Source: Candidatus Zymogenus saltonus
GTDB taxonomy: Bacteria; Desulfobacterota; Zymogenia; Zymogenales; Zymogenaceae
Length of the DNA: 64,000 nt
Direction: 5' to 3'
NCBI GenBank assembly: GCA_016929395.1
Contig: JAFGIX010000086.1
Coordinates: 40,819 to 104,818, forward strand
In this document: one piece after another, positions 1 through 64,000 of the stretch
Numbering within the stretch: position 1 is the stretch's first letter
How the letters are laid out: the number at the start of each line of letters is the position of its first letter
The notes under the pieces: model-generated
What the model was told of the DNA's origin: nothing
Seen by the model: only the letters and a program-made list of their open reading frames with translations
The model's database searches: none
Position numbers and translations under genes: made by a program

Positions 1-609
1 CCTTCGATTCCAATTTCTCCCCTTTTCTTTGCTCGTGAGGGGATAGATATACACCTCTCCGCTGTCGGAGGCGTTTCCTCTCGGGTAGAAGGTGACCTTA
101 TTTCCCGGGAAGACTATTCCATCCCTCATCGAGCTGGATGTAGGAGACGTACAGTAGATGTCTTTGCCTTCCGGCAGATCAAAGGGGACCCCTTTTGTCA
201 ACTCTTCTTCTTCCACCTTCTCGCCGGTGTCTTTTGTGCCGTTCCTGTTGTCGTCATCGTGGATTTCTATGATATAACCGCTTTTGTCTGTAGATCCTGG
301 GTCTCGGGTTAAGAATGTCACGATGTAGTTATTATTTTCGGTGATTGCGCGAATCCTCGCATTATTTAACGCATAAGCGACGGTTCTGGCCGTCATATCG
401 GCCTTCATGCGGTCGATGCTTCCGGTCGCCGTAATGGCGGCGATGGAAGACAGGATGGCTATAATGGCCAATACGGTCAACATCTCGAGTATGGTGAAGC
501 CGCCCTTGCCGTAAAGTCGCCTTAAGAATGGACTTTTCAAACCGGCATTGATACATCCGGAAAGGGTCTTTACTGAACCACCTGTTTTCAAGTTTTTTTG
601 ATCGACCAT
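1..609 (-). CDS. Type IV pilin-like / GspH-FimT family pseudopilin (3' end runs off window)
   Basis: Absent from the ORF track because there is no stop inside the window. My translation of the minus strand from ATG 609 reads MVDQKNLKTGGSVKTLSGCINAGLKSPFLRRLYGKGG-FTILEMLTVLAIIAILSSIAAITATGSIDRMKADMTARTVAYALNNARIRAI... It shows a G/FTxLE prepilin-peptidase site plus a hydrophobic helix. AGAGGTG lies just upstream of the ATG. An alternative TTG at 540 gives a more usual 14-aa leader. Confidence 0.8.
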   Translation of the reverse strand, partial: MVDQKNLKTGGSVKTLSGCINAGLKSPFLRRLYGKGGFTILEMLTVLAIIAILSSIAAITATGSIDRMKADMTARTVAYALNNARIRAITENNNYIVTFLTRDPGSTDKSGYIIEIHDDDNRNGTKDTGEKVEEEELTKGVPFDLPEGKDIYCTSPTSSSMRDGIVFPGNKVTFYPRGNASDSGEVYIYPLTSKEKGRNWNRR

Positions 610-635
610 GTTACACCTCTTCAATTTATATAATA

Positions 636-651
636 TGCATTATTTGTGCCA
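636..651 (-). promoter_or_regulatory. Sigma-54 (-24/-12) promoter for the pseudopilin gene
   Basis: The minus strand reads TGGCAC-AAATA-ATGCA. The GG and GC dinucleotides have exactly the consensus spacing of TGGCAC-N5-TTGCA. The site lies about 27 nt upstream of ATG 609 and directly downstream of a sigma-54 activator gene. Confidence 0.65.
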
Positions 652-837
652 AGATTGCCTGCGCGGGGTGAAAACCGCGGGGCGATTCTCTGTTATCTCC
701 TTGTAATCACTGCGCTTTTTTTTATCAGCTTCAAGGGAGAAGGCCTCCTAATAAGGATTGCTTAAAAAGCGACGGGATTGTTACATTTTTTCAGCATGAC
801 TGTGAAAATTTTTCACAATTGCCGCAAGGCGCTCCCA

Positions 838-2238
838 TCATTCATCCCCTTTACGGCCCTTATTATCTATATTGTAGTCCTTGAGCTTATAGAGGAGCGC
901 CCGGTAGCTGATTTCAAGAAGCTCCGCGGCCCTTGTCTGGTTTCCGCCCGTCTTCTTCAATGCGGCTAAGATGAGCCTTTTCTCAAGATCGCGGGAGGCC
1001 TTCTTTATCGAGAAGGTAGATGATGATGGATCGGAGGGCGTTTCGATCTCCTCCGTCCCCCTTACCACCTCCCCGGGGAGGTCTGAAACGCCTATGGTGT
1101 CGGAGTCTGTAAGGATCATCGCCCTCTCTATGCAGTTTTCCAGCTCTCGAACGTTGCCCGGCCAGGAATAATTCATTAGCTTCGCCAGTGCCCCCTTTTC
1201 AATCCCCTTTATGGAGGTGTTCAGCTTCTTGTTGAACACACTTATGAAGTGCTCCACCAGCGGCACTACGTCCTCGATCTTTTCGCGAAGGGGAAGCATC
1301 TTTAGAGGAACTACGTTCAGCCTGTAATAGAGATCGTCCCGAAAATCCCCGTTTTTGACCGCCTCCTCAATATCTATGGCCGTAGCGGAGATTATCCTCA
1401 CATCGAGGCGCTTGGTGCCGGTCGAGCCGATCCTCCTTATCTCCCCCTCCTGAAGGGCCCTCAGGAGCTTTACCTGCAGCGCCTGGGGGAGCTCGCCGAT
1501 CTCATCCAAAAAGAGGGTCCCGTTGTGGGCCTCCTCAAAAAGCCCCGGCTTATCCCTTGTGGCATCCGTAAAGGCGCCCTTGACGTGACCGAACAGCTCG
1601 CTTTCGAGGAGGTTTTCCGGGACGGCGGCCAGGTTCACCGCAACAAAGGGGCCTTCCTTTCTGCCGCCCTCGTAATGAATCGCCCGGGCGACAAGCTCCT
1701 TTCCCGTGCCGCTCTCCCCGGTAATCAGAATCCCCGTCGAGTAGGCGGAGACCTTTCTTACCGTCTCGAAGAGATCGAGCATCTTGGGACTCCTGCCGAT
1801 GATGTCGTGGAATCGGTACTTCCCCTCGAGCTCCCTCCTCAGCCTGAGGTTCTCGTCCCTCAAGATTCGGCTCTCCCTCGCCTTGTTCAGGGTCAGGAGG
1901 ATCTCGTCCAGCTTGAAGGGCTTAGACACGTAATCGAAGGCGCCCAGCTTCATCGCCTCCACCGCGCTGTCTATGGTTCCGTAGGCGCTCATCATAATAA
2001 CAAGGGTATTGGAATCCTGCACGCGAAGCCTCTTCAGAAGCTCCACACCGTCCATCTTCGGCATGACTACGTCGGTGAGGATTATATCGTGGCCCCCTTC
2101 TCTCGCCATCGAAAGGGCGCTCTGGCCGTTTGAGGCAATATCCACGATATACCCCTTTCCCGATAGGAACTCGGACAACATCTCGGACATCGCCTTGTCG
2201 TCTTCGACCACGAGTATCTTGTTGTAGTCCATTATCAA
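838..2238 (-). CDS. Sigma-54-dependent response regulator (NtrC/PilR family)
   Basis: 466 aa. REC domain (DIILTDVVMPKMDG). AAA+ sigma-54 interaction domain (GESGTGKE, ESELFGH, GAFTDA variant of GAFTGA, FLDEIGE). C-terminal Fis-type HTH (NQTRAAELLEISYRALLYKLK). Confidence 0.93.
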   Translation of the reverse strand: MIMDYNKILVVEDDKAMSEMLSEFLSGKGYIVDIASNGQSALSMAREGGHDIILTDVVMPKMDGVELLKRLRVQDSNTLVIMMSAYGTIDSAVEAMKLGAFDYVSKPFKLDEILLTLNKARESRILRDENLRLRRELEGKYRFHDIIGRSPKMLDLFETVRKVSAYSTGILITGESGTGKELVARAIHYEGGRKEGPFVAVNLAAVPENLLESELFGHVKGAFTDATRDKPGLFEEAHNGTLFLDEIGELPQALQVKLLRALQEGEIRRIGSTGTKRLDVRIISATAIDIEEAVKNGDFRDDLYYRLNVVPLKMLPLREKIEDVVPLVEHFISVFNKKLNTSIKGIEKGALAKLMNYSWPGNVRELENCIERAMILTDSDTIGVSDLPGEVVRGTEEIETPSDPSSSTFSIKKASRDLEKRLILAALKKTGGNQTRAAELLEISYRALLYKLKDYNIDNKGRKGDE

Positions 2239-2420
2239 AAAGCCCCTTTTTAAATCCCCTGCCCCTTTATGGAGTCTGTATCCCGTATCTTACATTTCCG
2301 ATGGAATTATACAACAACGCCGCCCCCTTTTCAACTAATCATTGTCCCCTTCATCAGCCGAACAAGTTTGCGTTTGACCCTCAAAGGTGGTATCATTTTA
2401 CATTGCGGGAGGCCCAAATC

Positions 2421-4499
2421 ATGCCCGAACAATCGGACACAAAAGACCGTCCGGCCGACAAGGGGAAAATAGTCTTGATCGAGGACGACCTATCCGTCCT
2501 TAGCATTATCAAGAGGCTCCTCGAGCGGAAGGGATACGAAGTGGCCGACTTCGACAATCCGAGGGGGGCCATCGAAAAACTTGCCGGGGCAGACGGCCGG
2601 TTCGATCTGATGGTAATCGACATCAACCTGCCGGAGATGGACGGATTTGACGCCTCGACGAGGCTCAAAGGCTTCTCCGCCCTCTCCGATGTTCCCATCA
2701 TCTTCATATCGGCGATACACACGTCATCTGAGGAGATGAACCGGGGACTCTCCCTGGGCGCCGTAGATTACATCATAAAGCCCTTCGACCCGGAGATTTT
2801 CCTGAGCAAGGTCGACAACTTCGTCGCGTTGAAAAGGAACGAGGAGAGGGTGAGGGCCTTGAAGATGCGCTACCAGCTCCTCTTTGAAAAATACAACGAC
2901 CCTACCGTAATCCTCGACCTTACGGGTTATGTCCTTGAGGTCAACGACGCCGCCAAAAAGATACTCGGCATGGGCGGGGCGGATTCGGAGGTTGAGAAGA
3001 CCTCATTTCTCGACCTGGTCCACGGCGAAGACAAGAGAGAGGCGCTTAAGCTGATAGACTCCCTGACCGGCTTAGGCAGACCCCAGGCCCCAAGGGTCGT
3101 CAGGGTCATCGACAGATCGGGGGATTACCGCTTCATGGAGATAAACGGCGGTGCCTTCTTTAACAGGGAGGGGGCCAAATCGACGCCGGATTCGATCCAC
3201 ATCACGCTTAGGGACATAACCGAGCGGGTGATGCTGACGAGAAACCTCGGCCTCCTCTTCGACACGTCGAGGAGACTCTCAGGCGCACTGGCGCTGGGCG
3301 AGATATTTTCGATACTGACCGAGAGCATCGAGAAGGCGGTCTACGCAAGCCGAATTGGGGTGGTTTATCTGACGCCGGATGGAAATGCCGCACTCATGGC
3401 CACCACCGGGCCGGTCTCGAAAAAAATGAGGGGCAAGATAGAGCTTCCCCACCTTATTGATCTTACCGACTACCCGGAATACCGGGCCGCAATCGAGACG
3501 AGAAAGACGGTGATGATCGAGGAGGTTGATGGCGATCCGGTCGTCGCCGGGGTGAGGGACACCTTGAACGAGATCGGGATAGAGAGCATCCTCGTTATCC
3601 CGATCGTCATGGAAGATGTGGTATACGGGTTGATAAACCTGGCAGAGATCGGGGGGAAGCGGCGATTTACGAGTGATGAGATCGAGGTCCTGGAGTCGAC
3701 CGCCGACCTCACGGCGTTGTCTGTGGAAAACGCCCTCATGTTTGACAAGATCAAGAAGAACGAGGAGTTCAAGACCCACCTCATCAATGTCTTCACCCAC
3801 GAGGTCGGAACCCCCCTGGGCACGATAATCGGGCACACCCAGATACTCATGGAGGGGCTTGATCAGGAGGACAGGAGGCTCAAGAACCTGAAGGCGATCT
3901 ACGGCGAGACGAACAGGCTCAACTCCCTAATGGAGGGCTTCCTCGACATCACCAGGCTCAGGTCCGGTAAACTGACGCCGAAGATTGAGAAGATTAACCC
4001 CGGGGTGATAGCTGCAAAGCTCTACAGGGAGTTCGAGGAGAGGTTCAGGGAAAAGGGGATCGACCCGTCCCTCGAGATCGAGGAAAAGGGGTTGAGCCTC
4101 GACGGCGACCTCCTACTTATCGAGGGGGCCGTGACCAACCTCCTCTCAAATGGCCTCAAATACACGCCGTCCGGGGGGAGGATAACCCTCACGCTGAAAT
4201 CGTACGACGGGGGACTTACAATCGCGAGAGCCGACAAAGGAAGGCGGGCAAAGGCCCCTCTCGTGTCCTTTTCGGTTAAAGACACCGGGATCGGGGTGCC
4301 TGTGGGAGACCGGGAGAAGATCTTCGAGGAGTTTTACCGCTCGGCGAACGTCCCCGGAGACGAGAAGGGGGCGGGGCTGGGCCTCACCTTCGTAAAGGAG
4401 GTCGCCGAGATTCACGGCGGGGCCGTAAGGCTCATCGACAATAGCGATACGGAGGGCGGGGGGAGCACATTCGAGATGATCCTTCCGGGGAGGAAGTGA
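2421..4499 (+). CDS. Hybrid sensor histidine kinase (REC-PAS-GAF-HisKA-HATPase), no TM segments
   Basis: The ORF frame opens at 2130, but GGGAGG plus ATG at 2421 gives MPEQSD. REC (VLIEDD, DLMVIDINLPEMDG, KPF). PAS (PTVILDLTGYVLEVNDAAKKILG). H-box FTHEVGTPL. N-box LLSNGLKYTP. G-boxes DTGIGV and GAGLGL. Confidence 0.88.
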   Translation: MPEQSDTKDRPADKGKIVLIEDDLSVLSIIKRLLERKGYEVADFDNPRGAIEKLAGADGRFDLMVIDINLPEMDGFDASTRLKGFSALSDVPIIFISAIHTSSEEMNRGLSLGAVDYIIKPFDPEIFLSKVDNFVALKRNEERVRALKMRYQLLFEKYNDPTVILDLTGYVLEVNDAAKKILGMGGADSEVEKTSFLDLVHGEDKREALKLIDSLTGLGRPQAPRVVRVIDRSGDYRFMEINGGAFFNREGAKSTPDSIHITLRDITERVMLTRNLGLLFDTSRRLSGALALGEIFSILTESIEKAVYASRIGVVYLTPDGNAALMATTGPVSKKMRGKIELPHLIDLTDYPEYRAAIETRKTVMIEEVDGDPVVAGVRDTLNEIGIESILVIPIVMEDVVYGLINLAEIGGKRRFTSDEIEVLESTADLTALSVENALMFDKIKKNEEFKTHLINVFTHEVGTPLGTIIGHTQILMEGLDQEDRRLKNLKAIYGETNRLNSLMEGFLDITRLRSGKLTPKIEKINPGVIAAKLYREFEERFREKGIDPSLEIEEKGLSLDGDLLLIEGAVTNLLSNGLKYTPSGGRITLTLKSYDGGLTIARADKGRRAKAPLVSFSVKDTGIGVPVGDREKIFEEFYRSANVPGDEKGAGLGLTFVKEVAEIHGGAVRLIDNSDTEGGGSTFEMILPGRK

Positions 4500-4746
4500 G
4501 CATGTCCGGAAGCTAGCTCTTATTAATTATGGTCCTCTCTCATTTTGTTAAGACATTTTTAGTTTATCCGTCTTAACGGGAAGTCCATGATTCGTCATTT
4601 ATTAACCCATCACCTGTCAAAACTTTTAGTGACCAGGGCATCCCCCAACAAATATTTATGTGGTTTAACCTTAAAATACGATAATTAGTAAAATATATAA
4701 CAATAGATATGAGAATAAGCCTGATTATAGAACCGAAAGGAGAGAG

Positions 4747-5835
4747 ATGAAAAGGTTACTGGTAATTGTGATAGCACTATCATTTATTGTACCACTTTTT
4801 TTTGGGTGTGCCCCAAATGAAAATAAAGACGTTCCCGTTAAATTAAAGTGGCGTTATAAAACCGGTTTTTATGGATATTCCGCTCCTGCGGTGGTTAATG
4901 GAGTGATCTATTTAGTAGACCAAGATGGTCACTTAAAAGCTATAGATAAAGAGACATGTAAGCTGATATGGCAGTTTTATCATGAGGGTAGGATTGGATT
5001 TTTTGTCCCTACAGTGACTAATGGATTGGTTTTTGTGGGAGGTTACGGTGGGCATTATGATAGCTATAGTGGACTTTATGCAATAGATGCAGCAACTGGT
5101 AAGTTGAAATGGCGTTTCGACTTAACAGATTCTGGAAAAGGGTGTAGTACACCCATAGTAGTTGACGGGACGGTTTTTGTTGGAGACTTAATCGAGATGT
5201 TTTATGCCGTGGATGCAGAGAGTGGTGAGCTGAAATGGAGTTATAGAATTAAAAAGGCACCTGCCAGATCTGTAGTTGCCGACGGTGTGGTTTATGTTGG
5301 AAGCTTAAATAACAATCTGTATGCCATTGACGCGGATAGCGGTGAGCTGAAATGGCAATTTACGACAGGAAATCCAATAATTACTACTCCTTCATTAGCT
5401 GATAATGTGGTCTATATGGGGAGTTCGGATCATCATCTTTACGCTATTGATTCCGATACCGGCAAGCTAAAGTGGTGTTTAGAGAAGGGAGAAGATTATT
5501 TTTCTTCTCCTGCTGTTGTTGATGGTGTTGTCTATGTGGGATGTACTGATAAATATCTTTATGCTTTAAACGCTAAAAATGGTGAGTTAAAGTGGAGAGC
5601 TGAAATAGGATATCCTATAGATTCTCCTCCCACTGTAGTTGATGGTGTAGTCTATGTTGGAAGTGATGACGACTATTTGTATGCTATAGCCTCCAGTAAT
5701 GGTTTCCAAATGTGGAGATATAAAACAGAAGGTTCCATAGTTTCCTCCATCATCATTGTTAACGATGTTATCTACTTCGGAAGCTTTGGTGTAAAAGATA
5801 ATTATCTTTATGCCTTAGAAATAAAGAAGAATTAA
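4747..5835 (+). CDS. PQQ-like (BamB-like) beta-propeller repeat lipoprotein, copy 1
   Basis: 362 aa. Signal peptide ending in a FFGC lipobox-like site. Repeated blades of the form LYAxD..(T/S)G(K/E)LKW......SSP.V.DGVVYVGS. RBS AAAGGAGAG. The gene is AT-rich compared with its flanks. Confidence 0.8.
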   Translation: MKRLLVIVIALSFIVPLFFGCAPNENKDVPVKLKWRYKTGFYGYSAPAVVNGVIYLVDQDGHLKAIDKETCKLIWQFYHEGRIGFFVPTVTNGLVFVGGYGGHYDSYSGLYAIDAATGKLKWRFDLTDSGKGCSTPIVVDGTVFVGDLIEMFYAVDAESGELKWSYRIKKAPARSVVADGVVYVGSLNNNLYAIDADSGELKWQFTTGNPIITTPSLADNVVYMGSSDHHLYAIDSDTGKLKWCLEKGEDYFSSPAVVDGVVYVGCTDKYLYALNAKNGELKWRAEIGYPIDSPPTVVDGVVYVGSDDDYLYAIASSNGFQMWRYKTEGSIVSSIIIVNDVIYFGSFGVKDNYLYALEIKKN

Positions 5836-5892
5836 TATATAAAAGACAGTATTTATTAAAAAGAGTTTTACAGTAATAATAGGATATAAACA

Positions 5893-6414
5893 ATGAAAAA
5901 CTGTAATAATTTGAAAAGAATACATATTTTATTAACATGTTTGATATTTTTAAGTGTCACAATCATTGGACTATTTTCAGAGAATGTCTATGCCAGCAGG
6001 ATAGAGGAATTAGACTCCCCCTCCGGCTGGAACATACAGTTGAGGCCCAGCGTCCTCTTCGGATCGGACGGGAGGGTGCTATACGTCATGGATATGAATA
6101 TTCCCATCTTTCAGGGTGAGGACAACCTTCTCTTCGCCGCCCCGAAGTTCACGCCGAATAACGAGTCCAGTTGGGAGGTGAACCTGGGCCTCGGGTACCG
6201 GCACATCCTTTTTGATGACAGCCTTATGCTGGGCATAAATGCCTTTTACGACTACAGAAAGACCCCCTGGGGCACAAAGCACACCCAGTGGGGCGTGGGG
6301 GCGGAGGTGATGGCTGAGTTCGGTATCCTTGAAGACGGTGGTGGCCTGGGACTGACGGGGAGGTTCAATTATTATCAGCCGCTTACTGATGCCGTCCGTG
6401 TTACATATCAATAA
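5893..6414 (+). CDS. Inverse-autotransporter (intimin/invasin) beta-domain-like protein, apparently only the N-terminal part of the barrel
   Basis: 173 aa with a signal peptide. NIPIFQGEDNLLFAAPKF...EVNLGLGYRHILFDDSLMLGINAFYDYRKT...HTQWGVGAEV parallels the intimin barrel block LPLYDNEKSLLFTQ..NLGVGVR....GVNTFYDND...HRLGLGAEAW, recalled from memory. It ends after about 5 predicted strands and has no passenger. Confidence 0.5.
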   Translation: MKNCNNLKRIHILLTCLIFLSVTIIGLFSENVYASRIEELDSPSGWNIQLRPSVLFGSDGRVLYVMDMNIPIFQGEDNLLFAAPKFTPNNESSWEVNLGLGYRHILFDDSLMLGINAFYDYRKTPWGTKHTQWGVGAEVMAEFGILEDGGGLGLTGRFNYYQPLTDAVRVTYQ

Positions 6415-6563
6415 AACATCAATTAGTAAAATTTCCAATAGTGTATTATTGTATAAATTTTACCCAAATTTTTTCCTTGACATCATGAGAAATTTTTAAT
6501 ACATATATACAATATAACCATAAATATGAGAATAAATCTGACAATAAAACTAAAAGGGGAGAG

Positions 6564-7652
6564 ATGAGAAAGTTTCTGATAGTTTTAGTTGTACTATCAT
6601 TGGTTGCAACAATATTTATCGGATACGACAGAATCACAAACATAAACGTTCCCGTTAAATTAAAGTGGCGTTATAAAACCGGTTTTTGGGGTTATTCATC
6701 ATCCCCGGTGGTTGATGGAGTGGCCTACGTGGGAGACCAACAAAATTGCGTTTATGCCATAGATAAAGATACTGGTAAACTTAAATGGAAATTTTATGAG
6801 AAGGGTGCCATATTTACATCCCCGTCAGTAGCTGATGGTGTAATTTATGTGGCAAAATGGAAAGGAGAGAGTCACCTTTATGCGATAGATGCTGAAAGTG
6901 GTATTTTAAAATGGCGCTTTATGTTGGCTGGTCCTGGATCATCGTCCGGTTCACCTGTAGTTTTTGACGGCACAGTATATATAGGTAGTTCTGATAAAAA
7001 TTTATATGCCGTAGACGCAAGCAACGGCACGTTAAAATGGCGCTATGAAACAGAAGGGCCTATAGTTTTTTCTGCGCCTTCAGTTGCAGACGCCGTGGTT
7101 TATTCTGGAGGTGGATATGATTATCTTTATGCTGTTGATGCAAAAAATGGCGATTTTAAGTGGCGATACAAGACAGGTTTGATTAGTTCCGCCCCCTCTC
7201 TTATGGATGGCGTAGTCTATGTAGGGAGTCATGATAATTATCTATATTCTATCGATAGTAAAACGGGCAAGCTTAATTGGCGCTTTGAGACAGGTTCCGA
7301 TATATATTCTTCTCCCTTGGTGGTTGACGGAGTTGTCTATGTTGGAAGCGGTGATTTTTATGTTTATGCTGTAAACAGCAACAGTGGTAAGTTGAAGTGG
7401 AGTTTTAAAACGGGAGGTGGCATAAGTTCCTCTCCCTTTTTGATTGGTAGCGTTTTGTATATCGGAAGTGAAGATCATTATATGTATGCCATAGACTCTA
7501 AAAGTGGTGTGCTAATGTGGAGATATAAATCAAAAGATCCTATTGTCTCTTCGACTGTCGTCGTTGATAATGTCATTTACTTTGGAAGCTTTGGTGTAAG
7601 ATTTAATGCAGGAATTGGCTATCTTTACGCCTTAGAAATAAAAGATGGATAG
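6564..7652 (+). CDS. PQQ-like beta-propeller repeat protein, copy 2 (paralog of 4747..5835)
   Basis: 362 aa with the same blade pattern. There is an N-terminal hydrophobic anchor but no Cys lipobox. 40 nt (6648-6687) are identical to 4831-4870. Confidence 0.8.
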   Translation: MRKFLIVLVVLSLVATIFIGYDRITNINVPVKLKWRYKTGFWGYSSSPVVDGVAYVGDQQNCVYAIDKDTGKLKWKFYEKGAIFTSPSVADGVIYVAKWKGESHLYAIDAESGILKWRFMLAGPGSSSGSPVVFDGTVYIGSSDKNLYAVDASNGTLKWRYETEGPIVFSAPSVADAVVYSGGGYDYLYAVDAKNGDFKWRYKTGLISSAPSLMDGVVYVGSHDNYLYSIDSKTGKLNWRFETGSDIYSSPLVVDGVVYVGSGDFYVYAVNSNSGKLKWSFKTGGGISSSPFLIGSVLYIGSEDHYMYAIDSKSGVLMWRYKSKDPIVSSTVVVDNVIYFGSFGVRFNAGIGYLYALEIKDG

Positions 7653-7715
7653 TAAATAGAATTTATCTGTAAATTGATAGAAATATCCTATTAAAAACTA
7701 TAAGAGGATATAGAA

Positions 7716-7994
7716 ATGAAAAACAGCAATAGCATAAGAAAAATTCATATTATATTAACATTTCTGGTATTTTCATTTTTTATTCTTGTTGGATTATTTT
7801 CTCAGAACGCCCGTGCAAGCAAGATCGAGGAGATGGACTCTACCCTCGGCTGGAACATACAGTTGAGGCCCAGTGTTTTATTCGGATCGGACGGGAGGGT
7901 GCTCTACGTCATGGATATGAACATCCCGCTCTATAATGGGGAGGATAACCTCCTCTTTGCCGCCCCGAAGTTCACGCCCAATATGTGGTCTTAA
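7716..7994 (+). pseudogene. Truncated second copy of the inverse-autotransporter beta-domain-like gene
   Basis: 92 aa. It aligns to aa 1-89 of 5893..6414, and GWNIQLRPSVLFGSDGRVLYVMDMNIP is identical. Homology stops abruptly at about 7982 (..PKFTPN|MWS*). This is 56 nt from the znuB stop. Confidence 0.6.
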
Positions 7995-8049
7995 GTTATT
8001 CTTACTTTTCATCCAGAAGCGATCCCTCAATAAAAAACTGAGACTACCC

Positions 8050-8928
8050 CTAAAGCCCCTTCTGTCTCCTTCTGTTACTTTCCTCCGAAACAATCCACTT
8101 GGTCAGATATGCCGCGAGAAAAAGGATGAAATTTATCATCACGATCGTCCCCCCCGTGGGGAGGTCGAGGTGGTATGAAAAGAATATTCCGAAAAAGACG
8201 GAGACTATAGCGGTCAAGGCGGCTATTACAAGGGACCACCTGAAACTCTTCGATACCTGGAGGCTCGTCACCGCCGGCAGGATTATCAGCGCCGAGACGA
8301 GCAAAAGCCCCACGAGCCTCATCCCCACTACGACTAAAAGCCCCGTGACTACGGCAAAAAAGTAGTTGAAGCGTCCCACGTTTATCCCCATGACCATCGC
8401 CGTCTCCCCGTCGAAGGTCATGGCAAAGAGCTTGTGGTAGAAGATGATGATGAAGACCACGATTACCACCGATATCATAAGGGACGCCCAGAACTCCTCC
8501 TTTCCGATGGTCAGGATGCTACCGAAGAGGTAGCTCATGAGATCCACGTTGAACCCCCTTGCCGCGCTGGCGATCAATATCCCTGTCGCCATTCCCACCG
8601 CCGAGACCACCCCTATGGCGACGTCGGCGTGGATCTTCACCCGCTCCTGGAGCTTGAGAATCCCGACCGACGATATGATCGTTATTATGAGGGCCGACCA
8701 GAACGGCTGCCCGCCGAGCAAAAGCCCCACCGCCACGCCGCCGAAGGCCACGTGGGTCAGGCCGTGGCCGATGAGGGCGTAGCGTCTGAGCACGAGAAAC
8801 ACCCCCAGGACAGCGCAGGCTGTCCCCACGAAGATACCCGTAAAGAGGGCCCTCAGGACAAAGCCGTAGCCTAAAAAATCGAAGAGGGAGAGCGCCTCCT
8901 TGAACGTTGCTGTATCTATATTAGGCAT
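8050..8928 (-). CDS. znuB: Zinc/manganese ABC transporter permease (ABC-3 family)
   Basis: 292 aa, multi-pass membrane protein typical of the ZnuB/TroC family. It is the last gene of the zur-znuACB string. Confidence 0.85.
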   Translation of the reverse strand: MPNIDTATFKEALSLFDFLGYGFVLRALFTGIFVGTACAVLGVFLVLRRYALIGHGLTHVAFGGVAVGLLLGGQPFWSALIITIISSVGILKLQERVKIHADVAIGVVSAVGMATGILIASAARGFNVDLMSYLFGSILTIGKEEFWASLMISVVIVVFIIIFYHKLFAMTFDGETAMVMGINVGRFNYFFAVVTGLLVVVGMRLVGLLLVSALIILPAVTSLQVSKSFRWSLVIAALTAIVSVFFGIFFSYHLDLPTGGTIVMINFILFLAAYLTKWIVSEESNRRRQKGL

Positions 8929-8997
8929 AGAGCATCAAACCAGGCATAAAACTAAATACTAAACAACCCCCGAATTTTTCCGTCAATTCCCCTGGCG

Positions 8998-9786
8998 CTA
9001 ATCGCTTGCCTCCTCGAAATGCTGGTGGCAGATAACGTGCTGGGAGCTTCCGAAGTAGCCGCTCATTTCTTCCGACATGCAGAATTCGCTTCCCTCGCCG
9101 AAGAAAAGCTGTTTCCTGTTGATGAAGAGGATCTTGTTGTTGTTTATCCCCATCCCGGAGATGTCGTGGTTGATCAGGACAATCGTCGCCCCCCCCTCGT
9201 TCAGCTCGTCGATTATATTGAAGAAATCCTCCCTCACCCTCGGCTCGACGGCGGACGTGGGCTCGTCCAGAAAGATTATGTCGGAGTTTGCGATCAAGGC
9301 CCGGGCAAGAATCACCCTCTGGAGCTGGCCGCCGGAGATCTCCCCTATCCTTCTGTTCATCAGATAGGAGATCCCCAGCTTCTCGAATGCCTCGCCGATC
9401 CTCTCGTTTTTCGACCGCCCGAATCCGTCCCGCCTCCTTTCACGCCCCCCAAGCACCATGAGCCTCATCGACGCCACCTCCCTTGCCGTAGCGGGAAAGT
9501 AGGGATCGAAAAAGAGGAGTTTCTGGGGTACGTAGGCGATCCTCTCCCAGTCCTCGAACTTGCCGATGTCCTCACCGAAGAGTTTAACGGAGCCGGACCC
9601 GGCATTGAGAATTCCCAATATTGTTTTCATCAGCGTCGTCTTCCCGGAGCCGTTGGGGCCAATCACCCAGAGGTAGTCCCCGCCGACAAGCGAGAAGTCG
9701 ATCCCCTCAAGGATCGTCTCGTGATTGTAGCTGTAGGAGAGGTTCGATACCTCGAGGACCTTGTCGGAATTGGTCTTTCTTTCCAT
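8998..9786 (-). CDS. znuC: Zinc ABC transporter ATP-binding protein
   Basis: 262 aa. Walker A GPNGSGKTT, signature SGGQLQRV, Walker B IIFLDEPTSAVE. Its start overlaps the znuA stop (ATGA-type junction at 9786). Confidence 0.88.
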   Translation of the reverse strand: MERKTNSDKVLEVSNLSYSYNHETILEGIDFSLVGGDYLWVIGPNGSGKTTLMKTILGILNAGSGSVKLFGEDIGKFEDWERIAYVPQKLLFFDPYFPATAREVASMRLMVLGGRERRRDGFGRSKNERIGEAFEKLGISYLMNRRIGEISGGQLQRVILARALIANSDIIFLDEPTSAVEPRVREDFFNIIDELNEGGATIVLINHDISGMGINNNKILFINRKQLFFGEGSEFCMSEEMSGYFGSSQHVICHQHFEEASD

Positions 9787-10817
9787 TATTTACACTCTAT
9801 CCCCATTTTGAACTTTTCGAGGTTGTCCTTCATTATATCAATAAACGAAATCCCCGATTCGAGCGCCTTTAACTGGACGTTCCCGGCCGGGTTGACGATG
9901 AGTATCTCGGCGCCCGTCTCCTCCTTTATGGTCTTTGCCATCCTCGGGTCCAAGAGCTCCTCCGCAAAGATATACTTGATCCCTTTGTCCTTTATAATCT
10001 GAACCATCTCGGAAAGCTCTTTCGGCGAGGGCTCCGCATCGTGGGATACGCCGAAGACGGAATGGTAGCCCAGGCCGTAGCGTCTCGCCATATATCCGAA
10101 GGCGAAGTGCCCCGAAGAAGCGATGTCTTTTGCGCCGCAGTCGGTAAAAGCATCCTTGTAGAGCACATCCAGCTCCGCAAGTTTACCGCTGTAGGCCTTT
10201 GCCCTCTCTTCGTAGAGAGCGGAGTTGCCCGGATCGGCCTCCCTATAGGCCTTGAGGACGTTGTCCACCTGTATCTTTGCGTTGGTAAAATCGAGCCAGA
10301 AGTGAGGGTCTATCCCCCCGGGATGTTCGTGGTTCTCGTGTTTTTCCCCTTCATGTTCATCGTGTACATCGTGGCCGCCGTGTTTATCCGATACCACAAG
10401 CGGCGTAATCCCGATGCTTGCATCGACGACTATCAGGTCGCTGTTATCTATCCCGGAGAGGATATTTTCGAGCCAGGGCTCCATTCCAGCTCCGTTGAAG
10501 ACGAAAATATCGGCGCCCTCTATCGTCTGAATGTCCTTGGGGGTCGGCTCGAAGGAATGGGGGGAAAGCCCGGCGGGCAAGAGCAGGGTGACCTCGGCCT
10601 GATCGCCCCCTACCTCTCTGGAGAACTCGTATAGGGGAAAGATGCTCGCCACGACCTTGATTTTTTCTTTCGTATCTCCAGTATCTTCCGGTACGTTCAA
10701 CGACTTCTCCCTATCCCCGCAGGAAGAGAGAAACAGCATCGAGGAGAAAACGAGAATGAGTGTGAACAGTCCCAAAATAGACGCTTTGTTCTTAAATTTT
10801 TCCCTTTTGATAATCAT
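9786..10817 (-). CDS. znuA: Periplasmic zinc-binding lipoprotein (TroA/ZnuA family) with His-rich loop
   Basis: 343 aa. Lipobox LSSCG. Acidic and His-rich loop DKHGGHDVHDEHEGEKHENHEHPGGIDPHFW, characteristic of ZnuA. Confidence 0.88.
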   Translation of the reverse strand: MIIKREKFKNKASILGLFTLILVFSSMLFLSSCGDREKSLNVPEDTGDTKEKIKVVASIFPLYEFSREVGGDQAEVTLLLPAGLSPHSFEPTPKDIQTIEGADIFVFNGAGMEPWLENILSGIDNSDLIVVDASIGITPLVVSDKHGGHDVHDEHEGEKHENHEHPGGIDPHFWLDFTNAKIQVDNVLKAYREADPGNSALYEERAKAYSGKLAELDVLYKDAFTDCGAKDIASSGHFAFGYMARRYGLGYHSVFGVSHDAEPSPKELSEMVQIIKDKGIKYIFAEELLDPRMAKTIKEETGAEILIVNPAGNVQLKALESGISFIDIMKDNLEKFKMGIECK

Positions 10818-10839
10818 GTCAACCTCTTAAAATATTGTA

Positions 10840-11283
10840 TTATTCTTTAATACTGCATGCTGGGCAAAGCCCCACAATAAATAAATTCTCCCTCTCCACG
10901 AGGTAGCCCTCTTGCTCAAGATCAATATCGATACGTGGAAAGGCGGTCATCTTGAGGCATTCCATCCGGCCGCAGGTACGGCACGTGAAGTGCGGATGCG
11001 CGCCTTCCCCCCTGTTTATGGCGAAGTGATAGATGTTATCCGATCCCTCGATCTTATGGACAACCTCCCTCTCGAACAACGCGTTGAGGGTGCGGTAGAC
11101 CGAGGCGGGGTCAACGGCGTCATCCCCCATCTTATCCAACAGCTCCTTGCCGGTCAGGGGGCGCACCGATTTTATCAAGACCTCGAGAATCTTGATCCTC
11201 CCCAGGGTCCTCTTTAATCCACTGTTCCTCAAGATAACCGCAGGATCGCTTGAAGTAATTTCTTTTTCTCCGATATTCTTCAT
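10840..11283 (-). CDS. zur: Fur-family metalloregulator, Zur by context
   Basis: 147 aa. Winged-helix N-terminus. HPHFTCRTCGRMEC and GLCPAC form two CxxC pairs. It lies directly upstream of znuACB. Confidence 0.8.
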   Translation of the reverse strand: MKNIGEKEITSSDPAVILRNSGLKRTLGRIKILEVLIKSVRPLTGKELLDKMGDDAVDPASVYRTLNALFEREVVHKIEGSDNIYHFAINRGEGAHPHFTCRTCGRMECLKMTAFPRIDIDLEQEGYLVERENLFIVGLCPACSIKE

Positions 11284-11498
11284 AACTTGAAGTTCCTCTT
11301 GAATTTTAAGGCACTACAATCATCTCCCGCTGTCACAACTCAAACAGATTTCAAGATCGATCATCCACGCCGAATACCTGTTTGACTTACTTTTACCCCG
11401 ACTCATTTTAATCTGATTTATTATTGCCTTAACTTATGATTATCCCAAAATATTAATGTTTCAAAATGCTATTCCCTAATTAATTTTCCTAAAACCTA

Positions 11499-11960
11499 TT
11501 GCCGCCCTACCCTATTTTTGCCCCAACCCACAATCACTCTACCCAGTATCTCCCCAACTCATCACCGCCCTGCCCCATCATCACCCCAACCTGTCACCAT
11601 CACAATACACGACCACCCCGACCCACGACTCGTCATCGCCCCGACCCACCATTGTTCAATCTTTTAGTATCCTATACTATTATTACCATTGCTCCGACTT
11701 GCCATCGCCCTGATTTACTATTACACAAACCCACCACAGCCCCAACCCATTATTGCCCCAATCCACCACAGCCCCAACCCATTATTGCCCCAATCCGTCA
11801 TCGCCCCAACTTACTGTTTGTTGACCCACTCCATTTTTCCCCAAATCCGTCATCATTCCGACCGATCACCCCCCCGACCCATTATCGCCCCCCGAAATTG
11901 TTGTCCCCCTGTTGCAAGTATAATTATAGTGCATTTGCAAATGAATTGCAATAAAAAAAT
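11499..11960. repeat. Array of about 18 degenerate units of roughly 16-17 nt, (T/C)CATCGCCCC(A/G)A(C/T)CC-like, with a perfect 32-nt tandem duplication
   Basis: Read directly from the sequence. Units include tcatcgccccgaccca, ttattgccccaatcca, ccacagccccaaccca and tcatcgccccaactta. 11731-11762 is identical to 11763-11794. The region is C-rich on plus, hence G-rich on the strand of both flanking genes. Confidence 0.8.
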
Positions 11961-12161
11961 TGGGGGAAGTCGATTTTTTTGACCCGACATTTTTATGTTT
12001 CCCTTGTGGGAATCGACTTGGAGAGAATTCAGCCGGAAATATTTAAAAGAGGCTTGAAATGGAGAAGCGTTCTCAACGCAATGTGAATTTGGCGATTTAA
12101 AAAAGACAAATATGGCAAAGACAAAAAAAGGCGGATTGGATTGTAAAGCGGAAAAGCCCAG

Positions 12162-13571
12162 TTACTTCTTTTTTGCCTCCCAGCCCACGAGCTCGATAGT
12201 GCTGCTCCTCAATCCCCCGTAAAAGGTATTCGTGTCCCCATACATGCCCTCGATGGTCAGAAACGTCGTGCTGCCGAGGGAATCCGTCTCGCTGTCCGGG
12301 ATGTCCGCCGGATTGATCCCTATATCCATTGGAACAATGGAGAACCTGAACCTCCCCTTTTCGTTTATCTTGGCGATGTCGTCCCCGTCCGATTTAAAGG
12401 CTTTGTTTTCTATCTTATATTTGACGTCGTAATCGACTTCCCTGAGATAGGTGATTCTGCCGGGAACGTAATAGAGAAAGGTCCTGTACTGCTCGAAGGC
12501 ATCCTCTTTGGAGGATATATCGAGGGTCAAGTCTTTGACCGACATCCCCTCGACGTTCAGCTCTATCTCGACTACGTGCGTTTTGCCGGACCCCGTCTTA
12601 TATAGAGTTTTACCTATGTATTTTCCGGTAAGGTCGTCGGGCAACAGGACATCCGGCTTCACCTTTATCATATAGGCGTCCTCGAGGACCCATTTTTCGG
12701 GAGGGATGAAGTAATCGAGAACATACTGTCTGTTAATATATCCGTAATAGCCGAGGGCGATAACGACGGCGAGGTAGACGAACTTCGCGATGGGGCCGGA
12801 GAGTATTCCGCTTTTCGCCTTTCTGCCGGCGTAGAGCTGACTTGCCTTGTTGTAGGCCTCCCTCTCGATGCTCGACGACCCGTCCACGGTATATGTGGTC
12901 TTGGACTCCACGTTTCCTATTTTTCTCTTTTGGCCTATGTCGTCCGGCATCGTTCCCACGTCTTCGGGCCTGTAGTCGTACTGAGGCTGGTACTCCTCCT
13001 TCCTCTTGGATTCAGCATACGAGAAATCTTCGAGATCGCTCTGCGTTTCCGAAGCACCGTGGGAAAGCCAGGAGGCCTCTTCTTCCGCCGGAGGAGGCGG
13101 CGCTGGACCCACCGCCGGCGAAACGGCATCATCGTGACGGGATATCCAAGACGAAACGCTCTCATCGGGCGGTGCCACTTCTATCCCCGACCTCTCCTTT
13201 TCGGTCAGGGCGGAGTCCCTCACAATCCAGGATGATTCAGTCCCACCCACCCCCGGCGCAGGCCGGCGCGGGGGTTCGGCGGGCTTCGCCTTCGGGGGAA
13301 TTCCACCCGGCTCCCCCTTATCACTTACCACCTTGATCCTCTTTAGAGTGACCTCCCCCCCCATTTTCCTGATCTCGATCCCTATTTTTTTGGCCCTCTC
13401 GAGATCGTAGCTCCCCACCCTCGCCGGGAGCCTCTTGCTGAATCCGAGGACCTTCTCCATGGGAAGCTTAAAGCGGACCGACAGCCTTTTAGCAAATTCC
13501 TCCACCTGCTCCGGGGTTTTGCCCATCGAATCAATGTAAACGGCTATCTTTTCCTGTGCCCCGTTTGTCAT
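12162..13571 (-). CDS. Hypothetical single-pass membrane protein (small N-terminal alpha/beta domain, Pro-rich linker, TM, C-terminal domain)
   Basis: 469 aa. TM segment FVYLAVVIALGYYGYI. Pro-rich stretch PPKAKPAEPPRRPAPG. I recognise no catalytic motif. Confidence 0.6.
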   Translation of the reverse strand: MTNGAQEKIAVYIDSMGKTPEQVEEFAKRLSVRFKLPMEKVLGFSKRLPARVGSYDLERAKKIGIEIRKMGGEVTLKRIKVVSDKGEPGGIPPKAKPAEPPRRPAPGVGGTESSWIVRDSALTEKERSGIEVAPPDESVSSWISRHDDAVSPAVGPAPPPPAEEEASWLSHGASETQSDLEDFSYAESKRKEEYQPQYDYRPEDVGTMPDDIGQKRKIGNVESKTTYTVDGSSSIEREAYNKASQLYAGRKAKSGILSGPIAKFVYLAVVIALGYYGYINRQYVLDYFIPPEKWVLEDAYMIKVKPDVLLPDDLTGKYIGKTLYKTGSGKTHVVEIELNVEGMSVKDLTLDISSKEDAFEQYRTFLYYVPGRITYLREVDYDVKYKIENKAFKSDGDDIAKINEKGRFRFSIVPMDIGINPADIPDSETDSLGSTTFLTIEGMYGDTNTFYGGLRSSTIELVGWEAKKK

Positions 13572-13932
13572 CTTGACTTCATAAAAAGTTATTTAACAAT
13601 TCTCTACAATCTATTTTGAGACGGCTCCCCATCTCAATATTTATCTTATGATTTATTTTTTGATATGTCAATACTCTATCAATATTCTATCAAGACTCTA
13701 CTAAAACGGGGAATTTTTTCAGATCGATTTCACATTATTTTTGCCTCGCAACCGAACAAAGGAGGCGACGGGAAAGGTCGGGGCATAAAAAACATTTTCT
13801 TCGCGCCCCTTAAATCCTTGACTTTTCCCCTCTCTTGCTGTACTAAATAAATCTAACATTTCAATATTTCCAAATTGCCAAATTGCCAAATTGCAATTAC
13901 CGAAGACGGCGCTAACGAAAGGTCAGGTTCAA

Positions 13933-15711
13933 ATGAAAGACAGCTTCACGAGATATTCCAACTCCTTCATCAATACCAGGAGGGAAGATCCCGGGGATGC
14001 GGAGATTCCCTCCCACAGGCTTCTCCTCAGGGGGGGGTTCATTAGGCAGGTGACAGCAGGGGTCTTCGACTTTACGCCCTTGGCGTTTAAGGTCATGACC
14101 AGGATAATGGCCATAATAAGAGACGAGATGAACGGGATCGGCGGCCAGGAGGTTCTGATGCCCGTTCTCAATCCCGCCTCCCTCTGGATCGAGTCCGAGC
14201 GGTACAACGTCATGGGGCCGGAGCTGATCAGATTCAAGGACCGCCGCGGGACGGGCATGTGTCTCGCCATGACCAACGAGGAGACGGTAACGGACCTGGC
14301 CAGGGGTTACGTCTCGTCATACCGGGACCTCCCCTTTATGCTCTACCACATCCAGACGAAGATAAGAGACGAGGCGAGACCGAGGGGCGGTCTTGTCCGG
14401 GTCAGGGAGTTCCTGATGAAGGACGCGTACAGCTTCCACAGGAGTGTCGCGGACCTCTCCGAGTATTATGTGGATGTCTACGAGGCGTACGGCAGGATAT
14501 TTGCGAGAATGGCGCTCCCTTCGGTGCCGGTGGAGGCGGACAGCGGGGCGATGGGGGGGAGCGCCTCCCACGAGTTCATCCTGCCCACCGAGTGGGGTGA
14601 GGACACCTTTGCCAGTTGTAACGTATGCGGCATGAGCGCCAACGTGGAGCGGGCCGAGGTGATCACCGCAAAAGCCGATGAACCCGCGAAGCACCCGGGG
14701 CCGGAAAAGGTCCACACCCCGAACATGACGACGATCGACGACCTGAAGTCGTTTTTCGGGATCGAAAACGACCGGTTCCTTAAGGCGGTTGCCTATAGCT
14801 ATGACGACGGTGAAGGTTCCGGCCACAAGATAGTTATCGTCTTTATCAACGGCGCCTACGAGGTCAACGAGACGAAGCTCACAAACAGACTTGGCGCGAT
14901 TGAGCTCGATGTCGCCGACCCGAAGGCCCTGGAGGAGCTGGGGATCGTTCCGGGATTTATCTCGCCCCGGGTAGCGGGGAAGAAGGGCGTTACCGTGATA
15001 TTCGACAAGACCGTCCTGTCCCAGCCGGTATATATCGTCGGCGGGGACGAGATCGACTACCACATCAAGAACTTCGTCCCGGGAAGGGATTTTGTGATCG
15101 ATACGACCATAGACTTGGCCACAGTCAGGGAGGGCGACCCCTGTCCGAGCTGCGTGGAGACAGGCGGGAAGACGACAGGGAAGATCACCCTTAAACGGGG
15201 GATCGAGCTCGGCCACACCTTTCAGCTGGGCAGGCGCTACTCGAAGGTCATGGGGCTAAAATATCTGAGCGAGGAGGGAAAGGAGGAGACGGTGGTCATG
15301 GGGTGCTACGGGATCGGCGTGGAGCGGGCGATGGCGAGCATCGTGGAGGCTCACCACGACGACAGGGGAATAATCTGGCCCGTGAGCGTAGCCCCGTTTG
15401 ACCTCGTTGTCCTTCCTCTCGGGGCGGATGACGTGGTCAAAGGCGTTGCTCTTGAGGTCGCGAAAAGTTTGGGCGATGGTTTCGAGGTGATCCTCGACGA
15501 CAGGGAGGAGACCGCCGGTGTGAAGTTTGCGGACAGCGAATTGCTGGGTTTCCCGTTGAGGGTCGTTGTCAGCAAGAAACTTGTGGAGAAGGGGGAGGTG
15601 GAAATAAAGGTCAGGAGGAGCGGAGAGGTGGTCGTTGTAAAGAAAGAGAAGGCGGTCGACGAGGTTAGGTCTTTGTTGGAAAAACTGGCAATGGAAGAGG
15701 GAGGAAACTAA
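13933..15711 (+). CDS. proS: Prolyl-tRNA synthetase (bacterial type with editing insertion)
   Basis: The class II aaRS motifs and overall ProS architecture are recognisable (FRDE-type block IRDEARPRGGLVRVREF, GCYGIGVER). Start taken at ATG 13933 (MKDSF..). The ORF track opens at an upstream TTG at 13891. Confidence 0.9.
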   Translation: MKDSFTRYSNSFINTRREDPGDAEIPSHRLLLRGGFIRQVTAGVFDFTPLAFKVMTRIMAIIRDEMNGIGGQEVLMPVLNPASLWIESERYNVMGPELIRFKDRRGTGMCLAMTNEETVTDLARGYVSSYRDLPFMLYHIQTKIRDEARPRGGLVRVREFLMKDAYSFHRSVADLSEYYVDVYEAYGRIFARMALPSVPVEADSGAMGGSASHEFILPTEWGEDTFASCNVCGMSANVERAEVITAKADEPAKHPGPEKVHTPNMTTIDDLKSFFGIENDRFLKAVAYSYDDGEGSGHKIVIVFINGAYEVNETKLTNRLGAIELDVADPKALEELGIVPGFISPRVAGKKGVTVIFDKTVLSQPVYIVGGDEIDYHIKNFVPGRDFVIDTTIDLATVREGDPCPSCVETGGKTTGKITLKRGIELGHTFQLGRRYSKVMGLKYLSEEGKEETVVMGCYGIGVERAMASIVEAHHDDRGIIWPVSVAPFDLVVLPLGADDVVKGVALEVAKSLGDGFEVILDDREETAGVKFADSELLGFPLRVVVSKKLVEKGEVEIKVRRSGEVVVVKKEKAVDEVRSLLEKLAMEEGGN

Positions 15712-15712
15712 G

Positions 15713-16144
15713 ATGAAGGGTAAATATATTATTGTCTCGATTACGGTTCTCGTATTGTCCCTGGGAGCGCTTGTCTGGTCGATGGGCCAGGAGGAGGATG
15801 CCCAGACCCTCGATGAATATCTCGTGGGGACCGTCCTCTTAGACGAGAACGAGATGATCGATTTGAAGCCAGGGGATACGGCGGTCGTGGTGCTTGAGGA
15901 AAATCCGTCCACGGGATACCAGTGGGAAATAATCGTCGATCCCGAGGGGGCCCTGGTGGAGGTGGAGAAGCGGAGCTTTCAAAAGGGTGATAAAAAGCTG
16001 ATAGGCGCCCCGAATACGGCCGTATGGAAGTTCAGCCCTAAATTGGAGGGAAAGGCAAAGCTGACCTTCAACTACCTGCGCCCCTGGGAGGGGGAAGAGA
16101 GCATTGTAGAGACGGTTGTCTACAGGGTCAGGATTTCCGAGTAA
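15713..16144 (+). CDS. Chagasin-family (I42) cysteine-peptidase inhibitor with signal anchor
   Basis: 143 aa. It has the hallmark NPSTGYQW motif plus an RPW motif (LRPWEG) and a beta-rich pattern. Its ATG lies 1 nt after the proS stop. Confidence 0.7.
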   Translation: MKGKYIIVSITVLVLSLGALVWSMGQEEDAQTLDEYLVGTVLLDENEMIDLKPGDTAVVVLEENPSTGYQWEIIVDPEGALVEVEKRSFQKGDKKLIGAPNTAVWKFSPKLEGKAKLTFNYLRPWEGEESIVETVVYRVRISE

Positions 16145-16878
16145 ATCCCTCACCCGATAATTGTATTTGATTGCAGGGCTGCTGGATTTTTTTAGAGTTT
16201 CGCCCACAGCAAAGAGGCACCTGGGGCATCCCGGAGTTTCCTGTATTAATATTCCAATATCCCGTTTTACATTATCAATTCCTCTGATTAACGGCTCTGC
16301 TTTTTACCCTCCCCTCGTTTTGCAACCCCATTCGATTCTGCACTCGCCTCTTCCTAAAGGAGTTCTACGTTGCTCCCGCGCGGAGTTTTTTCTCCAGCCG
16401 GCGGCTGGAGGCGGCCTGACGGGAAATTTAAGTGGGGATGGAAAACAGCGTTGATGAATCCTTTTAGCATGTCTGATGCTTAAAAGAACCTTCTTTCGTG
16501 GAGCTTGAGATTATATAACGTAAATGAAAAATCCCCGAACCATCCCCGGGGATTTCGATTTTATCTTCTATTGGAGTTTAATATTGGAGTTTTGTGTTGG
16601 GATTATATATAGATTGTAGATTTATATGTCATTCCCTTGGAAAGCGGGAATCCATATTAGTATCCTTCTTTATTGAATAGCTGCCCCCGTCCTACACTCC
16701 CCACTTTCCCGTCAAATACATCCTTCACCCTTGCCGCCGTCCCATCTGCCCCCTTACCCCCCCGCCTTCCCGGTCTTGCATCCCCCCTCACGACCTTTCT
16801 TCCCAACCCTCAATACCTCCTTATTAATCCGCCCATCCAATTATTGGAGAACACCCCTCATCCCCACACTCATCTGCC

Positions 16879-17715
16879 CTATCTCTCCCCCACGCCCAGC
16901 CTCCTCTCCAGCCAGCGGCTCGAGGCGGTTAGGGGATAGCAGATAAAGAAGTAGACCACGGCGGCGAAGAAATAGAGCCCCATGGTTACATCGGTATTGA
17001 CCTCCCTGTTGCTCGTGGCGAAGATCGTCTGGGTGAACTCCATCACCCCCACGAACCAGAGGAGGGACGTGTCCTTGATCAGGCTCACGAACTGGTTTAC
17101 GAAAGACGGGATCATGTTTTTCAATGCCTGGGGGAGGATGATGTAGGTCATGGCCTGGGTGTGGGTCAGGCCGGTGGAGCGGGCTGCCTCCATCTGTCCC
17201 TTCCCCACAGACATTATTCCAGCCCTTACGATCTCCGCCAGGTACGCCCCGGTGAAACAGACGAAGGCTATTATGGCGTAGTAGACCCGGCTTACGTCCT
17301 TCAGTTGTTTTGAAAGCCCTGGGGGCAGAAAACAGAACCAGAAGATCACGAGTATAAGCGGGACGGCCCTGATGAGCTCTATGTAGCCGACTGCCGGGTA
17401 GCTGAGCCACCACCTCTTGCTGTATCGCATAAGGCCGAAGGCGATACCGGTAATAAAGGCCAGGGCGAGACTTACGGCGGCCACCAAGATCGTAAGCGTA
17501 ATCCCGCCGACCTTTCCCCGAAGGCCGAAGAGAAAGAACATCATATTGTTCGCTATGACCCTGTACGGATAGCTCTTGACAATCACCACAAAATTGCAGA
17601 AAAAATGAGTTATGCTTGAGAAGAATATCTCGGACAGGAACAACAAGATCAGGATTACAAGTGTAACCGTCTCGAGGACAATATTCGTCAGTCTCTTTGT
17701 GCGGGCGTGGGACAT
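16879..17715 (-). CDS. Polar amino-acid ABC transporter permease (His/Glu/Gln/Arg family)
   Basis: 278 aa. EAA-type loop GQMEAARSTGLTHTQAMTYIILPQAL. It abuts the upstream permease gene. Confidence 0.85.
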   Translation of the reverse strand: MSHARTKRLTNIVLETVTLVILILLFLSEIFFSSITHFFCNFVVIVKSYPYRVIANNMMFFLFGLRGKVGGITLTILVAAVSLALAFITGIAFGLMRYSKRWWLSYPAVGYIELIRAVPLILVIFWFCFLPPGLSKQLKDVSRVYYAIIAFVCFTGAYLAEIVRAGIMSVGKGQMEAARSTGLTHTQAMTYIILPQALKNMIPSFVNQFVSLIKDTSLLWFVGVMEFTQTIFATSNREVNTDVTMGLYFFAAVVYFFICYPLTASSRWLERRLGVGER

Positions 17716-17716
17716 A

Positions 17717-18595
17717 TCAGTACCTAATATATTTCAGGAAGTGCTTGTTATACTGGTTTATTGAAAACGAGATCAGAAGCGATAACGACAGATATATCAC
17801 GGTTGTGACCGTCAACGCCTCGAAGACCCTGTACGTTCCCTCGTAGAGGAATCTCGATGCGGCCATAAGCTCCACAACACCGATTGCCATGACCAGAGAT
17901 GAGTTCTTGGTCAGGTTCAGCGACTGGCTGATGAGGGGCGGAATCACGATCCTGAAGGCCTGAGGGAGGATGACAAGCCTCATGGCCTGAAGGAATGTGA
18001 GCCCCTGGGCCCTGGAGGCCTCCATCTGCTCCTTCGGGATAGATTGGATCCCCGCCCTTATCTCCTCGGCGATAAATGCGGACGTGTAGATGGAGAGCGC
18101 TATAACACCGTAGGCGAATTCCGTGCTTGTTTGACTGTAGAGCCATTTCTTGAAAAAATCGGGGAGCAGGGGGTCGGTGCCGTAATACCAGAAGAATATC
18201 TGAATGAGGAGCGGCGTGTTTCTCATGAACTCGATATAGGCCTTGGCGAAGATGTCGAGGACCTTTACCCTGCTCAGCCTGAAAACCGCAAGCAGAGTCC
18301 CCATGCTCATCGCTATGATAATAGAAATTAAGGATATCTTTATTGTGGTGTAGACACCCGATAAATATAGTTGAATATATGTAAGCTTGGTGGCCTTGAT
18401 ATAGTAGGTGTTGTATACGGCGTAGTTAAGCTCGTACTTGATCTCAATATTAAATACCCTGACAATCAGCAGCTTATACAGTACTAAATAACAAAAGAGG
18501 CCGATCGATATAAGGACGATCGGAATGACGATAAACCTGTACCGTTCGATAAAGATTGACGCTTCGACTTTTAGATCGTGGAGTTTTTTTGTCAT
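17717..18595 (-). CDS. Polar amino-acid ABC transporter permease
   Basis: 292 aa. EQMEASRAQGLTFLQAMRLVILPQAF. It has a long AT-rich N-terminal extension. Confidence 0.85.
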   Translation of the reverse strand: MTKKLHDLKVEASIFIERYRFIVIPIVLISIGLFCYLVLYKLLIVRVFNIEIKYELNYAVYNTYYIKATKLTYIQLYLSGVYTTIKISLISIIIAMSMGTLLAVFRLSRVKVLDIFAKAYIEFMRNTPLLIQIFFWYYGTDPLLPDFFKKWLYSQTSTEFAYGVIALSIYTSAFIAEEIRAGIQSIPKEQMEASRAQGLTFLQAMRLVILPQAFRIVIPPLISQSLNLTKNSSLVMAIGVVELMAASRFLYEGTYRVFEALTVTTVIYLSLSLLISFSINQYNKHFLKYIRY

Positions 18596-18643
18596 CTTAA
18601 AAAAATAAGGGGGAGATTGCTCCCCCCCTATTATGCGTTGATC

Positions 18644-19510
18644 TTAGGGCCAGAGCTCCATACGCCAGCTCAAGGGCATGTAGTAATTGGTATCCGGTCC
18701 AAGCCACTTGTCGTAGATCTTCTGCCATTCTCCCTCTACCCACATCTCCATGAGGGTGAAGTTAACGAAGTCGCGCCACTCGGAGTCGTTTTCGGGAACG
18801 CCCAGTCCGTACGGCTCGCTGGAGAAGAATTCACCCACGATCTTCCAGTTTTCGGGATGTTCATCGCTTCCCTTAAGACCGACGAGGATGACGGAGTCGG
18901 TGGTAACCGCCTCCACCTTGCCCTGTTTCAGGGCCAAAAACGCCTCCGGGTAGCCCTCGAAAGAGATCACCTCACATTTGGGCTGGGCCTCCTTGACGTT
19001 CTTCTCGCTGGTGGAGCCCTTTACCGATCCTACCTTCTTCCCGGCAAGGTCCGCGACGCTCTCGATCGTGCTGTCTTTCGCCACGAGGAGCCTCTGACCG
19101 TCCATGAAGTAGGTGATGGAGAAGTCTATGACCTCGTCCCTCTCGATCTTGTGGGTCATGGTGGCGGCAAGGATATCCACCTCGCCGTCGGTGAGCATCT
19201 GGATGCGGTTTGCGGAAGTGACGGCCTTGAACTCGATATCCACCTTCAGCTTCTTTGCGATGTGGCGGCAGATGTCCACGTCAAAACCGACAAGCTCCCG
19301 CTTTTTCTCATCAACATATCCGAAGGGGACAACGGAGTCCTTCACGCCGGCCACCAGCTTTCCGGCGTCCTTGATCTTGTCCAGGGTGGACACGGCCGGA
19401 GCGGCGGCTCCCCCCGTATCTCCGGCGGTCTCAGGCGCCGGCGCTTTTTCGCAGGCACAAAAGACGCCCATCACTGATAGGGCCAAAACAATAACAAAAA
19501 ACTTTTTCAT
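18644..19510 (-). CDS. Amino-acid ABC transporter substrate-binding lipoprotein (SBP family 3)
   Basis: Start placed at ATG 19510, preceded by AAGGAGG. MKKFFVIVLALSVMGVFCAC lipobox. Typical SBP_bac_3 core (VGFDVDI..., GYVDE). Confidence 0.85.
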   Translation of the reverse strand: MKKFFVIVLALSVMGVFCACEKAPAPETAGDTGGAAAPAVSTLDKIKDAGKLVAGVKDSVVPFGYVDEKKRELVGFDVDICRHIAKKLKVDIEFKAVTSANRIQMLTDGEVDILAATMTHKIERDEVIDFSITYFMDGQRLLVAKDSTIESVADLAGKKVGSVKGSTSEKNVKEAQPKCEVISFEGYPEAFLALKQGKVEAVTTDSVILVGLKGSDEHPENWKIVGEFFSSEPYGLGVPENDSEWRDFVNFTLMEMWVEGEWQKIYDKWLGPDTNYYMPLSWRMELWP

Positions 19511-19538
19511 CGATTCCTCCTTTTTAATAAACCCATAT

Positions 19539-20261
19539 TTATAGTATCTCGTTGAGAAACGCCTTTGTCCTCTCATCTTCGGGACTTTTGAAGAAATGCT
19601 CCGGCGTTCCCTCCTCGATTATCTGCCCCAGGTCCATAAAGATGACTCGATCGGCCACCTCCCTGGCAAAACCCATCTCGTGGGTGACAACCACCATTGT
19701 CATGCCCTCCCGGGCCAGATCTTTCATGACGTTTAAGACCTCGCTTATCATCTCTGGATCGAGTGCGGATGTCGGCTCGTCGAAGAGCATGATTTTAGGC
19801 CTCATGGCAAGCCCCCTGGCGATGGCGACCCTCTGCTGCTGCCCCCCCGAAAGCTCCGCCGGGTATTTATAGGCCTGCTCCTTGATCCGAACCTTGTCGA
19901 GGAGCTCCAAGGCCAGAGACTCGGCGTCGTGCTTTTTCATATTCTTGACTTTTATCGGAGCCAGTGTGATGTTTTTTATAACCGTCATGTGGGGGTAGAG
20001 ATTGAACTGCTGAAAGACCATGCCGATCTCCGCCCTGAGGTCGTTGATATTCGTCCTCGAATCGGCGAGGTTAAAGCCGTCGACGATCAGCTCTCCGCCG
20101 TTTATGAGCTCGAGCTCGTTGATGCACCTGATCAGCGTCGACTTTCCGGAGCCGGAGGGACCGCAGACAACAACCACCTCCCCCGGTTTCACATGAAGGT
20201 TAATGCTCTTCAGCGCGTGAAAGTTGCCGTAATATTTATCTACATCCTTGAATATTATCAT
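19539..20261 (-). CDS. Amino-acid ABC transporter ATP-binding protein (GlnQ-like)
   Basis: 240 aa. [35 protein letters not shown]. Confidence 0.92.
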
Positions 20262-20359
20262 TTAGAGCCGATCACCTCACATTGGATTAAAATTACACAA
20301 ATTATATATAAATGTCAACCTATAAAGCCCAAAAATATCGGTCTCATCCACTATCGATA

Positions 20360-20884
20360 TTATGTGCTGTGTAATATAGGGTGGTAAGGCTTTTGGTGGG
20401 GTTTCTTCCCGCTGTCTTTCTTAAAGGGCCTTTGAGGAACTATCATCAGGATCGGACAAGGGGCTTTCTTCAAGACCCTCTCCGAGGTGGAGCTGAACTC
20501 GTGATAAAACTCCTCCCTTTTACCGTGCGCCCCCATCACGATCAGGTCGGCTTCCTCGTTGCCGGCGAGGTTTATGATCTCGTCCGAGGGCAAGCCATGA
20601 AGAACCACCGCAGAGACCTTGACCTTCATGTCGAGACATTTGTTCTGGATGGATTTGAATATCCCCTCTTTCTTCTCCGAAAACTCCTCGACTATCTCGT
20701 TGAGCTTTTTATCGGTCAGAAAAGCGGGGAAAAGCTCTTCGTCTTTGATATTGCGCTTGTCCGACACGGAGACCACGATAAGCTCCGCACCGAACATCGA
20801 TGCCAGCCCGGCCGCCCACTCGAAGGCCTTTATGGAGACTTCCGAGCCGTCTACGGCCGCGATGATCTTCTTTACATTTTCCAT
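20360..20884 (-). CDS. Universal stress protein (UspA family) with basic C-terminal tail
   Basis: Start at ATG 20884 (MENVKKIIAAVDGSEVS). Usp ATP-binding block LIVMGAHGK...GSTSERVL. Confidence 0.8.
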   Translation of the reverse strand: MENVKKIIAAVDGSEVSIKAFEWAAGLASMFGAELIVVSVSDKRNIKDEELFPAFLTDKKLNEIVEEFSEKKEGIFKSIQNKCLDMKVKVSAVVLHGLPSDEIINLAGNEEADLIVMGAHGKREEFYHEFSSTSERVLKKAPCPILMIVPQRPFKKDSGKKPHQKPYHPILHST

Positions 20885-20885
20885 T

Positions 20886-21818
20886 TTACTTCGGCCAAAT
20901 CTCCATCGTGAATCCGATCGGATACTTTGTGCGGGAATCCCTCCTAAACCACTTCTCATACATTTTCCTGTACAATCCCGACTCGAATATCTTCATCATG
21001 GAGAAGTTGATCATCTCCCTCCATCGGGGGTCTTCCGGTGGTATCCCGACACAATATGGGACCATTGATACGAGCTCATCCACCAGAATAAACCTTTCCG
21101 GCTTCTCCTCGAGGGATATTATCCTCAACAGCTCTCGAACGTCCCCGGCCACCCCCACGACCTTCCCCCCCTTTAACAGCTCGAACCCCGAGGACAGGTC
21201 TTCCACGGGGACGAGATTGACTCCTGAAAGAGCCGTATCGATTTTATCATCCTTAATCCCTTGAGGCAGAGCTATCTTTTTCCCCTTCAGGTGCCCCAAC
21301 CTCCTTATCGAGGAGCTCTTCTTCACGGCTATCCCCGTGCCCCCCTTAAAATAGGTCACGGAGAAATCGATTGCCCGCTCCCAACCCATCTTGTGGGCCA
21401 GGCCCGGAGCCATCTGAATCTCCCCCTCGGCCACAAGGGGGATCAGCTCGACAGGATCCACCGTTACAAATCGGGGCGTTATATCAATATTTCCAATTTC
21501 TTCGATTGCGGCGATCCCTTCGAGTATGGCCCCGACGATCTCCACATCGAAGCCCGTCAAGCTGATCAATTCGGCTTCATCGCCTTCCTCGCCCGTAGAG
21601 TAGGAGAAGGGCGGAACCTCACCCCCTATCCCGACAACCACCACCCCATCCTTCATAATCCTGTCAACCGTTTCCCCAGCGTAAAGCCGCGGGGCCGGAG
21701 CGGAGAGGAAGAGGAGTAGGGAAACCGCAACCCAAATAAGTTTTAACCTTCCCGTTTCAATCGAGGAAGGACGCTCAATACCGCCCCGCCTATTAATCCT
21801 GCCTCCTTCAAAATCCAT
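20886..21818 (-). CDS. Extra SBP family-3 solute-binding protein
   Basis: 310 aa with a signal peptide. The C-terminus (..KWFRRDSRTKYPIGFTMEIWPK) parallels the C-terminus of 18644..19510 (..DKWLGPDTNYYMPLSWRMELWP). Confidence 0.7.
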   Translation of the reverse strand: MDFEGGRINRRGGIERPSSIETGRLKLIWVAVSLLLFLSAPAPRLYAGETVDRIMKDGVVVVGIGGEVPPFSYSTGEEGDEAELISLTGFDVEIVGAILEGIAAIEEIGNIDITPRFVTVDPVELIPLVAEGEIQMAPGLAHKMGWERAIDFSVTYFKGGTGIAVKKSSSIRRLGHLKGKKIALPQGIKDDKIDTALSGVNLVPVEDLSSGFELLKGGKVVGVAGDVRELLRIISLEEKPERFILVDELVSMVPYCVGIPPEDPRWREMINFSMMKIFESGLYRKMYEKWFRRDSRTKYPIGFTMEIWPK

Positions 21819-21928
21819 CTAAACAGTCACCACCCGTAAGTCTTTTATTAAAAAACGGCCTTACCCTGAAAAACGGCCGAACCCCTAAAAACGACCTAGC
21901 CCCGCCGTCCCCCTCCACACAAAAAATA

Positions 21929-23368
21929 TTACGATTCGAGAAAGACCTTATAGCCCTTGTACGCCATGTAGATGTCCGCCTTGCTCGATATCTCGAAGGG
22001 GGAATGCATATCCAGAAGCACCGGCCCGCAGTCCAAAACGTCCATCCCCCTCGCGGCCATATCCTTTGCGATGGTGCCGCCCCCGCCCTCGTCCACCTTT
22101 CCCAGCTCCCCAAACTGCCAGACCACGTCGTTGTCGTTGAAGAGCTTCCTGATGCTCCCCACAAGCTCCGCATGGGCGTCGGATGCGCCGAACTTCCCTC
22201 TGGAGCCGGTGAATTTCGTTATGCAGACACCGTATCCGAGGCGGGCGGCGTTTCGCTTCTCGTGTACCTCCTGCCAGTCAGGGTCCAGCGCGCCGTTGAC
22301 GTCCGCCGAGAGACACCTGGAATTGGAGAGGGTCTTCATGAGGTCGCCCGCCTTGAACTCGCCCTTGACGGCCGTCAGTATCTCGAGCGCCACGTCCTCG
22401 ATAAACCTCCCGCGGGCCCCGGTCACCCCCTCGGAGCCGATCTCCTCCTTGTCCAGGAAGTAGACCACGGCGGTCCTATTGAGCTCGCCGGCATCGAGAA
22501 CTCCCCTCAGGCTCGTAAAGGCGCTAGCCCTGTCGTCCTGGCCGTACCCCCCCACAAGGGACCTGTCGAGGCCGATATCCCTCGACCTCCCCACCGGGAC
22601 CACCTCGATCTCCGCGCTTATGAGGTCCTCCTCCACAATGTTGTACTTGTCGTTCAGGAGCTTCAGCGCAAAGAGCTTGACCCTCTCCTTGGCCTCCTTG
22701 TCCTCAAAGGGGATGCTTCCGAAGAGGAGGTTCAGCTTCTCCCCCGGAACCGCCTCCCCCACCTTCTTTTCCATCTGCGCCTTGCCGGCAAGGTGGATCA
22801 GGAGATCGGAGACGGTGAATACCGGATCGTCAGGGTCGTCACCGACAGCGACCTCCACCTCCGTCCCGTCCCCCTTGACGATTACCCCGTAGATCGCCAG
22901 TGGCCTCGACACCCAGCTGTACTTCTTGATCCCGCCGTAGTAGTGGGTCTTGAGCAGCGCCAGCTCCACCTCCTCGTAGAGTGGGCGCTGCTTCAGGTCG
23001 AGTCTCGGGGAGTCTATGTGGGAAACGATGACGTTCAGCCCCTCGGTCGGATCCGCCTTCCCCGGGACCACCAGGGCGGCGGCCTTCTTTTTATCCGTCT
23101 TGTATAATTTCTTCAGGGGCTTTTCCCCCTTTCCTCCTTTCCTCCCCTCGTCGGTAAAGCCGGCCTCCTTTGCCCTCCTAACTATCTCCGAGACCGCCAG
23201 CCTCTCGGTCTTTGCGGCGTCTAAAAAGGACTTGTAGTCCTCCCCCAGGGCGAATATCTTCTCCCACTCCGTCTCATCCACACTGTCCCAGACCGATTTC
23301 GGCTGGTAGAGGAGCCTTTCGGAAAGCTCCTTTGTCGCATCGCTTATCTTGTCTTTATTTTCTTCCAT
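21929..23368 (-). CDS. M18-family aminopeptidase (aminopeptidase 1 type)
   Basis: 479 aa. The SHIDSPRLDLK motif and C-terminal DMHSPFE block are typical of M18 aminopeptidases. Confidence 0.7.
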   Translation of the reverse strand: MEENKDKISDATKELSERLLYQPKSVWDSVDETEWEKIFALGEDYKSFLDAAKTERLAVSEIVRRAKEAGFTDEGRKGGKGEKPLKKLYKTDKKKAAALVVPGKADPTEGLNVIVSHIDSPRLDLKQRPLYEEVELALLKTHYYGGIKKYSWVSRPLAIYGVIVKGDGTEVEVAVGDDPDDPVFTVSDLLIHLAGKAQMEKKVGEAVPGEKLNLLFGSIPFEDKEAKERVKLFALKLLNDKYNIVEEDLISAEIEVVPVGRSRDIGLDRSLVGGYGQDDRASAFTSLRGVLDAGELNRTAVVYFLDKEEIGSEGVTGARGRFIEDVALEILTAVKGEFKAGDLMKTLSNSRCLSADVNGALDPDWQEVHEKRNAARLGYGVCITKFTGSRGKFGASDAHAELVGSIRKLFNDNDVVWQFGELGKVDEGGGGTIAKDMAARGMDVLDCGPVLLDMHSPFEISSKADIYMAYKGYKVFLES

Positions 23369-23399
23369 TTCTCTACCGCTCTTTCCCGATACCGTTTAC

Positions 23400-23800
23400 T
23401 GATCACAAAAAGTTATCCGACCTGTTTCCTATATCATACCCCCCAATCTCATCACCCCGTCATCCCGTCACCCCACCATCCCGTCTTCCCTTAAAATCAT
23501 TATCCTCCCACCCCATCACCCAATCACCCAATCACCACAGCATCTTGCTGCCCTGAACCCCACCACTCTACTGCCCAACCATCAAATCACAATTCCATCT
23601 TATTGGTATGCTCCCCCCCTGCCCCCGACAATTAAATATCTTTCCCCACCCCCACCATTGCCCCATCACCACAGCATCTTATTGCCCTGCATCTCCCCTG
23701 CCCCCGGCACCTAAATATCTTTCTCTACCCCCCCCAAAAAAACCCGATGAAATTTCCCCACACCCCCCAGGAGAAATTATCACGCTTTAATGTATCAGTC
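23400..23800. repeat. Second intergenic block of the C-rich (plus strand) degenerate repeat family
   Basis: Contains tcatcaccccgtcatcccgtcaccccaccatcccg and cccatcacccaatcacccaatcacc. atcaccacagcatctt occurs twice (23531, 23665). cctgcccccgNcaNNtaaatatctttc occurs twice. Confidence 0.75.
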
Positions 23801-23854
23801 AAGATAAAAACCCCCGAGCCTCCCACCGCTCAAAGCTGTTCAACCCCCCCTTGA

Positions 23855-24892
23855 CTATTTGCTTCCGAGGATCTTTCCCGTTTTGTCGACAAAGAACCAC
23901 CTCCCGCCGATCTCCACCGAGGCGAATCCCTCGGAGAATCTGTTTGCCCGGTCAAACCTCGGCTCGATCACGAATTTGCCGCCCTTGTCGATAAACCCCC
24001 ACTTGCCGTTCACCTCAACCGCCGCCAGCCCCCCCGAAAAGGGATTTGCGTCGTCAAAGGTTGCGGGGATGACAACGGCCCCTGTCTTGTCGATATAGCC
24101 GTCCTTGCCGCCGATCTCCACCGACGCGAGTCCATCGCTAAACGACTCGCCGTCCTCATATGCCGGGGTGATAACCATATTCCCGGAGGCGTCGATAAAG
24201 CCTATCTTCCCCCCCGTCTCCACGGCGCAGAGGCCCTCGGAGAACTCCCAGACATCGTCGTACTTTGCCTCGACCACCATAGCCCCGGACTTGTCAACGA
24301 ATCCCCAGGCGTTGACCTTTACTGCGGCGAGACCCTCGCTAAAAACTTTCGCCTCCTTATACACGGCATCGATCACCATATTTCCGCTCTTGTCGATGTA
24401 TCCCCATTTACCGTCCAGCTCGACCGGCGCCAGCCCCCCGGAGAACCTATCCCCTTCGTCGAACTTCGCCTCGATCACGATATTCCCGGAGAGATCGATA
24501 TACCCGATCTTATCGTTCATCTCGAACTGGGCCAGCCCCTCCGAAAACCTCCACACGTCGTCGAACTTGGGGTCTATAACCACTCCCCCTGTCTTGTCAA
24601 TAAAACCGTTCTTTTCCGCGATTATAACCTGGGCGCGCCCCTCGTAAAAATCGTAGGCTGGATAGAAGAAAATCGATACCTGATAGAAGCTGGGCCTGAT
24701 GACGAAGTTTCCGGTTTTATCGATGTATCCGATGCTCTTTCCCACCGCCACCCTGGCCAGCCCGTCGGAAAAGCTCCAGGCGTTGTCGAAGGACACCGTC
24801 GTCTCCTGGGCCAAGCCGGCCGAGAAGAAGATTTGTACCGCCAGAAGAGACACGAAGACCGGGACGATTGCCCATTTAATTGTTCTCTTCAT
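23855..24892 (-). CDS. Secreted WG-repeat (KWG) protein
   Basis: Start at ATG 24892 after AGGGAGG (MKRTIKWAIVPV..). About 9 repeats of the form GK(W)G(Y/F)IDK(S/T)G..VI...(Y/F)D....FSEGLA.V. Confidence 0.8.
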   Translation of the reverse strand: MKRTIKWAIVPVFVSLLAVQIFFSAGLAQETTVSFDNAWSFSDGLARVAVGKSIGYIDKTGNFVIRPSFYQVSIFFYPAYDFYEGRAQVIIAEKNGFIDKTGGVVIDPKFDDVWRFSEGLAQFEMNDKIGYIDLSGNIVIEAKFDEGDRFSGGLAPVELDGKWGYIDKSGNMVIDAVYKEAKVFSEGLAAVKVNAWGFVDKSGAMVVEAKYDDVWEFSEGLCAVETGGKIGFIDASGNMVITPAYEDGESFSDGLASVEIGGKDGYIDKTGAVVIPATFDDANPFSGGLAAVEVNGKWGFIDKGGKFVIEPRFDRANRFSEGFASVEIGGRWFFVDKTGKILGSK

Positions 24893-24972
24893 TTTTCGTT
24901 CCTCCCTTGTATAGTAAAAAAACACTCACCGTTAATCCGCTAATATGTACTATGGCAAAAATCCAGCGAAAG

Positions 24973-25668
24973 TCAAGCCTTTTTAGAGGGCTCGAATCCG
25001 CCATTCTTAAGATCGCTTATAACCCTTTTCGATTCAACCTCCTGGTCGGCCCAGGGATCGTAGCCTACTATTTTTATATCGATATTCTTTTTCTTCAATT
25101 CGCGTTTGAGCCTCTTTGCAAATATCCCCGTTCCCTTTTCGCACAGCAGGGGGATGCTCTCTCTCATCTTATCCAATTCGGGATTTCTCAAAATCTCCCG
25201 ACCATGTTTTATAGTCTTTAACTTCTCGGCCGACCGAAGGAGGTCAAGGGTCTGGGTTATTCCATCCGTCGGGCTGTCGTTCACCGTGATTATGCCCACA
25301 ACCGAGTAATCGGAGTCGATGTAGTCTTTTGTATGCTTGACGATCCTCCTGGCCTCCCTCTTGCAGAGGAGGCCGTACTTGTATATCCACAGCGCCCCGA
25401 AAAACTTGATCAATCCGGACAGGAACGTGTCCGCATAGTCGAAAAAAAGGGGCTGGTATCTGAAGTAGTTTTTCCTCGATACCCCGCCCCACCCGAGACG
25501 CTCCAGGCAAGGAATCTGCTCGATTCCAAGATCGTTTTCCAGCAGCTTCTCCACCAGCTCGCTGCACGCCCCGGCCTGGACGGCGATGCCGGGGAAGCGC
25601 AGGTTCTGGTTCAGGATGCAATGGCTCACAAAGACTATTTTTCTTTTTCTGTTGTCCTTGAAATCCAA
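24973..25668 (-). CDS. Hypothetical protein, DUF523-like N-terminus (uncertain)
   Basis: 231 aa. IVFVSHCILNQNLRFPG resembles the N-terminal Cys motif of DUF523/TudS-type proteins. Recalled only, not verified. Confidence 0.35.
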   Translation of the reverse strand: MDFKDNRKRKIVFVSHCILNQNLRFPGIAVQAGACSELVEKLLENDLGIEQIPCLERLGWGGVSRKNYFRYQPLFFDYADTFLSGLIKFFGALWIYKYGLLCKREARRIVKHTKDYIDSDYSVVGIITVNDSPTDGITQTLDLLRSAEKLKTIKHGREILRNPELDKMRESIPLLCEKGTGIFAKRLKRELKKKNIDIKIVGYDPWADQEVESKRVISDLKNGGFEPSKKA

Positions 25669-25769
25669 ATTTTGTCCTCAAATAATATAATCAAGATATT
25701 AAATTCAGGTTGGAAAGCTCAAAGCCTTTTTAGGTTTTGCGATATAGATATGAAACGCGTCCTGCTAAA

Positions 25770-26243
25770 TCAATGCAGAACCTCCCTTAACTTGTTGAAC
25801 TCGATCCTTGCGTGCTCTTCCATTGCCTCTTCAAAATCTTTGTGGAAGAACAGCCTGAAGATCGGATCGAGAATTTTCCCGATTCCGCCGAAGCCGATCG
25901 TTATGGTGTGGGTGATTCTCACCCCCTCTTTGTCGTCCTTGAGCTTAAGAAAGAGCCGTCCGGGCAGCTTAATCATCTTTTTGAACTGCCAGACGATCAG
26001 CTCCCCAGGGACCGCCTCCACGACCACCCCCTTCATCTTCACCCTGTGCCTCCCTATGAACTCGTCCATATATACCACGTCGCCGACGTGCCCCGGACGA
26101 GATTTCAATAAGTGAAACTCGAGATGCGTCCCGTTCCACCATCTCCTGTAGTTTTCGTCGCTGGGATTCAGCATAAAATCCGTTACCTCTCTTCCCGAAA
26201 GTCCCGCCACATACACTTTTGTTTCCATGATAATCATTTTCAT
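25770..26243 (-). CDS. SRPBCC/START-like small protein
   Basis: 157 aa. The size and beta-rich pattern with a C-terminal helix are consistent with the SRPBCC fold. Weak call. Confidence 0.4.
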   Translation of the reverse strand: MKMIIMETKVYVAGLSGREVTDFMLNPSDENYRRWWNGTHLEFHLLKSRPGHVGDVVYMDEFIGRHRVKMKGVVVEAVPGELIVWQFKKMIKLPGRLFLKLKDDKEGVRITHTITIGFGGIGKILDPIFRLFFHKDFEEAMEEHARIEFNKLREVLH

Positions 26244-26440
26244 ATCCCTCAGGTAGACGTTGGATAAAAGAGATTTATTAAGGAGCAGCCTTGACTTTAT
26301 TAAATCCGGGTGTCAACCATTAACACCATTCCTAAAATATATAAGCGAACAATTAAAGGGGTATTGAGCTCTTCATTGGAATAAAGCACTGGCAATCATT
26401 CTTTTTCGAGGAGAGAGTCCATCCAAGGAAGAGAGTAGAA

Positions 26441-26477
26441 ATCAAAAACGGCGTCGGTAACCGATCAGAAGACACCG
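26441..26477 (-). terminator. Rho-independent terminator after trpS
   Basis: The minus strand reads CGGTGTC-15 nt loop-GACGCCG followed by TTTTTGATTT, about 75 nt after the trpS stop. Confidence 0.5.
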
Positions 26478-26548
26478 GCCCCAAACCCGAGGAGAGGTGG
26501 TTTTTGGTGTGAGATTGCGGCAAAGGAGCGAACGAATCGCGTATAAAA

Positions 26549-27514
26549 TCAGTATTTCAACCCCACCCTCTCCCTGACGAGATCGAGGGTCTTCATCGCC
26601 TCCTCCCTCGTCTTCTCCGCCCCTGCCTTTAATATATCCCTCACCGTATCCGCATCCTTTAGAAGCCCCTCCCTCTTTTCGCGATACGGGGCGTAGAACT
26701 CCCATATCTTCTTGAAGAGCTCCTTTTTCACTTCGGAATACTTAAGCCCGGGTTTAATATATCTGTCCCTCAATGCCTCCCTCTCGTCTGTGTCAATGAA
26801 GAGGCACATCAGCTGAAAGAGGCTGTCGTTGTCCGGGTCTTTAGGCTCGTCTACCCCCTTGGAATCGGTGACGACGCTCATTACCTTTTTCTTCAGCGCC
26901 TCTTCCGTCTCGAATATATCGATGGTGTTGCCGTAGGATTTGCTCATCTTCTGTCCGTCGATTCCGGGGATTACCGCGAGGTCTTCGTCGATCTCCGCCT
27001 CCGGTATGGTAAAGGTCTCGCCGAATGCGTTGTTGAAGCGGATGGCGATATCCCTCGTCATCTCAAGGTGCTGCTTCTGATCCTGCCCCACGGGGACTAC
27101 GTCCGACTGATAGAGGAGGATGTCGGCGGCCATCAAGACCGGGTAGGCAAAAAGCCCGTGGTTCGGGGAGATTCCCTTGGCGGTCTTGTCCTTATAGCTG
27201 TGGGCCCTCTCCAGAAGACCCATAGGGGTGACGTTCGACAAAATCCATGTCAGCTCCGTGACCTCCGGGACGTCGGACTGGACCCAGAAGAAGCACTTTT
27301 CCGGATCGAGCCCCAGGGAGATGAAATCCACCGCGGCGGTAAGGGTATCGGCGCCGAGCCTTGCCCCGTCCGACACAGAGGTAAGGGCGTGGAGGTTCAC
27401 TATGAAAACGAAGAGGGTGTGCTCTTCCTGATAGCGGATCATTCGCCTCATCATGGCGAAGTAGTTCCCAATGTGGAGGGAACCGGAAGGCTGAATCCCC
27501 GAAAGCACGCGCAT
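26549..27514 (-). CDS. trpS: Tryptophanyl-tRNA synthetase
   Basis: 321 aa. SGIQPSGSLHIGNY (HIGH region) and KMSKS. Confidence 0.95.
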   Translation of the reverse strand: MRVLSGIQPSGSLHIGNYFAMMRRMIRYQEEHTLFVFIVNLHALTSVSDGARLGADTLTAAVDFISLGLDPEKCFFWVQSDVPEVTELTWILSNVTPMGLLERAHSYKDKTAKGISPNHGLFAYPVLMAADILLYQSDVVPVGQDQKQHLEMTRDIAIRFNNAFGETFTIPEAEIDEDLAVIPGIDGQKMSKSYGNTIDIFETEEALKKKVMSVVTDSKGVDEPKDPDNDSLFQLMCLFIDTDEREALRDRYIKPGLKYSEVKKELFKKIWEFYAPYREKREGLLKDADTVRDILKAGAEKTREEAMKTLDLVRERVGLKY

Positions 27515-27529
27515 AAAAGCTCTCCTTTT

Positions 27530-28204
27530 TTATTCTCCAGTTACGTATTCCGAGAGATTCAGTTTTATCTTATCCCCGGTGTTGTAGTTTAAGTATTGGT
27601 ACGACGTTATCCCCACGATGGGCACAAAGGTCATGAGCTTTATCATGTCCTTCTTTTTCAGTATTATTATGTATCCGTCCATCTTGCACCTGACGGCCGG
27701 TATCGGAATAGACGCCGCCTCCACCTGCCACCCATTATCGCCAGCCATCTTCCCGAAGTAGGCCCCAGGTTTCAGCGGAAAGGTCATGAATATCTCGTCT
27801 TCCCTTGGATCGTAGCGGCCCGACATGGCGCTGTTCATGTCGGAGGGATTGGTGATCTTATAGACCCTGTTTCCGAGGACGTAGTAAACGTAGGTCGATT
27901 TGGCAACCTCTCCCGATTTAATGCTCTCGATGTCTGTGGGATGTCCCTGCATATGGGCGCCAAGATACCCGCCGCCGTTTACAAACCTCAAGACCTTTGC
28001 CTCAAGGGATATCGGGGTTTTCTTGCCGGTGTTGATGTTCTCCCACATTCCGGTGTATTTCCACCTCGCCCCTTCGTTGATGGGGAATATATTGCTTGTG
28101 TCCCACGCCACGGCCGTCGATGTCGACATCGCCAAGAGCGGGAAAAGGGCCTTTAAAACAATTCTTATGCCGGTTCTTACTGCATTTCTCATTTTCAACT
28201 CCAT
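27530..28204 (-). CDS. Secreted hypothetical protein
   Basis: 224 aa with an N-terminal signal-like segment ALFPLLAMSTSTAVA. No recognisable domain. Its stop lies 15 nt upstream of the trpS start. Confidence 0.55.
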   Translation of the reverse strand: MELKMRNAVRTGIRIVLKALFPLLAMSTSTAVAWDTSNIFPINEGARWKYTGMWENINTGKKTPISLEAKVLRFVNGGGYLGAHMQGHPTDIESIKSGEVAKSTYVYYVLGNRVYKITNPSDMNSAMSGRYDPREDEIFMTFPLKPGAYFGKMAGDNGWQVEAASIPIPAVRCKMDGYIIILKKKDMIKLMTFVPIVGITSYQYLNYNTGDKIKLNLSEYVTGE

Positions 28205-28208
28205 TTTT

Positions 28209-28607
28209 TTAAGCTTCAGGAATGATCTTCACGATGGCATTCCTCCTCCTGGGTCCGTCAAACTCGCAGAAAAAGACGGACTGCCAGGTTCCGAGAACGA
28301 GGGTGGAATTTTCGATTATCACCATCTCCGAGGCCCCGACGATGCTCGATTTGATATGGGCGTCGGAGTTTCCCTCCCTGTGGCGGTAATTGTCGCCGGC
28401 GGGCACGAGCTTGTCGAGCCTTTCCAGTATATCCCTCGGGACGTCCGGGTCGGCGTTTTCGTTGATGGTAACGGCCGCCGTTGTGTGGGGGACGTAGATC
28501 AGGCAGACCCCCCTCATGACCCCGGTCTCCTTTACTGCTCTCTTGACATCGGCTGTGATGTCTATCATCTCAATCCGCTTTTGAGACGCAATATTCAGCT
28601 GTTTCAT
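28209..28607 (-). CDS. yjbQ: YjbQ/UPF0047 family protein (secondary thiamine-phosphate synthase-like)
   Basis: 132 aa. HTTAAVTINENADPDV and EGNSDAHIKSSIVG are hallmark blocks. Confidence 0.85.
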   Translation of the reverse strand: MKQLNIASQKRIEMIDITADVKRAVKETGVMRGVCLIYVPHTTAAVTINENADPDVPRDILERLDKLVPAGDNYRHREGNSDAHIKSSIVGASEMVIIENSTLVLGTWQSVFFCEFDGPRRRNAIVKIIPEA

Positions 28608-28761
28608 AAAATTTTTCTCAAAAAAGTTCAGGATGTTAAACTATCACCCTTGACTTTTTTTTTCAAGTACTTTTTAATACAATAGTTGTGATAAGATACA
28701 CTGTTGGTTAAAAAAATCGAGGCAAAAAGGGTCTTTATTCGAGAGCGGAGGGGGAGTTTAG

Positions 28762-29355
28762 TTGTTCATCACAACAAGGAAAATAGTCCTCGCGTCCAAC
28801 TCACCCAGGAGGAGAGAGCTTTTGTCTTCCGTCGGGATTATCTTTGACGTCATAACTGCTGACGTGGACGAGTCTTTGATAGGCGGCGAGACCCCGTCGG
28901 AACACGCCGAGAGGCTGTCTCTCGAAAAGGCCGTTAAGGTGGCTGAGATTTACCCCGACGCCTTCGTGATAGGGGCCGACAGCGTGGTCGTCCTCGAAGG
29001 CCGGATAATGGGAAAGCCGAGGGACGCCCGGGACGCCAAGGAGATGCTCCAAAGCCTCTCGGGAAAGAAACACAGCGTCATAACCGGATACTCCGTCACG
29101 GCAAAGGACGAGGGCATCGAGGTATCTTGCCACGCCGAGACCTTCGTCACGATGAAGGAGCTCGGAATCGATGAGATCGCCGCCTACGTGGCCACGTCGG
29201 AGCCTATGGACAAGGCGGGGGCCTACGCGGTTCAGGGGTACGCATCAATCATGGTGAGAGAGATCAACGGCTCGTATTCAAACGTGGTGGGGCTTCCGGT
29301 ATCGGAGGTGGTGGAACTGCTGATTAAGCTCGGCGCTTTGAAGTACGCCGGGTAG
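28762..29355 (+). CDS. maf: Maf-like nucleoside triphosphate pyrophosphatase
   Basis: 197 aa with a TTG start. LASNSPRRRELL, GADSVV, KAGAYAVQG. Confidence 0.9.
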   Translation: MFITTRKIVLASNSPRRRELLSSVGIIFDVITADVDESLIGGETPSEHAERLSLEKAVKVAEIYPDAFVIGADSVVVLEGRIMGKPRDARDAKEMLQSLSGKKHSVITGYSVTAKDEGIEVSCHAETFVTMKELGIDEIAAYVATSEPMDKAGAYAVQGYASIMVREINGSYSNVVGLPVSEVVELLIKLGALKYAG

Positions 29356-29400
29356 AAACGGCCTCTGATTGTAACATATTAAATTAAGCGTGAAGGGAGG

Positions 29401-30120
29401 ATGCGTCTCGTGGTTGAAACAGAAGAGATCAAGAAGAACCTCGAGCGGGTGCTGGGCCAGATCAGAGATGCGTGCGGAAGGGTTGGAAGGGACCCGGCCG
29501 GGGTCACCCTGATCACGGTCACCAAGACCTTTGACCTGGGGGTGGTCGAGCGGGCGATCGAGGCCGGGGCGGCCGACCTGGGAGAAAACTACGTGCAGGA
29601 GGCGAAGGAGAAGATAGAGGGGATGCCGGGCTCCGGGGCGGGCGGCGTCCGGTGGCATTTCATCGGGCACCTCCAGAGGAACAAGTCGAGGTACGCCGTG
29701 AAGCTCTTCGACCTGATCCACTCCGTGGACGGCCTTCCCCTGGCGGTCGAGCTCGACAGGAGGGCGAAGGGCGTGGGGAAGGTTCAGGAGATCCTCGTTC
29801 AGGTGAACATCTCCCACGAGGAGCGTAAGTCCGGGATAGAGGTCTCCGGCGTCGTAGACCTGGTGAGGGGGATATCGACCCTCGAAAACCTCAAGGTTCG
29901 GGGGCTGATGGGGATGCCTCCCTTCGGCCTCGACACCGAGGAGGTAAGGCCCTTCTTCACAGCCTTAAGGGAGCTGCTAGAGAAAATCAAGGCGGAGAAT
30001 ATCCCAGGGGTCTCGATGGACGAGCTCTCGATGGGGATGTCGGCGGACTACCCAGTGGCGATCGAGGAGGGGGCGACGATGGTCAGGGTCGGGACGGCGA
30101 TCTTCGGACAGAGACGGTAG
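29401..30120 (+). CDS. yggS: YggS-family pyridoxal-phosphate homeostasis protein
   Basis: 239 aa. VTKT (PLP Lys), HFIGHLQRNK, ELSMGMS. Confidence 0.9.
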   Translation: MRLVVETEEIKKNLERVLGQIRDACGRVGRDPAGVTLITVTKTFDLGVVERAIEAGAADLGENYVQEAKEKIEGMPGSGAGGVRWHFIGHLQRNKSRYAVKLFDLIHSVDGLPLAVELDRRAKGVGKVQEILVQVNISHEERKSGIEVSGVVDLVRGISTLENLKVRGLMGMPPFGLDTEEVRPFFTALRELLEKIKAENIPGVSMDELSMGMSADYPVAIEEGATMVRVGTAIFGQRR

Positions 30121-30230
30121 AGGGGCATTGACGGGGAGCAACCCTGAATCGACGCATATGGTAGGGTTTCGAGAGGCGACTAAAATCGTATATCCAGTTC
30201 AATTAGTTTAATTAATATTAGGAGGCAATC

Positions 30231-30542
30231 GTGGCAAAAAAGAGGAATACATCGAAGGGGGGAAGGAAGAGCAAGGGGCCCGTCCTTCTTCTGGGAGGCT
30301 CCGTGGCGCTTCTTATCGTCTTTGCAATCTTCCTTGCAATATTTGTGGGACTGCTCTTTAACTACCACTTCCTCTTGACCGACGACGGCTTTAAGGTGGT
30401 GGAGAAGATCCACTGGGGCGTGAAGGATACCTTTGCCGACACGCGGGACTGGGGGATCAAAGATTGGATTCAGCACGACGAGGTCGGCAAGGCGCTTTTG
30501 AACAGCGAGGTCGACAGGGCGAAGAAGAAGTGGTTCGAGTAG
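30231..30542 (+). CDS. Small membrane-anchored hypothetical protein
   Basis: 103 aa. GTG start 4 nt after AGGAGG. Basic N-terminus followed by one TM segment. Confidence 0.55.
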   Translation: MAKKRNTSKGGRKSKGPVLLLGGSVALLIVFAIFLAIFVGLLFNYHFLLTDDGFKVVEKIHWGVKDTFADTRDWGIKDWIQHDEVGKALLNSEVDRAKKKWFE

Positions 30543-30765
30543 TCCGTGCGAGGTGAGGCATTGAAATTCGGGGGGAGAGGGAATTTCCCTCTCCCCCTTA
30601 CGGTATAAATCCCCTCCCCTCCTTATACTGTCAGCCTCCTTGCCCTTTGTGATCGGCCCCCTGCTGCCGTTGCCACCCCTGCTGCAATCGGCCCCCAGTT
30701 GCTGTAGCCCCCGCTGCGATTATCCCCGTGGAGATTGTCCTTCTGCCTGCCACCCACTAAATATT

Positions 30766-31584
30766 TCAACCCTTTTTCCCCAGCTCCTTCGCCTTCAGGA
30801 AGGCCGCCTCCACCGCCTCGATGAACGCCCCCCGAACGCCGTTGTCCTCCAGGACCGAGAGCGCCTCGATGGTGGTTCCCCCGGGGGAGGTCACCATATC
30901 CTTGAGCTCGCCCGGGTGTCTTCCGGTCTCAATCACCATCTTCGCCGCCCCCATGACCGTCTGGGCGGCGAGCTTTAGGGCGATATGCCTCGAAAGCCCC
31001 GCCTTGACCCCGCCGTCCGCCATCGCCTCTATCACCATGAAGACGTAGGCCGGCCCGCTTCCGGATAGGGCCGTCACGGCGTCAATCAGCCCCTCGTCCA
31101 CCACGACCGCCTCCCCCACGGCGGAAAAGATCGAAAGGGCGATCTGCATATGCTCATCCGTCGCGGACGATCCGGCAGAGAGCGCCGCCATCCCGGCAAG
31201 GACGAGGGCGGGCGTGTTCGGCATCACCCTGATTACCGGGACGTTTTTCTTGAGCCTCTGCTCGATAAAGGCGATCGTGATCCCGGCCGCGATCGATATT
31301 ACGAGCTTTTTTTGATCGATAACATCATTCACCGACCTCAAGGCCTCGCCGATCTGGGCGGGCTTCGTGGCGATGAATATCACATCGGATCCCCTTGCCA
31401 TATCGACCGGATTTTCCGCCGTCTTAACACTGTAGGTCTCGGAGATATATTTAAGCCGATCCCTCGAGATATCGGTCGCGATTATCCTATCGGCCCCGGC
31501 GCGGCCGGTGCCCAAGATACCCCTGATCAGCGCCTCCGCCATGTTACCGGAACCCAAAAATCCCACGGTCATCTTATCCATCAT
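30766..31584 (-). CDS. proC: Pyrroline-5-carboxylate reductase
   Basis: 272 aa. GFLGSGNMAEA Rossmann motif and SPGGTT motif. Confidence 0.93.
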   Translation of the reverse strand: MMDKMTVGFLGSGNMAEALIRGILGTGRAGADRIIATDISRDRLKYISETYSVKTAENPVDMARGSDVIFIATKPAQIGEALRSVNDVIDQKKLVISIAAGITIAFIEQRLKKNVPVIRVMPNTPALVLAGMAALSAGSSATDEHMQIALSIFSAVGEAVVVDEGLIDAVTALSGSGPAYVFMVIEAMADGGVKAGLSRHIALKLAAQTVMGAAKMVIETGRHPGELKDMVTSPGGTTIEALSVLEDNGVRGAFIEAVEAAFLKAKELGKKG

Positions 31585-31716
31585 TTTTTCGATTTTATCC
31601 TCCCCGTCAGGCCTTTAAGTGTCGATTCGGGACATCGGTAATTCCCCCGATCTCCAATCCCAAATCGGAGCAAAAAACGGCATTCTGAACAAACTCAAAA
31701 GCAACCCTAAATCTAA

Positions 31717-31745
31717 TTGACAATATATAGCAAGAGTGATAATAT
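31717..31745 (+). promoter_or_regulatory. Sigma-70-type promoter upstream of ftsH
   Basis: TTGACA (31717-31722), 17 nt spacer, TAATAT (31740-31745). Confidence 0.5.
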
Positions 31746-31853
31746 TACAAGGTTAATTTTAAAATCAAGAATATAGCTAAACACTCATAATAAAGGGCCT
31801 TTGAAAGATGCCTTAAACGGCCATCTTCATAGGGCCGTTTTCGGAAGAGAACA

Positions 31854-33728
31854 ATGGGCAGTGACGATAAAAAAGGGAATCTCATGAATCAATCGACCAA
31901 GAACATGTTCCTCTGGCTTATAATCATCCTCGTTATAATCCTTGCGGCGACCCTCCTGCAGAGAGAGGAGGTCAAGGTGGAGGAGCTTACCTATAGCGAT
32001 TTTTTGAAAAAGGTCGAGCAGCCGGGAAAGGACAAGATCGCCAAGGTGACTATCCAGGGGAGGGAGGTCTCCGGCGAGGATTTAAAGGGAAACAAGTATA
32101 AAACCCATATGCCGGAACACCCCACCCTTGTGGACAGACTCTTGAAAAGCGGCATTGAAATAAAATCGGAAAAGGAGAAGGTCCCATGGTACCAGACGGG
32201 GATCGCCCAGATCATGATCCTCGTTCTGATGCTGGTCATCTTCTGGGCTTTCTTCATGAGGCAGATCCAGGCGGGGGGGCCGGGGAAGGCGCTGTCGTTC
32301 GGGAAGAGCAAGGCGAAGCTCCTGGATGAAACGACCAAGAAGGTCACCTTCGCCGATGTCGCTGGCATTGACGAGGCACAGGAGGAGCTGGGGGAGATAG
32401 TCGACTTTCTGAAAAACCCCAAGAAGTTCACCCGTCTGGGGGGGCGCATTCCGAAGGGGGTCCTCCTTCTGGGTGCGCCCGGCACAGGGAAGACCCTTCT
32501 CGCCAGGGCCATAGCTGGAGAGGCGGGCGTGCCCTTCTTCACGATCTCCGGCTCCGACTTTGTGGAGATGTTCGTCGGGGTCGGCGCATCGAGGGTCAGG
32601 GACCTCTTCGAACAGGCGAAGAGGAGATCGCCGTGCATCGTCTTTATAGACGAGATAGACGCCGTAGGCAGGCACCGGGGGGCTGGCCTGGGGGGCGGCC
32701 ACGACGAGCGGGAGCAGACCTTAAACCAGCTCCTTGTCGAGATGGACGGATTCGAGGCGAACGAGGGGGTAATCTTGATCGCGGCCACAAACCGCCCCGA
32801 CGTCCTCGACCCCGCACTCCTGCGCCCCGGCAGGTTTGACAGGCAGATCGTCGTCCCCACTCCCGACTACGTGGGGAGGGAGAAGATCCTGAAGGTCCAC
32901 ACGAAGAAGATACCGATGGCCGACGACGTGAATCTTACGGTCATCTCCAAGGGAACCCCCGGATTCTCCGGGGCGGACCTGGAAAACCTCGTCAACGAGG
33001 CGGCGCTCATCGCCGCAAGGCTCGAAAAGCCGAACGTGCAGATGGTCGACTTCGAGCACGCAAAGGACAAGCTCCTGATGGGCTCCGAGAGAAGATCGAT
33101 GATAATCAGCGACGAGGAGAAGAGGCTCACCGCCTATCACGAGTCGGGCCATGCCCTCGTGGCACAGATACTTCCCGAGGCCGACCCCATTCATAAGGTC
33201 ACGATCATCCCGAGGGGGAGGGCATTGGGAGTCACACAGCAGCTTCCGTTGGACGATCGCCACAGCTACAAGAGGGACTTCCTCTTGAGCAGGATCCAGG
33301 TCCTTCTGGGCGGCAGGATAGCGGAGGAGCTGGTTCTCGACGAAATATCGACCGGCGCCGGCCACGACCTCGAGGTATCGACCGACCTGGCCAGAAAGAT
33401 GGTAACAAACTGGGGCATGAGCGATAAGCTCGGACCCCTGACCTTCGGCAAGCGGGAGGAGATGGTCTTTCTCGGCAAAGAGATGTCCCAGCACAAGGAC
33501 TACAGCGAAAAGACCGCCCAAGAGATCGACGACGAGGTAAAGGCGATAGTAAAGGAGTGCTACAACAAGACCAAGAAGATCATTCTCAAGAACATCGACA
33601 AGCTCCACGCCCTTGCCGAAGAGCTGCTGAAGAAGGAGGTTCTGACGGGGGCGGAGATAGACGATATATTCAAGCGGGGCGAGCTCCTTGGGGCGAAGAC
33701 GGAGACATCGGCGGCCAAGACGAAATAG
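31854..33728 (+). CDS. ftsH: ATP-dependent zinc metalloprotease FtsH
   Basis: 624 aa. [26 protein letters not shown] zinc site. An alternative start at ATG 31884 is possible. Confidence 0.96.
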
Positions 33729-33967
33729 AAGTTGACGGCCTCATCGGACGGCGCAGCGGATTTTCATCCCACCTTTTGCATCAAGATTAATCCAATAATT
33801 GAGCCTCCGTTTTGACCTTCGGGTTGACCCCCTGTTTGACTCCGGCTTGAATATAATAAACGCTTTTTATGATTGGGGGAAAGGCGTTGTAAGGTAGGTG
33901 GTTTTGTTGGCTTTGTGGGCGATCCCGGTCTTATGAACGGGCCTGCTTTAAGGATATTGCTCAAACA

Positions 33968-34936
33968 ATGACGAGGCTCTTGAAATACGGAAGAGGAAAG
34001 ATGGAGGATGAGGTGGGCAGGGAGAATAAAATCCGATCCGAGATAGAGACGGAAGACATGATAAGTAGGTGCGAAGAGGGGAACTTCAGGCTACCCGTCG
34101 GCGGAAGGAATTACGACCTTAAGGGCAGAACCCTAATCATGGGTATCGTAAACGTCACCCCGGACTCCTTTTCCGACGGCGGAAAGCACTACCGAGTTGA
34201 CGACGCGTTAAACGGCGCCCTAAAGATGATTGATGACGGCGCCCACATAATAGACATCGGGGGGGAGTCCACCCGGCCCGGCGCCGAGTCGATAACGATC
34301 GGGGAGGAGCTTGACAGGGTCATACCCGTAATCGAAGGCGTCAGGGAAAGGAGCGATGTCCCCATAAGCATCGACACCTACAAGTCCAAGGTGGCAAAAG
34401 AGGCCGTAGTCGCCGGGGCATCTATGATAAACGACATCAGCGGCATGAGGTTCGACGAGGAGATGGCCCCCCTTGCGGCCGAGCTCGGCATCCCGGTCGT
34501 CCTGATGCATATCAAGGGGACGCCCAAGGATATGCAGAAAAACCCGACTTACGACGACCTGACAGGCGAGATAACCGACTATCTCGGGGGATCTATCGAG
34601 ATAGCCGTGAAGGCCGGTGTAGATTTTGAGAAGATCATAGTAGATCCGGGAATAGGCTTCGGGAAGACCTGGGACGACAACCTCACGATAATAAAGAGGA
34701 TCACCGATTTCTACGTCCTGGGGAGGCCGGTCCTCATCGGGGCCTCCCAGAAGGCTTTCATCGGCGGGGTGACGGGAAGGGAGACGGGAGACAGGCTCTG
34801 GGGGAGCCTGGGGGCGGCGGCGGCGGCGGCAATTTACGGCGCCCACATCGTCAGGGTCCACAACGTCCCGGAGACGAAAGAGGTAATAGAGGTAATCGAC
34901 GCCGTAAAGAGGGAGTCGATAGAGAGAAGGGCGTAG
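33968..34936 (+). CDS. folP: Dihydropteroate synthase
   Basis: MGIVNVTPDSFSDGG and IIDIGGESTRPG. The true start is probably internal (ATG 34001 after GGAAGAGGAAAG, or ATG 34058). Confidence 0.9.
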   Translation: MTRLLKYGRGKMEDEVGRENKIRSEIETEDMISRCEEGNFRLPVGGRNYDLKGRTLIMGIVNVTPDSFSDGGKHYRVDDALNGALKMIDDGAHIIDIGGESTRPGAESITIGEELDRVIPVIEGVRERSDVPISIDTYKSKVAKEAVVAGASMINDISGMRFDEEMAPLAAELGIPVVLMHIKGTPKDMQKNPTYDDLTGEITDYLGGSIEIAVKAGVDFEKIIVDPGIGFGKTWDDNLTIIKRITDFYVLGRPVLIGASQKAFIGGVTGRETGDRLWGSLGAAAAAAIYGAHIVRVHNVPETKEVIEVIDAVKRESIERRA

Positions 34937-35221
34937 GGAAGTTATTTTATCTCGGGCTCTCCTTCCAATTAGGATCTCAAGGGGGCGGAGACGGGCGGCG
35001 GCGATATTAGGGTGGGGAAGGGGAAAAGGGATCGGGAAGATACGATAGGAAAAGGCGATGGCAAAAGAGGTGGTGGAAGGCGGTTTCGATTGGGCCTCGA
35101 CGCAAACGGGATGGGGGAGATTGGGAAAATCTTGGAAGGGAAGCGGACCGCTCTGATTTTATAAATTAGTCTTGGGCGATAGATTCAGGGAAAGATTTTT
35201 TAGGTATTTAGGAAATTATAT

Positions 35222-36583
35222 ATGATCAGCGAGACGAAGAGGCTCTTCGGCACGGACGGTATCAGGGGCGTGGCAAACGAGGAGCCGATGACGACCGAGA
35301 CCGCCATGAAGGTGGGCAGGGCCACGGCCTATATTTTTAAGGACAGCAACAGGAGACACAGGATAGTCATCGGCAAGGACACGAGGCTCTCCGGCTACAT
35401 GCTGGAGACGGCCATGGCCTCCGGCATCTGCTCGATGGGCGTTGACGTCCTCCTTGTGGGGCCCCTCCCGACGCCCGGCATCGCCTTCATAACGTCGAGC
35501 ATGAGGGCGGACGCCGGGGTCGTCATCTCGGCCTCCCACAACCCGTTTCAGGACAACGGCATAAAGATATTCTCCGGCGACGGCTTCAAGCTCCCGGACA
35601 AGAAGGAGCTGGAAATCGAGGAGCTGATTTTCTCCAACAAGATCGACGAGCTCCGCCCCACGGCCCAGGAGGTGGGAAAGGCCTTCAGGGTCGACGACGC
35701 GGTGGGGAGATACGTAGTTTTTCTAAAAGCCACCTTTCCCAAAGACCTCGACCTCACAGGGATGACCATCGCCGTGGACTGCGCCCACGGCGCGGCGTAC
35801 AGGGTGGCGCCCTCCGTATTCGAGGAGCTGGGGGCGAAGGTGATCACCATCGGAGACGAGCCGAACGGCGAGAACATCAACGACAAGTTCGGCTCCCTCT
35901 ATCCAGAGGTGATAAGCAAGGTCGTTAAAGAAAACAGGGCCGACATCGGGATCGCGCTGGACGGCGACGCGGACAGGGTCATCGTCGTGGACGAAAACGG
36001 CGTTGAGGTGAACGGAGACCAGATCATGGCGATCTGCGCCAGGGAGAAGATGGAGAACAAAGAGCTTGTCGGCGGCGTCCTCGTAGCCACCGTTATGAGC
36101 AACATGGGCCTCGAGCTTTTCATGAAGGAGATCGGCGGAAGGCTCGTGAGGACACCCGTGGGGGACAGGTACGTCGTGGAGAAGATGGTCAAGGGGGGGT
36201 ACAGCCTAGGCGGGGAGCGGTCGGGCCATCTAATCTTCATCAACTACAACACCACCGGCGACGGAATCCTCTCTGCCTTAAAGCTCCTTTCGGTCATGGT
36301 CAGAAAACAGAAGAAGCTGTCGGAGCTTTCCGGAATAATGACGGAGTTCCCGCAGGTTCTTAAAAACGTCATGGTAAGGGAGAAGGTTAATCTCGACACC
36401 GTTCCGAAGGTGAAGGAGGAGATCGACAAGGCGACAAAGCGCCTCGGCGACAAGGGGAGGGTCCTCGTCAGATACTCCGGGACGGAGCCGAAGTTGAGGG
36501 TCATGGCGGAGGGGGAGGACGAAAAACTCATCTCAACTCTGGTCGACGATATAATAGAGTGCATCAAAAAGGAGCTTGGATGA
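35222..36583 (+). CDS. glmM: Phosphoglucosamine mutase
   Basis: 453 aa. LFGTDGIRG, active-site SASHNP, DGDADR. Confidence 0.95.
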
Positions 36584-36981
36584 TAATCGGCATTGGGACC
36601 GACGCCCTGGAGATAGAGCGGATGGCCCTGGCCCTGAAGAGAAGGGGGGCGGGCTTCGAGAGGCGGGTCTTCACCGAGGGGGAGAACGCCTACTGCAAGA
36701 GGAAGAGGGATCCCTCGGCGTCCTACGCCGCCAGGTTCGCCGCCAAGGAGGCCACGCTGAAGGCGCTGGGAAGGGGGCTATTCCAGGGGGTGGCGTTAAA
36801 AGACATCGAGGTCGTAAGGGGGCCGAGGGGAAAGCCGGACATCCGGCTCCAGGGGGGCGGAAGAGCGCTCTTCGAGGAGATGGGGGGGAAGTCGATCACG
36901 GTAAGCCTTACCCATTCAAGGGACATCGCCTTTGCGGTGGTCATCTTCGAGGGGGGCCGGGACGGAAGCGGCGGCCTATAA
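36580..36981 (+). CDS. acpS: Holo-[acyl-carrier-protein] synthase
   Basis: Start [15 protein letters not shown] at 36580 overlaps the glmM stop (ATGA). [12 protein letters not shown] motif. Confidence 0.88.
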
Positions 36982-37168
36982 AATTGGGGGCCGTGGGGAA
37001 TATCGTAAATGGATTTATACGGGGAATACCGGTTAAATCAACAAGGCCTTAAAGGGGAATTGTACTTAATTTTGCAGTAATATATTTGTTTGATAATCCA
37101 TTTGTCGGGCCTTGGGCCTGATCTTTTATATGCGGTTGAGAAATCTTTTCAAGTCTATCGGGTGCGGG

Positions 37169-38821
37169 ATGAAGGTTGCAACGGCCGAAATAATCAGAGA
37201 GCTTGACCGGCGGGCGATGGCGGAGTTCGGCATCTCCGGTGCCGTGCTCATGGAAAACGCCGGCCTCGGGGTCGCTGGACTCTTTTTGGAGAAATTCCCG
37301 GAGGTCAGGGAGACGGGCGCGGTGATCGCCTGCGGAAGGGGAAACAACGGCGGAGACGGCTTCGTGATCGCAAGGCACCTCGCAAACCGCGGCGTTTCCG
37401 TTGACGTCTTCATCGCAGGGGAGGCGGAAAAGGTCAGGGAGGGGGAGTCCAAGACCAACCTCGACATCCTGAAAAAGATGGGGATCGGGGTGGCGGAGGT
37501 TAAGAGGGACGAAGACCTCCTCCCCTTCGCCGAATCGATAAAGGAGCGGGGATTCGTCGTGGACGCTATGTTGGGGACCGGTCTCGACCGGGAGGTGGGG
37601 GGGATCTACGCCCGGATGATCACTGCCGTAAACGACATTGTTGATGCTTCATCCCGTATGCCGAAAGGACACCGCAAAAAAGTCGTCGCGGTCGATATCC
37701 CCTCCGGCATAGACTCGGATACGGGAAGGGTCATGGGCGTGGCTGTTAAGGCCGACTCCACGTTCGCCTTGGCGCTGCCGAAGCTGGGCGAGATAATTTA
37801 CCCCGGGGCTGAATACGCCGGGGAGCTTTACGTCCTCGACATTTCGATCCCCAAGAGGCTGGTCGAGAGGATGGAGATCGATACCAGCCTCGTCACCCCG
37901 GGGGAGTTCTTCTCCCTCACCGCAAAGAGGAATCCCCAGGCCCACAAGGGGGACTTCGGCCACCTCCTCATAGTGGCCGGCTCTCCCGGAAAGACGGGTG
38001 CGGCGGCCCTGGCCGCGGAAGGCGCCCTCCTCTCCGGGGCGGGCCTGGTCACCGTGGGTGTGCCTGCGTCCTTAAACGATGTCATGGAGGTAAAGACGAC
38101 CGCCGCCATGACAGAACCCCTCCCGGACGACGGGGGTTATCTAACGCCCAAAGCCCTGGATCGTGTCCTGGATCTCGCGGGGGATGGAAGCTCCGTCAAC
38201 GCCCTCGCCCTGGGGCCGGGGCTGGGGACAAAGGGCGGGATCGCCGACGTAGTGAGGGGGCTTGTCCTCGAATCGAACCTTCCCCTTGTCATCGACGCCG
38301 ACGGGCTTAACGCCGTAGCGGGCGACTGCTCAGTCCTCAAGAAGAGGAAGGCGGACATAATAATCACACCGCATCCGGGGGAGATGGGAAGACTGATAGG
38401 AAAAAGGAGCGCCGAACTTCAGGTAGACAGGGTGGGAGCGGCTTCGGGCTTTGCCCTGGAGTACGGAATCTGGGTCGTTCTCAAGGGCGCCCGGACGATC
38501 GTCGCGGCCCCGGACGGCGAGCTCTTCATCGCAACATGCGGCAACCCCGGGATGGCCAGGGGGGGCGTGGGAGACATCCTGACCGGGCTTATCGGGGGAT
38601 TCTTGGCGGTCGGGGAAAACCCAAAGAAGGCCGCCCTAGCCGGCGTGTATGTACACGGCATGGCGGGTGATTCGGCCGCGGAGAGGGTCGGAGAGGTATC
38701 CTTAGGCACGGCCGATATATTAGAAGAGATACCGGGGATAACGGCGGCGCTTTACAACGGCGAGGCCCTGGAATCGGACGGCATTGATGGCTTTTCGGCG
38801 CGGGGCATGTACAGGGTTTAG
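37169..38821 (+). CDS. nnr: Bifunctional NAD(P)H-hydrate epimerase/dehydratase
   Basis: YjeF-N domain (GRGNNGGDG) plus a carbohydrate-kinase-like C-domain (HKGDFGHLLIVAGS, GDILTGLIG). Start chosen at MKVATAEI. Confidence 0.88.
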   Translation: MKVATAEIIRELDRRAMAEFGISGAVLMENAGLGVAGLFLEKFPEVRETGAVIACGRGNNGGDGFVIARHLANRGVSVDVFIAGEAEKVREGESKTNLDILKKMGIGVAEVKRDEDLLPFAESIKERGFVVDAMLGTGLDREVGGIYARMITAVNDIVDASSRMPKGHRKKVVAVDIPSGIDSDTGRVMGVAVKADSTFALALPKLGEIIYPGAEYAGELYVLDISIPKRLVERMEIDTSLVTPGEFFSLTAKRNPQAHKGDFGHLLIVAGSPGKTGAAALAAEGALLSGAGLVTVGVPASLNDVMEVKTTAAMTEPLPDDGGYLTPKALDRVLDLAGDGSSVNALALGPGLGTKGGIADVVRGLVLESNLPLVIDADGLNAVAGDCSVLKKRKADIIITPHPGEMGRLIGKRSAELQVDRVGAASGFALEYGIWVVLKGARTIVAAPDGELFIATCGNPGMARGGVGDILTGLIGGFLAVGENPKKAALAGVYVHGMAGDSAAERVGEVSLGTADILEEIPGITAALYNGEALESDGIDGFSARGMYRV

Positions 38822-38877
38822 CCAAACAGGCAGGATTAAATTGAAACCCGGGATTTGAAATTCTTAAAAAAACGGGC

Positions 38878-39504
38878 TTGGGGCGGCGGGGAGATGAGAT
38901 GGACTTCCCCCTATCCGCCTTATGCCGCGGGGGGCGAAGGATGACTTCAAGGGGAGGTTCCGTAACGGGCGCGTCCGAGCGCAAGGGGGACGGGGTGGTG
39001 ATAAGGACCCGCTCCGCCGGTGAGACGGTTCGGTTGGGAGTAGCGCTTGGGGAGGGGATTTTTGCAGCCATGAGAGGGGCCGAGGATAATGATACTAAGG
39101 GCGGTGGGATCTGCCTGGCGCTGACCGGCGAGATGGGGGCGGGAAAGACGAAGCTGACCCAGGGATTGGCGGTGGGCCTGGGGATAGACGAGGGATACAG
39201 GATCGTGAGCCCCAGCTTCACCCTGATCAACGAGTACCCGGGGGAGGTTCCCCTCTACCACATAGACCTCTACAGGCTCAATGTGGCGGACGAGCTGATC
39301 GATCTGGGCTACGAGGAGTATTTCTACGGCGACGGGGTTACGGTCGTGGAGTGGGCGGAGAGGGCAGACGAACTCCTCCCGGACGACCGCCTCGATATAT
39401 CGATTTCCATCTTGGGCGAGAACGACAGGGAATTCAACGTAACGTTTTCAGGCGATACAATAAATTACAAAAAAATCGCGGTTAAACTCATAGATTTTTC
39501 TTAA
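38878..39504 (+). CDS. tsaE: tRNA t6A biosynthesis ATPase TsaE
   Basis: GEMGAGKTKLTQG, SPSFTLINEY, YHIDLYRL. The N-terminal extension suggests the true start is internal (for example ATG 38941). Confidence 0.8.
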   Translation: MGRRGDEMDFPLSALCRGGRRMTSRGGSVTGASERKGDGVVIRTRSAGETVRLGVALGEGIFAAMRGAEDNDTKGGGICLALTGEMGAGKTKLTQGLAVGLGIDEGYRIVSPSFTLINEYPGEVPLYHIDLYRLNVADELIDLGYEEYFYGDGVTVVEWAERADELLPDDRLDISISILGENDREFNVTFSGDTINYKKIAVKLIDFS

Positions 39505-39531
39505 ATCTCAACAGGGGGGTTAAAACCAAAA

Positions 39532-40773
39532 GTGGCACTTATTGTTCAGAAGTACGGCGGCACATCGGTGGGGAACGAGGAGCTGATAAAAAAGGTCGCC
39601 GAAAAGGTCAAGAAGAGGAGGGACGACGGTGACGACGTGGTGGTTGTCCTGTCCGCCATGGCGGGGGAGACCGACAGGCTCATCGACCTCGCCTACGCGT
39701 TTAATCCCAACCCGAACGAGCGGGAGGTGGACGTCCTTATCTCCACAGGGGAGCAGGTAACGGTGGCGCTGTTGTCGATTGCCCTCAACGGCATGGGATG
39801 CCCCGCCCGGTCTTTTACCGGCTCCCAGGTAAAGATCTCCACCGACAACGCCTACACGAAGGCGAGGATCAAGGAGATCGACCGAACCCTCATCGAGGAG
39901 GAGCTTAAAAAGGGGAAGGTGATCGTCGTAACCGGATTTCAGGGTGTGGACGACGACGGGAACATCACAACGCTTGGAAGGGGCGGCTCCGACACCAGCG
40001 CCGTCGCTTTAGCTGCGGCCTTAGAAGCCGACCTCTGCGAGATCTGCACCGACGTCGACGGGGTCTACACGACCGATCCCAACATCTGCCCCAAGGCAAG
40101 GAAAATCGACAAGATCTCGTACGACGAGATGCTCGAGATGGCGAGCCTCGGGGCGAAGGTGCTCCAGACGAGGTCGGTCGAGTTTGCGAAAAAATACAAG
40201 GTCCCCATTCTGGTCAAATCGACATTCAAGGAGGTGCCGGGGACATACGTTACCATGGAGGATAAAGACATGGAAGAGGTTGTAGTATCGGGTATAGCGT
40301 ACAACGTGGACGAGTGTAAGCTTACGCTTAGGAGTGTGCCGGACAGGCCCGGCATCGCCTCGAAGATATTCGGGGCCATATCGGAAGCGAACATAATCGT
40401 CGATATGATCATCCAGAACATAAGCGCGGAAAACAACGCCGACATTACGTTTACGGTGCCGAAAAACGACCTGAAGAAGTCGAAGGAGATACTGGAGCGG
40501 CTGAAGAAAGAGCTCAACGCCAAGGAGATTATCGCCGATGAGGACATCGCAAAGGTCTCGATCATCGGCGTGGGAATGAGGAGCCACGCCGGGATTGCCT
40601 CGAAGATGTTTCAGGCCCTGGCGTCCGAGAACATCAACATCCTGATGATCAGCACATCGGAGATCAAGGTCTCCTGCGCCATCGAGAGAAAATACACCGA
40701 GCTCGCCGTCAGGGTCCTCCACGACGTCTTCGGCCTGGCGGAAGGCGCCAAGGCGATAAAAGAGGAACTATAA
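39532..40773 (+). CDS. lysC: Aspartate kinase with two ACT domains
   Basis: 413 aa with a GTG start. [17 protein letters not shown], and a C-terminal ACT pair. Confidence 0.93.
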
Positions 40774-40785
40774 TGGGAGTCCGTT

Positions 40786-42378
40786 ATGAGACTCGTTAAA
40801 ATATATGACACGACACTCAGGGACGGTGCCCAGGCGGAGGATATCTCCTTTATCGCCGCCGACAAGATCAGGATTGCAAAGAAGCTCGACGAGCTGGGCG
40901 TCCACTACATCGAGGGGGGGTGGCCCGGGGCGAACCCTAGGGACAACAAATTCTTCAAGGGGATCAAGGGCACCCGCTTCAATATCGCAAAGCTGGTCGC
41001 CTTCGGGAGCACGCGCCGCGCCGGCAAGACGGCGGAAAAGGATTCTCAGATAAAGGCGCTTCTCGACGCCGAGACCGACGCCATCACCATCGTCGGAAAA
41101 TCCTGGGACATCCACGTCACCCAGGCGCTGGGGGTGGAGCTTAAAGAAAACCTCGACATGATATACGACACCTTCGCATACCTGAAAGACAAGACCGGGG
41201 AGCTATTTTTCGACGCCGAGCACTTCTTCGACGGGTTCAAGGCGAACCCGGATTACGCCCTCGAAACGTTGAAAAGGGCGGAGAGCGCCGGCGCAAGCTC
41301 CCTAATTCTTTGCGACACCAACGGCGGCGTGATGCCGTGGGATTTAAAAGAGATCATCGAGCGGGTTGTAAAGGAGGTCTCTATCCCCTTCGGCATCCAC
41401 TGTCACAACGATAACGGGCTTGCCCTGGCCAACACCTTGACGGCCGTTCAGGCGGGGGCCGTTCAGGTGCAGGGGACGATAAACGGGATCGGCGAGCGGT
41501 GCGGAAACGCCGACATCTGCTCGATAATCCCCAACCTCAAGCTCAAGATGGACATCGAATGCATCTCAGACCAACAGATGGAGAGGCTGAAAGAAGTGTC
41601 GAGGTTCGTCGACGAGATGGCGAACCGCATCCCGAACAAGCACTACCCGTACGTGGGCGAGAGCGCCTTTGCCCACAAGGGGGGCATCCACGCCAGCGCC
41701 GTCTCCAAGAACCCCCTCACCTACGAGCACGTAAACCCGGCGCTGGTCGGGAACAGGCAGCGCATCCTGGTGAGCGACCAGTCGGGACTCTCCAACATAA
41801 AGTTCAAGGCGAAGCAGTTCGGCGTAGACCTCACAGACGAGGAGAAGGGGGCGAAGGAGCTGGTCAAGAACGTCAAGGATCTCGAGGAGAAGGGCTACCA
41901 GTTCGAGGGGGCGGACGCCTCCTTCGAGCTCCTGATGAACAGGACCCTTGGGCGCTACAAGCCCTACTTCAGGCTCCGGGGCTTTCGGGTGATCGTGGAG
42001 CGGAGGCAGGAGGACGACGTACCCTTTTCCGAGGCGACCATCATGATCGACGTGGACGGGAGGGTGGAGCACACCGCGGCCGTGGGAAACGGCCCCGTAA
42101 ACGCGCTGGACAACGCCATAAGAAAAGCCTTGATGAAGTTCTACCCGGAGCTTTCCGAGATGCGGCTCGTGGACTTCAAGGTGAGGGTTCTCACCACCGA
42201 GGCCGCCACCGCCGGAACGGTCCGCGTCTTGATCGAATCCGGCGACAACGAGGACACCTGGGAGACGGTGGGCGTCCACGAAAACATCATCCAGGCGAGC
42301 TGGACGGCGCTCGTGGACAGCATCGAGTATAAGCTCTACAAGGACGAGAAGAAGAGAAAGGCCCTCGAGGAAGATTAG
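40786..42378 (+). CDS. cimA: (R)-citramalate synthase (LeuA/CimA family, long form)
   Basis: 530 aa. [16 protein letters not shown]. The length and C-terminal regulatory domain fit CimA better than LeuA. Confidence 0.75.
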
Positions 42379-42405
42379 TCTCTATAAAGGATTGTATAAA
42401 GGGCT

Positions 42406-42993
42406 ATGCACGATAAGGATAAGGAGATGAAGAACAACGCCGGTCTCCTTCGCTACCGGAGGGGGATTCTAATCGTCTCCTCGCTCCTTTTTACCTTTCT
42501 TGCCGTAACCCACCTCTCGGCCGAGCTGAAGGGCCTCAATGGGCCCTCAAAGCCTGTCGCAGGAATCGCCGTCTCGAACCCCGACGGCGTTATCGAGATA
42601 CTACCGCCGGGCACAACATTAAGGGATGCCCTTACCAAATGGGGCATTGATGTTGACAACGTTGATTTGAATCCCAAGACCCTCGATGAGAGACTGCCGG
42701 GCGGCGCATCGGTGGCCGTCCTTCATGCCGACGGCGGAGACAAGATCGAGGTCTCACCCCTACCCGCCCGGAAGCTCTTCATCCTGGGCCTTCCCTTCAA
42801 CATAAACGAGGCGACCGCAGAAGACCTCGCCCTCATCCCGGGCATCGGCGAAAAGAGCGCCGGCTGGATTGTCGAGTACAGGGATAGCTACGGCCCGTTT
42901 TCGTGCGTTGGTGACCTGACCAGGGTCAAGGGGATAGGGAGGTACAAGACAAAACTCATCGAAGGGTATGTGGTGTTTGGGGGCGGGGATTGA
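42406..42993 (+). CDS. comEA: ComEA-like helix-hairpin-helix DNA-binding protein
   Basis: 195 aa. Membrane anchor, SLBB-like middle region, and C-terminal INEATAEDLALIPGIGEKSA...LTRVKGIGRYK tandem HhH. Confidence 0.8.
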   Translation: MHDKDKEMKNNAGLLRYRRGILIVSSLLFTFLAVTHLSAELKGLNGPSKPVAGIAVSNPDGVIEILPPGTTLRDALTKWGIDVDNVDLNPKTLDERLPGGASVAVLHADGGDKIEVSPLPARKLFILGLPFNINEATAEDLALIPGIGEKSAGWIVEYRDSYGPFSCVGDLTRVKGIGRYKTKLIEGYVVFGGGD

Positions 42994-43151
42994 ATATATA
43001 TCAGGTATTAATGATAAATCCAAATTATATGGGGTGGGCGGCGTTTTTTTAATAATAATATATATAGCAATTGAATATATTGTAAAAATGTGTTAGTTAA
43101 GAATAGTACTTGATGTATTGAATAAAAGCCTTCAATAAAATAGTCGAACAA

Positions 43152-43805
43152 TTGATGATATCAGACAATTTATATAAGATACTTAATATTTTATTTGCTA
43201 TTTTTGAGCTAATAACACCTTCGTTTAGGATTTTAAGCTTTAAGACTTCCGCTGTCTTGTGTCTAATCGGTATTGGTTCTATGGTAGGTGGTTTCTCATT
43301 CAATGCTTTAAACGAAAGCCCTTTTTATTCAAGGGCAAAAATGATAGCTATTTCCATCGGTACACTTAGTGCTTTAGGAATTGCTTCTTCGTCTGGAGAA
43401 AGACTTTTACTAATCAGTATACCATTCTTTTCCATAGGGCGTATTTTGGATGGTCTGGCAATTGGGACTTCGATTTCATATTTTATTTCAAAATACAGAA
43501 ACAGACTCTTTAGTATCTCCCCCCCCTTCATAATAGTCATTTTGCATTTATGCAGTATTGCATTTTCAGTCCATGGTTTGTATAGATTAGCAATATCAAT
43601 TCCTCAATATAAAAGAAATATGGCAATTGTAATAGGGATATGCATTGTTATGGCGTCGGCGAAGTTAGTTTCACCAACAGCAAGTGAAGTTTTTTCTTTA
43701 ACAAGTAGTTACCTCGATAGTAATTATTCAATTATTCTATTTACTTCTATGTTATTCTTGAGTTTCCCTGTTGGATTAGTGATAGGATTCATGAGAGATT
43801 TGTAG
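43152..43805 (+). CDS. Multi-pass membrane protein, no recognisable family (AT-rich islet)
   Basis: 217 aa with about 6 hydrophobic segments. The composition is very different from both neighbours. Confidence 0.5.
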   Translation: MMISDNLYKILNILFAIFELITPSFRILSFKTSAVLCLIGIGSMVGGFSFNALNESPFYSRAKMIAISIGTLSALGIASSSGERLLLISIPFFSIGRILDGLAIGTSISYFISKYRNRLFSISPPFIIVILHLCSIAFSVHGLYRLAISIPQYKRNMAIVIGICIVMASAKLVSPTASEVFSLTSSYLDSNYSIILFTSMLFLSFPVGLVIGFMRDL

Positions 43806-43903
43806 TATCAATGATATTTTTGTTGCACCGCTGATCAGGCGCTTTTTGAACTGTTAACTGAATAAACAGGTTTTATCCATTAACCGTATAAATTGCCACC
43901 CCC

Positions 43904-45706
43904 CTACCCCTCCCCCTCGTACATCGACTCGATGACATCATTGTAGCGCTCCTTTAAGACCTTTCTTTTTATCTTAAGCGTGGCGGTCACCTCCCCCTCC
44001 TCCTGCGAAAAATCTCTGGGCAGGATGCGAAACTTCTTTATCGTTTCGTATGAGGGAAGCGTGGCGTTCACCTTCTCGACCCCCTCTTCCACTATCTTCA
44101 CGACCTCCGGGTTCTTCGTGAGCTCGGCGAAGTCCGCGCCCTCAAGCCCCAGCCCCTTCGCGAAGTCGAGGAGCTCCGCCTCGTCCAGCGTGATCAGCGC
44201 CGTCAGGTACTTCTTCCTGTCGCCGTAGACCATGGCGTTCGCCACAAGCTTGATCTGCTTCAAGTGGTTCTCCAGGTTCTGGGGGGAGATGTTCTTGCCG
44301 CCCGACGTGATGATGAGGTCCTTCTTCCTGTCGGTGATGACAAGAAAGCCGTCCTCGTCCCACCTGCCCACGTCGCCCGAATAGCACCAGCCGTCTTTTA
44401 TCAGCTCTTCTGTCATCTTCGGCTGTTTGTGGTAGCCCATGAAGTTGTTCCCCTTGATCAATATCTCGCCGTCCGGAGCGAGCTTTACATCGAAGCCGGG
44501 CATCGTCTTTCCCACGGTGCCGTAGCGGCAGTGATCGAAGGTAGTCATGGTGCCGCCCACGGTCTCGGTCAGGCCGTAGAACTCCAGCACCTGTATTCCC
44601 ACGCTGTGGATGAACTCCCCCACCTCGGACGACAAGGGCGCCCCCGCGGAAAGGGCGAAGGTCAGCCCGCCCCCCAGCATCGCCCTGATTTTTTTGAAGA
44701 CGAGGGCGTCGGCCACCGCGAACTTCGCGCGAAGGAGCGGGAAAAGCCGCTTCTTGTTGTTGAGACGCCGGCTCCTCTTCCTCCCCACGGTAACAGCCCA
44801 GCGAAAGAGGAGTCGCTTGACGAACGATCCCTTTTCCGCCACCGAGACGATCCGGGCGTAGACCTTCTCGAAGATCCTCGGGACGCTGGTGAAGTAGGTC
44901 GGCGACGTCTCCATGAGGTTCACCGCCAGCGTGTCCAAGGACTCGGCAACCACGAAGGGGATGTTCTTTACCAGGTTGTAGTAGTAGCCGGAGACGCGGG
45001 GAAAGAAGTGGGAGACGGGCAGGATCATGATCGACATGTTGGTCTCAGGGTCTATCTTGATTATATCGTCGGTGGAGTCTATGACGTAGGTGATGTTCCC
45101 GTGGTTGAGCATACACCCCTTGGGCGGGCCTGTCGTCCCGGAGGTGTAGACGATAGTGGCCATGTCTTCCGGCCTTATGCCCGTTGCCGCCTTCACAATT
45201 TTCTCCTCCAGCTTGTCCCTCTTCGCCCTGCCCTCTTCCATGATCCCGGAGTACGTGATTACGTCTTTATCCCCATTTGGAACATCCCCCTCGATAAGGA
45301 TGATTTTTTTCAGCCCCTTGAGCCTATCTCTCACCGAGAGGATCTTTTCGAGCTGGGCGGTGTCCTCCACGACGACGTAACCCGCCTCGGAGTCCGTTAT
45401 TATATGGACGCACTGCTCCGGGGTGTTAGTGTGGTATATCGGGACGTTGACGCAGCCGATGAAAAGTGTGGCCAAATCAGAAACCAGCCACTCGATCCGG
45501 TTAAAGGAGAGGATGGCGAGCCGGTCGCCGCGCTTTACGCCGATCTCGACCAATCCAGCGGTGAAGGAGAGGACGAGGTCTTTAAGCTCGCCCCACGTAA
45601 CGTCTACGTACTCTCCCCCCTTCACCTCCTTGTGCTTTAAGATAACTCTTTTGGGGTACTTATTCGCATGATCCAAGAATATTGCGTTCAATGTCTTCCC
45701 GCTCAT
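43904..45706 (-). CDS. Long-chain acyl-CoA synthetase (AMP-forming)
   Basis: 600 aa. YTSGTTGPPKG AMP-binding motif, GWCYSGDVG, TLKIKRK. Confidence 0.9.
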   Translation of the reverse strand: MSGKTLNAIFLDHANKYPKRVILKHKEVKGGEYVDVTWGELKDLVLSFTAGLVEIGVKRGDRLAILSFNRIEWLVSDLATLFIGCVNVPIYHTNTPEQCVHIITDSEAGYVVVEDTAQLEKILSVRDRLKGLKKIILIEGDVPNGDKDVITYSGIMEEGRAKRDKLEEKIVKAATGIRPEDMATIVYTSGTTGPPKGCMLNHGNITYVIDSTDDIIKIDPETNMSIMILPVSHFFPRVSGYYYNLVKNIPFVVAESLDTLAVNLMETSPTYFTSVPRIFEKVYARIVSVAEKGSFVKRLLFRWAVTVGRKRSRRLNNKKRLFPLLRAKFAVADALVFKKIRAMLGGGLTFALSAGAPLSSEVGEFIHSVGIQVLEFYGLTETVGGTMTTFDHCRYGTVGKTMPGFDVKLAPDGEILIKGNNFMGYHKQPKMTEELIKDGWCYSGDVGRWDEDGFLVITDRKKDLIITSGGKNISPQNLENHLKQIKLVANAMVYGDRKKYLTALITLDEAELLDFAKGLGLEGADFAELTKNPEVVKIVEEGVEKVNATLPSYETIKKFRILPRDFSQEEGEVTATLKIKRKVLKERYNDVIESMYEGEG

Positions 45707-45743
45707 ATCGGACTCCTCTAAATATTAATTATCTATTACATGA

Positions 45744-46994
45744 TTACGACAGCCCCTTCTTCTCAAGCAATGTCTCCATGAAGGCGTCCATCCTCGTCTG
45801 GAACTGGGCGACCGAGAAGTTCCTCTCGTCCATGTGGTCGGCGTCGATTATGACAGACGGGATATTAAGCTCCTCCATAAGCGCCCGCTTGATATCCATC
45901 TGCCCCAGCGTGATGGGTACGCACGACTTGTTCCTGTGCAGCACCGCCCCGTCGATGTGGAAGTCCCTGCATGCCTTTAAGACCATCTCCTTTCTCTTCC
46001 GGGTGGAGGTGCACGAGACGAGGGGATACGACATCAGCGACTTAATCGCTATCGCCTCCAGCGGGTCCTTCGGGTCGAGGCGGATGGACCATGCTGCGGA
46101 GTAGGTCTCCGCCACGAAGACGCCCCCCATCTTCTCCACGTAGTTGAAGAGCCCCATGTTGTACCAGAGGGGTATGTTGTCCCAGAAGAGCCTGATCTTC
46201 TCGTCCTCGATGATGCCGATCTTCGCAGCAGCCCGCTCCTTGACCTCTTCGAGGACCTTCTCAAGGTAGTCCACGGCGATCTGCGTCCCCTGGCGGGTCA
46301 CCATGACGAACATGATCCCTATCTCGGCGGCCGAGATGGGGGTGGGGATAAACCGCCGGTGGGAGGTTATCTCGTCCCAGAGCTCGCACGCCCGATCAGA
46401 GAGCCTGACCGCCTCCCTCAGCCTCTCCATGTCGAACTTTCTGCCGGTCACCTCGGTGAGAAAATCTATGAGCCGGGTGAAGACGCTCTTGACATACTCG
46501 ATGTGGTGTCTCTGGATCTTCTCCGGCGCCACCTGAGGGATGCCGCCGATGAAGTGGGCGGCGTCCGGGAACCTCTTCTCCATAGCCTGTAAAATCTTCA
46601 TGGCGGGAACACACCCCCCGCCGCCGGAGAAGATGATGTCAGGCTCCGGGAGCCCGCCCAGGGGGACGTCGTCCTTTCCCATCAGGCCGTAGACGTAGCC
46701 CACGATGTTTCTCAAGTATCCGCAGAGGTCTTGGGAGTAGCCCATCCCCTCCGAGACCTCGAAGTCCGTGGGCGTAAGGCCGAAGGCGGCGCATACCGGA
46801 GACCAGTTCTCCGGAAATACCGGCTGAAGGTCCATGGCGTAGAATATCTCGGTGGTGCCGATCATCACCGGAAGCCACCCCACCGGCTTTCCCTCCTCCT
46901 TCGCCCTGTGACCCTCGAGGTAGAACTCGGTCACTATTTTGTTAAGCTCCTTGGCGGTTTTAAGCCTCTTTTTCGATTTGCTCGTCTTTTCCAT
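45744..46994 (-). CDS. 2-hydroxyacyl-CoA dehydratase / benzoyl-CoA reductase family subunit (HgdB/BcrB-like)
   Basis: 416 aa with the family-typical Cys-containing blocks (..GGGGCVPAMK.., ..VSCTSTRKRKEM.., HRNKSC). Confidence 0.75.
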   Translation of the reverse strand: MEKTSKSKKRLKTAKELNKIVTEFYLEGHRAKEEGKPVGWLPVMIGTTEIFYAMDLQPVFPENWSPVCAAFGLTPTDFEVSEGMGYSQDLCGYLRNIVGYVYGLMGKDDVPLGGLPEPDIIFSGGGGCVPAMKILQAMEKRFPDAAHFIGGIPQVAPEKIQRHHIEYVKSVFTRLIDFLTEVTGRKFDMERLREAVRLSDRACELWDEITSHRRFIPTPISAAEIGIMFVMVTRQGTQIAVDYLEKVLEEVKERAAAKIGIIEDEKIRLFWDNIPLWYNMGLFNYVEKMGGVFVAETYSAAWSIRLDPKDPLEAIAIKSLMSYPLVSCTSTRKRKEMVLKACRDFHIDGAVLHRNKSCVPITLGQMDIKRALMEELNIPSVIIDADHMDERNFSVAQFQTRMDAFMETLLEKKGLS

Positions 46995-47030
46995 AACGTG
47001 TCTTTTCTATAAACGTTTTTCTATAAATAT

Positions 47031-48182
47031 CTAACTTCCTATCATCTCGAAGAATCCCTCGAGCCTAGTCCTCAGCTGCCCCTCCATTATCCCGGTCTCC
47101 TCCATCTCGATTGCGATCTGGGGAATCCCCTCCTTTTTCAGCATCTCCACCGCCACCGGGTGGTCGGCCAAGTGGGGGGAGCAGAACTTCTGGAAGAGGA
47201 AGACGACCCCCTTGGCCCCCGAGCTTTTAACAAGCTCCACCAACCTCGGCACCCTGACCCCCGTCCGGGATCGGGAGGGACAGGGGTAACGGTTTATGTA
47301 GCGGTCTATCAGCCTCTCGGTCGAAGTCTTTCCCTCCCCCCCCTCCGGATGAAAGTTTCTAAACCCGGTGCAGAGGTCGTCGGCGACTACCACACCCCCC
47401 GACTCCTCCAATATTTCCAGCACCCCCGGCTCCTCGACAAGGCTCCCGGAGACAAGGACGGGGATACCCTTCCTATTTATTGTTTCGGCCTTGTCGCCCT
47501 TTTCCTCGATCTCCCCAGCCAGCCCCTCAAGCATCAAGAGGTAGTCCTCCGGAGGAGTCACAAACCCGGCCCTGATCACCGTCAGGAATTCCGCCGCGGT
47601 AAGGGGAAGGCTCCGTTTCTCCCTCATCTCCATGAACCGGAGGATCATCCCCCTTATCTTCCCGTAGAGGTCAAGGGAGACCTCGAGGGATTCTTCCGTC
47701 ACCGCCCCACCCACGCCTTCAAGCTTATCCTTGAGCTCCTCCAAGACCGCGCCGAAAAAATCCCTGTCGGCGGGGTAATTATCGTAGGGGAGGGGGATCG
47801 TGTGGTAGAGCTCCCCTTTGAAATTGTCCTCCCAGACGTTCACCGCCCCGCAGACTACATCGCAGGTGTATCCCTCGATCACACCTGACAGGTAATCGTA
47901 TCGGCCCATGAGCGCCCTCTCCGTGGCCAGGCGGACATAGGGGCAGATAAAGTTCGGCGTTAAAGAATCGGCGTTATCCACCCGCCCCTGGCCTCCCGCG
48001 ATCCGCACCGGCAGAAATCCCGCGGCGTGAATCATCTCGATCGGGGTGTAGGTGCAAAAGTAGCCGAAGACCTTTTTCCCGCCTGACGATATCGCCTTAA
48101 GGTTTTCGTCCATCTTCTCTATGGCATCTGTGAATCTTACCACTGAAATATTCGAGGTTTTAGACATTTCTTTTTTTGACAT
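47031..48182 (-). CDS. 2-hydroxyacyl-CoA dehydratase family subunit (second component)
   Basis: 383 aa. GYFCTYTPIEMIHAAG, FICPYVR, QKFCSPH blocks typical of the HGD-D family. Confidence 0.75.
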   Translation of the reverse strand: MSKKEMSKTSNISVVRFTDAIEKMDENLKAISSGGKKVFGYFCTYTPIEMIHAAGFLPVRIAGGQGRVDNADSLTPNFICPYVRLATERALMGRYDYLSGVIEGYTCDVVCGAVNVWEDNFKGELYHTIPLPYDNYPADRDFFGAVLEELKDKLEGVGGAVTEESLEVSLDLYGKIRGMILRFMEMREKRSLPLTAAEFLTVIRAGFVTPPEDYLLMLEGLAGEIEEKGDKAETINRKGIPVLVSGSLVEEPGVLEILEESGGVVVADDLCTGFRNFHPEGGEGKTSTERLIDRYINRYPCPSRSRTGVRVPRLVELVKSSGAKGVVFLFQKFCSPHLADHPVAVEMLKKEGIPQIAIEMEETGIMEGQLRTRLEGFFEMIGS

Positions 48183-48378
48183 TTAGATATTCCAATCATG
48201 AAGTATATGAAAATACTTTTACCTTTTATATCAGAAAACTCCCCTCGTGTCCCTTAAAATCACCCTGTGAATTCAACTCACAAATGCGGCCTTTAAGGTC
48301 GTGAAAAAAGATAAGACGTTGCATGATATGCTCTCTTTCACGATATAATCACCCCTCCCTTTATATGAGAAACGACTG

Positions 48379-49884
48379 CTACTCCGCCCTCAAAACCCTC
48401 CCCGGAAGCTCCCCCGTTACCTGGCCGTTCAAGAGCGCCCACTCCCCGTTTACCATGACATGGGGGATGCCGGAGGGCCTCACGTTCGGCTCCCTGAAGG
48501 TTCCGTTGTCTTTTATTTCTTCGGGATTGAACAACGTGATGTCGGCGAAGTACCCCTTCCTGATATATCCCCTCTTCTTTAGGCCGAGCTTGTCGGCGGA
48601 CTTCCCCGTCATCTTTGAGATCGCCTCTCCCCACGTCAGAATCCCCCTCTCCCTGACGTAGCTGGATAGGATCTTCGGAAACGTGCTTGTCACCCTGGGG
48701 TGCGGCTTTCCCCTCTTGTCCTCTATCCCGTCCGACCCTATCATCGTCCAGGGCTGCCTCAGAAACTCGACCATGTCCTCCTCCGACATTCCCCTTCCCA
48801 CGCCGAAGGCGGAGGGGCTCTCGGCGATGAGTCTCCTTCCCGCCTCGTCGGCGGACACCCCCCACATATCGGCCAGCTCCGTCATGGAGCGCCCCACGAC
48901 CTCCTCCCACATCCCGCCGTCGGACCTTACGGCGTTTGACACAAAGACGCTGTCAGGGTCGGCCCCGGGCATCAACACGATCATCGCCAGGAAGGTGGAG
49001 GAGAAGAGATACGGGTATACATCGGCCGTGACGTCAAGGCCGCTCTTTATTGCGGACTCCACTGTCTCGATCACCTCCCCCGCCCTCCCCCAGTTCTTCT
49101 CTCCCATGCACTTGATGTGGGAAATCTGGAGCTTGGCATTGCTCTCCTTGACAACCGTAAAGGCCTCATCGAGGGCAAGGGCTATCCCGTCACCCTCGTC
49201 TCGCATGTGGGTGGCGTAGGCCGGGACCGCGCCCGTGCTCCCCCTCATCTCCACTCCCCTTGTCATCAACCACGTCAGCTCCTCCGTCTTTGTCATTGCG
49301 CCTGTGGGATATATCAATCCGGTTGAGACGCCAAGGGCCCCGCTTTCCATCGCCTCGCCGAGAAGGCTTTCCATCTCACGGCGCTCCGCCTTACCGGCAA
49401 TATCAAGGGACATCCCCATGACGTTTCCCCTTATCATCCCCTGACTTGCAAACGACGCGATATTTATGGCGATCCCCCTCTCCTCGAGGAATCCGTAATA
49501 TTCGCCCAGACCCGAATAGCCGGTAAAGTCCGTTCCGCCGACCATTGTCGTGATGAGGGGCACCATATCCATCATTATTGTCTCGTTTACCGGATACGGG
49601 CTCAATCCGCAGTTTCCCACCACTTCGAGGGTGCAGCCCTGGGTAAGCTTTTCGTACGCTATGGGATATTTCATCCTGTCGAAGTCGCCATGGCAGTGGA
49701 TGTCGATGAATCCGGGAGCGGCGATAAGGCCGTCGGCGCGAAATATCTCTGCATCCGCCGCCTCGATGGACCCGGCCACCTCTACGATTCTGTCCCTCCT
49801 AACGAGGATCTCCTTGGGGGCCGGCTCGCTCCCCGTCCCGTCGGCCACCATGCACCCCGTGATCAGTACGCCGCCCGTTTCCAT
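48379..49884 (-). CDS. N-acyl-D-amino-acid deacylase family amidohydrolase
   Basis: 501 aa. GFIDIHCHGD metal site and the overall D-aminoacylase layout. Confidence 0.8.
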   Translation of the reverse strand: METGGVLITGCMVADGTGSEPAPKEILVRRDRIVEVAGSIEAADAEIFRADGLIAAPGFIDIHCHGDFDRMKYPIAYEKLTQGCTLEVVGNCGLSPYPVNETIMMDMVPLITTMVGGTDFTGYSGLGEYYGFLEERGIAINIASFASQGMIRGNVMGMSLDIAGKAERREMESLLGEAMESGALGVSTGLIYPTGAMTKTEELTWLMTRGVEMRGSTGAVPAYATHMRDEGDGIALALDEAFTVVKESNAKLQISHIKCMGEKNWGRAGEVIETVESAIKSGLDVTADVYPYLFSSTFLAMIVLMPGADPDSVFVSNAVRSDGGMWEEVVGRSMTELADMWGVSADEAGRRLIAESPSAFGVGRGMSEEDMVEFLRQPWTMIGSDGIEDKRGKPHPRVTSTFPKILSSYVRERGILTWGEAISKMTGKSADKLGLKKRGYIRKGYFADITLFNPEEIKDNGTFREPNVRPSGIPHVMVNGEWALLNGQVTGELPGRVLRAE

Positions 49885-50040
49885 AGATTGTTACCTTTCA
49901 AAGATTGTTTTATATTATGGAATAAAGGGGCCGGTGTCAATTCAAATACGGATCTGTGGAGATTTCCACATATAATATGTAGCCCTCATCCCCGGCCGCA
50001 TAGATCTCAAGGACAGGCGGCGGAAGTCGGCAGGATCGAA

Positions 50041-50847
50041 TCACTTCTTCTTCGGCGGGGTATAGGGGAGGAACTTCGCCTTGTCATAGAGGAGGTACTT
50101 CATCAGGTTGTACTCCCTCTCCGTCCTCCTGGGGAGGTAGAGCCGATCCTTCAGGCTGAAGAGGGTCAGCCTCTCTTCCTCTTCCTCTTCGTCGAGGTTA
50201 TCGGTTATCTTCATGAAGGCAAGGTTGTTGCCGTAGGATTCATACTCGATGAGAAACGAGTTTAATTTCTTTTGGGATTGTTCGATTCTGATCTTTTCAT
50301 CGAACTGCGGGCCGGTGGCCTCCGTAACGTCCTTTGCGGGAACCCCCGCATACACCCTGTTGTATTTCATGTTATCCGTGACGACGCTTCCGGCAAGGGC
50401 CATCGATCTCTCCTCCGCCTTTATCGGAAGCACGATGCAGTGGTTCGCAAACCATACGTCATCGCCGACTGTAAGGCTCTCCTTTATTGAAAAGCGGCTG
50501 CCGAACGTCCTGTCGCCGAACATCTGGTGGGACAAGAGCTGGCTGTGGGCGCCGATCCCGACGTTGTTTCCGATCTCGACGTTGCCGACCGTATCGATCA
50601 TCGAGAACTCGCCGATAAAGACGTTGTGGCCGATGGTACAGCTGTTGTATCCCCGAATGGCGCTCCCCCGCTCGATCGTCACGTAATCACCCAGCGTCAG
50701 GGCCGGCAGATCGATCAAAACGTCATCCCCGATTGTGCATCCGAAGCCCACATTTATCGCATTTACAAGGGGGCCGAGAGTTATATCCCTTCCGAGCATA
50801 AGCCTGCCCGTGCTCTTTATCCTGTCACCAACGCCCTTAGCCGGCAT
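50041..50847 (-). CDS. Left-handed beta-helix (hexapeptide) acyltransferase with extra acidic/basic C-terminal region
   Basis: 268 aa with repeated [LIV]G..... hexapeptides (IGHNVFIGEFSMIDTVGNVEIGNNVGIG). Confidence 0.75.
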   Translation of the reverse strand: MPAKGVGDRIKSTGRLMLGRDITLGPLVNAINVGFGCTIGDDVLIDLPALTLGDYVTIERGSAIRGYNSCTIGHNVFIGEFSMIDTVGNVEIGNNVGIGAHSQLLSHQMFGDRTFGSRFSIKESLTVGDDVWFANHCIVLPIKAEERSMALAGSVVTDNMKYNRVYAGVPAKDVTEATGPQFDEKIRIEQSQKKLNSFLIEYESYGNNLAFMKITDNLDEEEEEERLTLFSLKDRLYLPRRTEREYNLMKYLLYDKAKFLPYTPPKKK

Positions 50848-51305
50848 CCTTCAACTCCAAAAATACCCGAAGAGGAGCAACACCTTATTGTTTATTATCA
50901 GCGCCATACTGATATAAAGGACGATTTTTCAGCGCTATAAAGTATTCAAAAGGAGTTAATTTCAAAGGACACGGGAATTCTACCATAAAGCGAAAAATCT
51001 TTAAATCTCTTTTCTTGTATTTTGATATTACAAAATTTGGTTTTTTTGTTAAAATCATCGGGTAAAGATATACGATAACGCCAAAATAATCAATGCTAAA
51101 AACGAGGGGAAAATGAAGATCATGCGAAAGACGGACTCGCCAAGATATATGAGGGACGGGATAACTTCCTGCCTTCTCATATCCGAGATAACCAACGACT
51201 CCAGGAATTTGACCACATCCTTGGTGGAGATGGGCCCCGGGGGAAACAGCATATACACAACCACGAAAATGAGCAGCGCTATTTCATACTCAAGGGCGAG
51301 GAACA

Positions 51306-51485
51306 ATGACCGTCGACAATGAGGAGAAAAGGGTTGTTGAAGGGGATTGCATACTTATACCGTCAAATGAACCCCACAGTCTCATAAAAGACGGCAAGGC
51401 GGTTCTGATTTATTACAGCGCCGCTTCGCCCCCCTTTGAAGGGAAGAAACTCCATGAGCTGTGGCCCATGGAGAGCTCGGGATAG
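51306..51485 (+). pseudogene. Cupin-domain C-terminal fragment
   Basis: 59 aa, below the ORF-track cutoff: MTVDNEEKRVVEGDCILIPSNEPHSLIKDGKAVLIYYSAASPPF.. This contains only cupin motif 2 (G.......P....H). Motif 1 is missing upstream. Confidence 0.4.
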
Positions 51486-51623
51486 AAGGAGCTCAAGACA
51501 ATTCTCCGCCCTTTAACAAAAAGGAAGGAAACGAAACAAATTATTTTGTTGTAGGTCGCCTTTGTGGTATAAGAAATTGAATAAGTGCTTATGGTATCCG
51601 TTACTCAAACTCGGAGATGAGCT

Positions 51624-53567
51624 ATGAACGGTTCAAATTCCCCCCGCATCCTCTATTTAGGTAAAGATGAAAGCCTTTCGAGTTACATAAAAGAAGAGAC
51701 CGCCCGCAAAGAATATCTCTTTGAAAGCGCAAAAAATAGGGATGAGGGCCTATCGACAATAATAGGAAATGTCTTCGACATCGTTGCCGTGGATCACGAT
51801 CTTGAAAACGAGGAGAGCCTCAATCTGATAGAAGACCTCGCCTTCGGTGGAATCCTCCCCCCCACGATCTACTTCGCGCGCAAGGGTACAGAGAGCGCCA
51901 TCGCCCGTGTATTGGAGTTGGGAGTAGAAAACTACATCGTAAAGGACCGCAAACGAAAATATTTAGAGCTTGTTCCGGCCTTAATTGACAATATCTTAAA
52001 AAGGGGAAAGCCCGTAAAGGAAGAGACCCGATCCACGACAAAACCCGCAGACATAAAAAAAGAGGGAGTAAGCCGTATTGAAAAGGAGAGGGAAAGCCGG
52101 GCGGAAAAAGAGAAAACGGCTATTTTGGACAGCCTCTCCGAGATGGTGATGTTCATCGGAAAAGACATGAACGTCATCTGGGCGAATAATGCCGTAGCCG
52201 AGTTCGCAAAAATCACCCAGAGGGAGCTCGTGGGCCACCGTTGTTATCATGTCATATTGAACAACCTCGATCCGTGTGTCGGCTGCCCCATTGTGGAGGC
52301 TCAAAAAACACGCAAATCAAAAGAGGCCGAGATAATCTCCGAAGACGGAAAGGCTTGGTTCGTAAGGGCCTATCCTGTATTGGACGACAACGGCGAGGTT
52401 GAGGGAGTGGTAGAGGTAAAGACGGATATAACGGCACAAAAGGAGTGGGAGGGTATGTTAAAGCAGGCCTCCGGTGAATGGAGGACCACATTTGACTCCA
52501 TAACGGACATGGTCGCGATCATAGGCAAAGACTACAAGTTTATAAAGGTAAACATGGCACTCGCCGATTCCTTCAACATGAAGCCTAAAGAGATTGTCGG
52601 GAAGAAATGTTACGAGCTTCTTCAGGGACATGACGCCCCATGTCAGGACTGTCCCCACGAAGAGGCCATCTTAAACGGAAAGGGGGTACAGATAGACAAA
52701 TACGACGATCGCGTTAAAGCCTATCTTCATATATCCGTGTCCCCTATTTTTGACGATGGTGGCGTTGTAATGGGCTCCGCAATAATCTTTAAAGACATCA
52801 CTCAACAAAAAGAGGCCGAGGAAAGGCTGAACCAATATTCAAAGCACTTCAAACAGATGGTCGGGGGATTGACGAAGGAGCTTAAAGAAGCTCCCGGACT
52901 TCTCGTCGACAAGACGAGAAACACCGTTCTGAGGCAGTTTGCGAGGGGTGTCGGCAACGAGCTTCGCGGGCCATTGGAGATAATTTCGGAAAAGGTATTT
53001 TCCTTGAAAAAGAAAATCTCAAAAGACGATGAGGCCGCCCAGAAGGTCTTGGAGGTGATCACGTCCGAGATAAAAAAGACCGAACAGATAATGCTCCTGC
53101 TCCTCTACTTCGCCAGACCAAAGACACCCGACAAAAAGGAAGTAGAGGTGCATAAACTGGTGCAAAGGGTCCTTGAAAAATACCCGCCTTCGGGTAATGT
53201 CAAGGTAATTACCGATGTTTCGGATAAATTGCCCCGGGTGTTCGTCGATCCCCTTCAAACGGGTCAGGTCATCAACAACCTGATCATAAATGCGGACCAA
53301 TCCATGCCCAACGGGGGGGAACTTAAAATAATCGCCAAATCCAATGACAACGCTATATTGCTATCCATCTCGGATAACGGCCCCGGCATACCTAAAAAGG
53401 ATCTCAAAAAGCTCTTCGATCCCCTCTCCACGACCAGAGCCGGAAAGATGGGGATAGGCCTTGCAATCTCTAAAAATCTCATCGAGTCAAACGGCGGCAG
53501 TATTTCGGTGAGCAGCAAGGAGGGAGAGTACAGCACCTTCACGATTGTTCTGCCCACGAAGGAGTGA
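51624..53567 (+). CDS. Hybrid histidine kinase: REC-like, two Cys-motif PAS domains, HisKA-like, HATPase
   Basis: 647 aa. PAS1 has CYHVILNNLDPCVGCP and PAS2 has CYELLQGHDAPCQDCPH. N-box NLIINADQSMP, DNGPGI, MGIGLAISK. Confidence 0.85.
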   Translation: MNGSNSPRILYLGKDESLSSYIKEETARKEYLFESAKNRDEGLSTIIGNVFDIVAVDHDLENEESLNLIEDLAFGGILPPTIYFARKGTESAIARVLELGVENYIVKDRKRKYLELVPALIDNILKRGKPVKEETRSTTKPADIKKEGVSRIEKERESRAEKEKTAILDSLSEMVMFIGKDMNVIWANNAVAEFAKITQRELVGHRCYHVILNNLDPCVGCPIVEAQKTRKSKEAEIISEDGKAWFVRAYPVLDDNGEVEGVVEVKTDITAQKEWEGMLKQASGEWRTTFDSITDMVAIIGKDYKFIKVNMALADSFNMKPKEIVGKKCYELLQGHDAPCQDCPHEEAILNGKGVQIDKYDDRVKAYLHISVSPIFDDGGVVMGSAIIFKDITQQKEAEERLNQYSKHFKQMVGGLTKELKEAPGLLVDKTRNTVLRQFARGVGNELRGPLEIISEKVFSLKKKISKDDEAAQKVLEVITSEIKKTEQIMLLLLYFARPKTPDKKEVEVHKLVQRVLEKYPPSGNVKVITDVSDKLPRVFVDPLQTGQVINNLIINADQSMPNGGELKIIAKSNDNAILLSISDNGPGIPKKDLKKLFDPLSTTRAGKMGIGLAISKNLIESNGGSISVSSKEGEYSTFTIVLPTKE

Positions 53568-54027
53568 AGTCGAAAAGACCAAGCTTTAAATACTTTTTTT
53601 GAAGGATGATAATCAGGCCGTGATATACTTGGAGGAGACCGGGAAAACAGCCAAAAGAAAATCTTCTTTTGCCAAATTTCAAATGTGATTGAGACATTGC
53701 CGAAAGACCCGGCTTTTAACAGCGTATCTCTGAAAGGGAAGATGCCCATTCGCCGGACTCTGCTGGAAAGGATGGATTCTTAAAAATATTTCTTGGACGA
53801 CACACAATAATGTGATAGAATTCGGCCCCAATGTCGATTGCGGAAAGAACCGATTTGCCCCCTTTGGGACGGAGTTGATCCCTATCAATGATTTGCGAAA
53901 ATAGAAAGGTATAGTATGGCACGAAGAACACGCCATCATCTCGATAAAACAGCGGCCCTCACTCGGGCAGGTTTAGTCTAAAACGGAGGATTTTTTAGAG
54001 AGTAATAAAAAACTGTAGCAATCAAAC

Positions 54028-54103
<76 letters not shown>

Positions 54104-54209
54104 ATGATTTCAAGTACTTACACGTTTTCACTTTTTTACAAAAGCTCCTTGATACCAAAATGATACCAAATAAGGCGCAAAAAAAACGCTAAAAAATCAC
54201 CGTTTTTAG

Positions 54210-55361
54210 TCAAGTAGTCATGCCCTTTTTAAAGGGGATAACAACACCCGTCTCCTTCTGACCCCTAAATCCAACTAAATTGACCGTTTCATCTAAAAAT
54301 CTGGCCGTTACGTTTAAATAAACCTGTGTCGTCTTAATGTCGCTATGTCCTAAAAGTCGCCGTAACGATTCAAGATCAGCCCCGTTCATTAAAAGATGAA
54401 CGGCAAACGTCCGCCGGAGGGAATGCCAACCCCCCTTATCCTCCACTCCGGCCCGTCTTGTAACAATCCTGAAATCTCGATGAAGATTGTTTTTTCGGGG
54501 TTTTCCGTATTTGTTAGCGAAAACCCAAGGCGAAAGTTCAGATTTAGGCCGTAAACGGGAAAGCACTTCAAAGGCCGCCGCATTGAGCTTTATTCTCCTG
54601 ATTTCGTGGTCTTTAGGTTCAAAGGAAAATGTCTCTCCTCCAAAATCCATTGAATATCCCTGAACAAGAATAAATCCACCGTCAAGGTTGACATCGCCCC
54701 ATCGAAGATGCGTCAACTCGCCCAAACGCAAGCCCGTGTTTAATCCAAGGATAACCATGTCGTAAATGTGCATATTTTGAGCCGATGCAAGTATCCTTGA
54801 AATTTCCCCCTCTTCCCAAAAAGTGGGCGATTTTGAGGTTTTTGCCCTTATCAACCTCGGCCTCTCCACAACACCTTTAGGAATTATCTTCAAGCTCTCC
54901 AAAACTGTGATCATTTTCCCTATTCCTGTTAATTTTAGATCCACCGTCCGGGGGGCGAGGCCCTTGTCAAAAAGCCATTCCTTGTATTGATCGTAAATCT
55001 CCGGCGAGAGACTTTTGATTTTCTTTTCGGAAATAAACTCTTGGAAAACCTTCATCGCCTCCGCATGATATTCATACGTCCGTGGCGAATTAGAGTGAAT
55101 CTTTGACCATCTCAAAAACCTTTCGATATAATCGTTCAGGTTCGTTTCAAAAAGAACGTCAAGCCGTCCCGTCTCTTGGAGCTTTGATTTCGCTTTGTAA
55201 AATTCGTCTTTAGCCTCCGATAAAACCGTTGTCTTGACCGCCCATCTTTTACGCTTCCGGTTTTTCAAATTCATGTTTTCAGCTTCTAAATAATAACCTC
55301 CTCTGTACTCGATAAGACGGAGCTTATACCCTGAAAAAACAACCTTTTCAATAGTTGCCAT
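54210..55361 (-). CDS. int: Tyrosine recombinase (phage integrase family)
   Basis: 383 aa. Catalytic-domain blocks LNTGLRLGEL (R), HSLRRTFA (H-x-x-R), LLGHSDIKTTQVY (H..Y). Confidence 0.92.
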   Translation of the reverse strand: MATIEKVVFSGYKLRLIEYRGGYYLEAENMNLKNRKRKRWAVKTTVLSEAKDEFYKAKSKLQETGRLDVLFETNLNDYIERFLRWSKIHSNSPRTYEYHAEAMKVFQEFISEKKIKSLSPEIYDQYKEWLFDKGLAPRTVDLKLTGIGKMITVLESLKIIPKGVVERPRLIRAKTSKSPTFWEEGEISRILASAQNMHIYDMVILGLNTGLRLGELTHLRWGDVNLDGGFILVQGYSMDFGGETFSFEPKDHEIRRIKLNAAAFEVLSRLRPKSELSPWVFANKYGKPRKNNLHRDFRIVTRRAGVEDKGGWHSLRRTFAVHLLMNGADLESLRRLLGHSDIKTTQVYLNVTARFLDETVNLVGFRGQKETGVVIPFKKGMTT

Positions 55362-55568
55362 ACTTTATCACCTCCTTTCTAAAAAACCTTCTTCCTTTTA
55401 TCTACAAAACGATACTCTGTTAACCTCATTAGAAAAATGATCTGTTTACTTTTTCTGCTTTCTTATGTGAAGGCAAGGCAGACGACATATTTGGCTGTTT
55501 TCCCGAAAGAAGCTCCTCGATGGTTACATATATTCCGTTGTGCTTCATCATTTTAGTATTTCGTTCTA

Positions 55569-56375
55569 TTACTCTAATGATACATTTACTACGTGAAAAG
55601 TCATATTATAGCCCACACTAACTGCTTCAATTACTCCTATAAAAACGATATTTTGTCCTTTACTTAACGAAAAATAGTTTAAAGTTGTGTTTTCAGGAAG
55701 ATAGATTTTGGTTATGCTATTTGCATTTTTTAATTCTATCAATACTCCTGATGAAGGTAATTCCTTTTTAGGTGTTGTAAAAGTTCCAGTTAAACCTTCA
55801 GTAAAACCTTCCATAAAAGAACCGACAATAGATTTATTATACTTCTCCACGGATACTACTTCACCTATACCTATGCAATTTTTCCCAACATACATATTTG
55901 CATATTGTTCTTTTTGCACGTTAGTCAAAGAGCCCGTTTTTATTTCAGGCAAAGAGGAAATATGAACATAATCAGGGTGTTGTTTTTTCAAATCACGATA
56001 TTTAGAGTAAATACTAAAGTTGAAGTAGTAATATGCATATGCAGTAACAGCAATTAAAGAAATAATTAGAATCAAAAATAACGTTGTTTTGTTTATATCT
56101 TCAGCCTTATTTTTTGGAGTGATTGTTTTTTCTTTTTCTGTATCAATTCTTTTTTCAGGAGTAGACTCCAATTTTGAGTAATCACCCTTAATGTAGTCCC
56201 ATGTTGTCATTTTAGAATTACTTTGATTTTCTTGATCAATCGGCAAAGGCTTCGTCTTTTTATTAACTACAAAAGATGTTTTGCATTTAGGGCAAGATAC
56301 TTTTTTCCCATCATCTGGTATTAGACTATCAGCTATATTACCTTCAAATCCACAATTATTGCATTTAACTTTCAT
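55569..56375 (-). CDS. MJ0042-type zinc-ribbon / single TM / C-terminal OB-fold-like (tRNA_anti-like) membrane protein
   Basis: 268 aa. MKVKCNNCGFEGNI...VSCPKCKTSFVV zinc ribbon. TM segment TLFLILIISLIAVTAYAYYYF. The C-terminal pattern YANMYVGKNCIGIGEVVSV...SLSKGQNIVFIGVI resembles tRNA_anti-like OB domains, from recall. RBS GAGAGG. Confidence 0.6.
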   Translation of the reverse strand: MKVKCNNCGFEGNIADSLIPDDGKKVSCPKCKTSFVVNKKTKPLPIDQENQSNSKMTTWDYIKGDYSKLESTPEKRIDTEKEKTITPKNKAEDINKTTLFLILIISLIAVTAYAYYYFNFSIYSKYRDLKKQHPDYVHISSLPEIKTGSLTNVQKEQYANMYVGKNCIGIGEVVSVEKYNKSIVGSFMEGFTEGLTGTFTTPKKELPSSGVLIELKNANSITKIYLPENTTLNYFSLSKGQNIVFIGVIEAVSVGYNMTFHVVNVSLE

Positions 56376-56541
56376 AATAACCTCTCAATCGAAATCCAAA
56401 TACTATTTCGATAATTAAAGTCACAATTTAGGGAAAAAACTTTCACCGTTCCTAAATAATGAGGAAGATGAAGAATAATTATGCAAGATTAATGGGACAG
56501 ACTTATCAAACAGATTTATTTGAAGATTAATCGAATAATTC

Positions 56542-57036
56542 TTAAATAAGTTTCAGCTTTTCTAAAGGAATTTTTGGATCAATAGCGGTTTGTTCAATAA
56601 TTCGTTTGGTATCGTCAGAAATTTCTGGTCGCTTCAATGCCTTTTTACTTAATTTCTTTATTGAATCGCATTTAGCAGAACATAGCTTTGCTACGTACCT
56701 AAACCCGTTTTTTGGATCCTCTATTTTCCTTAAGAGTTCATTTTTGACAATACTCTCACAATGTCTAACATCACAAAACGATATTCGTTCTTCAAGATGT
56801 CCACCAACCTTATCTTCCCAATCACTTTGTTTTATTTTTACAGTTAAACATTTCTTGCAAGCATCATAATCAGTAGTAAGGACGTGGAAAAAATAATTTT
56901 CTAAAAAACTATGTCCAGCAAGTTTATATTTTGGTTTTTTTATGCGAGTTGATTTTTCAATTGATTTAGTATCGTAATAAACATTATTCCGAAAAATCGG
57001 CAATAACCCTGTATGTTGGAAAAGCTTACTTTTCAC
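56542..57036 (-). CDS. Unknown 164-aa Cys/His-rich protein, candidate toxin/effector partner of the Panacea-domain gene
   Basis: GTG start immediately after the upstream TGA (TGAGTG), so translation is coupled. Contains CKKC...GGHLEE...CDVRHC...C..C. I see no family match. Confidence 0.55.
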   Translation of the reverse strand: MKSKLFQHTGLLPIFRNNVYYDTKSIEKSTRIKKPKYKLAGHSFLENYFFHVLTTDYDACKKCLTVKIKQSDWEDKVGGHLEERISFCDVRHCESIVKNELLRKIEDPKNGFRYVAKLCSAKCDSIKKLSKKALKRPEISDDTKRIIEQTAIDPKIPLEKLKLI

Positions 57037-57507
57037 TCATTTGGCCGATAAATCTAATACTTGATTTAGACCTTTCTTATTATTTTGTGTAGCTCCTATT
57101 TTTTTCATGGGTTTTGTATTATAAGCTATCTCAACAAGAGCCTTTGCCCCATATCCTGAAAGCGCCTCTAATACTTCATCTAAAATAGCCTGATCTTCTT
57201 CATCTAATTCATCAAAAGAAACGTTCTGTTTATCTTTAAATCTATAGACTATATATTCATCACCTCTTGTAGTATAGTTTGGTTCTTCGACAATGCTATT
57301 CTCCGATAATAATTCTTGAATATAATCATAGATATTTCTATCAAATGGCCCGTGTTTATATCTCAAATATTCAAAATCTGACATTTGCAGATCACGCCTT
57401 TCCATTGATACTAAATCGCTTATATAGGCGAGTTTCATTAAACCAGTAATTGTTGGTGATTGATGGTTTTTTATCAAATAAGCAAGTAGTTGCTTGGTCT
57501 TTTTCAT
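57037..57507 (-). CDS. Panacea (DUF4065, SocA/GepA-like) domain protein, candidate antitoxin
   Basis: Start at ATG 57507 (MKKTKQLLAYL). ITGLMKLAYISDLVSMERRDLQMSDFEYLRYKHGPFDRNIYDYI matches the KLxKLxY...Y..w.yGP....Y signature of DUF4065, from recall. Confidence 0.65.
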   Translation of the reverse strand: MKKTKQLLAYLIKNHQSPTITGLMKLAYISDLVSMERRDLQMSDFEYLRYKHGPFDRNIYDYIQELLSENSIVEEPNYTTRGDEYIVYRFKDKQNVSFDELDEEDQAILDEVLEALSGYGAKALVEIAYNTKPMKKIGATQNNKKGLNQVLDLSAK

Positions 57508-57544
57508 ATAGCAATAACCCCATTTATTAGAATATTCCAATAAA

Positions 57545-57575
57545 ATTATACCATATCTGCATAAGAAAATGTCAA
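57545..57575 (-). promoter_or_regulatory. Near-consensus sigma-70 promoter of the Panacea two-gene unit
   Basis: The minus strand reads TTGACA (57575-57570), a 19-nt spacer ending in TGG, then TATAAT (57550-57545). It lies about 38 nt upstream of ATG 57507. Confidence 0.6.
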
Positions 57576-57651
57576 GAAATATTTTAAATAGTTTATTCAT
57601 GTATTTTATTCATCCCACTACCACTAACTGGTACATTCCATACAGATATAG

Positions 57652-57686
57652 ACTAAAAATTGACCGGGGCCATTACAACCCCGGCC
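57652..57686 (-). terminator. Rho-independent terminator closing the packaging operon
   Basis: The minus strand reads CCGGGG-9 nt loop-CCCCGG followed by TCAATTTTTAG, just after the stop at 57694. Confidence 0.5.
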
Positions 57687-57693
57687 TTGGTTT

Positions 57694-58107
57694 TTACTCT
57701 TCTTTGGTTTCAGGATCGCCCTGATACTTTTCACGCTCTTCAAAGGGCACTTGGCCCCATTTTGAATAAACCTCTTTTAGCCGCCTTCCTTTTTCAATTC
57801 CGGCCTTGACACTTTCGTCATGCTCTCCGCCTATCGAGGCCGAGATAGTTTTAGGCCGATATTCCCTAAAAGCCTTATGGAAAGCCTCCTCTTCCTTCTT
57901 TTTGCGCCGGGCCTCAACGTCAATCCCAAAACGCTTTCGCATGACCTCCTCCGGTGTCATGTTGTGTGTTTCGCTCATTTTTGCAATTACGTTTAAAACG
58001 TATTCTTTGTCAAGCTCCTTAAATCGACACACAATATCGACCGCCTCCATTAACTCCGCCTCTCGCTGCTCTTTGATTTTCTCCAATGCCGTTTCAATTT
58101 CGCCCAT
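57694..58107 (-). CDS. Hypothetical charged/coiled-coil protein
   Basis: Start at ATG 58107 (MGEIETALEKIKEQ), one nt after the upstream stop. 137 aa. No recognisable domain. Confidence 0.5.
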   Translation of the reverse strand: MGEIETALEKIKEQREAELMEAVDIVCRFKELDKEYVLNVIAKMSETHNMTPEEVMRKRFGIDVEARRKKKEEEAFHKAFREYRPKTISASIGGEHDESVKAGIEKGRRLKEVYSKWGQVPFEEREKYQGDPETKEE

Positions 58108-58108
58108 G

Positions 58109-58570
58109 TTATTTTCCCTCCATTTTCTCGATTTCAACTTCGGCTGATACAGGGCCGTCCAAAGCGAAATCTTTTTCAGAAATTTTCATCTCATATTTTG
58201 TCTTTTCGTATTCGATTCGATACCGCCCGTCCATGCTAATCGGTATCATGTCCGAGATAAAAATATGTTCATGTCCGAAAGTGCCTCCGGTTGCTTTCAA
58301 ATACCACCGCCTATCAGCCCCCAAAAGTTCGGGCCTGCAACAAATCTTCAATCGCACATTCCGCAAAGCCGGATTTTCTTGAAAAATAAAACTCTCCCCT
58401 TCGAGATCGCCTCGACCGACCAGAAACGCCTTCTCCTCTTTTGCCGGGTTTTCCTTTTTTTCATTTTCCATTTTTTTGTCCTCTTCTATTTCGTTAAGTT
58501 TTCTCTGGGCCAATTCTTTTGAAATCAACCCAACCCTTAAATCGTTCAAAATATATTCTCGCTTTTCCAT
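58109..58570 (-). CDS. Hypothetical protein occupying the position immediately after terL
   Basis: Start at ATG 58570 (MEKREYILNDL), one nt after the terL stop. 153 aa. N-terminal coiled coil plus a beta-rich C-terminal half. Neither portal-like in size nor in motifs. Confidence 0.5.
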   Translation of the reverse strand: MEKREYILNDLRVGLISKELAQRKLNEIEEDKKMENEKKENPAKEEKAFLVGRGDLEGESFIFQENPALRNVRLKICCRPELLGADRRWYLKATGGTFGHEHIFISDMIPISMDGRYRIEYEKTKYEMKISEKDFALDGPVSAEVEIEKMEGK

Positions 58571-58571
58571 T

Positions 58572-59951
58572 TTAAAATAGGGCCACGCTTTGAAAATCTT
58601 TTTGTGTATAAATTCGTGTCGGCTCTCCCGATAAAGTAAAAACGCCCATGCCGAGCGCAATCACAAAATCATCATGCATGTTTGATTTATGATCGATGCG
58701 GAGGCCGTAACTCGTTTCAATAATCATTACTGTTAGCAATTCTTTGATTAATTCGTCATGTTTGAAAATCTTTATCGTTCGGTCTTTGAAAACCCCAAGA
58801 AGGGCCTCGGTCATTTTTGTGAGATTTCCGCCAGAAAAAACAAACTCCTCAATCTTCACATTACGGGCCTTTAATCGCTGTATCAGGCCGATGCTTTGCC
58901 AAGGGTCAATCACAAGTCTTGATTGTCGGAAGTTGCGCCACAAATGAATTAAATGACTTTCAACATCGGCAATGTTTACCTCGGCCCCACGCTTCCCCTC
59001 AAAGCTCTTGACATGATCAAGAATTATCCGCCCCGATTTCCAATTACGGTGAACGACACTAATCACGGTTCGATCTGAACGGAGGCCAAGATCACATGAA
59101 ATAGTAAACCGTTCACCCTGTCCACTATCCCGATTTCTCAATTCCGGGTCAATCGATGCGTCAACGTCTTCCTTTGTCAAAAAGTTATCGCTCCCAACTG
59201 TCCATTGATTTCTGTGGAGGCGTTTAAACATAAACTCCGGCAATCTCTTTTTCTCACTTTCGAGGTATTGGTCGTCAACCCAACTTGCTAAATTCTCATG
59301 CGACCAATAAAAGTACATTTTCGGGTCTTTGCCCTCTTTTCCCCGTTCGTAATAATCAAAAAGCGGATTTCCCGGAAACGGCTGATTTCCCGCATAAGTC
59401 ACGACAAGCGTCAAGGGATTTCGCCTCGCCGGAGAGGGAGCCACCGCCTCCAATAGCTTGTAATCCTGAAAACCCCACATTTCATCAATCACGATTGCCG
59501 AGCAGTCATAGCCGTGTGCGCTCACCGAGTCGGCACTAATGACCTGATACCAGCCTCCATTCCGGGCCTCTATGCGATCTCTCTTTATCACAACCTCCTG
59601 TCGCAGTACTGGCGAGAGTTCAAAAGACCGTTTTACAAAGTCGAATATCCGCCGGGCCTGTTCAAGGTCGTTTGCAAGCGAGATGATTTCAGGATATTGC
59701 TCACCATCTGCCAACAAAAGATATGCGATGCATAAGGCTGCGAGAGTGCTTTTCCCATTCTTTTTCGGCACCGAGAAAACGGCGAGGTCGTATTTTCTCA
59801 ATCCGTCCGGGGTGAGATCATAAAACACGGGCCGGATAAAGTTGTCGATCTGCCATTGTTCAAGTCTAATGGGCGATACGCTGTTGTCTTTATTTCGCAC
59901 ATAGAAAAACTTTTCGGCAAACTCTATGAAATCAATCTTTTTCGGTTTCAT
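58572..59951 (-). CDS. terL: Phage terminase large subunit
   Basis: 459 aa. Walker A-like VPKKNGKST, Walker B AIVIDEMWG. The C-terminal RNaseH-like nuclease half has acidic residues (ISCDLG.., ..MHDDFV). Confidence 0.8.
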   Translation of the reverse strand: MKPKKIDFIEFAEKFFYVRNKDNSVSPIRLEQWQIDNFIRPVFYDLTPDGLRKYDLAVFSVPKKNGKSTLAALCIAYLLLADGEQYPEIISLANDLEQARRIFDFVKRSFELSPVLRQEVVIKRDRIEARNGGWYQVISADSVSAHGYDCSAIVIDEMWGFQDYKLLEAVAPSPARRNPLTLVVTYAGNQPFPGNPLFDYYERGKEGKDPKMYFYWSHENLASWVDDQYLESEKKRLPEFMFKRLHRNQWTVGSDNFLTKEDVDASIDPELRNRDSGQGERFTISCDLGLRSDRTVISVVHRNWKSGRIILDHVKSFEGKRGAEVNIADVESHLIHLWRNFRQSRLVIDPWQSIGLIQRLKARNVKIEEFVFSGGNLTKMTEALLGVFKDRTIKIFKHDELIKELLTVMIIETSYGLRIDHKSNMHDDFVIALGMGVFTLSGEPTRIYTQKDFQSVALF

Positions 59952-60459
59952 GCTTTACCTCGTTTTCGTTTAGGTATTGCTCAAAGGGAGTCGCCCGCTC
60001 AAATGACCTCGGTTCATGTAGTTTTAGTAATGTCAAAGTTAATCGGATGCTGTTATGACAAGCCAGATAAAATGCGGATAGTGCGGATTTGACCTTTAAG
60101 TCTCCCCCCTCGGCCTTAACGAAAGGCCCTCCGTTCTCTCGAATCCAAAAATCAATAAGTCTCGTGTACCCTGATAATTGGATAACTTGATCTATTAAAA
60201 GCGATTGACCCTCCGTCATCATGGCCTGACCGCCGAGATCAGCGACAAGGCCCGCCCGAAGGCTGTCAAGCTCCCCCTCAATCTCCGTTTTCCAAGGCAA
60301 GTCCGGCACCTCTCCCGTTTGTAGATAAGCATTTCCCCCGTGTTTAAGGCTTTGCTTATTGCCTTCCTTGAATTGTGAGGGCGTTTTATTCCCTTCCTTA
60401 AAAGACGTTTCATTTGGGCCTGAAAACTGGCCCTTTTTATTTCTATCTGTCATGTTCAC
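59932..60459 (-). CDS. Possible terminase small subunit (by position and basic Gly/Lys-rich N-terminus)
   Basis: 175 aa. The stop overlaps the terL start by 20 nt. The N-terminus KKGQFSGPNETSFKEGNKTPSQFKEGNK resembles DUF5681-type TerS N-termini, a weak recollection. Confidence 0.4.
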   Translation of the reverse strand: MNMTDRNKKGQFSGPNETSFKEGNKTPSQFKEGNKQSLKHGGNAYLQTGEVPDLPWKTEIEGELDSLRAGLVADLGGQAMMTEGQSLLIDQVIQLSGYTRLIDFWIRENGGPFVKAEGGDLKVKSALSAFYLACHNSIRLTLTLLKLHEPRSFERATPFEQYLNENEVKHETEKD

Positions 60460-60709
60460 CCTCCAATGCGATAATCAGCAAAATTAAATACCCTGTAAGA
60501 TCAAGTAAAGTGTCCTCTTTGAAGTTCTTTTCCCCACTTGAAGCGATGCGGGAAAGTTTGTCGTCAATCCTTACCTTTAGGGCCTCAATCGGTGGAGCCT
60601 TTGAGAATATCCCGACCGGATTAAAAACCGAGTTTCCGTAATCCCAGTTTTTCCTTATCAGGAGATCGCTGATCTCTTCACATTTCGCCTTGATCTTATC
60701 CTCGGTCAT
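60443..60709 (-). CDS. DUF1599 / MazG-like all-alpha small protein
   Basis: Start at ATG 60709 after GGGGGGAAA. KNWDYGNS...ALKVRIDDKLSRI....EDTLLDLTGYLILL fits the K..DYG / R..DK..R / D...D..gY pattern, from recall. Confidence 0.45.
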   Translation of the reverse strand: MTEDKIKAKCEEISDLLIRKNWDYGNSVFNPVGIFSKAPPIEALKVRIDDKLSRIASSGEKNFKEDTLLDLTGYLILLIIALEGEHDR

Positions 60710-60926
60710 TTTCCCCCCATTCAATAAGACTTTTGCGCTCACTCTCCGGCACATTGAGAAGATCAAACGCCTTGTGAATCGTTACAATCTCACAACTCCC
60801 GCCATTCAGGGCGTTCAAGAATGCACTCCGGGAAATACCCGCCTTTTCAAAGTCATATTCCTTGACCTTCATTTTCCTGTAATAATTTATTTCAACCTTT
60901 AAATGAGGCTTCAAACTCATTGACAA
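60696..60926 (-). CDS. Small putative HTH protein
   Basis: 76 aa or shorter. EKAGISRSAFLNALNGG looks like an HTH recognition segment. The stop overlaps the next gene's start. Confidence 0.4.
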   Translation of the reverse strand: MSMSLKPHLKVEINYYRKMKVKEYDFEKAGISRSAFLNALNGGSCEIVTIHKAFDLLNVPESERKSLIEWGENDRG

Positions 60927-61190
60927 CCCCCCAAAAATGGCGAATAACTTATCTCTGGTAAAGTATTCAACACCCCAACCCCCCGATTTCCCAACGCTTT
61001 TCCCTTAAAAGAGTGAGATGATACCAACTTGATACAAAATGACCTATTTTCCCCTAAAATATCAACTCTTGATAATGCTTCTTTTAGGGGCAATATTCCT
61101 AAATTACTGTAATTATTGACTATTCCCATTTAAACCCCGCCGATCTTGAAGCATTTTAGTAATTTTTACTAATAAGTTTAGATTCCTTCT

Positions 61191-61347
61191 ATGGTGCAAC
61201 CATAGTAGTTGCCCAACTATACCAACTAAAGCAACTAACACCATTTTCCTTAATAATATCAATAAGTTACTTGGTTGTCCTATTTCAACCTTTTTGGTTG
61301 CCTTGGTTGGGTTGGTTGCCTTGGTTGGGTTGGTTGGTTTAGTTGCC
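61191..61347. promoter_or_regulatory. Putative replication origin: opposed (T)AGTTG(C/G)/GGTTG iterons around an AT-rich core
   Basis: The perfect 18-nt unit ggttgccttggttgggtt occurs twice in tandem (61296-61313, 61314-61331). tagttgcc occurs at 61205 and 61340. Reverse-oriented caact/ccaact/gcaact lie at 61214-61236. AT-rich core at 61241-61270. The region begins 18 nt after the rep stop. Confidence 0.5.
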
Positions 61348-61364
61348 ATAATATATATATTCCC

Positions 61365-62360
61365 CTAAAGGATAGAATACTTAACACCGCCTCGACCTTT
61401 ACCGCTTTTAAGGATTGTCCCCCGGTTTACGAGATCGCTTAATATTTTATATGCGCTTCCTTTATTAATTCCAAGGGCATCGCCTATATCTGTAATTCCA
61501 CAAGCCCCCGCATCCTGTAAAAATTCTATAATTTCGCCTTGTCGTCCGCTCAATTCGTAAAGACTTGCCTCGCCTTCACAACTCCAAAGCCCGGTCTCCC
61601 AATCGATATTTAATTTTAGGCTTTGCTCCTCTATATCCCTTCCTGTTAAAATCAGCTTTGCCCCCACCTTCCCGGCCTGTCTGTAAAGCCCCCAAAGACA
61701 ATCACCTACAGCACCCTTTCCTGTAGACCCCAATATGTCAGATACAGCATCAGGGTCGGCAAGTGCCTTCTTATGATGATCGATCAGGAGAATGGAAGTA
61801 TTTAGATTTTGAGCTACTTCTTGGAGTGAGCCGATTGCGTTGGTAACTGCATTAACGTCATTCTGATCAACCCCAATGGCCCTTGACAGCGTATCCACCA
61901 CAACAAAGCGATATTGCCAACGTTCGATCTGCTTTGCCAATAACTGCCCCCCGCCTTTCCCAAGATCACCAAAACGCTCTCTAAACAATTTTGATGTTAT
62001 AAAATCTGCGGGCAATCCCGGCGACCATCCTTGTTTCTGCATTCTGTCTTTTAGACGGCGAGGGTGATCTTCGAGGGCAATAATTAGAACACGTCCAGGG
62101 TCAACCTTTTTTCCGAAAACAACTCCCCCAGAAGCAACCGCCTGTCCAAGCTGAAGGCCCATCCAACTTTTTCCTGTTTTTGGTCGACCCCCCAGAATCG
62201 CAACTCCGACCGACAACATCTCCGGTATAATCCAAGTTGGTGCAGGAAATTCTGTATTTAGAATGTCATAAGTGGAGAGGAGGCCGGGAAGGCGGTCAGT
62301 ACTGTTGCCCTCTTCTCGGATTGCAATCTGTTCCTGTTCTTCAAGCTCCTGTCTATCCAT
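61365..62360 (-). CDS. RecA-like (AAA_25/RepA-type) replication ATPase with C-terminal winged HTH
   Basis: Start at ATG 62360 (MDRQELEEQ). Walker A GGRPKTGKSW, Walker B RFVVVDTLS. C-terminus IIEFLQDAGACGITDIGDALGINKGSAYKILSDLVNRG. Confidence 0.7.
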   Translation of the reverse strand: MDRQELEEQEQIAIREEGNSTDRLPGLLSTYDILNTEFPAPTWIIPEMLSVGVAILGGRPKTGKSWMGLQLGQAVASGGVVFGKKVDPGRVLIIALEDHPRRLKDRMQKQGWSPGLPADFITSKLFRERFGDLGKGGGQLLAKQIERWQYRFVVVDTLSRAIGVDQNDVNAVTNAIGSLQEVAQNLNTSILLIDHHKKALADPDAVSDILGSTGKGAVGDCLWGLYRQAGKVGAKLILTGRDIEEQSLKLNIDWETGLWSCEGEASLYELSGRQGEIIEFLQDAGACGITDIGDALGINKGSAYKILSDLVNRGTILKSGKGRGGVKYSIL

Positions 62361-62910
62361 CAATAGCCCTCTCGTACAATTCGAGTTTTGCTTCCCAATC
62401 ATGCCCTAAAAGAATTTCGTAATGATATTCAAAAATTTCCCGGCTCTCCATCAAGAATCTACTCCACTCAAAGCCGAGCGATTTTGGGGTGATCTTGTCG
62501 ATCATAATGTCAAGCTTGTACAACAACCCAGCCAACTTTAAAGTTTCCGACTTTACCCATTGCTTAAACATTTTTTCCCGTTCTCGCCTTTGTCGCTTCT
62601 CTTCAATCTCCCGCCTTATTTCCGGGGCGATTGGCTTCCCGATTATATTAAGCCCCGCCTTTTGCGCTAAAAATGACAAGGCCGACTTTGTGTCCAGCTT
62701 GTAAAAGCATTCGCAAAAATCAAAAACATCTCCGCCTCGATTACACGAAAAACACCACCACCGCCCTTGGTCGGGATAGATTTTGAGGCTCGGCGTTCGA
62801 TCTTCATGGAGAAAACACTTACAAAAACCCCCCCGATTAATCGCCAGCCCCGCCTCTTCCATAAGTGAGGGGAGGTCAGTCAAGGATTTTACCAACTCGA
62901 AATTAGTCAT
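62353..62910 (-). CDS. CHC2 zinc-finger primase-like protein without TOPRIM domain
   Basis: Start at ATG 62910 (MTNFELV). CFLHEDRTPSLKIYPDQGRWWCFSCNRGGDVFDF is the DnaG-type CHC2 finger. It is only 185 aa, and the rest is helical. Confidence 0.7.
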   Translation of the reverse strand: MTNFELVKSLTDLPSLMEEAGLAINRGGFCKCFLHEDRTPSLKIYPDQGRWWCFSCNRGGDVFDFCECFYKLDTKSALSFLAQKAGLNIIGKPIAPEIRREIEEKRQRREREKMFKQWVKSETLKLAGLLYKLDIMIDKITPKSLGFEWSRFLMESREIFEYHYEILLGHDWEAKLELYERAIDG

Positions 62911-63109
62911 TTTTGGTTTCCGAAAAAAGTTCCGAGACGGATTTTCCAAGCACCGAGGCGATCCGCTCTTTTTCATCTTCCGAGGGAGTCCGCCATCCGC
63001 AAACGATTTCACTCAACCGAGATGGTATCATTTCGATCTGGGAGGCAACCCAATATTGCGTGATCCCCTGTCTTAAGATTTCTGTTTTTAAGGCAATATT
63101 TTTTGACAT
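62903..63109 (-). CDS. XRE/Cro-type HTH regulator
   Basis: 68 aa. LRQGITQYWVASQIEMIPSRLSEIVCG. The stop overlaps the primase-like start by 8 nt. Confidence 0.7.
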   Translation of the reverse strand: MSKNIALKTEILRQGITQYWVASQIEMIPSRLSEIVCGWRTPSEDEKERIASVLGKSVSELFSETKND

Positions 63110-63261
63110 TTCCTACACTCCAAAAAATTCTTATTTTCTTTAATTATATAAGATAATTTTCTTAATTCAAGAGTATTTATATGCATATATACACTTATTT
63201 AGACGCTTTTTATGGGAAATGCGAAAAAGGTGTCAAAATCTAATGGGTCAAAGGGCGGAAA

Positions 63262-63888
63262 TTAAAAGTCTTTTTTGAGTCTCGAATGGGTTTGCCCGCA
63301 CCACCGACTACAATGTTCTGTCGTTTTATTCGTGGATAAAAAGAGGTTATTGCATGATTTTCTCCCTCTAACACGAAAAGCGCATCGCCCCAAAAGATGA
63401 AAATCTCTTGATTTTAAAAAATCGCTCAATAAAAGAAATGCCTTATGTTCTTTTGTTCGGGGTTCTCTATTACCAAAACGGAGAGTTACGCCGGGGTTTA
63501 AAGTGAAATCACCAATTTTAGAGAAATATGTATGTAATTCTGGTTTTATCGATGCGTTTAAACTCTCAATTCTATAATTTATTTTTTTGACGGCATCTTT
63601 CGCCTTTGAAAACATATCGTCTCTTTTATGAATATCTATACTTACCTTGAAATAATAATCACGAATTTCGATTAATTCATAAAGAATGTCAAATATCTCT
63701 TTTTTCAATTTTATATCTTTAATATTTTTATTCAAATAATTAACAAAAAGGATTGTCGATGGATTTAAGGTTCTTTCTGTTTTATCGCTCATTATCACAA
63801 TTTTGGGTATTTCACGTTGTTTTTCCTCAAGCTCTCTTAATATCTTTTTTTCATTAATCCGTTTATCAATTTTTATAGTCTGTTTCAT
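63262..63888 (-). CDS. Hypothetical protein with C-terminal CGNR-like zinc finger
   Basis: Start at ATG 63888 after AAGGAGGG. The C-terminus LGRCAFRVRGRKSCNNLFLSTNKTTEHCSRWCGQTHSRLKK resembles the C..C..lF.d.s....rWCs..CGNR pattern, from recall. Confidence 0.45.
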   Translation of the reverse strand: MKQTIKIDKRINEKKILRELEEKQREIPKIVIMSDKTERTLNPSTILFVNYLNKNIKDIKLKKEIFDILYELIEIRDYYFKVSIDIHKRDDMFSKAKDAVKKINYRIESLNASIKPELHTYFSKIGDFTLNPGVTLRFGNREPRTKEHKAFLLLSDFLKSRDFHLLGRCAFRVRGRKSCNNLFLSTNKTTEHCSRWCGQTHSRLKKDF

Positions 63889-64000
63889 GTCCACACCCTC
63901 CTTTAAAATAATTATTCCACAATACAAGATATAGTCAAAGATAAAAAAAAGGGGGCCTGAAACGGCCCCCAAAGTGTTTAATCCAATACCGGAGGCTCTT

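Follow-up and report, generated by a model that had tools for sequence, protein, structure and literature searches.

A PanA-PanT-type gene pair of Candidatus Zymogenus saltonus whose candidate toxin has a predicted MazF-like fold

Introduction

Kurata et al. (PNAS 2022; PMC8832971) described toxin-antitoxin pairs in which the Panacea gene, panA, lies directly 5' of the toxin gene, panT, with an overlap or a near-zero gap; one criterion for such pairs was that the partner lies no more than 100 nt from the Panacea gene. Among the PanTs are MazF-like proteins (clusters T5, T6 and T25), in some of these clusters without CDD matches, and pairs from Pseudomonas moraviensis and Bifidobacterium ruminantium were validated: the toxin is toxic, is neutralised and inhibits translation. 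Cluster T5 scores 99.5% against EndoA in HHpred, and some predicted PanA-'MazF' pairs, such as that of Flavobacterium xanthum, are non-toxic in E. coli (PMC8832971). Antitoxins that consist of the Panacea domain alone neutralise directly (Ernits 2023; PMC10440598). A further relative is the Caulobacter type VI system SocA-SocB, from which Pfam took the name SocA_Panacea. There, SocB blocks replication by binding to the DnaN clamp, and SocA is a ClpXP adaptor (PMC8832971).

Here we analysed a two-gene locus in a 64,000-nt stretch of Candidatus Zymogenus saltonus DNA (contig JAFGIX010000086.1), referred to below as the window. In our view, the two genes probably make up a PanA-PanT-class type II toxin-antitoxin module with a MazF-fold toxin. 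A preliminary description had presented the second gene as a novel type of partner for a Panacea protein. This has to be given up, since Panacea proteins with MazF-like toxins are already described and validated (PMC8832971); the pairing is known, and the locus would add a new toxin family to an established kind of system.

Results

The two genes form an autonomous unit

The features of the locus, in the order in which they would be transcribed, are:

57652..57686, minus strand: intrinsic terminator that ends the upstream 147-aa gene and marks the 5' boundary of the two-gene unit
57545..57575, minus strand: putative sigma-70-type promoter, TTGACA-19 nt-TATAAT with a TGn extended -10 (TGGTATAAT)
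57523..57544, no strand: 22-nt palindrome with arms TTTATTGGAAT and ATTCTAATAAA, between the -10 box and the panA start
57037-57507, minus strand: panA (gene 1), 156 aa, Panacea (DUF4065) domain alone, predicted antitoxin
56542-57036, minus strand: panT (gene 2), 164 aa, predicted toxin with a MazF/PemK-like fold

In a Pfam HMM scan, gene 1 matched PF13274 (SocA_Panacea) with E = 9.3e-15 and 56 bits against a gathering cutoff of 25.7, and the alignment covered profile positions 1-110 of 113 and residues 23-132. The Panacea assignment made from the sequence alone was thus borne out by the profile. Gene 1 also matched phrog_1281 in PHROGs and gave weak PADLOC matches to PDC-M19A and DarG. We read it as 156 aa rather than as the 187-aa open reading frame because the longer form would contain the promoter and because homologues begin at the equivalent of M32. 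The GTG start of gene 2 directly abuts the TGA of gene 1 (...AAATGAGTGAAA; gap 0 nt), as first described, and the corresponding junction measures -11 to +3 nt in eight other loci, so that the spacing in all of them lies within the 100 nt of Kurata et al.

The preliminary description had also called the pair an autonomous unit with its own promoter behind a terminator, and we found each of these elements together with the coupled junction. The terminator forms an 11-pair stem (57686-57662; 7 G-C pairs) with a 3-nt loop, followed by the T-run AATTTTTAGT. The sequence TTGACA-19 nt-TATAAT occurs as a perfect match only once in the 64-kb window, compared with 0.02 occurrences expected from shuffles; its 19-nt spacer is longer than optimal. 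Several homologous loci carry TTGACA...TATAAT-like sites just 5' of the Panacea gene. The 11-nt arms of the palindrome are 91% complementary, and the palindrome is not conserved in the homologous loci compared. It could possibly act as an operator or as a 5'-UTR hairpin, and its significance is uncertain.

Gene 2 belongs to a family that sequence models miss

We observed at most noise-level matches for gene 2 in Pfam, PHROGs, PADLOC and NCBIfam. A word-indexed homologue search returned 5 and then 10 relatives; it was an exhaustive profile search that revealed the family, with 217 related clusters of proteins of ~165 aa (177 at E <= 1e-10). Since these clusters exist, we regard gene 2 as a real gene. 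No family match was common to the 143 members examined. PF02452 (PemK_toxin) matched neither the window protein at E <= 1 nor the 143 members at E <= 0.01, and PDB sequence searches with two family profiles gave chance-level matches only (best E = 0.11).

The members derive mostly from metagenomes and metagenome-assembled genomes (MAGs). All sources checked were of this kind, including Omnitrophota and Candidatus Uhrbacteria, except for the window's own NCBI genome. No relative was found in IMG/VR viral contigs, and tblastn gave no match among 50,697 phage or 72,556 plasmid records.

Across the 143 members, the conserved residues are D22, S25, E27, K34, K36 (100%), K38, F50, T54, K104, N110 and F112, all of which the window copy retains. 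None of the columns with Cys or His is conserved. The Cys/His motifs pointed out in the preliminary description are indeed present in the window protein, but they are not a property of the family: at positions C63, H80, H92, C93 and C123 only a minority of members have the Cys or His, and C60 is found in just 66%.

The structural model of gene 2 resembles MazF

AlphaFold2 modelling of gene 2 on the 143-sequence alignment gave a pLDDT of 91.3 and a pTM of 0.85, with pLDDT values of 89.6-91.3 for the five models; a model built on a shallow 6-sequence alignment (pLDDT 39) was discarded. We then ran the Foldseek comparison that the preliminary description had proposed. The best 50 PDB matches were all MazF, PemK or EndoA structures (E from 1.1e-5 to 3e-3, probability 1.00), with target-normalised TM-scores of 0.56-0.78 over ~120-138 aligned columns, and none of these 50 was CcdB. 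Identity to the MazF/PemK/EndoA structures in the structural alignments was 7-16%. In BFVD, the best matches were phage PemK-like proteins.

The predicted structure is an SH3-like barrel with a C-terminal helix, the CcdB/MazF fold, as in the PF02452 proteins B. subtilis EndoA (4MDX) and M. tuberculosis MazF-mt3 (5HKC). Compared with MazF (~110-120 aa), the ~165-aa family has two extra segments, a family-specific insert at ~aa 98-112 and a C-terminal helical tail at ~aa 135-164. These data suggest that gene 2 encodes a sequence-cryptic protein of predicted MazF/PemK fold. The preliminary verdict that gene 2 is of an unrecognisable kind is therefore not supported, given the MazF/PemK toxin fold of this confidently modelled protein.

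Profile-profile comparison did not recover this resemblance. Using hhalign, the gene 2 family scored a probability of 0.4% against a small MazF alignment, which was composed of six MazF/Kid sequences verified against PDB chains (~2.1 bits per residue over the full length). With B. subtilis EndoA as the query, all homologues retrieved were at least 94% identical and offered no basis for a profile of any diversity. A forced global alignment of the gene 2 family to MazF was meaningless and was rejected.

The hhalign alignment, colinear and statistically insignificant, places K34-P35, N42 and T54 of gene 2 on R25-P26, N36 and T48 of BsMazF, which are invariant in the MazF set. We take the catalytic Arg/Thr pair to be R25/T48 in BsMazF and R29/T52 in EcMazF, with the Arg starting strand 2 and the Thr ending strand 3. 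On this weak mapping, the gene 2 family would resemble MazF in that strand 2 begins with a basic residue and strand 3 ends with a Thr. The K34 column contains K in 81% and R in 6% of members, and the T54 column T in 80% and S in 6%; at position 42, N is the family consensus and H is found in the window protein. The most conserved residues of the family (K36, K104, N110, F112, D22 and S25) have no known MazF counterpart. One observation that runs against a MazF reading is that the proposed catalytic position is a Lys in the great majority of members and an invariant Arg in MazF.

The pair is conserved in varied surroundings

Next to every gene 2 homologue in the loci that we fetched (28/28), a Panacea gene lies immediately upstream, even where the gene 2 homologues are as little as 22-24% identical. 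The flanking genes differ while the pair itself is kept. Gene 2 is a credible toxin partner because its homologues invariably follow directly after a Panacea gene, and in this respect the co-occurrence search upheld the candidate named in the preliminary description. The panA orthologues are 38-74% identical and are more conserved than PanT, and the identities of the two proteins co-vary (Spearman 0.80, 36 locus pairs). In two loci the PanT gene is truncated and PanA is intact.

The hosts of the paired loci include an Omnitrophota MAG and Candidatus Uhrbacteria. We found the pair beside an IS element and an AAA ATPase, in an int/AlpA/DnaB element, in a serine-recombinase element, at an MmeI-type restriction-modification locus and between argS and ileS. 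Its GC content in the window is 31.7%, and it is AT-rich relative to its surroundings both here and in all eight other loci compared. We also considered a three-gene system that would include the Zn-ribbon membrane protein at 55569-56375, and rejected it: at other loci, this third gene is not kept next to the pair.

In the window, the pair forms low-GC cargo of an integrase/primase/terminase element adjoining a tRNA-Arg gene. Present within ~10 kb are tRNA-Arg, an integrase, a CHC2 primase, an AAA_25 helicase, a TerS-like match that is weak (E = 0.003), and TerL. In positions 53000-64000, the tRNA was the only significant Rfam match. No att repeat for the element was found within the window, and its right end lies beyond position 64000. 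The carrier is plausibly a phage satellite with its far end outside the window.

Discussion

The locus shares with the PanA-PanT systems of Kurata et al. its gene order and junction and, as a predicted outcome, the inhibition of translation. Some of their clusters likewise hold toxins that lack CDD matches and are EndoA/PemK/MazF-like only by remote or structural methods. Unlike T5, the gene 2 family is missed even by profile-profile comparison with our small MazF alignment; it is probably, but not certainly, separate from T5 and T6. It differs from MazF/PemK proteins in having no PF02452 match, in its Lys in place of an invariant Arg and in its extra segments, and its partner is a Panacea protein instead of a MazE/PemI (AbrB or RHH) antitoxin. 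Gene 1 and SocA fall into one Pfam family; unlike in SocA-SocB, the partner here has a predicted MazF fold, and on that model direct binding would be the more likely mode of neutralisation. With the CcdB gyrase poisons the modelled protein would share the superfamily fold, and the antitoxin is of a different type.

In the mechanism that we propose, the single promoter would give rise to a bicistronic mRNA from which PanA is translated first, and PanT would be translated by termination-reinitiation at the TGA-GTG junction, tying toxin synthesis to antitoxin synthesis. PanA, which has no extra domain, for that reason probably neutralises PanT by direct binding via the Panacea fold. PanT, as a MazF/PemK-type SH3-like barrel, would most likely shut down translation by cleaving RNA independently of the ribosome. 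On strand 2, the basic K-x-K-x-K stripe formed by K34, K36 and K38, together with T54 at the end of strand 3, probably stands in place of the MazF Arg/Thr pair. As AT-rich, horizontally mobile cargo, the cassette might stabilise the integrated element, provide abortive-infection defence, or both.

It is possible, if somewhat doubtful, that the pair serves mainly as an abortive-infection or anti-phage sensor-effector, in which PanA holds PanT inactive and frees it on a phage cue, so that competing phages are fended off from host or element. Such a reading is about the biological role and does not conflict with a type II toxin-antitoxin mechanism. It would fit the position of the pair in the cargo region of a tRNA-adjoining integrase/primase/terminase element and the homologues that adjoin the MmeI-type restriction-modification gene or an AAA_15/AAA_21 ATPase with IS elements, or that lie within other integrative elements. 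Against it, PADLOC gave a weak signal for PanA and none for PanT, the searches of the phage records and IMG/VR viral contigs returned nothing, and some copies lie between housekeeping genes.

Other readings concern what gene 2 does. The CcdB/MazF superfamily includes toxins that are not RNases, and gene 2 might have the barrel and yet poison another target, such as DNA gyrase, or bind without cleaving. The loss of the catalytic Arg as an Arg, the family's own conserved insert (K104, N110 and F112) and its additional tail would suit such an activity, and CcdB comes just behind MazF in the HHpred lists of Kurata Dataset S1. We nevertheless judge it quite improbable: CcdB was absent from the 50 best PDB matches, the basic stripe and the Thr, where MazF has its catalytic residues, would, on a weak mapping, fit RNA binding and cleavage, and the validated MazF-like PanTs inhibit translation. 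That gene 2 is not toxic at all, and is for example an RNA-binding or regulatory accessory that works with the Panacea protein, also appears improbable, though marginally less so. Lack of toxicity in E. coli has been seen for several predicted PanAT pairs, one of them annotated as MazF, and a PanA more conserved than its PanT is unusual for classical toxin-antitoxin pairs. Speaking for a toxin instead are the modelled toxin fold, the strict antitoxin-first order with overlapping genes, the patchy, mobile and AT-rich distribution, and the loci with truncated PanT beside intact PanA, a decay that would fit selection against a toxin. The idea of a zinc-dependent or His-Me-finger nuclease, as the preliminary description had speculated from CKKC, GGHLEE, CDVRHC and C..C in the window protein, is hardly credible, given that none of these Cys/His positions is conserved among the 143 members and that the confident model is a MazF-type beta-barrel and not a beta-beta-alpha-metal finger.

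For a MazF-fold toxin of the PanA-PanT class, our understanding of toxin-antitoxin biology is unchanged, as the type of system, the gene order and the likely mechanism were described in 2022-2023. What is gained is a predicted fold and a probable function for at least 217 clusters that are listed publicly as 'hypothetical protein' and have no Pfam, NCBIfam, PHROG or PADLOC model, and the extension of the documented Panacea-MazF partnership into uncultivated lineages. A more far-reaching and rather unlikely proposal is that, within the MazF superfamily, the ~165-aa proteins form a branch of their own with a Lys-based active site, in which the insert (K104, N110, F112) and the tail confer a new RNA target or a non-MazF activity. 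With Panacea as a phage-sensing switch, it would then be a new abortive-infection module that has spread through uncultivated lineages such as CPR bacteria and Omnitrophota and through the mobile elements of these lineages. The family also offers a test case for divergence of the MazF scaffold, with a Lys substituted for the catalytic Arg and with an extra insert and tail. As a side observation, the CcdB gyrase poisons have the same fold, a point against reading the family as MazF-type RNases.

A Panacea gene abuts a small downstream gene

We examined the predicted antitoxin gene panA and the predicted toxin gene panT, which together form the PanAT pair:

57037-57507, minus strand, gene 1 (panA), 156 aa
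56542-57036, minus strand, gene 2 (panT), 164 aa

The panA TGA abuts the panT GTG start with 0 intervening bases (...AAATGAGTGAAA), confirming the layout of the preliminary description together with its promoter motif and terminator. The 156-aa form of gene 1 is correct, since an alternative 187-aa reading would take in the promoter and homologues begin at the equivalent of its Met32. A clear intrinsic terminator closes the gene upstream of panA (11-pair stem at 57686-57662 with 7 G-C pairs, and a T-run after it). The candidate promoter, TTGACA-19 nt-TATAAT at 57545-57575, is the sole perfect match to this pattern within the 64-kb window (0.02 expected from shuffles) and carries an extended -10 (TGGTATAAT). 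Because its 19-nt spacer exceeds the optimal length and a generic scan, covering 16-18 nt spacers, found no excess of promoter-like sites in the AT-rich PanAT region, we consider this promoter plausible, not proven. A TTGACA...TATAAT-like site also precedes PanA in several homologous loci. A 22-nt near-perfect palindrome (TTTATTGGAAT/ATTCTAATAAA, 57523-57544) falls in the interval from the -10 box to the start codon of panA. The homologous loci do not conserve it ahead of panA, and it could act as an operator or form a hairpin in the 5' UTR.

Gene 1 matched PF13274 (SocA_Panacea) over essentially the whole profile (E = 9.3e-15, 56 bits, gathering cutoff 25.7), as anticipated from its Panacea/DUF4065 signature. 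Since it has no additional domain, gene 1 is predicted to be a PanA consisting of Panacea alone.

Gene 2 belongs to a cryptic sequence family

Gene 2 had no significant match in Pfam, PHROGs, PADLOC, NCBIfam or PDB sequences, and searches of 50,697 phage records, 72,556 plasmid records and IMG/VR contigs revealed no relative. A word-indexed search of 5.8 billion proteins returned only 5 relatives; an exhaustive profile search over 1.84 billion cluster representatives returned 217 clusters at E <= 1e-3, with 177 at E <= 1e-10. Among the 150 matches listed of these 217 clusters, lengths are mostly 157-180 aa. With the exception of the NCBI genome that contains the window, every source checked was a metagenome assembly or a MAG. 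One member is located in an Omnitrophota MAG, and the sole label on checked relatives was 'hypothetical protein' (e.g. PIR48039.1, Candidatus Uhrbacteria). The 143 full-length members share no Pfam family.

Residue conservation was determined across these 143 members and is highest at K36 (100%), K104 (99%), F50 (98%), D22 and S25 (both 97%), K38 (95%), F112 (94%), N110 (92%) and E27 (90%), followed by K34 and D89 (both 81%) and T54 (80%). The window copy keeps every conserved residue and therefore looks intact. The Cys/His motifs, by contrast, do not hold up as a functional signature: most members carry another residue at the positions of C63, H80, H92, C93 and C123, and C60 reaches only 66%. 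The earlier speculation that gene 2 is a zinc-dependent or His-Me-finger nuclease is thus rejected, both on this lack of conservation and on the predicted fold, which is of MazF type.

The predicted fold of gene 2 resembles MazF toxins

AlphaFold2 modelling from a 6-sequence family alignment gave a pLDDT of just 39. With the 143-sequence alignment, pLDDT was 91.3 and pTM 0.85 (89.6-91.3 pLDDT across five models), and the model shows six main strands (18-26, 33-44, 47-54, 65-69, 85-97 and 113-118) and helices at 98-106, 120-134 and 141-151. A Foldseek search with this model yielded 35 PDB matches at E <= 1e-3 (best E 1.1e-5), and all of the best 50 were MazF/PemK/EndoA toxins, including M. tuberculosis MazF-mt3 and MazF-mt1, S. 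aureus MazF, B. subtilis EndoA/YdcE and B. anthracis MoxT. Target-normalised TM-scores were 0.56-0.78 over 120-138 aligned columns, at 7-16% identity. The best BFVD matches were phage entries named 'PemK-like protein' and 'Endoribonuclease'. From the confident model and these matches, we predict that gene 2 encodes a MazF-fold protein extended in two places relative to MazF toxins: by an insert at about aa 98-112 bearing the conserved K104, D107, N110 and F112, and by an additional helical tail at the C-terminus. The preliminary statement that gene 2 matches nothing recognisable therefore stands for sequence databases but not for the fold.

At the sequence level, gene 2 is not a MazF family member. 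PF02452 failed to match gene 2 or its relatives in HMM scans, and hhalign of the family profile against a MazF alignment of six sequences, checked against PDB chains, gave a probability of 0.4%. A greedy local alignment, itself not significant, places family residues 14-136 colinear with residues 3-113 of B. subtilis MazF (BsMazF; 106 columns) and pairs K34-P35 with R25-P26, family-consensus N42 with N36, and T54 with T48; the BsMazF positions so paired include three of the six that are invariant in the MazF set. In BsMazF, R25 and T48 make up the catalytic pair. This mapping is consistent with the strand order of the model, and K34 and T54 could be their counterparts, although the alignment is not significant. 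Every second residue from K34 to K38 on strand 2 is a lysine (K34, K36, K38), so a one-sided basic stripe is expected in the model, a feature that would fit RNA binding.

panA and panT are inherited together

The protein index, GTDB genomes and JGI/ENA metagenomes supplied 28 family loci, roughly 20 of which are distinct. A same-strand Panacea gene lies directly 5' of the panT homologue in 28/28, which bears out the expected co-occurrence and extends to the most distant members tested (toxin identity 22-24%); in L019, where the contig end cuts the view, only the PanA C-terminus is seen. At their junction, the two genes overlap by as much as 11 nt or lie as much as 3 nt apart. Sequence identity of PanA tracks that of PanT (Spearman 0.80, 36 locus pairs), which indicates that the pair is inherited as a unit. 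It is richer in AT than the neighbouring DNA at all loci compared; GC in the window is 31.7% for the pair, compared with 40% across the element and 53% in the host flank.

In two loci the toxin gene is damaged and PanA intact, which is consistent with selection against a toxin, with assembly error also possible. L019 (155-532) has a premature stop at about aa 126. In L028 (846-1293), the toxin is truncated or fused, homology stopping at about aa 70; the rest of the ORF is unrelated and, by eye, looks like the C-terminus of a restriction-modification enzyme.

Relation to published Panacea systems

PanA and PanT were defined by Kurata et al. (2022, PMC8832971), who paired 88 toxin clusters with Panacea, PemK-domain toxins explicitly among them; clusters T5, T6 and T25 lacked a CDD hit and were EndoA/PemK/MazF-like by HHpred. 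In that study, the P. moraviensis and B. ruminantium pairs showed toxicity, neutralisation and specific inhibition of protein synthesis, and of two 'MazF' partners the Chryseobacterium one was toxic and the Flavobacterium one non-toxic. Ernits et al. (2023, PMC10440598) listed MazF/PemK as one of the most frequent folds of the toxin-antitoxin network, showed direct neutralisation by Panacea-only antitoxins and proposed a sensor role for Panacea. Given these two studies, the system type is already known, and what is new is the toxin sequence family of gene 2. Overlap of this family with T5/T6 is unlikely, given the metagenome and MAG sources of checked members and their 'hypothetical protein' names.

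We consider it likely that the pair is a type II PanA-PanT cassette, carried as mobile AT-rich cargo. PanT, translationally coupled to the Panacea antitoxin gene, would be a sequence-cryptic MazF-fold protein, probably an endoribonuclease, and the antitoxin would neutralise it directly. The cassette might serve element maintenance and/or abortive infection. We infer PanT toxicity, a PanA-PanT complex, RNase activity, the catalytic residues and a defence role.

The pair occupies diverse genomic settings

Flanking genes differ wholly between homologous loci. They comprise:

L001 11347-12444, AAA_15/AAA_21 ATPase and IS elements
an integrase/AlpA/DnaB-type element
a serine-recombinase element and a DNA methylase
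L014 1-1674, MmeI-type restriction-modification gene
a contig with a phage-type amidase
a site between argS and ileS

Homologous pairs often adjoin defence-type or mobile genes (L001, L014, L016); at L016 7005-8159, an ORF judged by eye to be like a DNA cytosine methyltransferase lies beside a transposase-like ORF. These settings hint at residence in defence islands.

In the window, the pair lies in an integrated element (54028-64000) that adjoins tRNA-Arg(tct):

54028-54103, tRNA-Arg(tct)
54210-55361, tyrosine integrase, near the tRNA
55569-56375, minus strand, Zn-ribbon membrane protein, 268 aa, between integrase and PanAT pair
57694-58660, minus strand, two ORFs (183 and 147 aa) that overlap each other, flanked by TerL and the PanAT terminator
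58572-59951, TerL, 459 aa
beyond the PanAT pair, with TerL, an ORF with a weak TerS match (E = 0.003)
after the terminase ORFs, an AAA_25 helicase with a C-terminal HTH, together with a CHC2 primase

The preliminary term 'satellite-like' is plausible for this element but unproven: it has integrase, primase and terminase genes and no capsid, portal or tail genes in its visible 10 kb, but no att repeat was found, and its right end lies beyond the window. The 268-aa protein has an N-terminal MJ0042-type zinc ribbon (PF13717, E = 4e-12) and an uncharacterised domain at its C-terminus; by eye, residues from about 97 to 118 look hydrophobic and may cross the membrane. Its gene shares the roughly 30% GC block of the pair, was not seen beside the pair in other loci and is probably a separate cargo gene. 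The 183-aa and 147-aa ORFs are rich in Glu and Lys, with no significant match in Pfam, PHROGs, PADLOC or NCBIfam. Just downstream of the helicase gene, five tandem 9-nt units (TTGGTTGSS, 61294-61338) form iteron-like repeats and could indicate where the integrated element has its replication origin.
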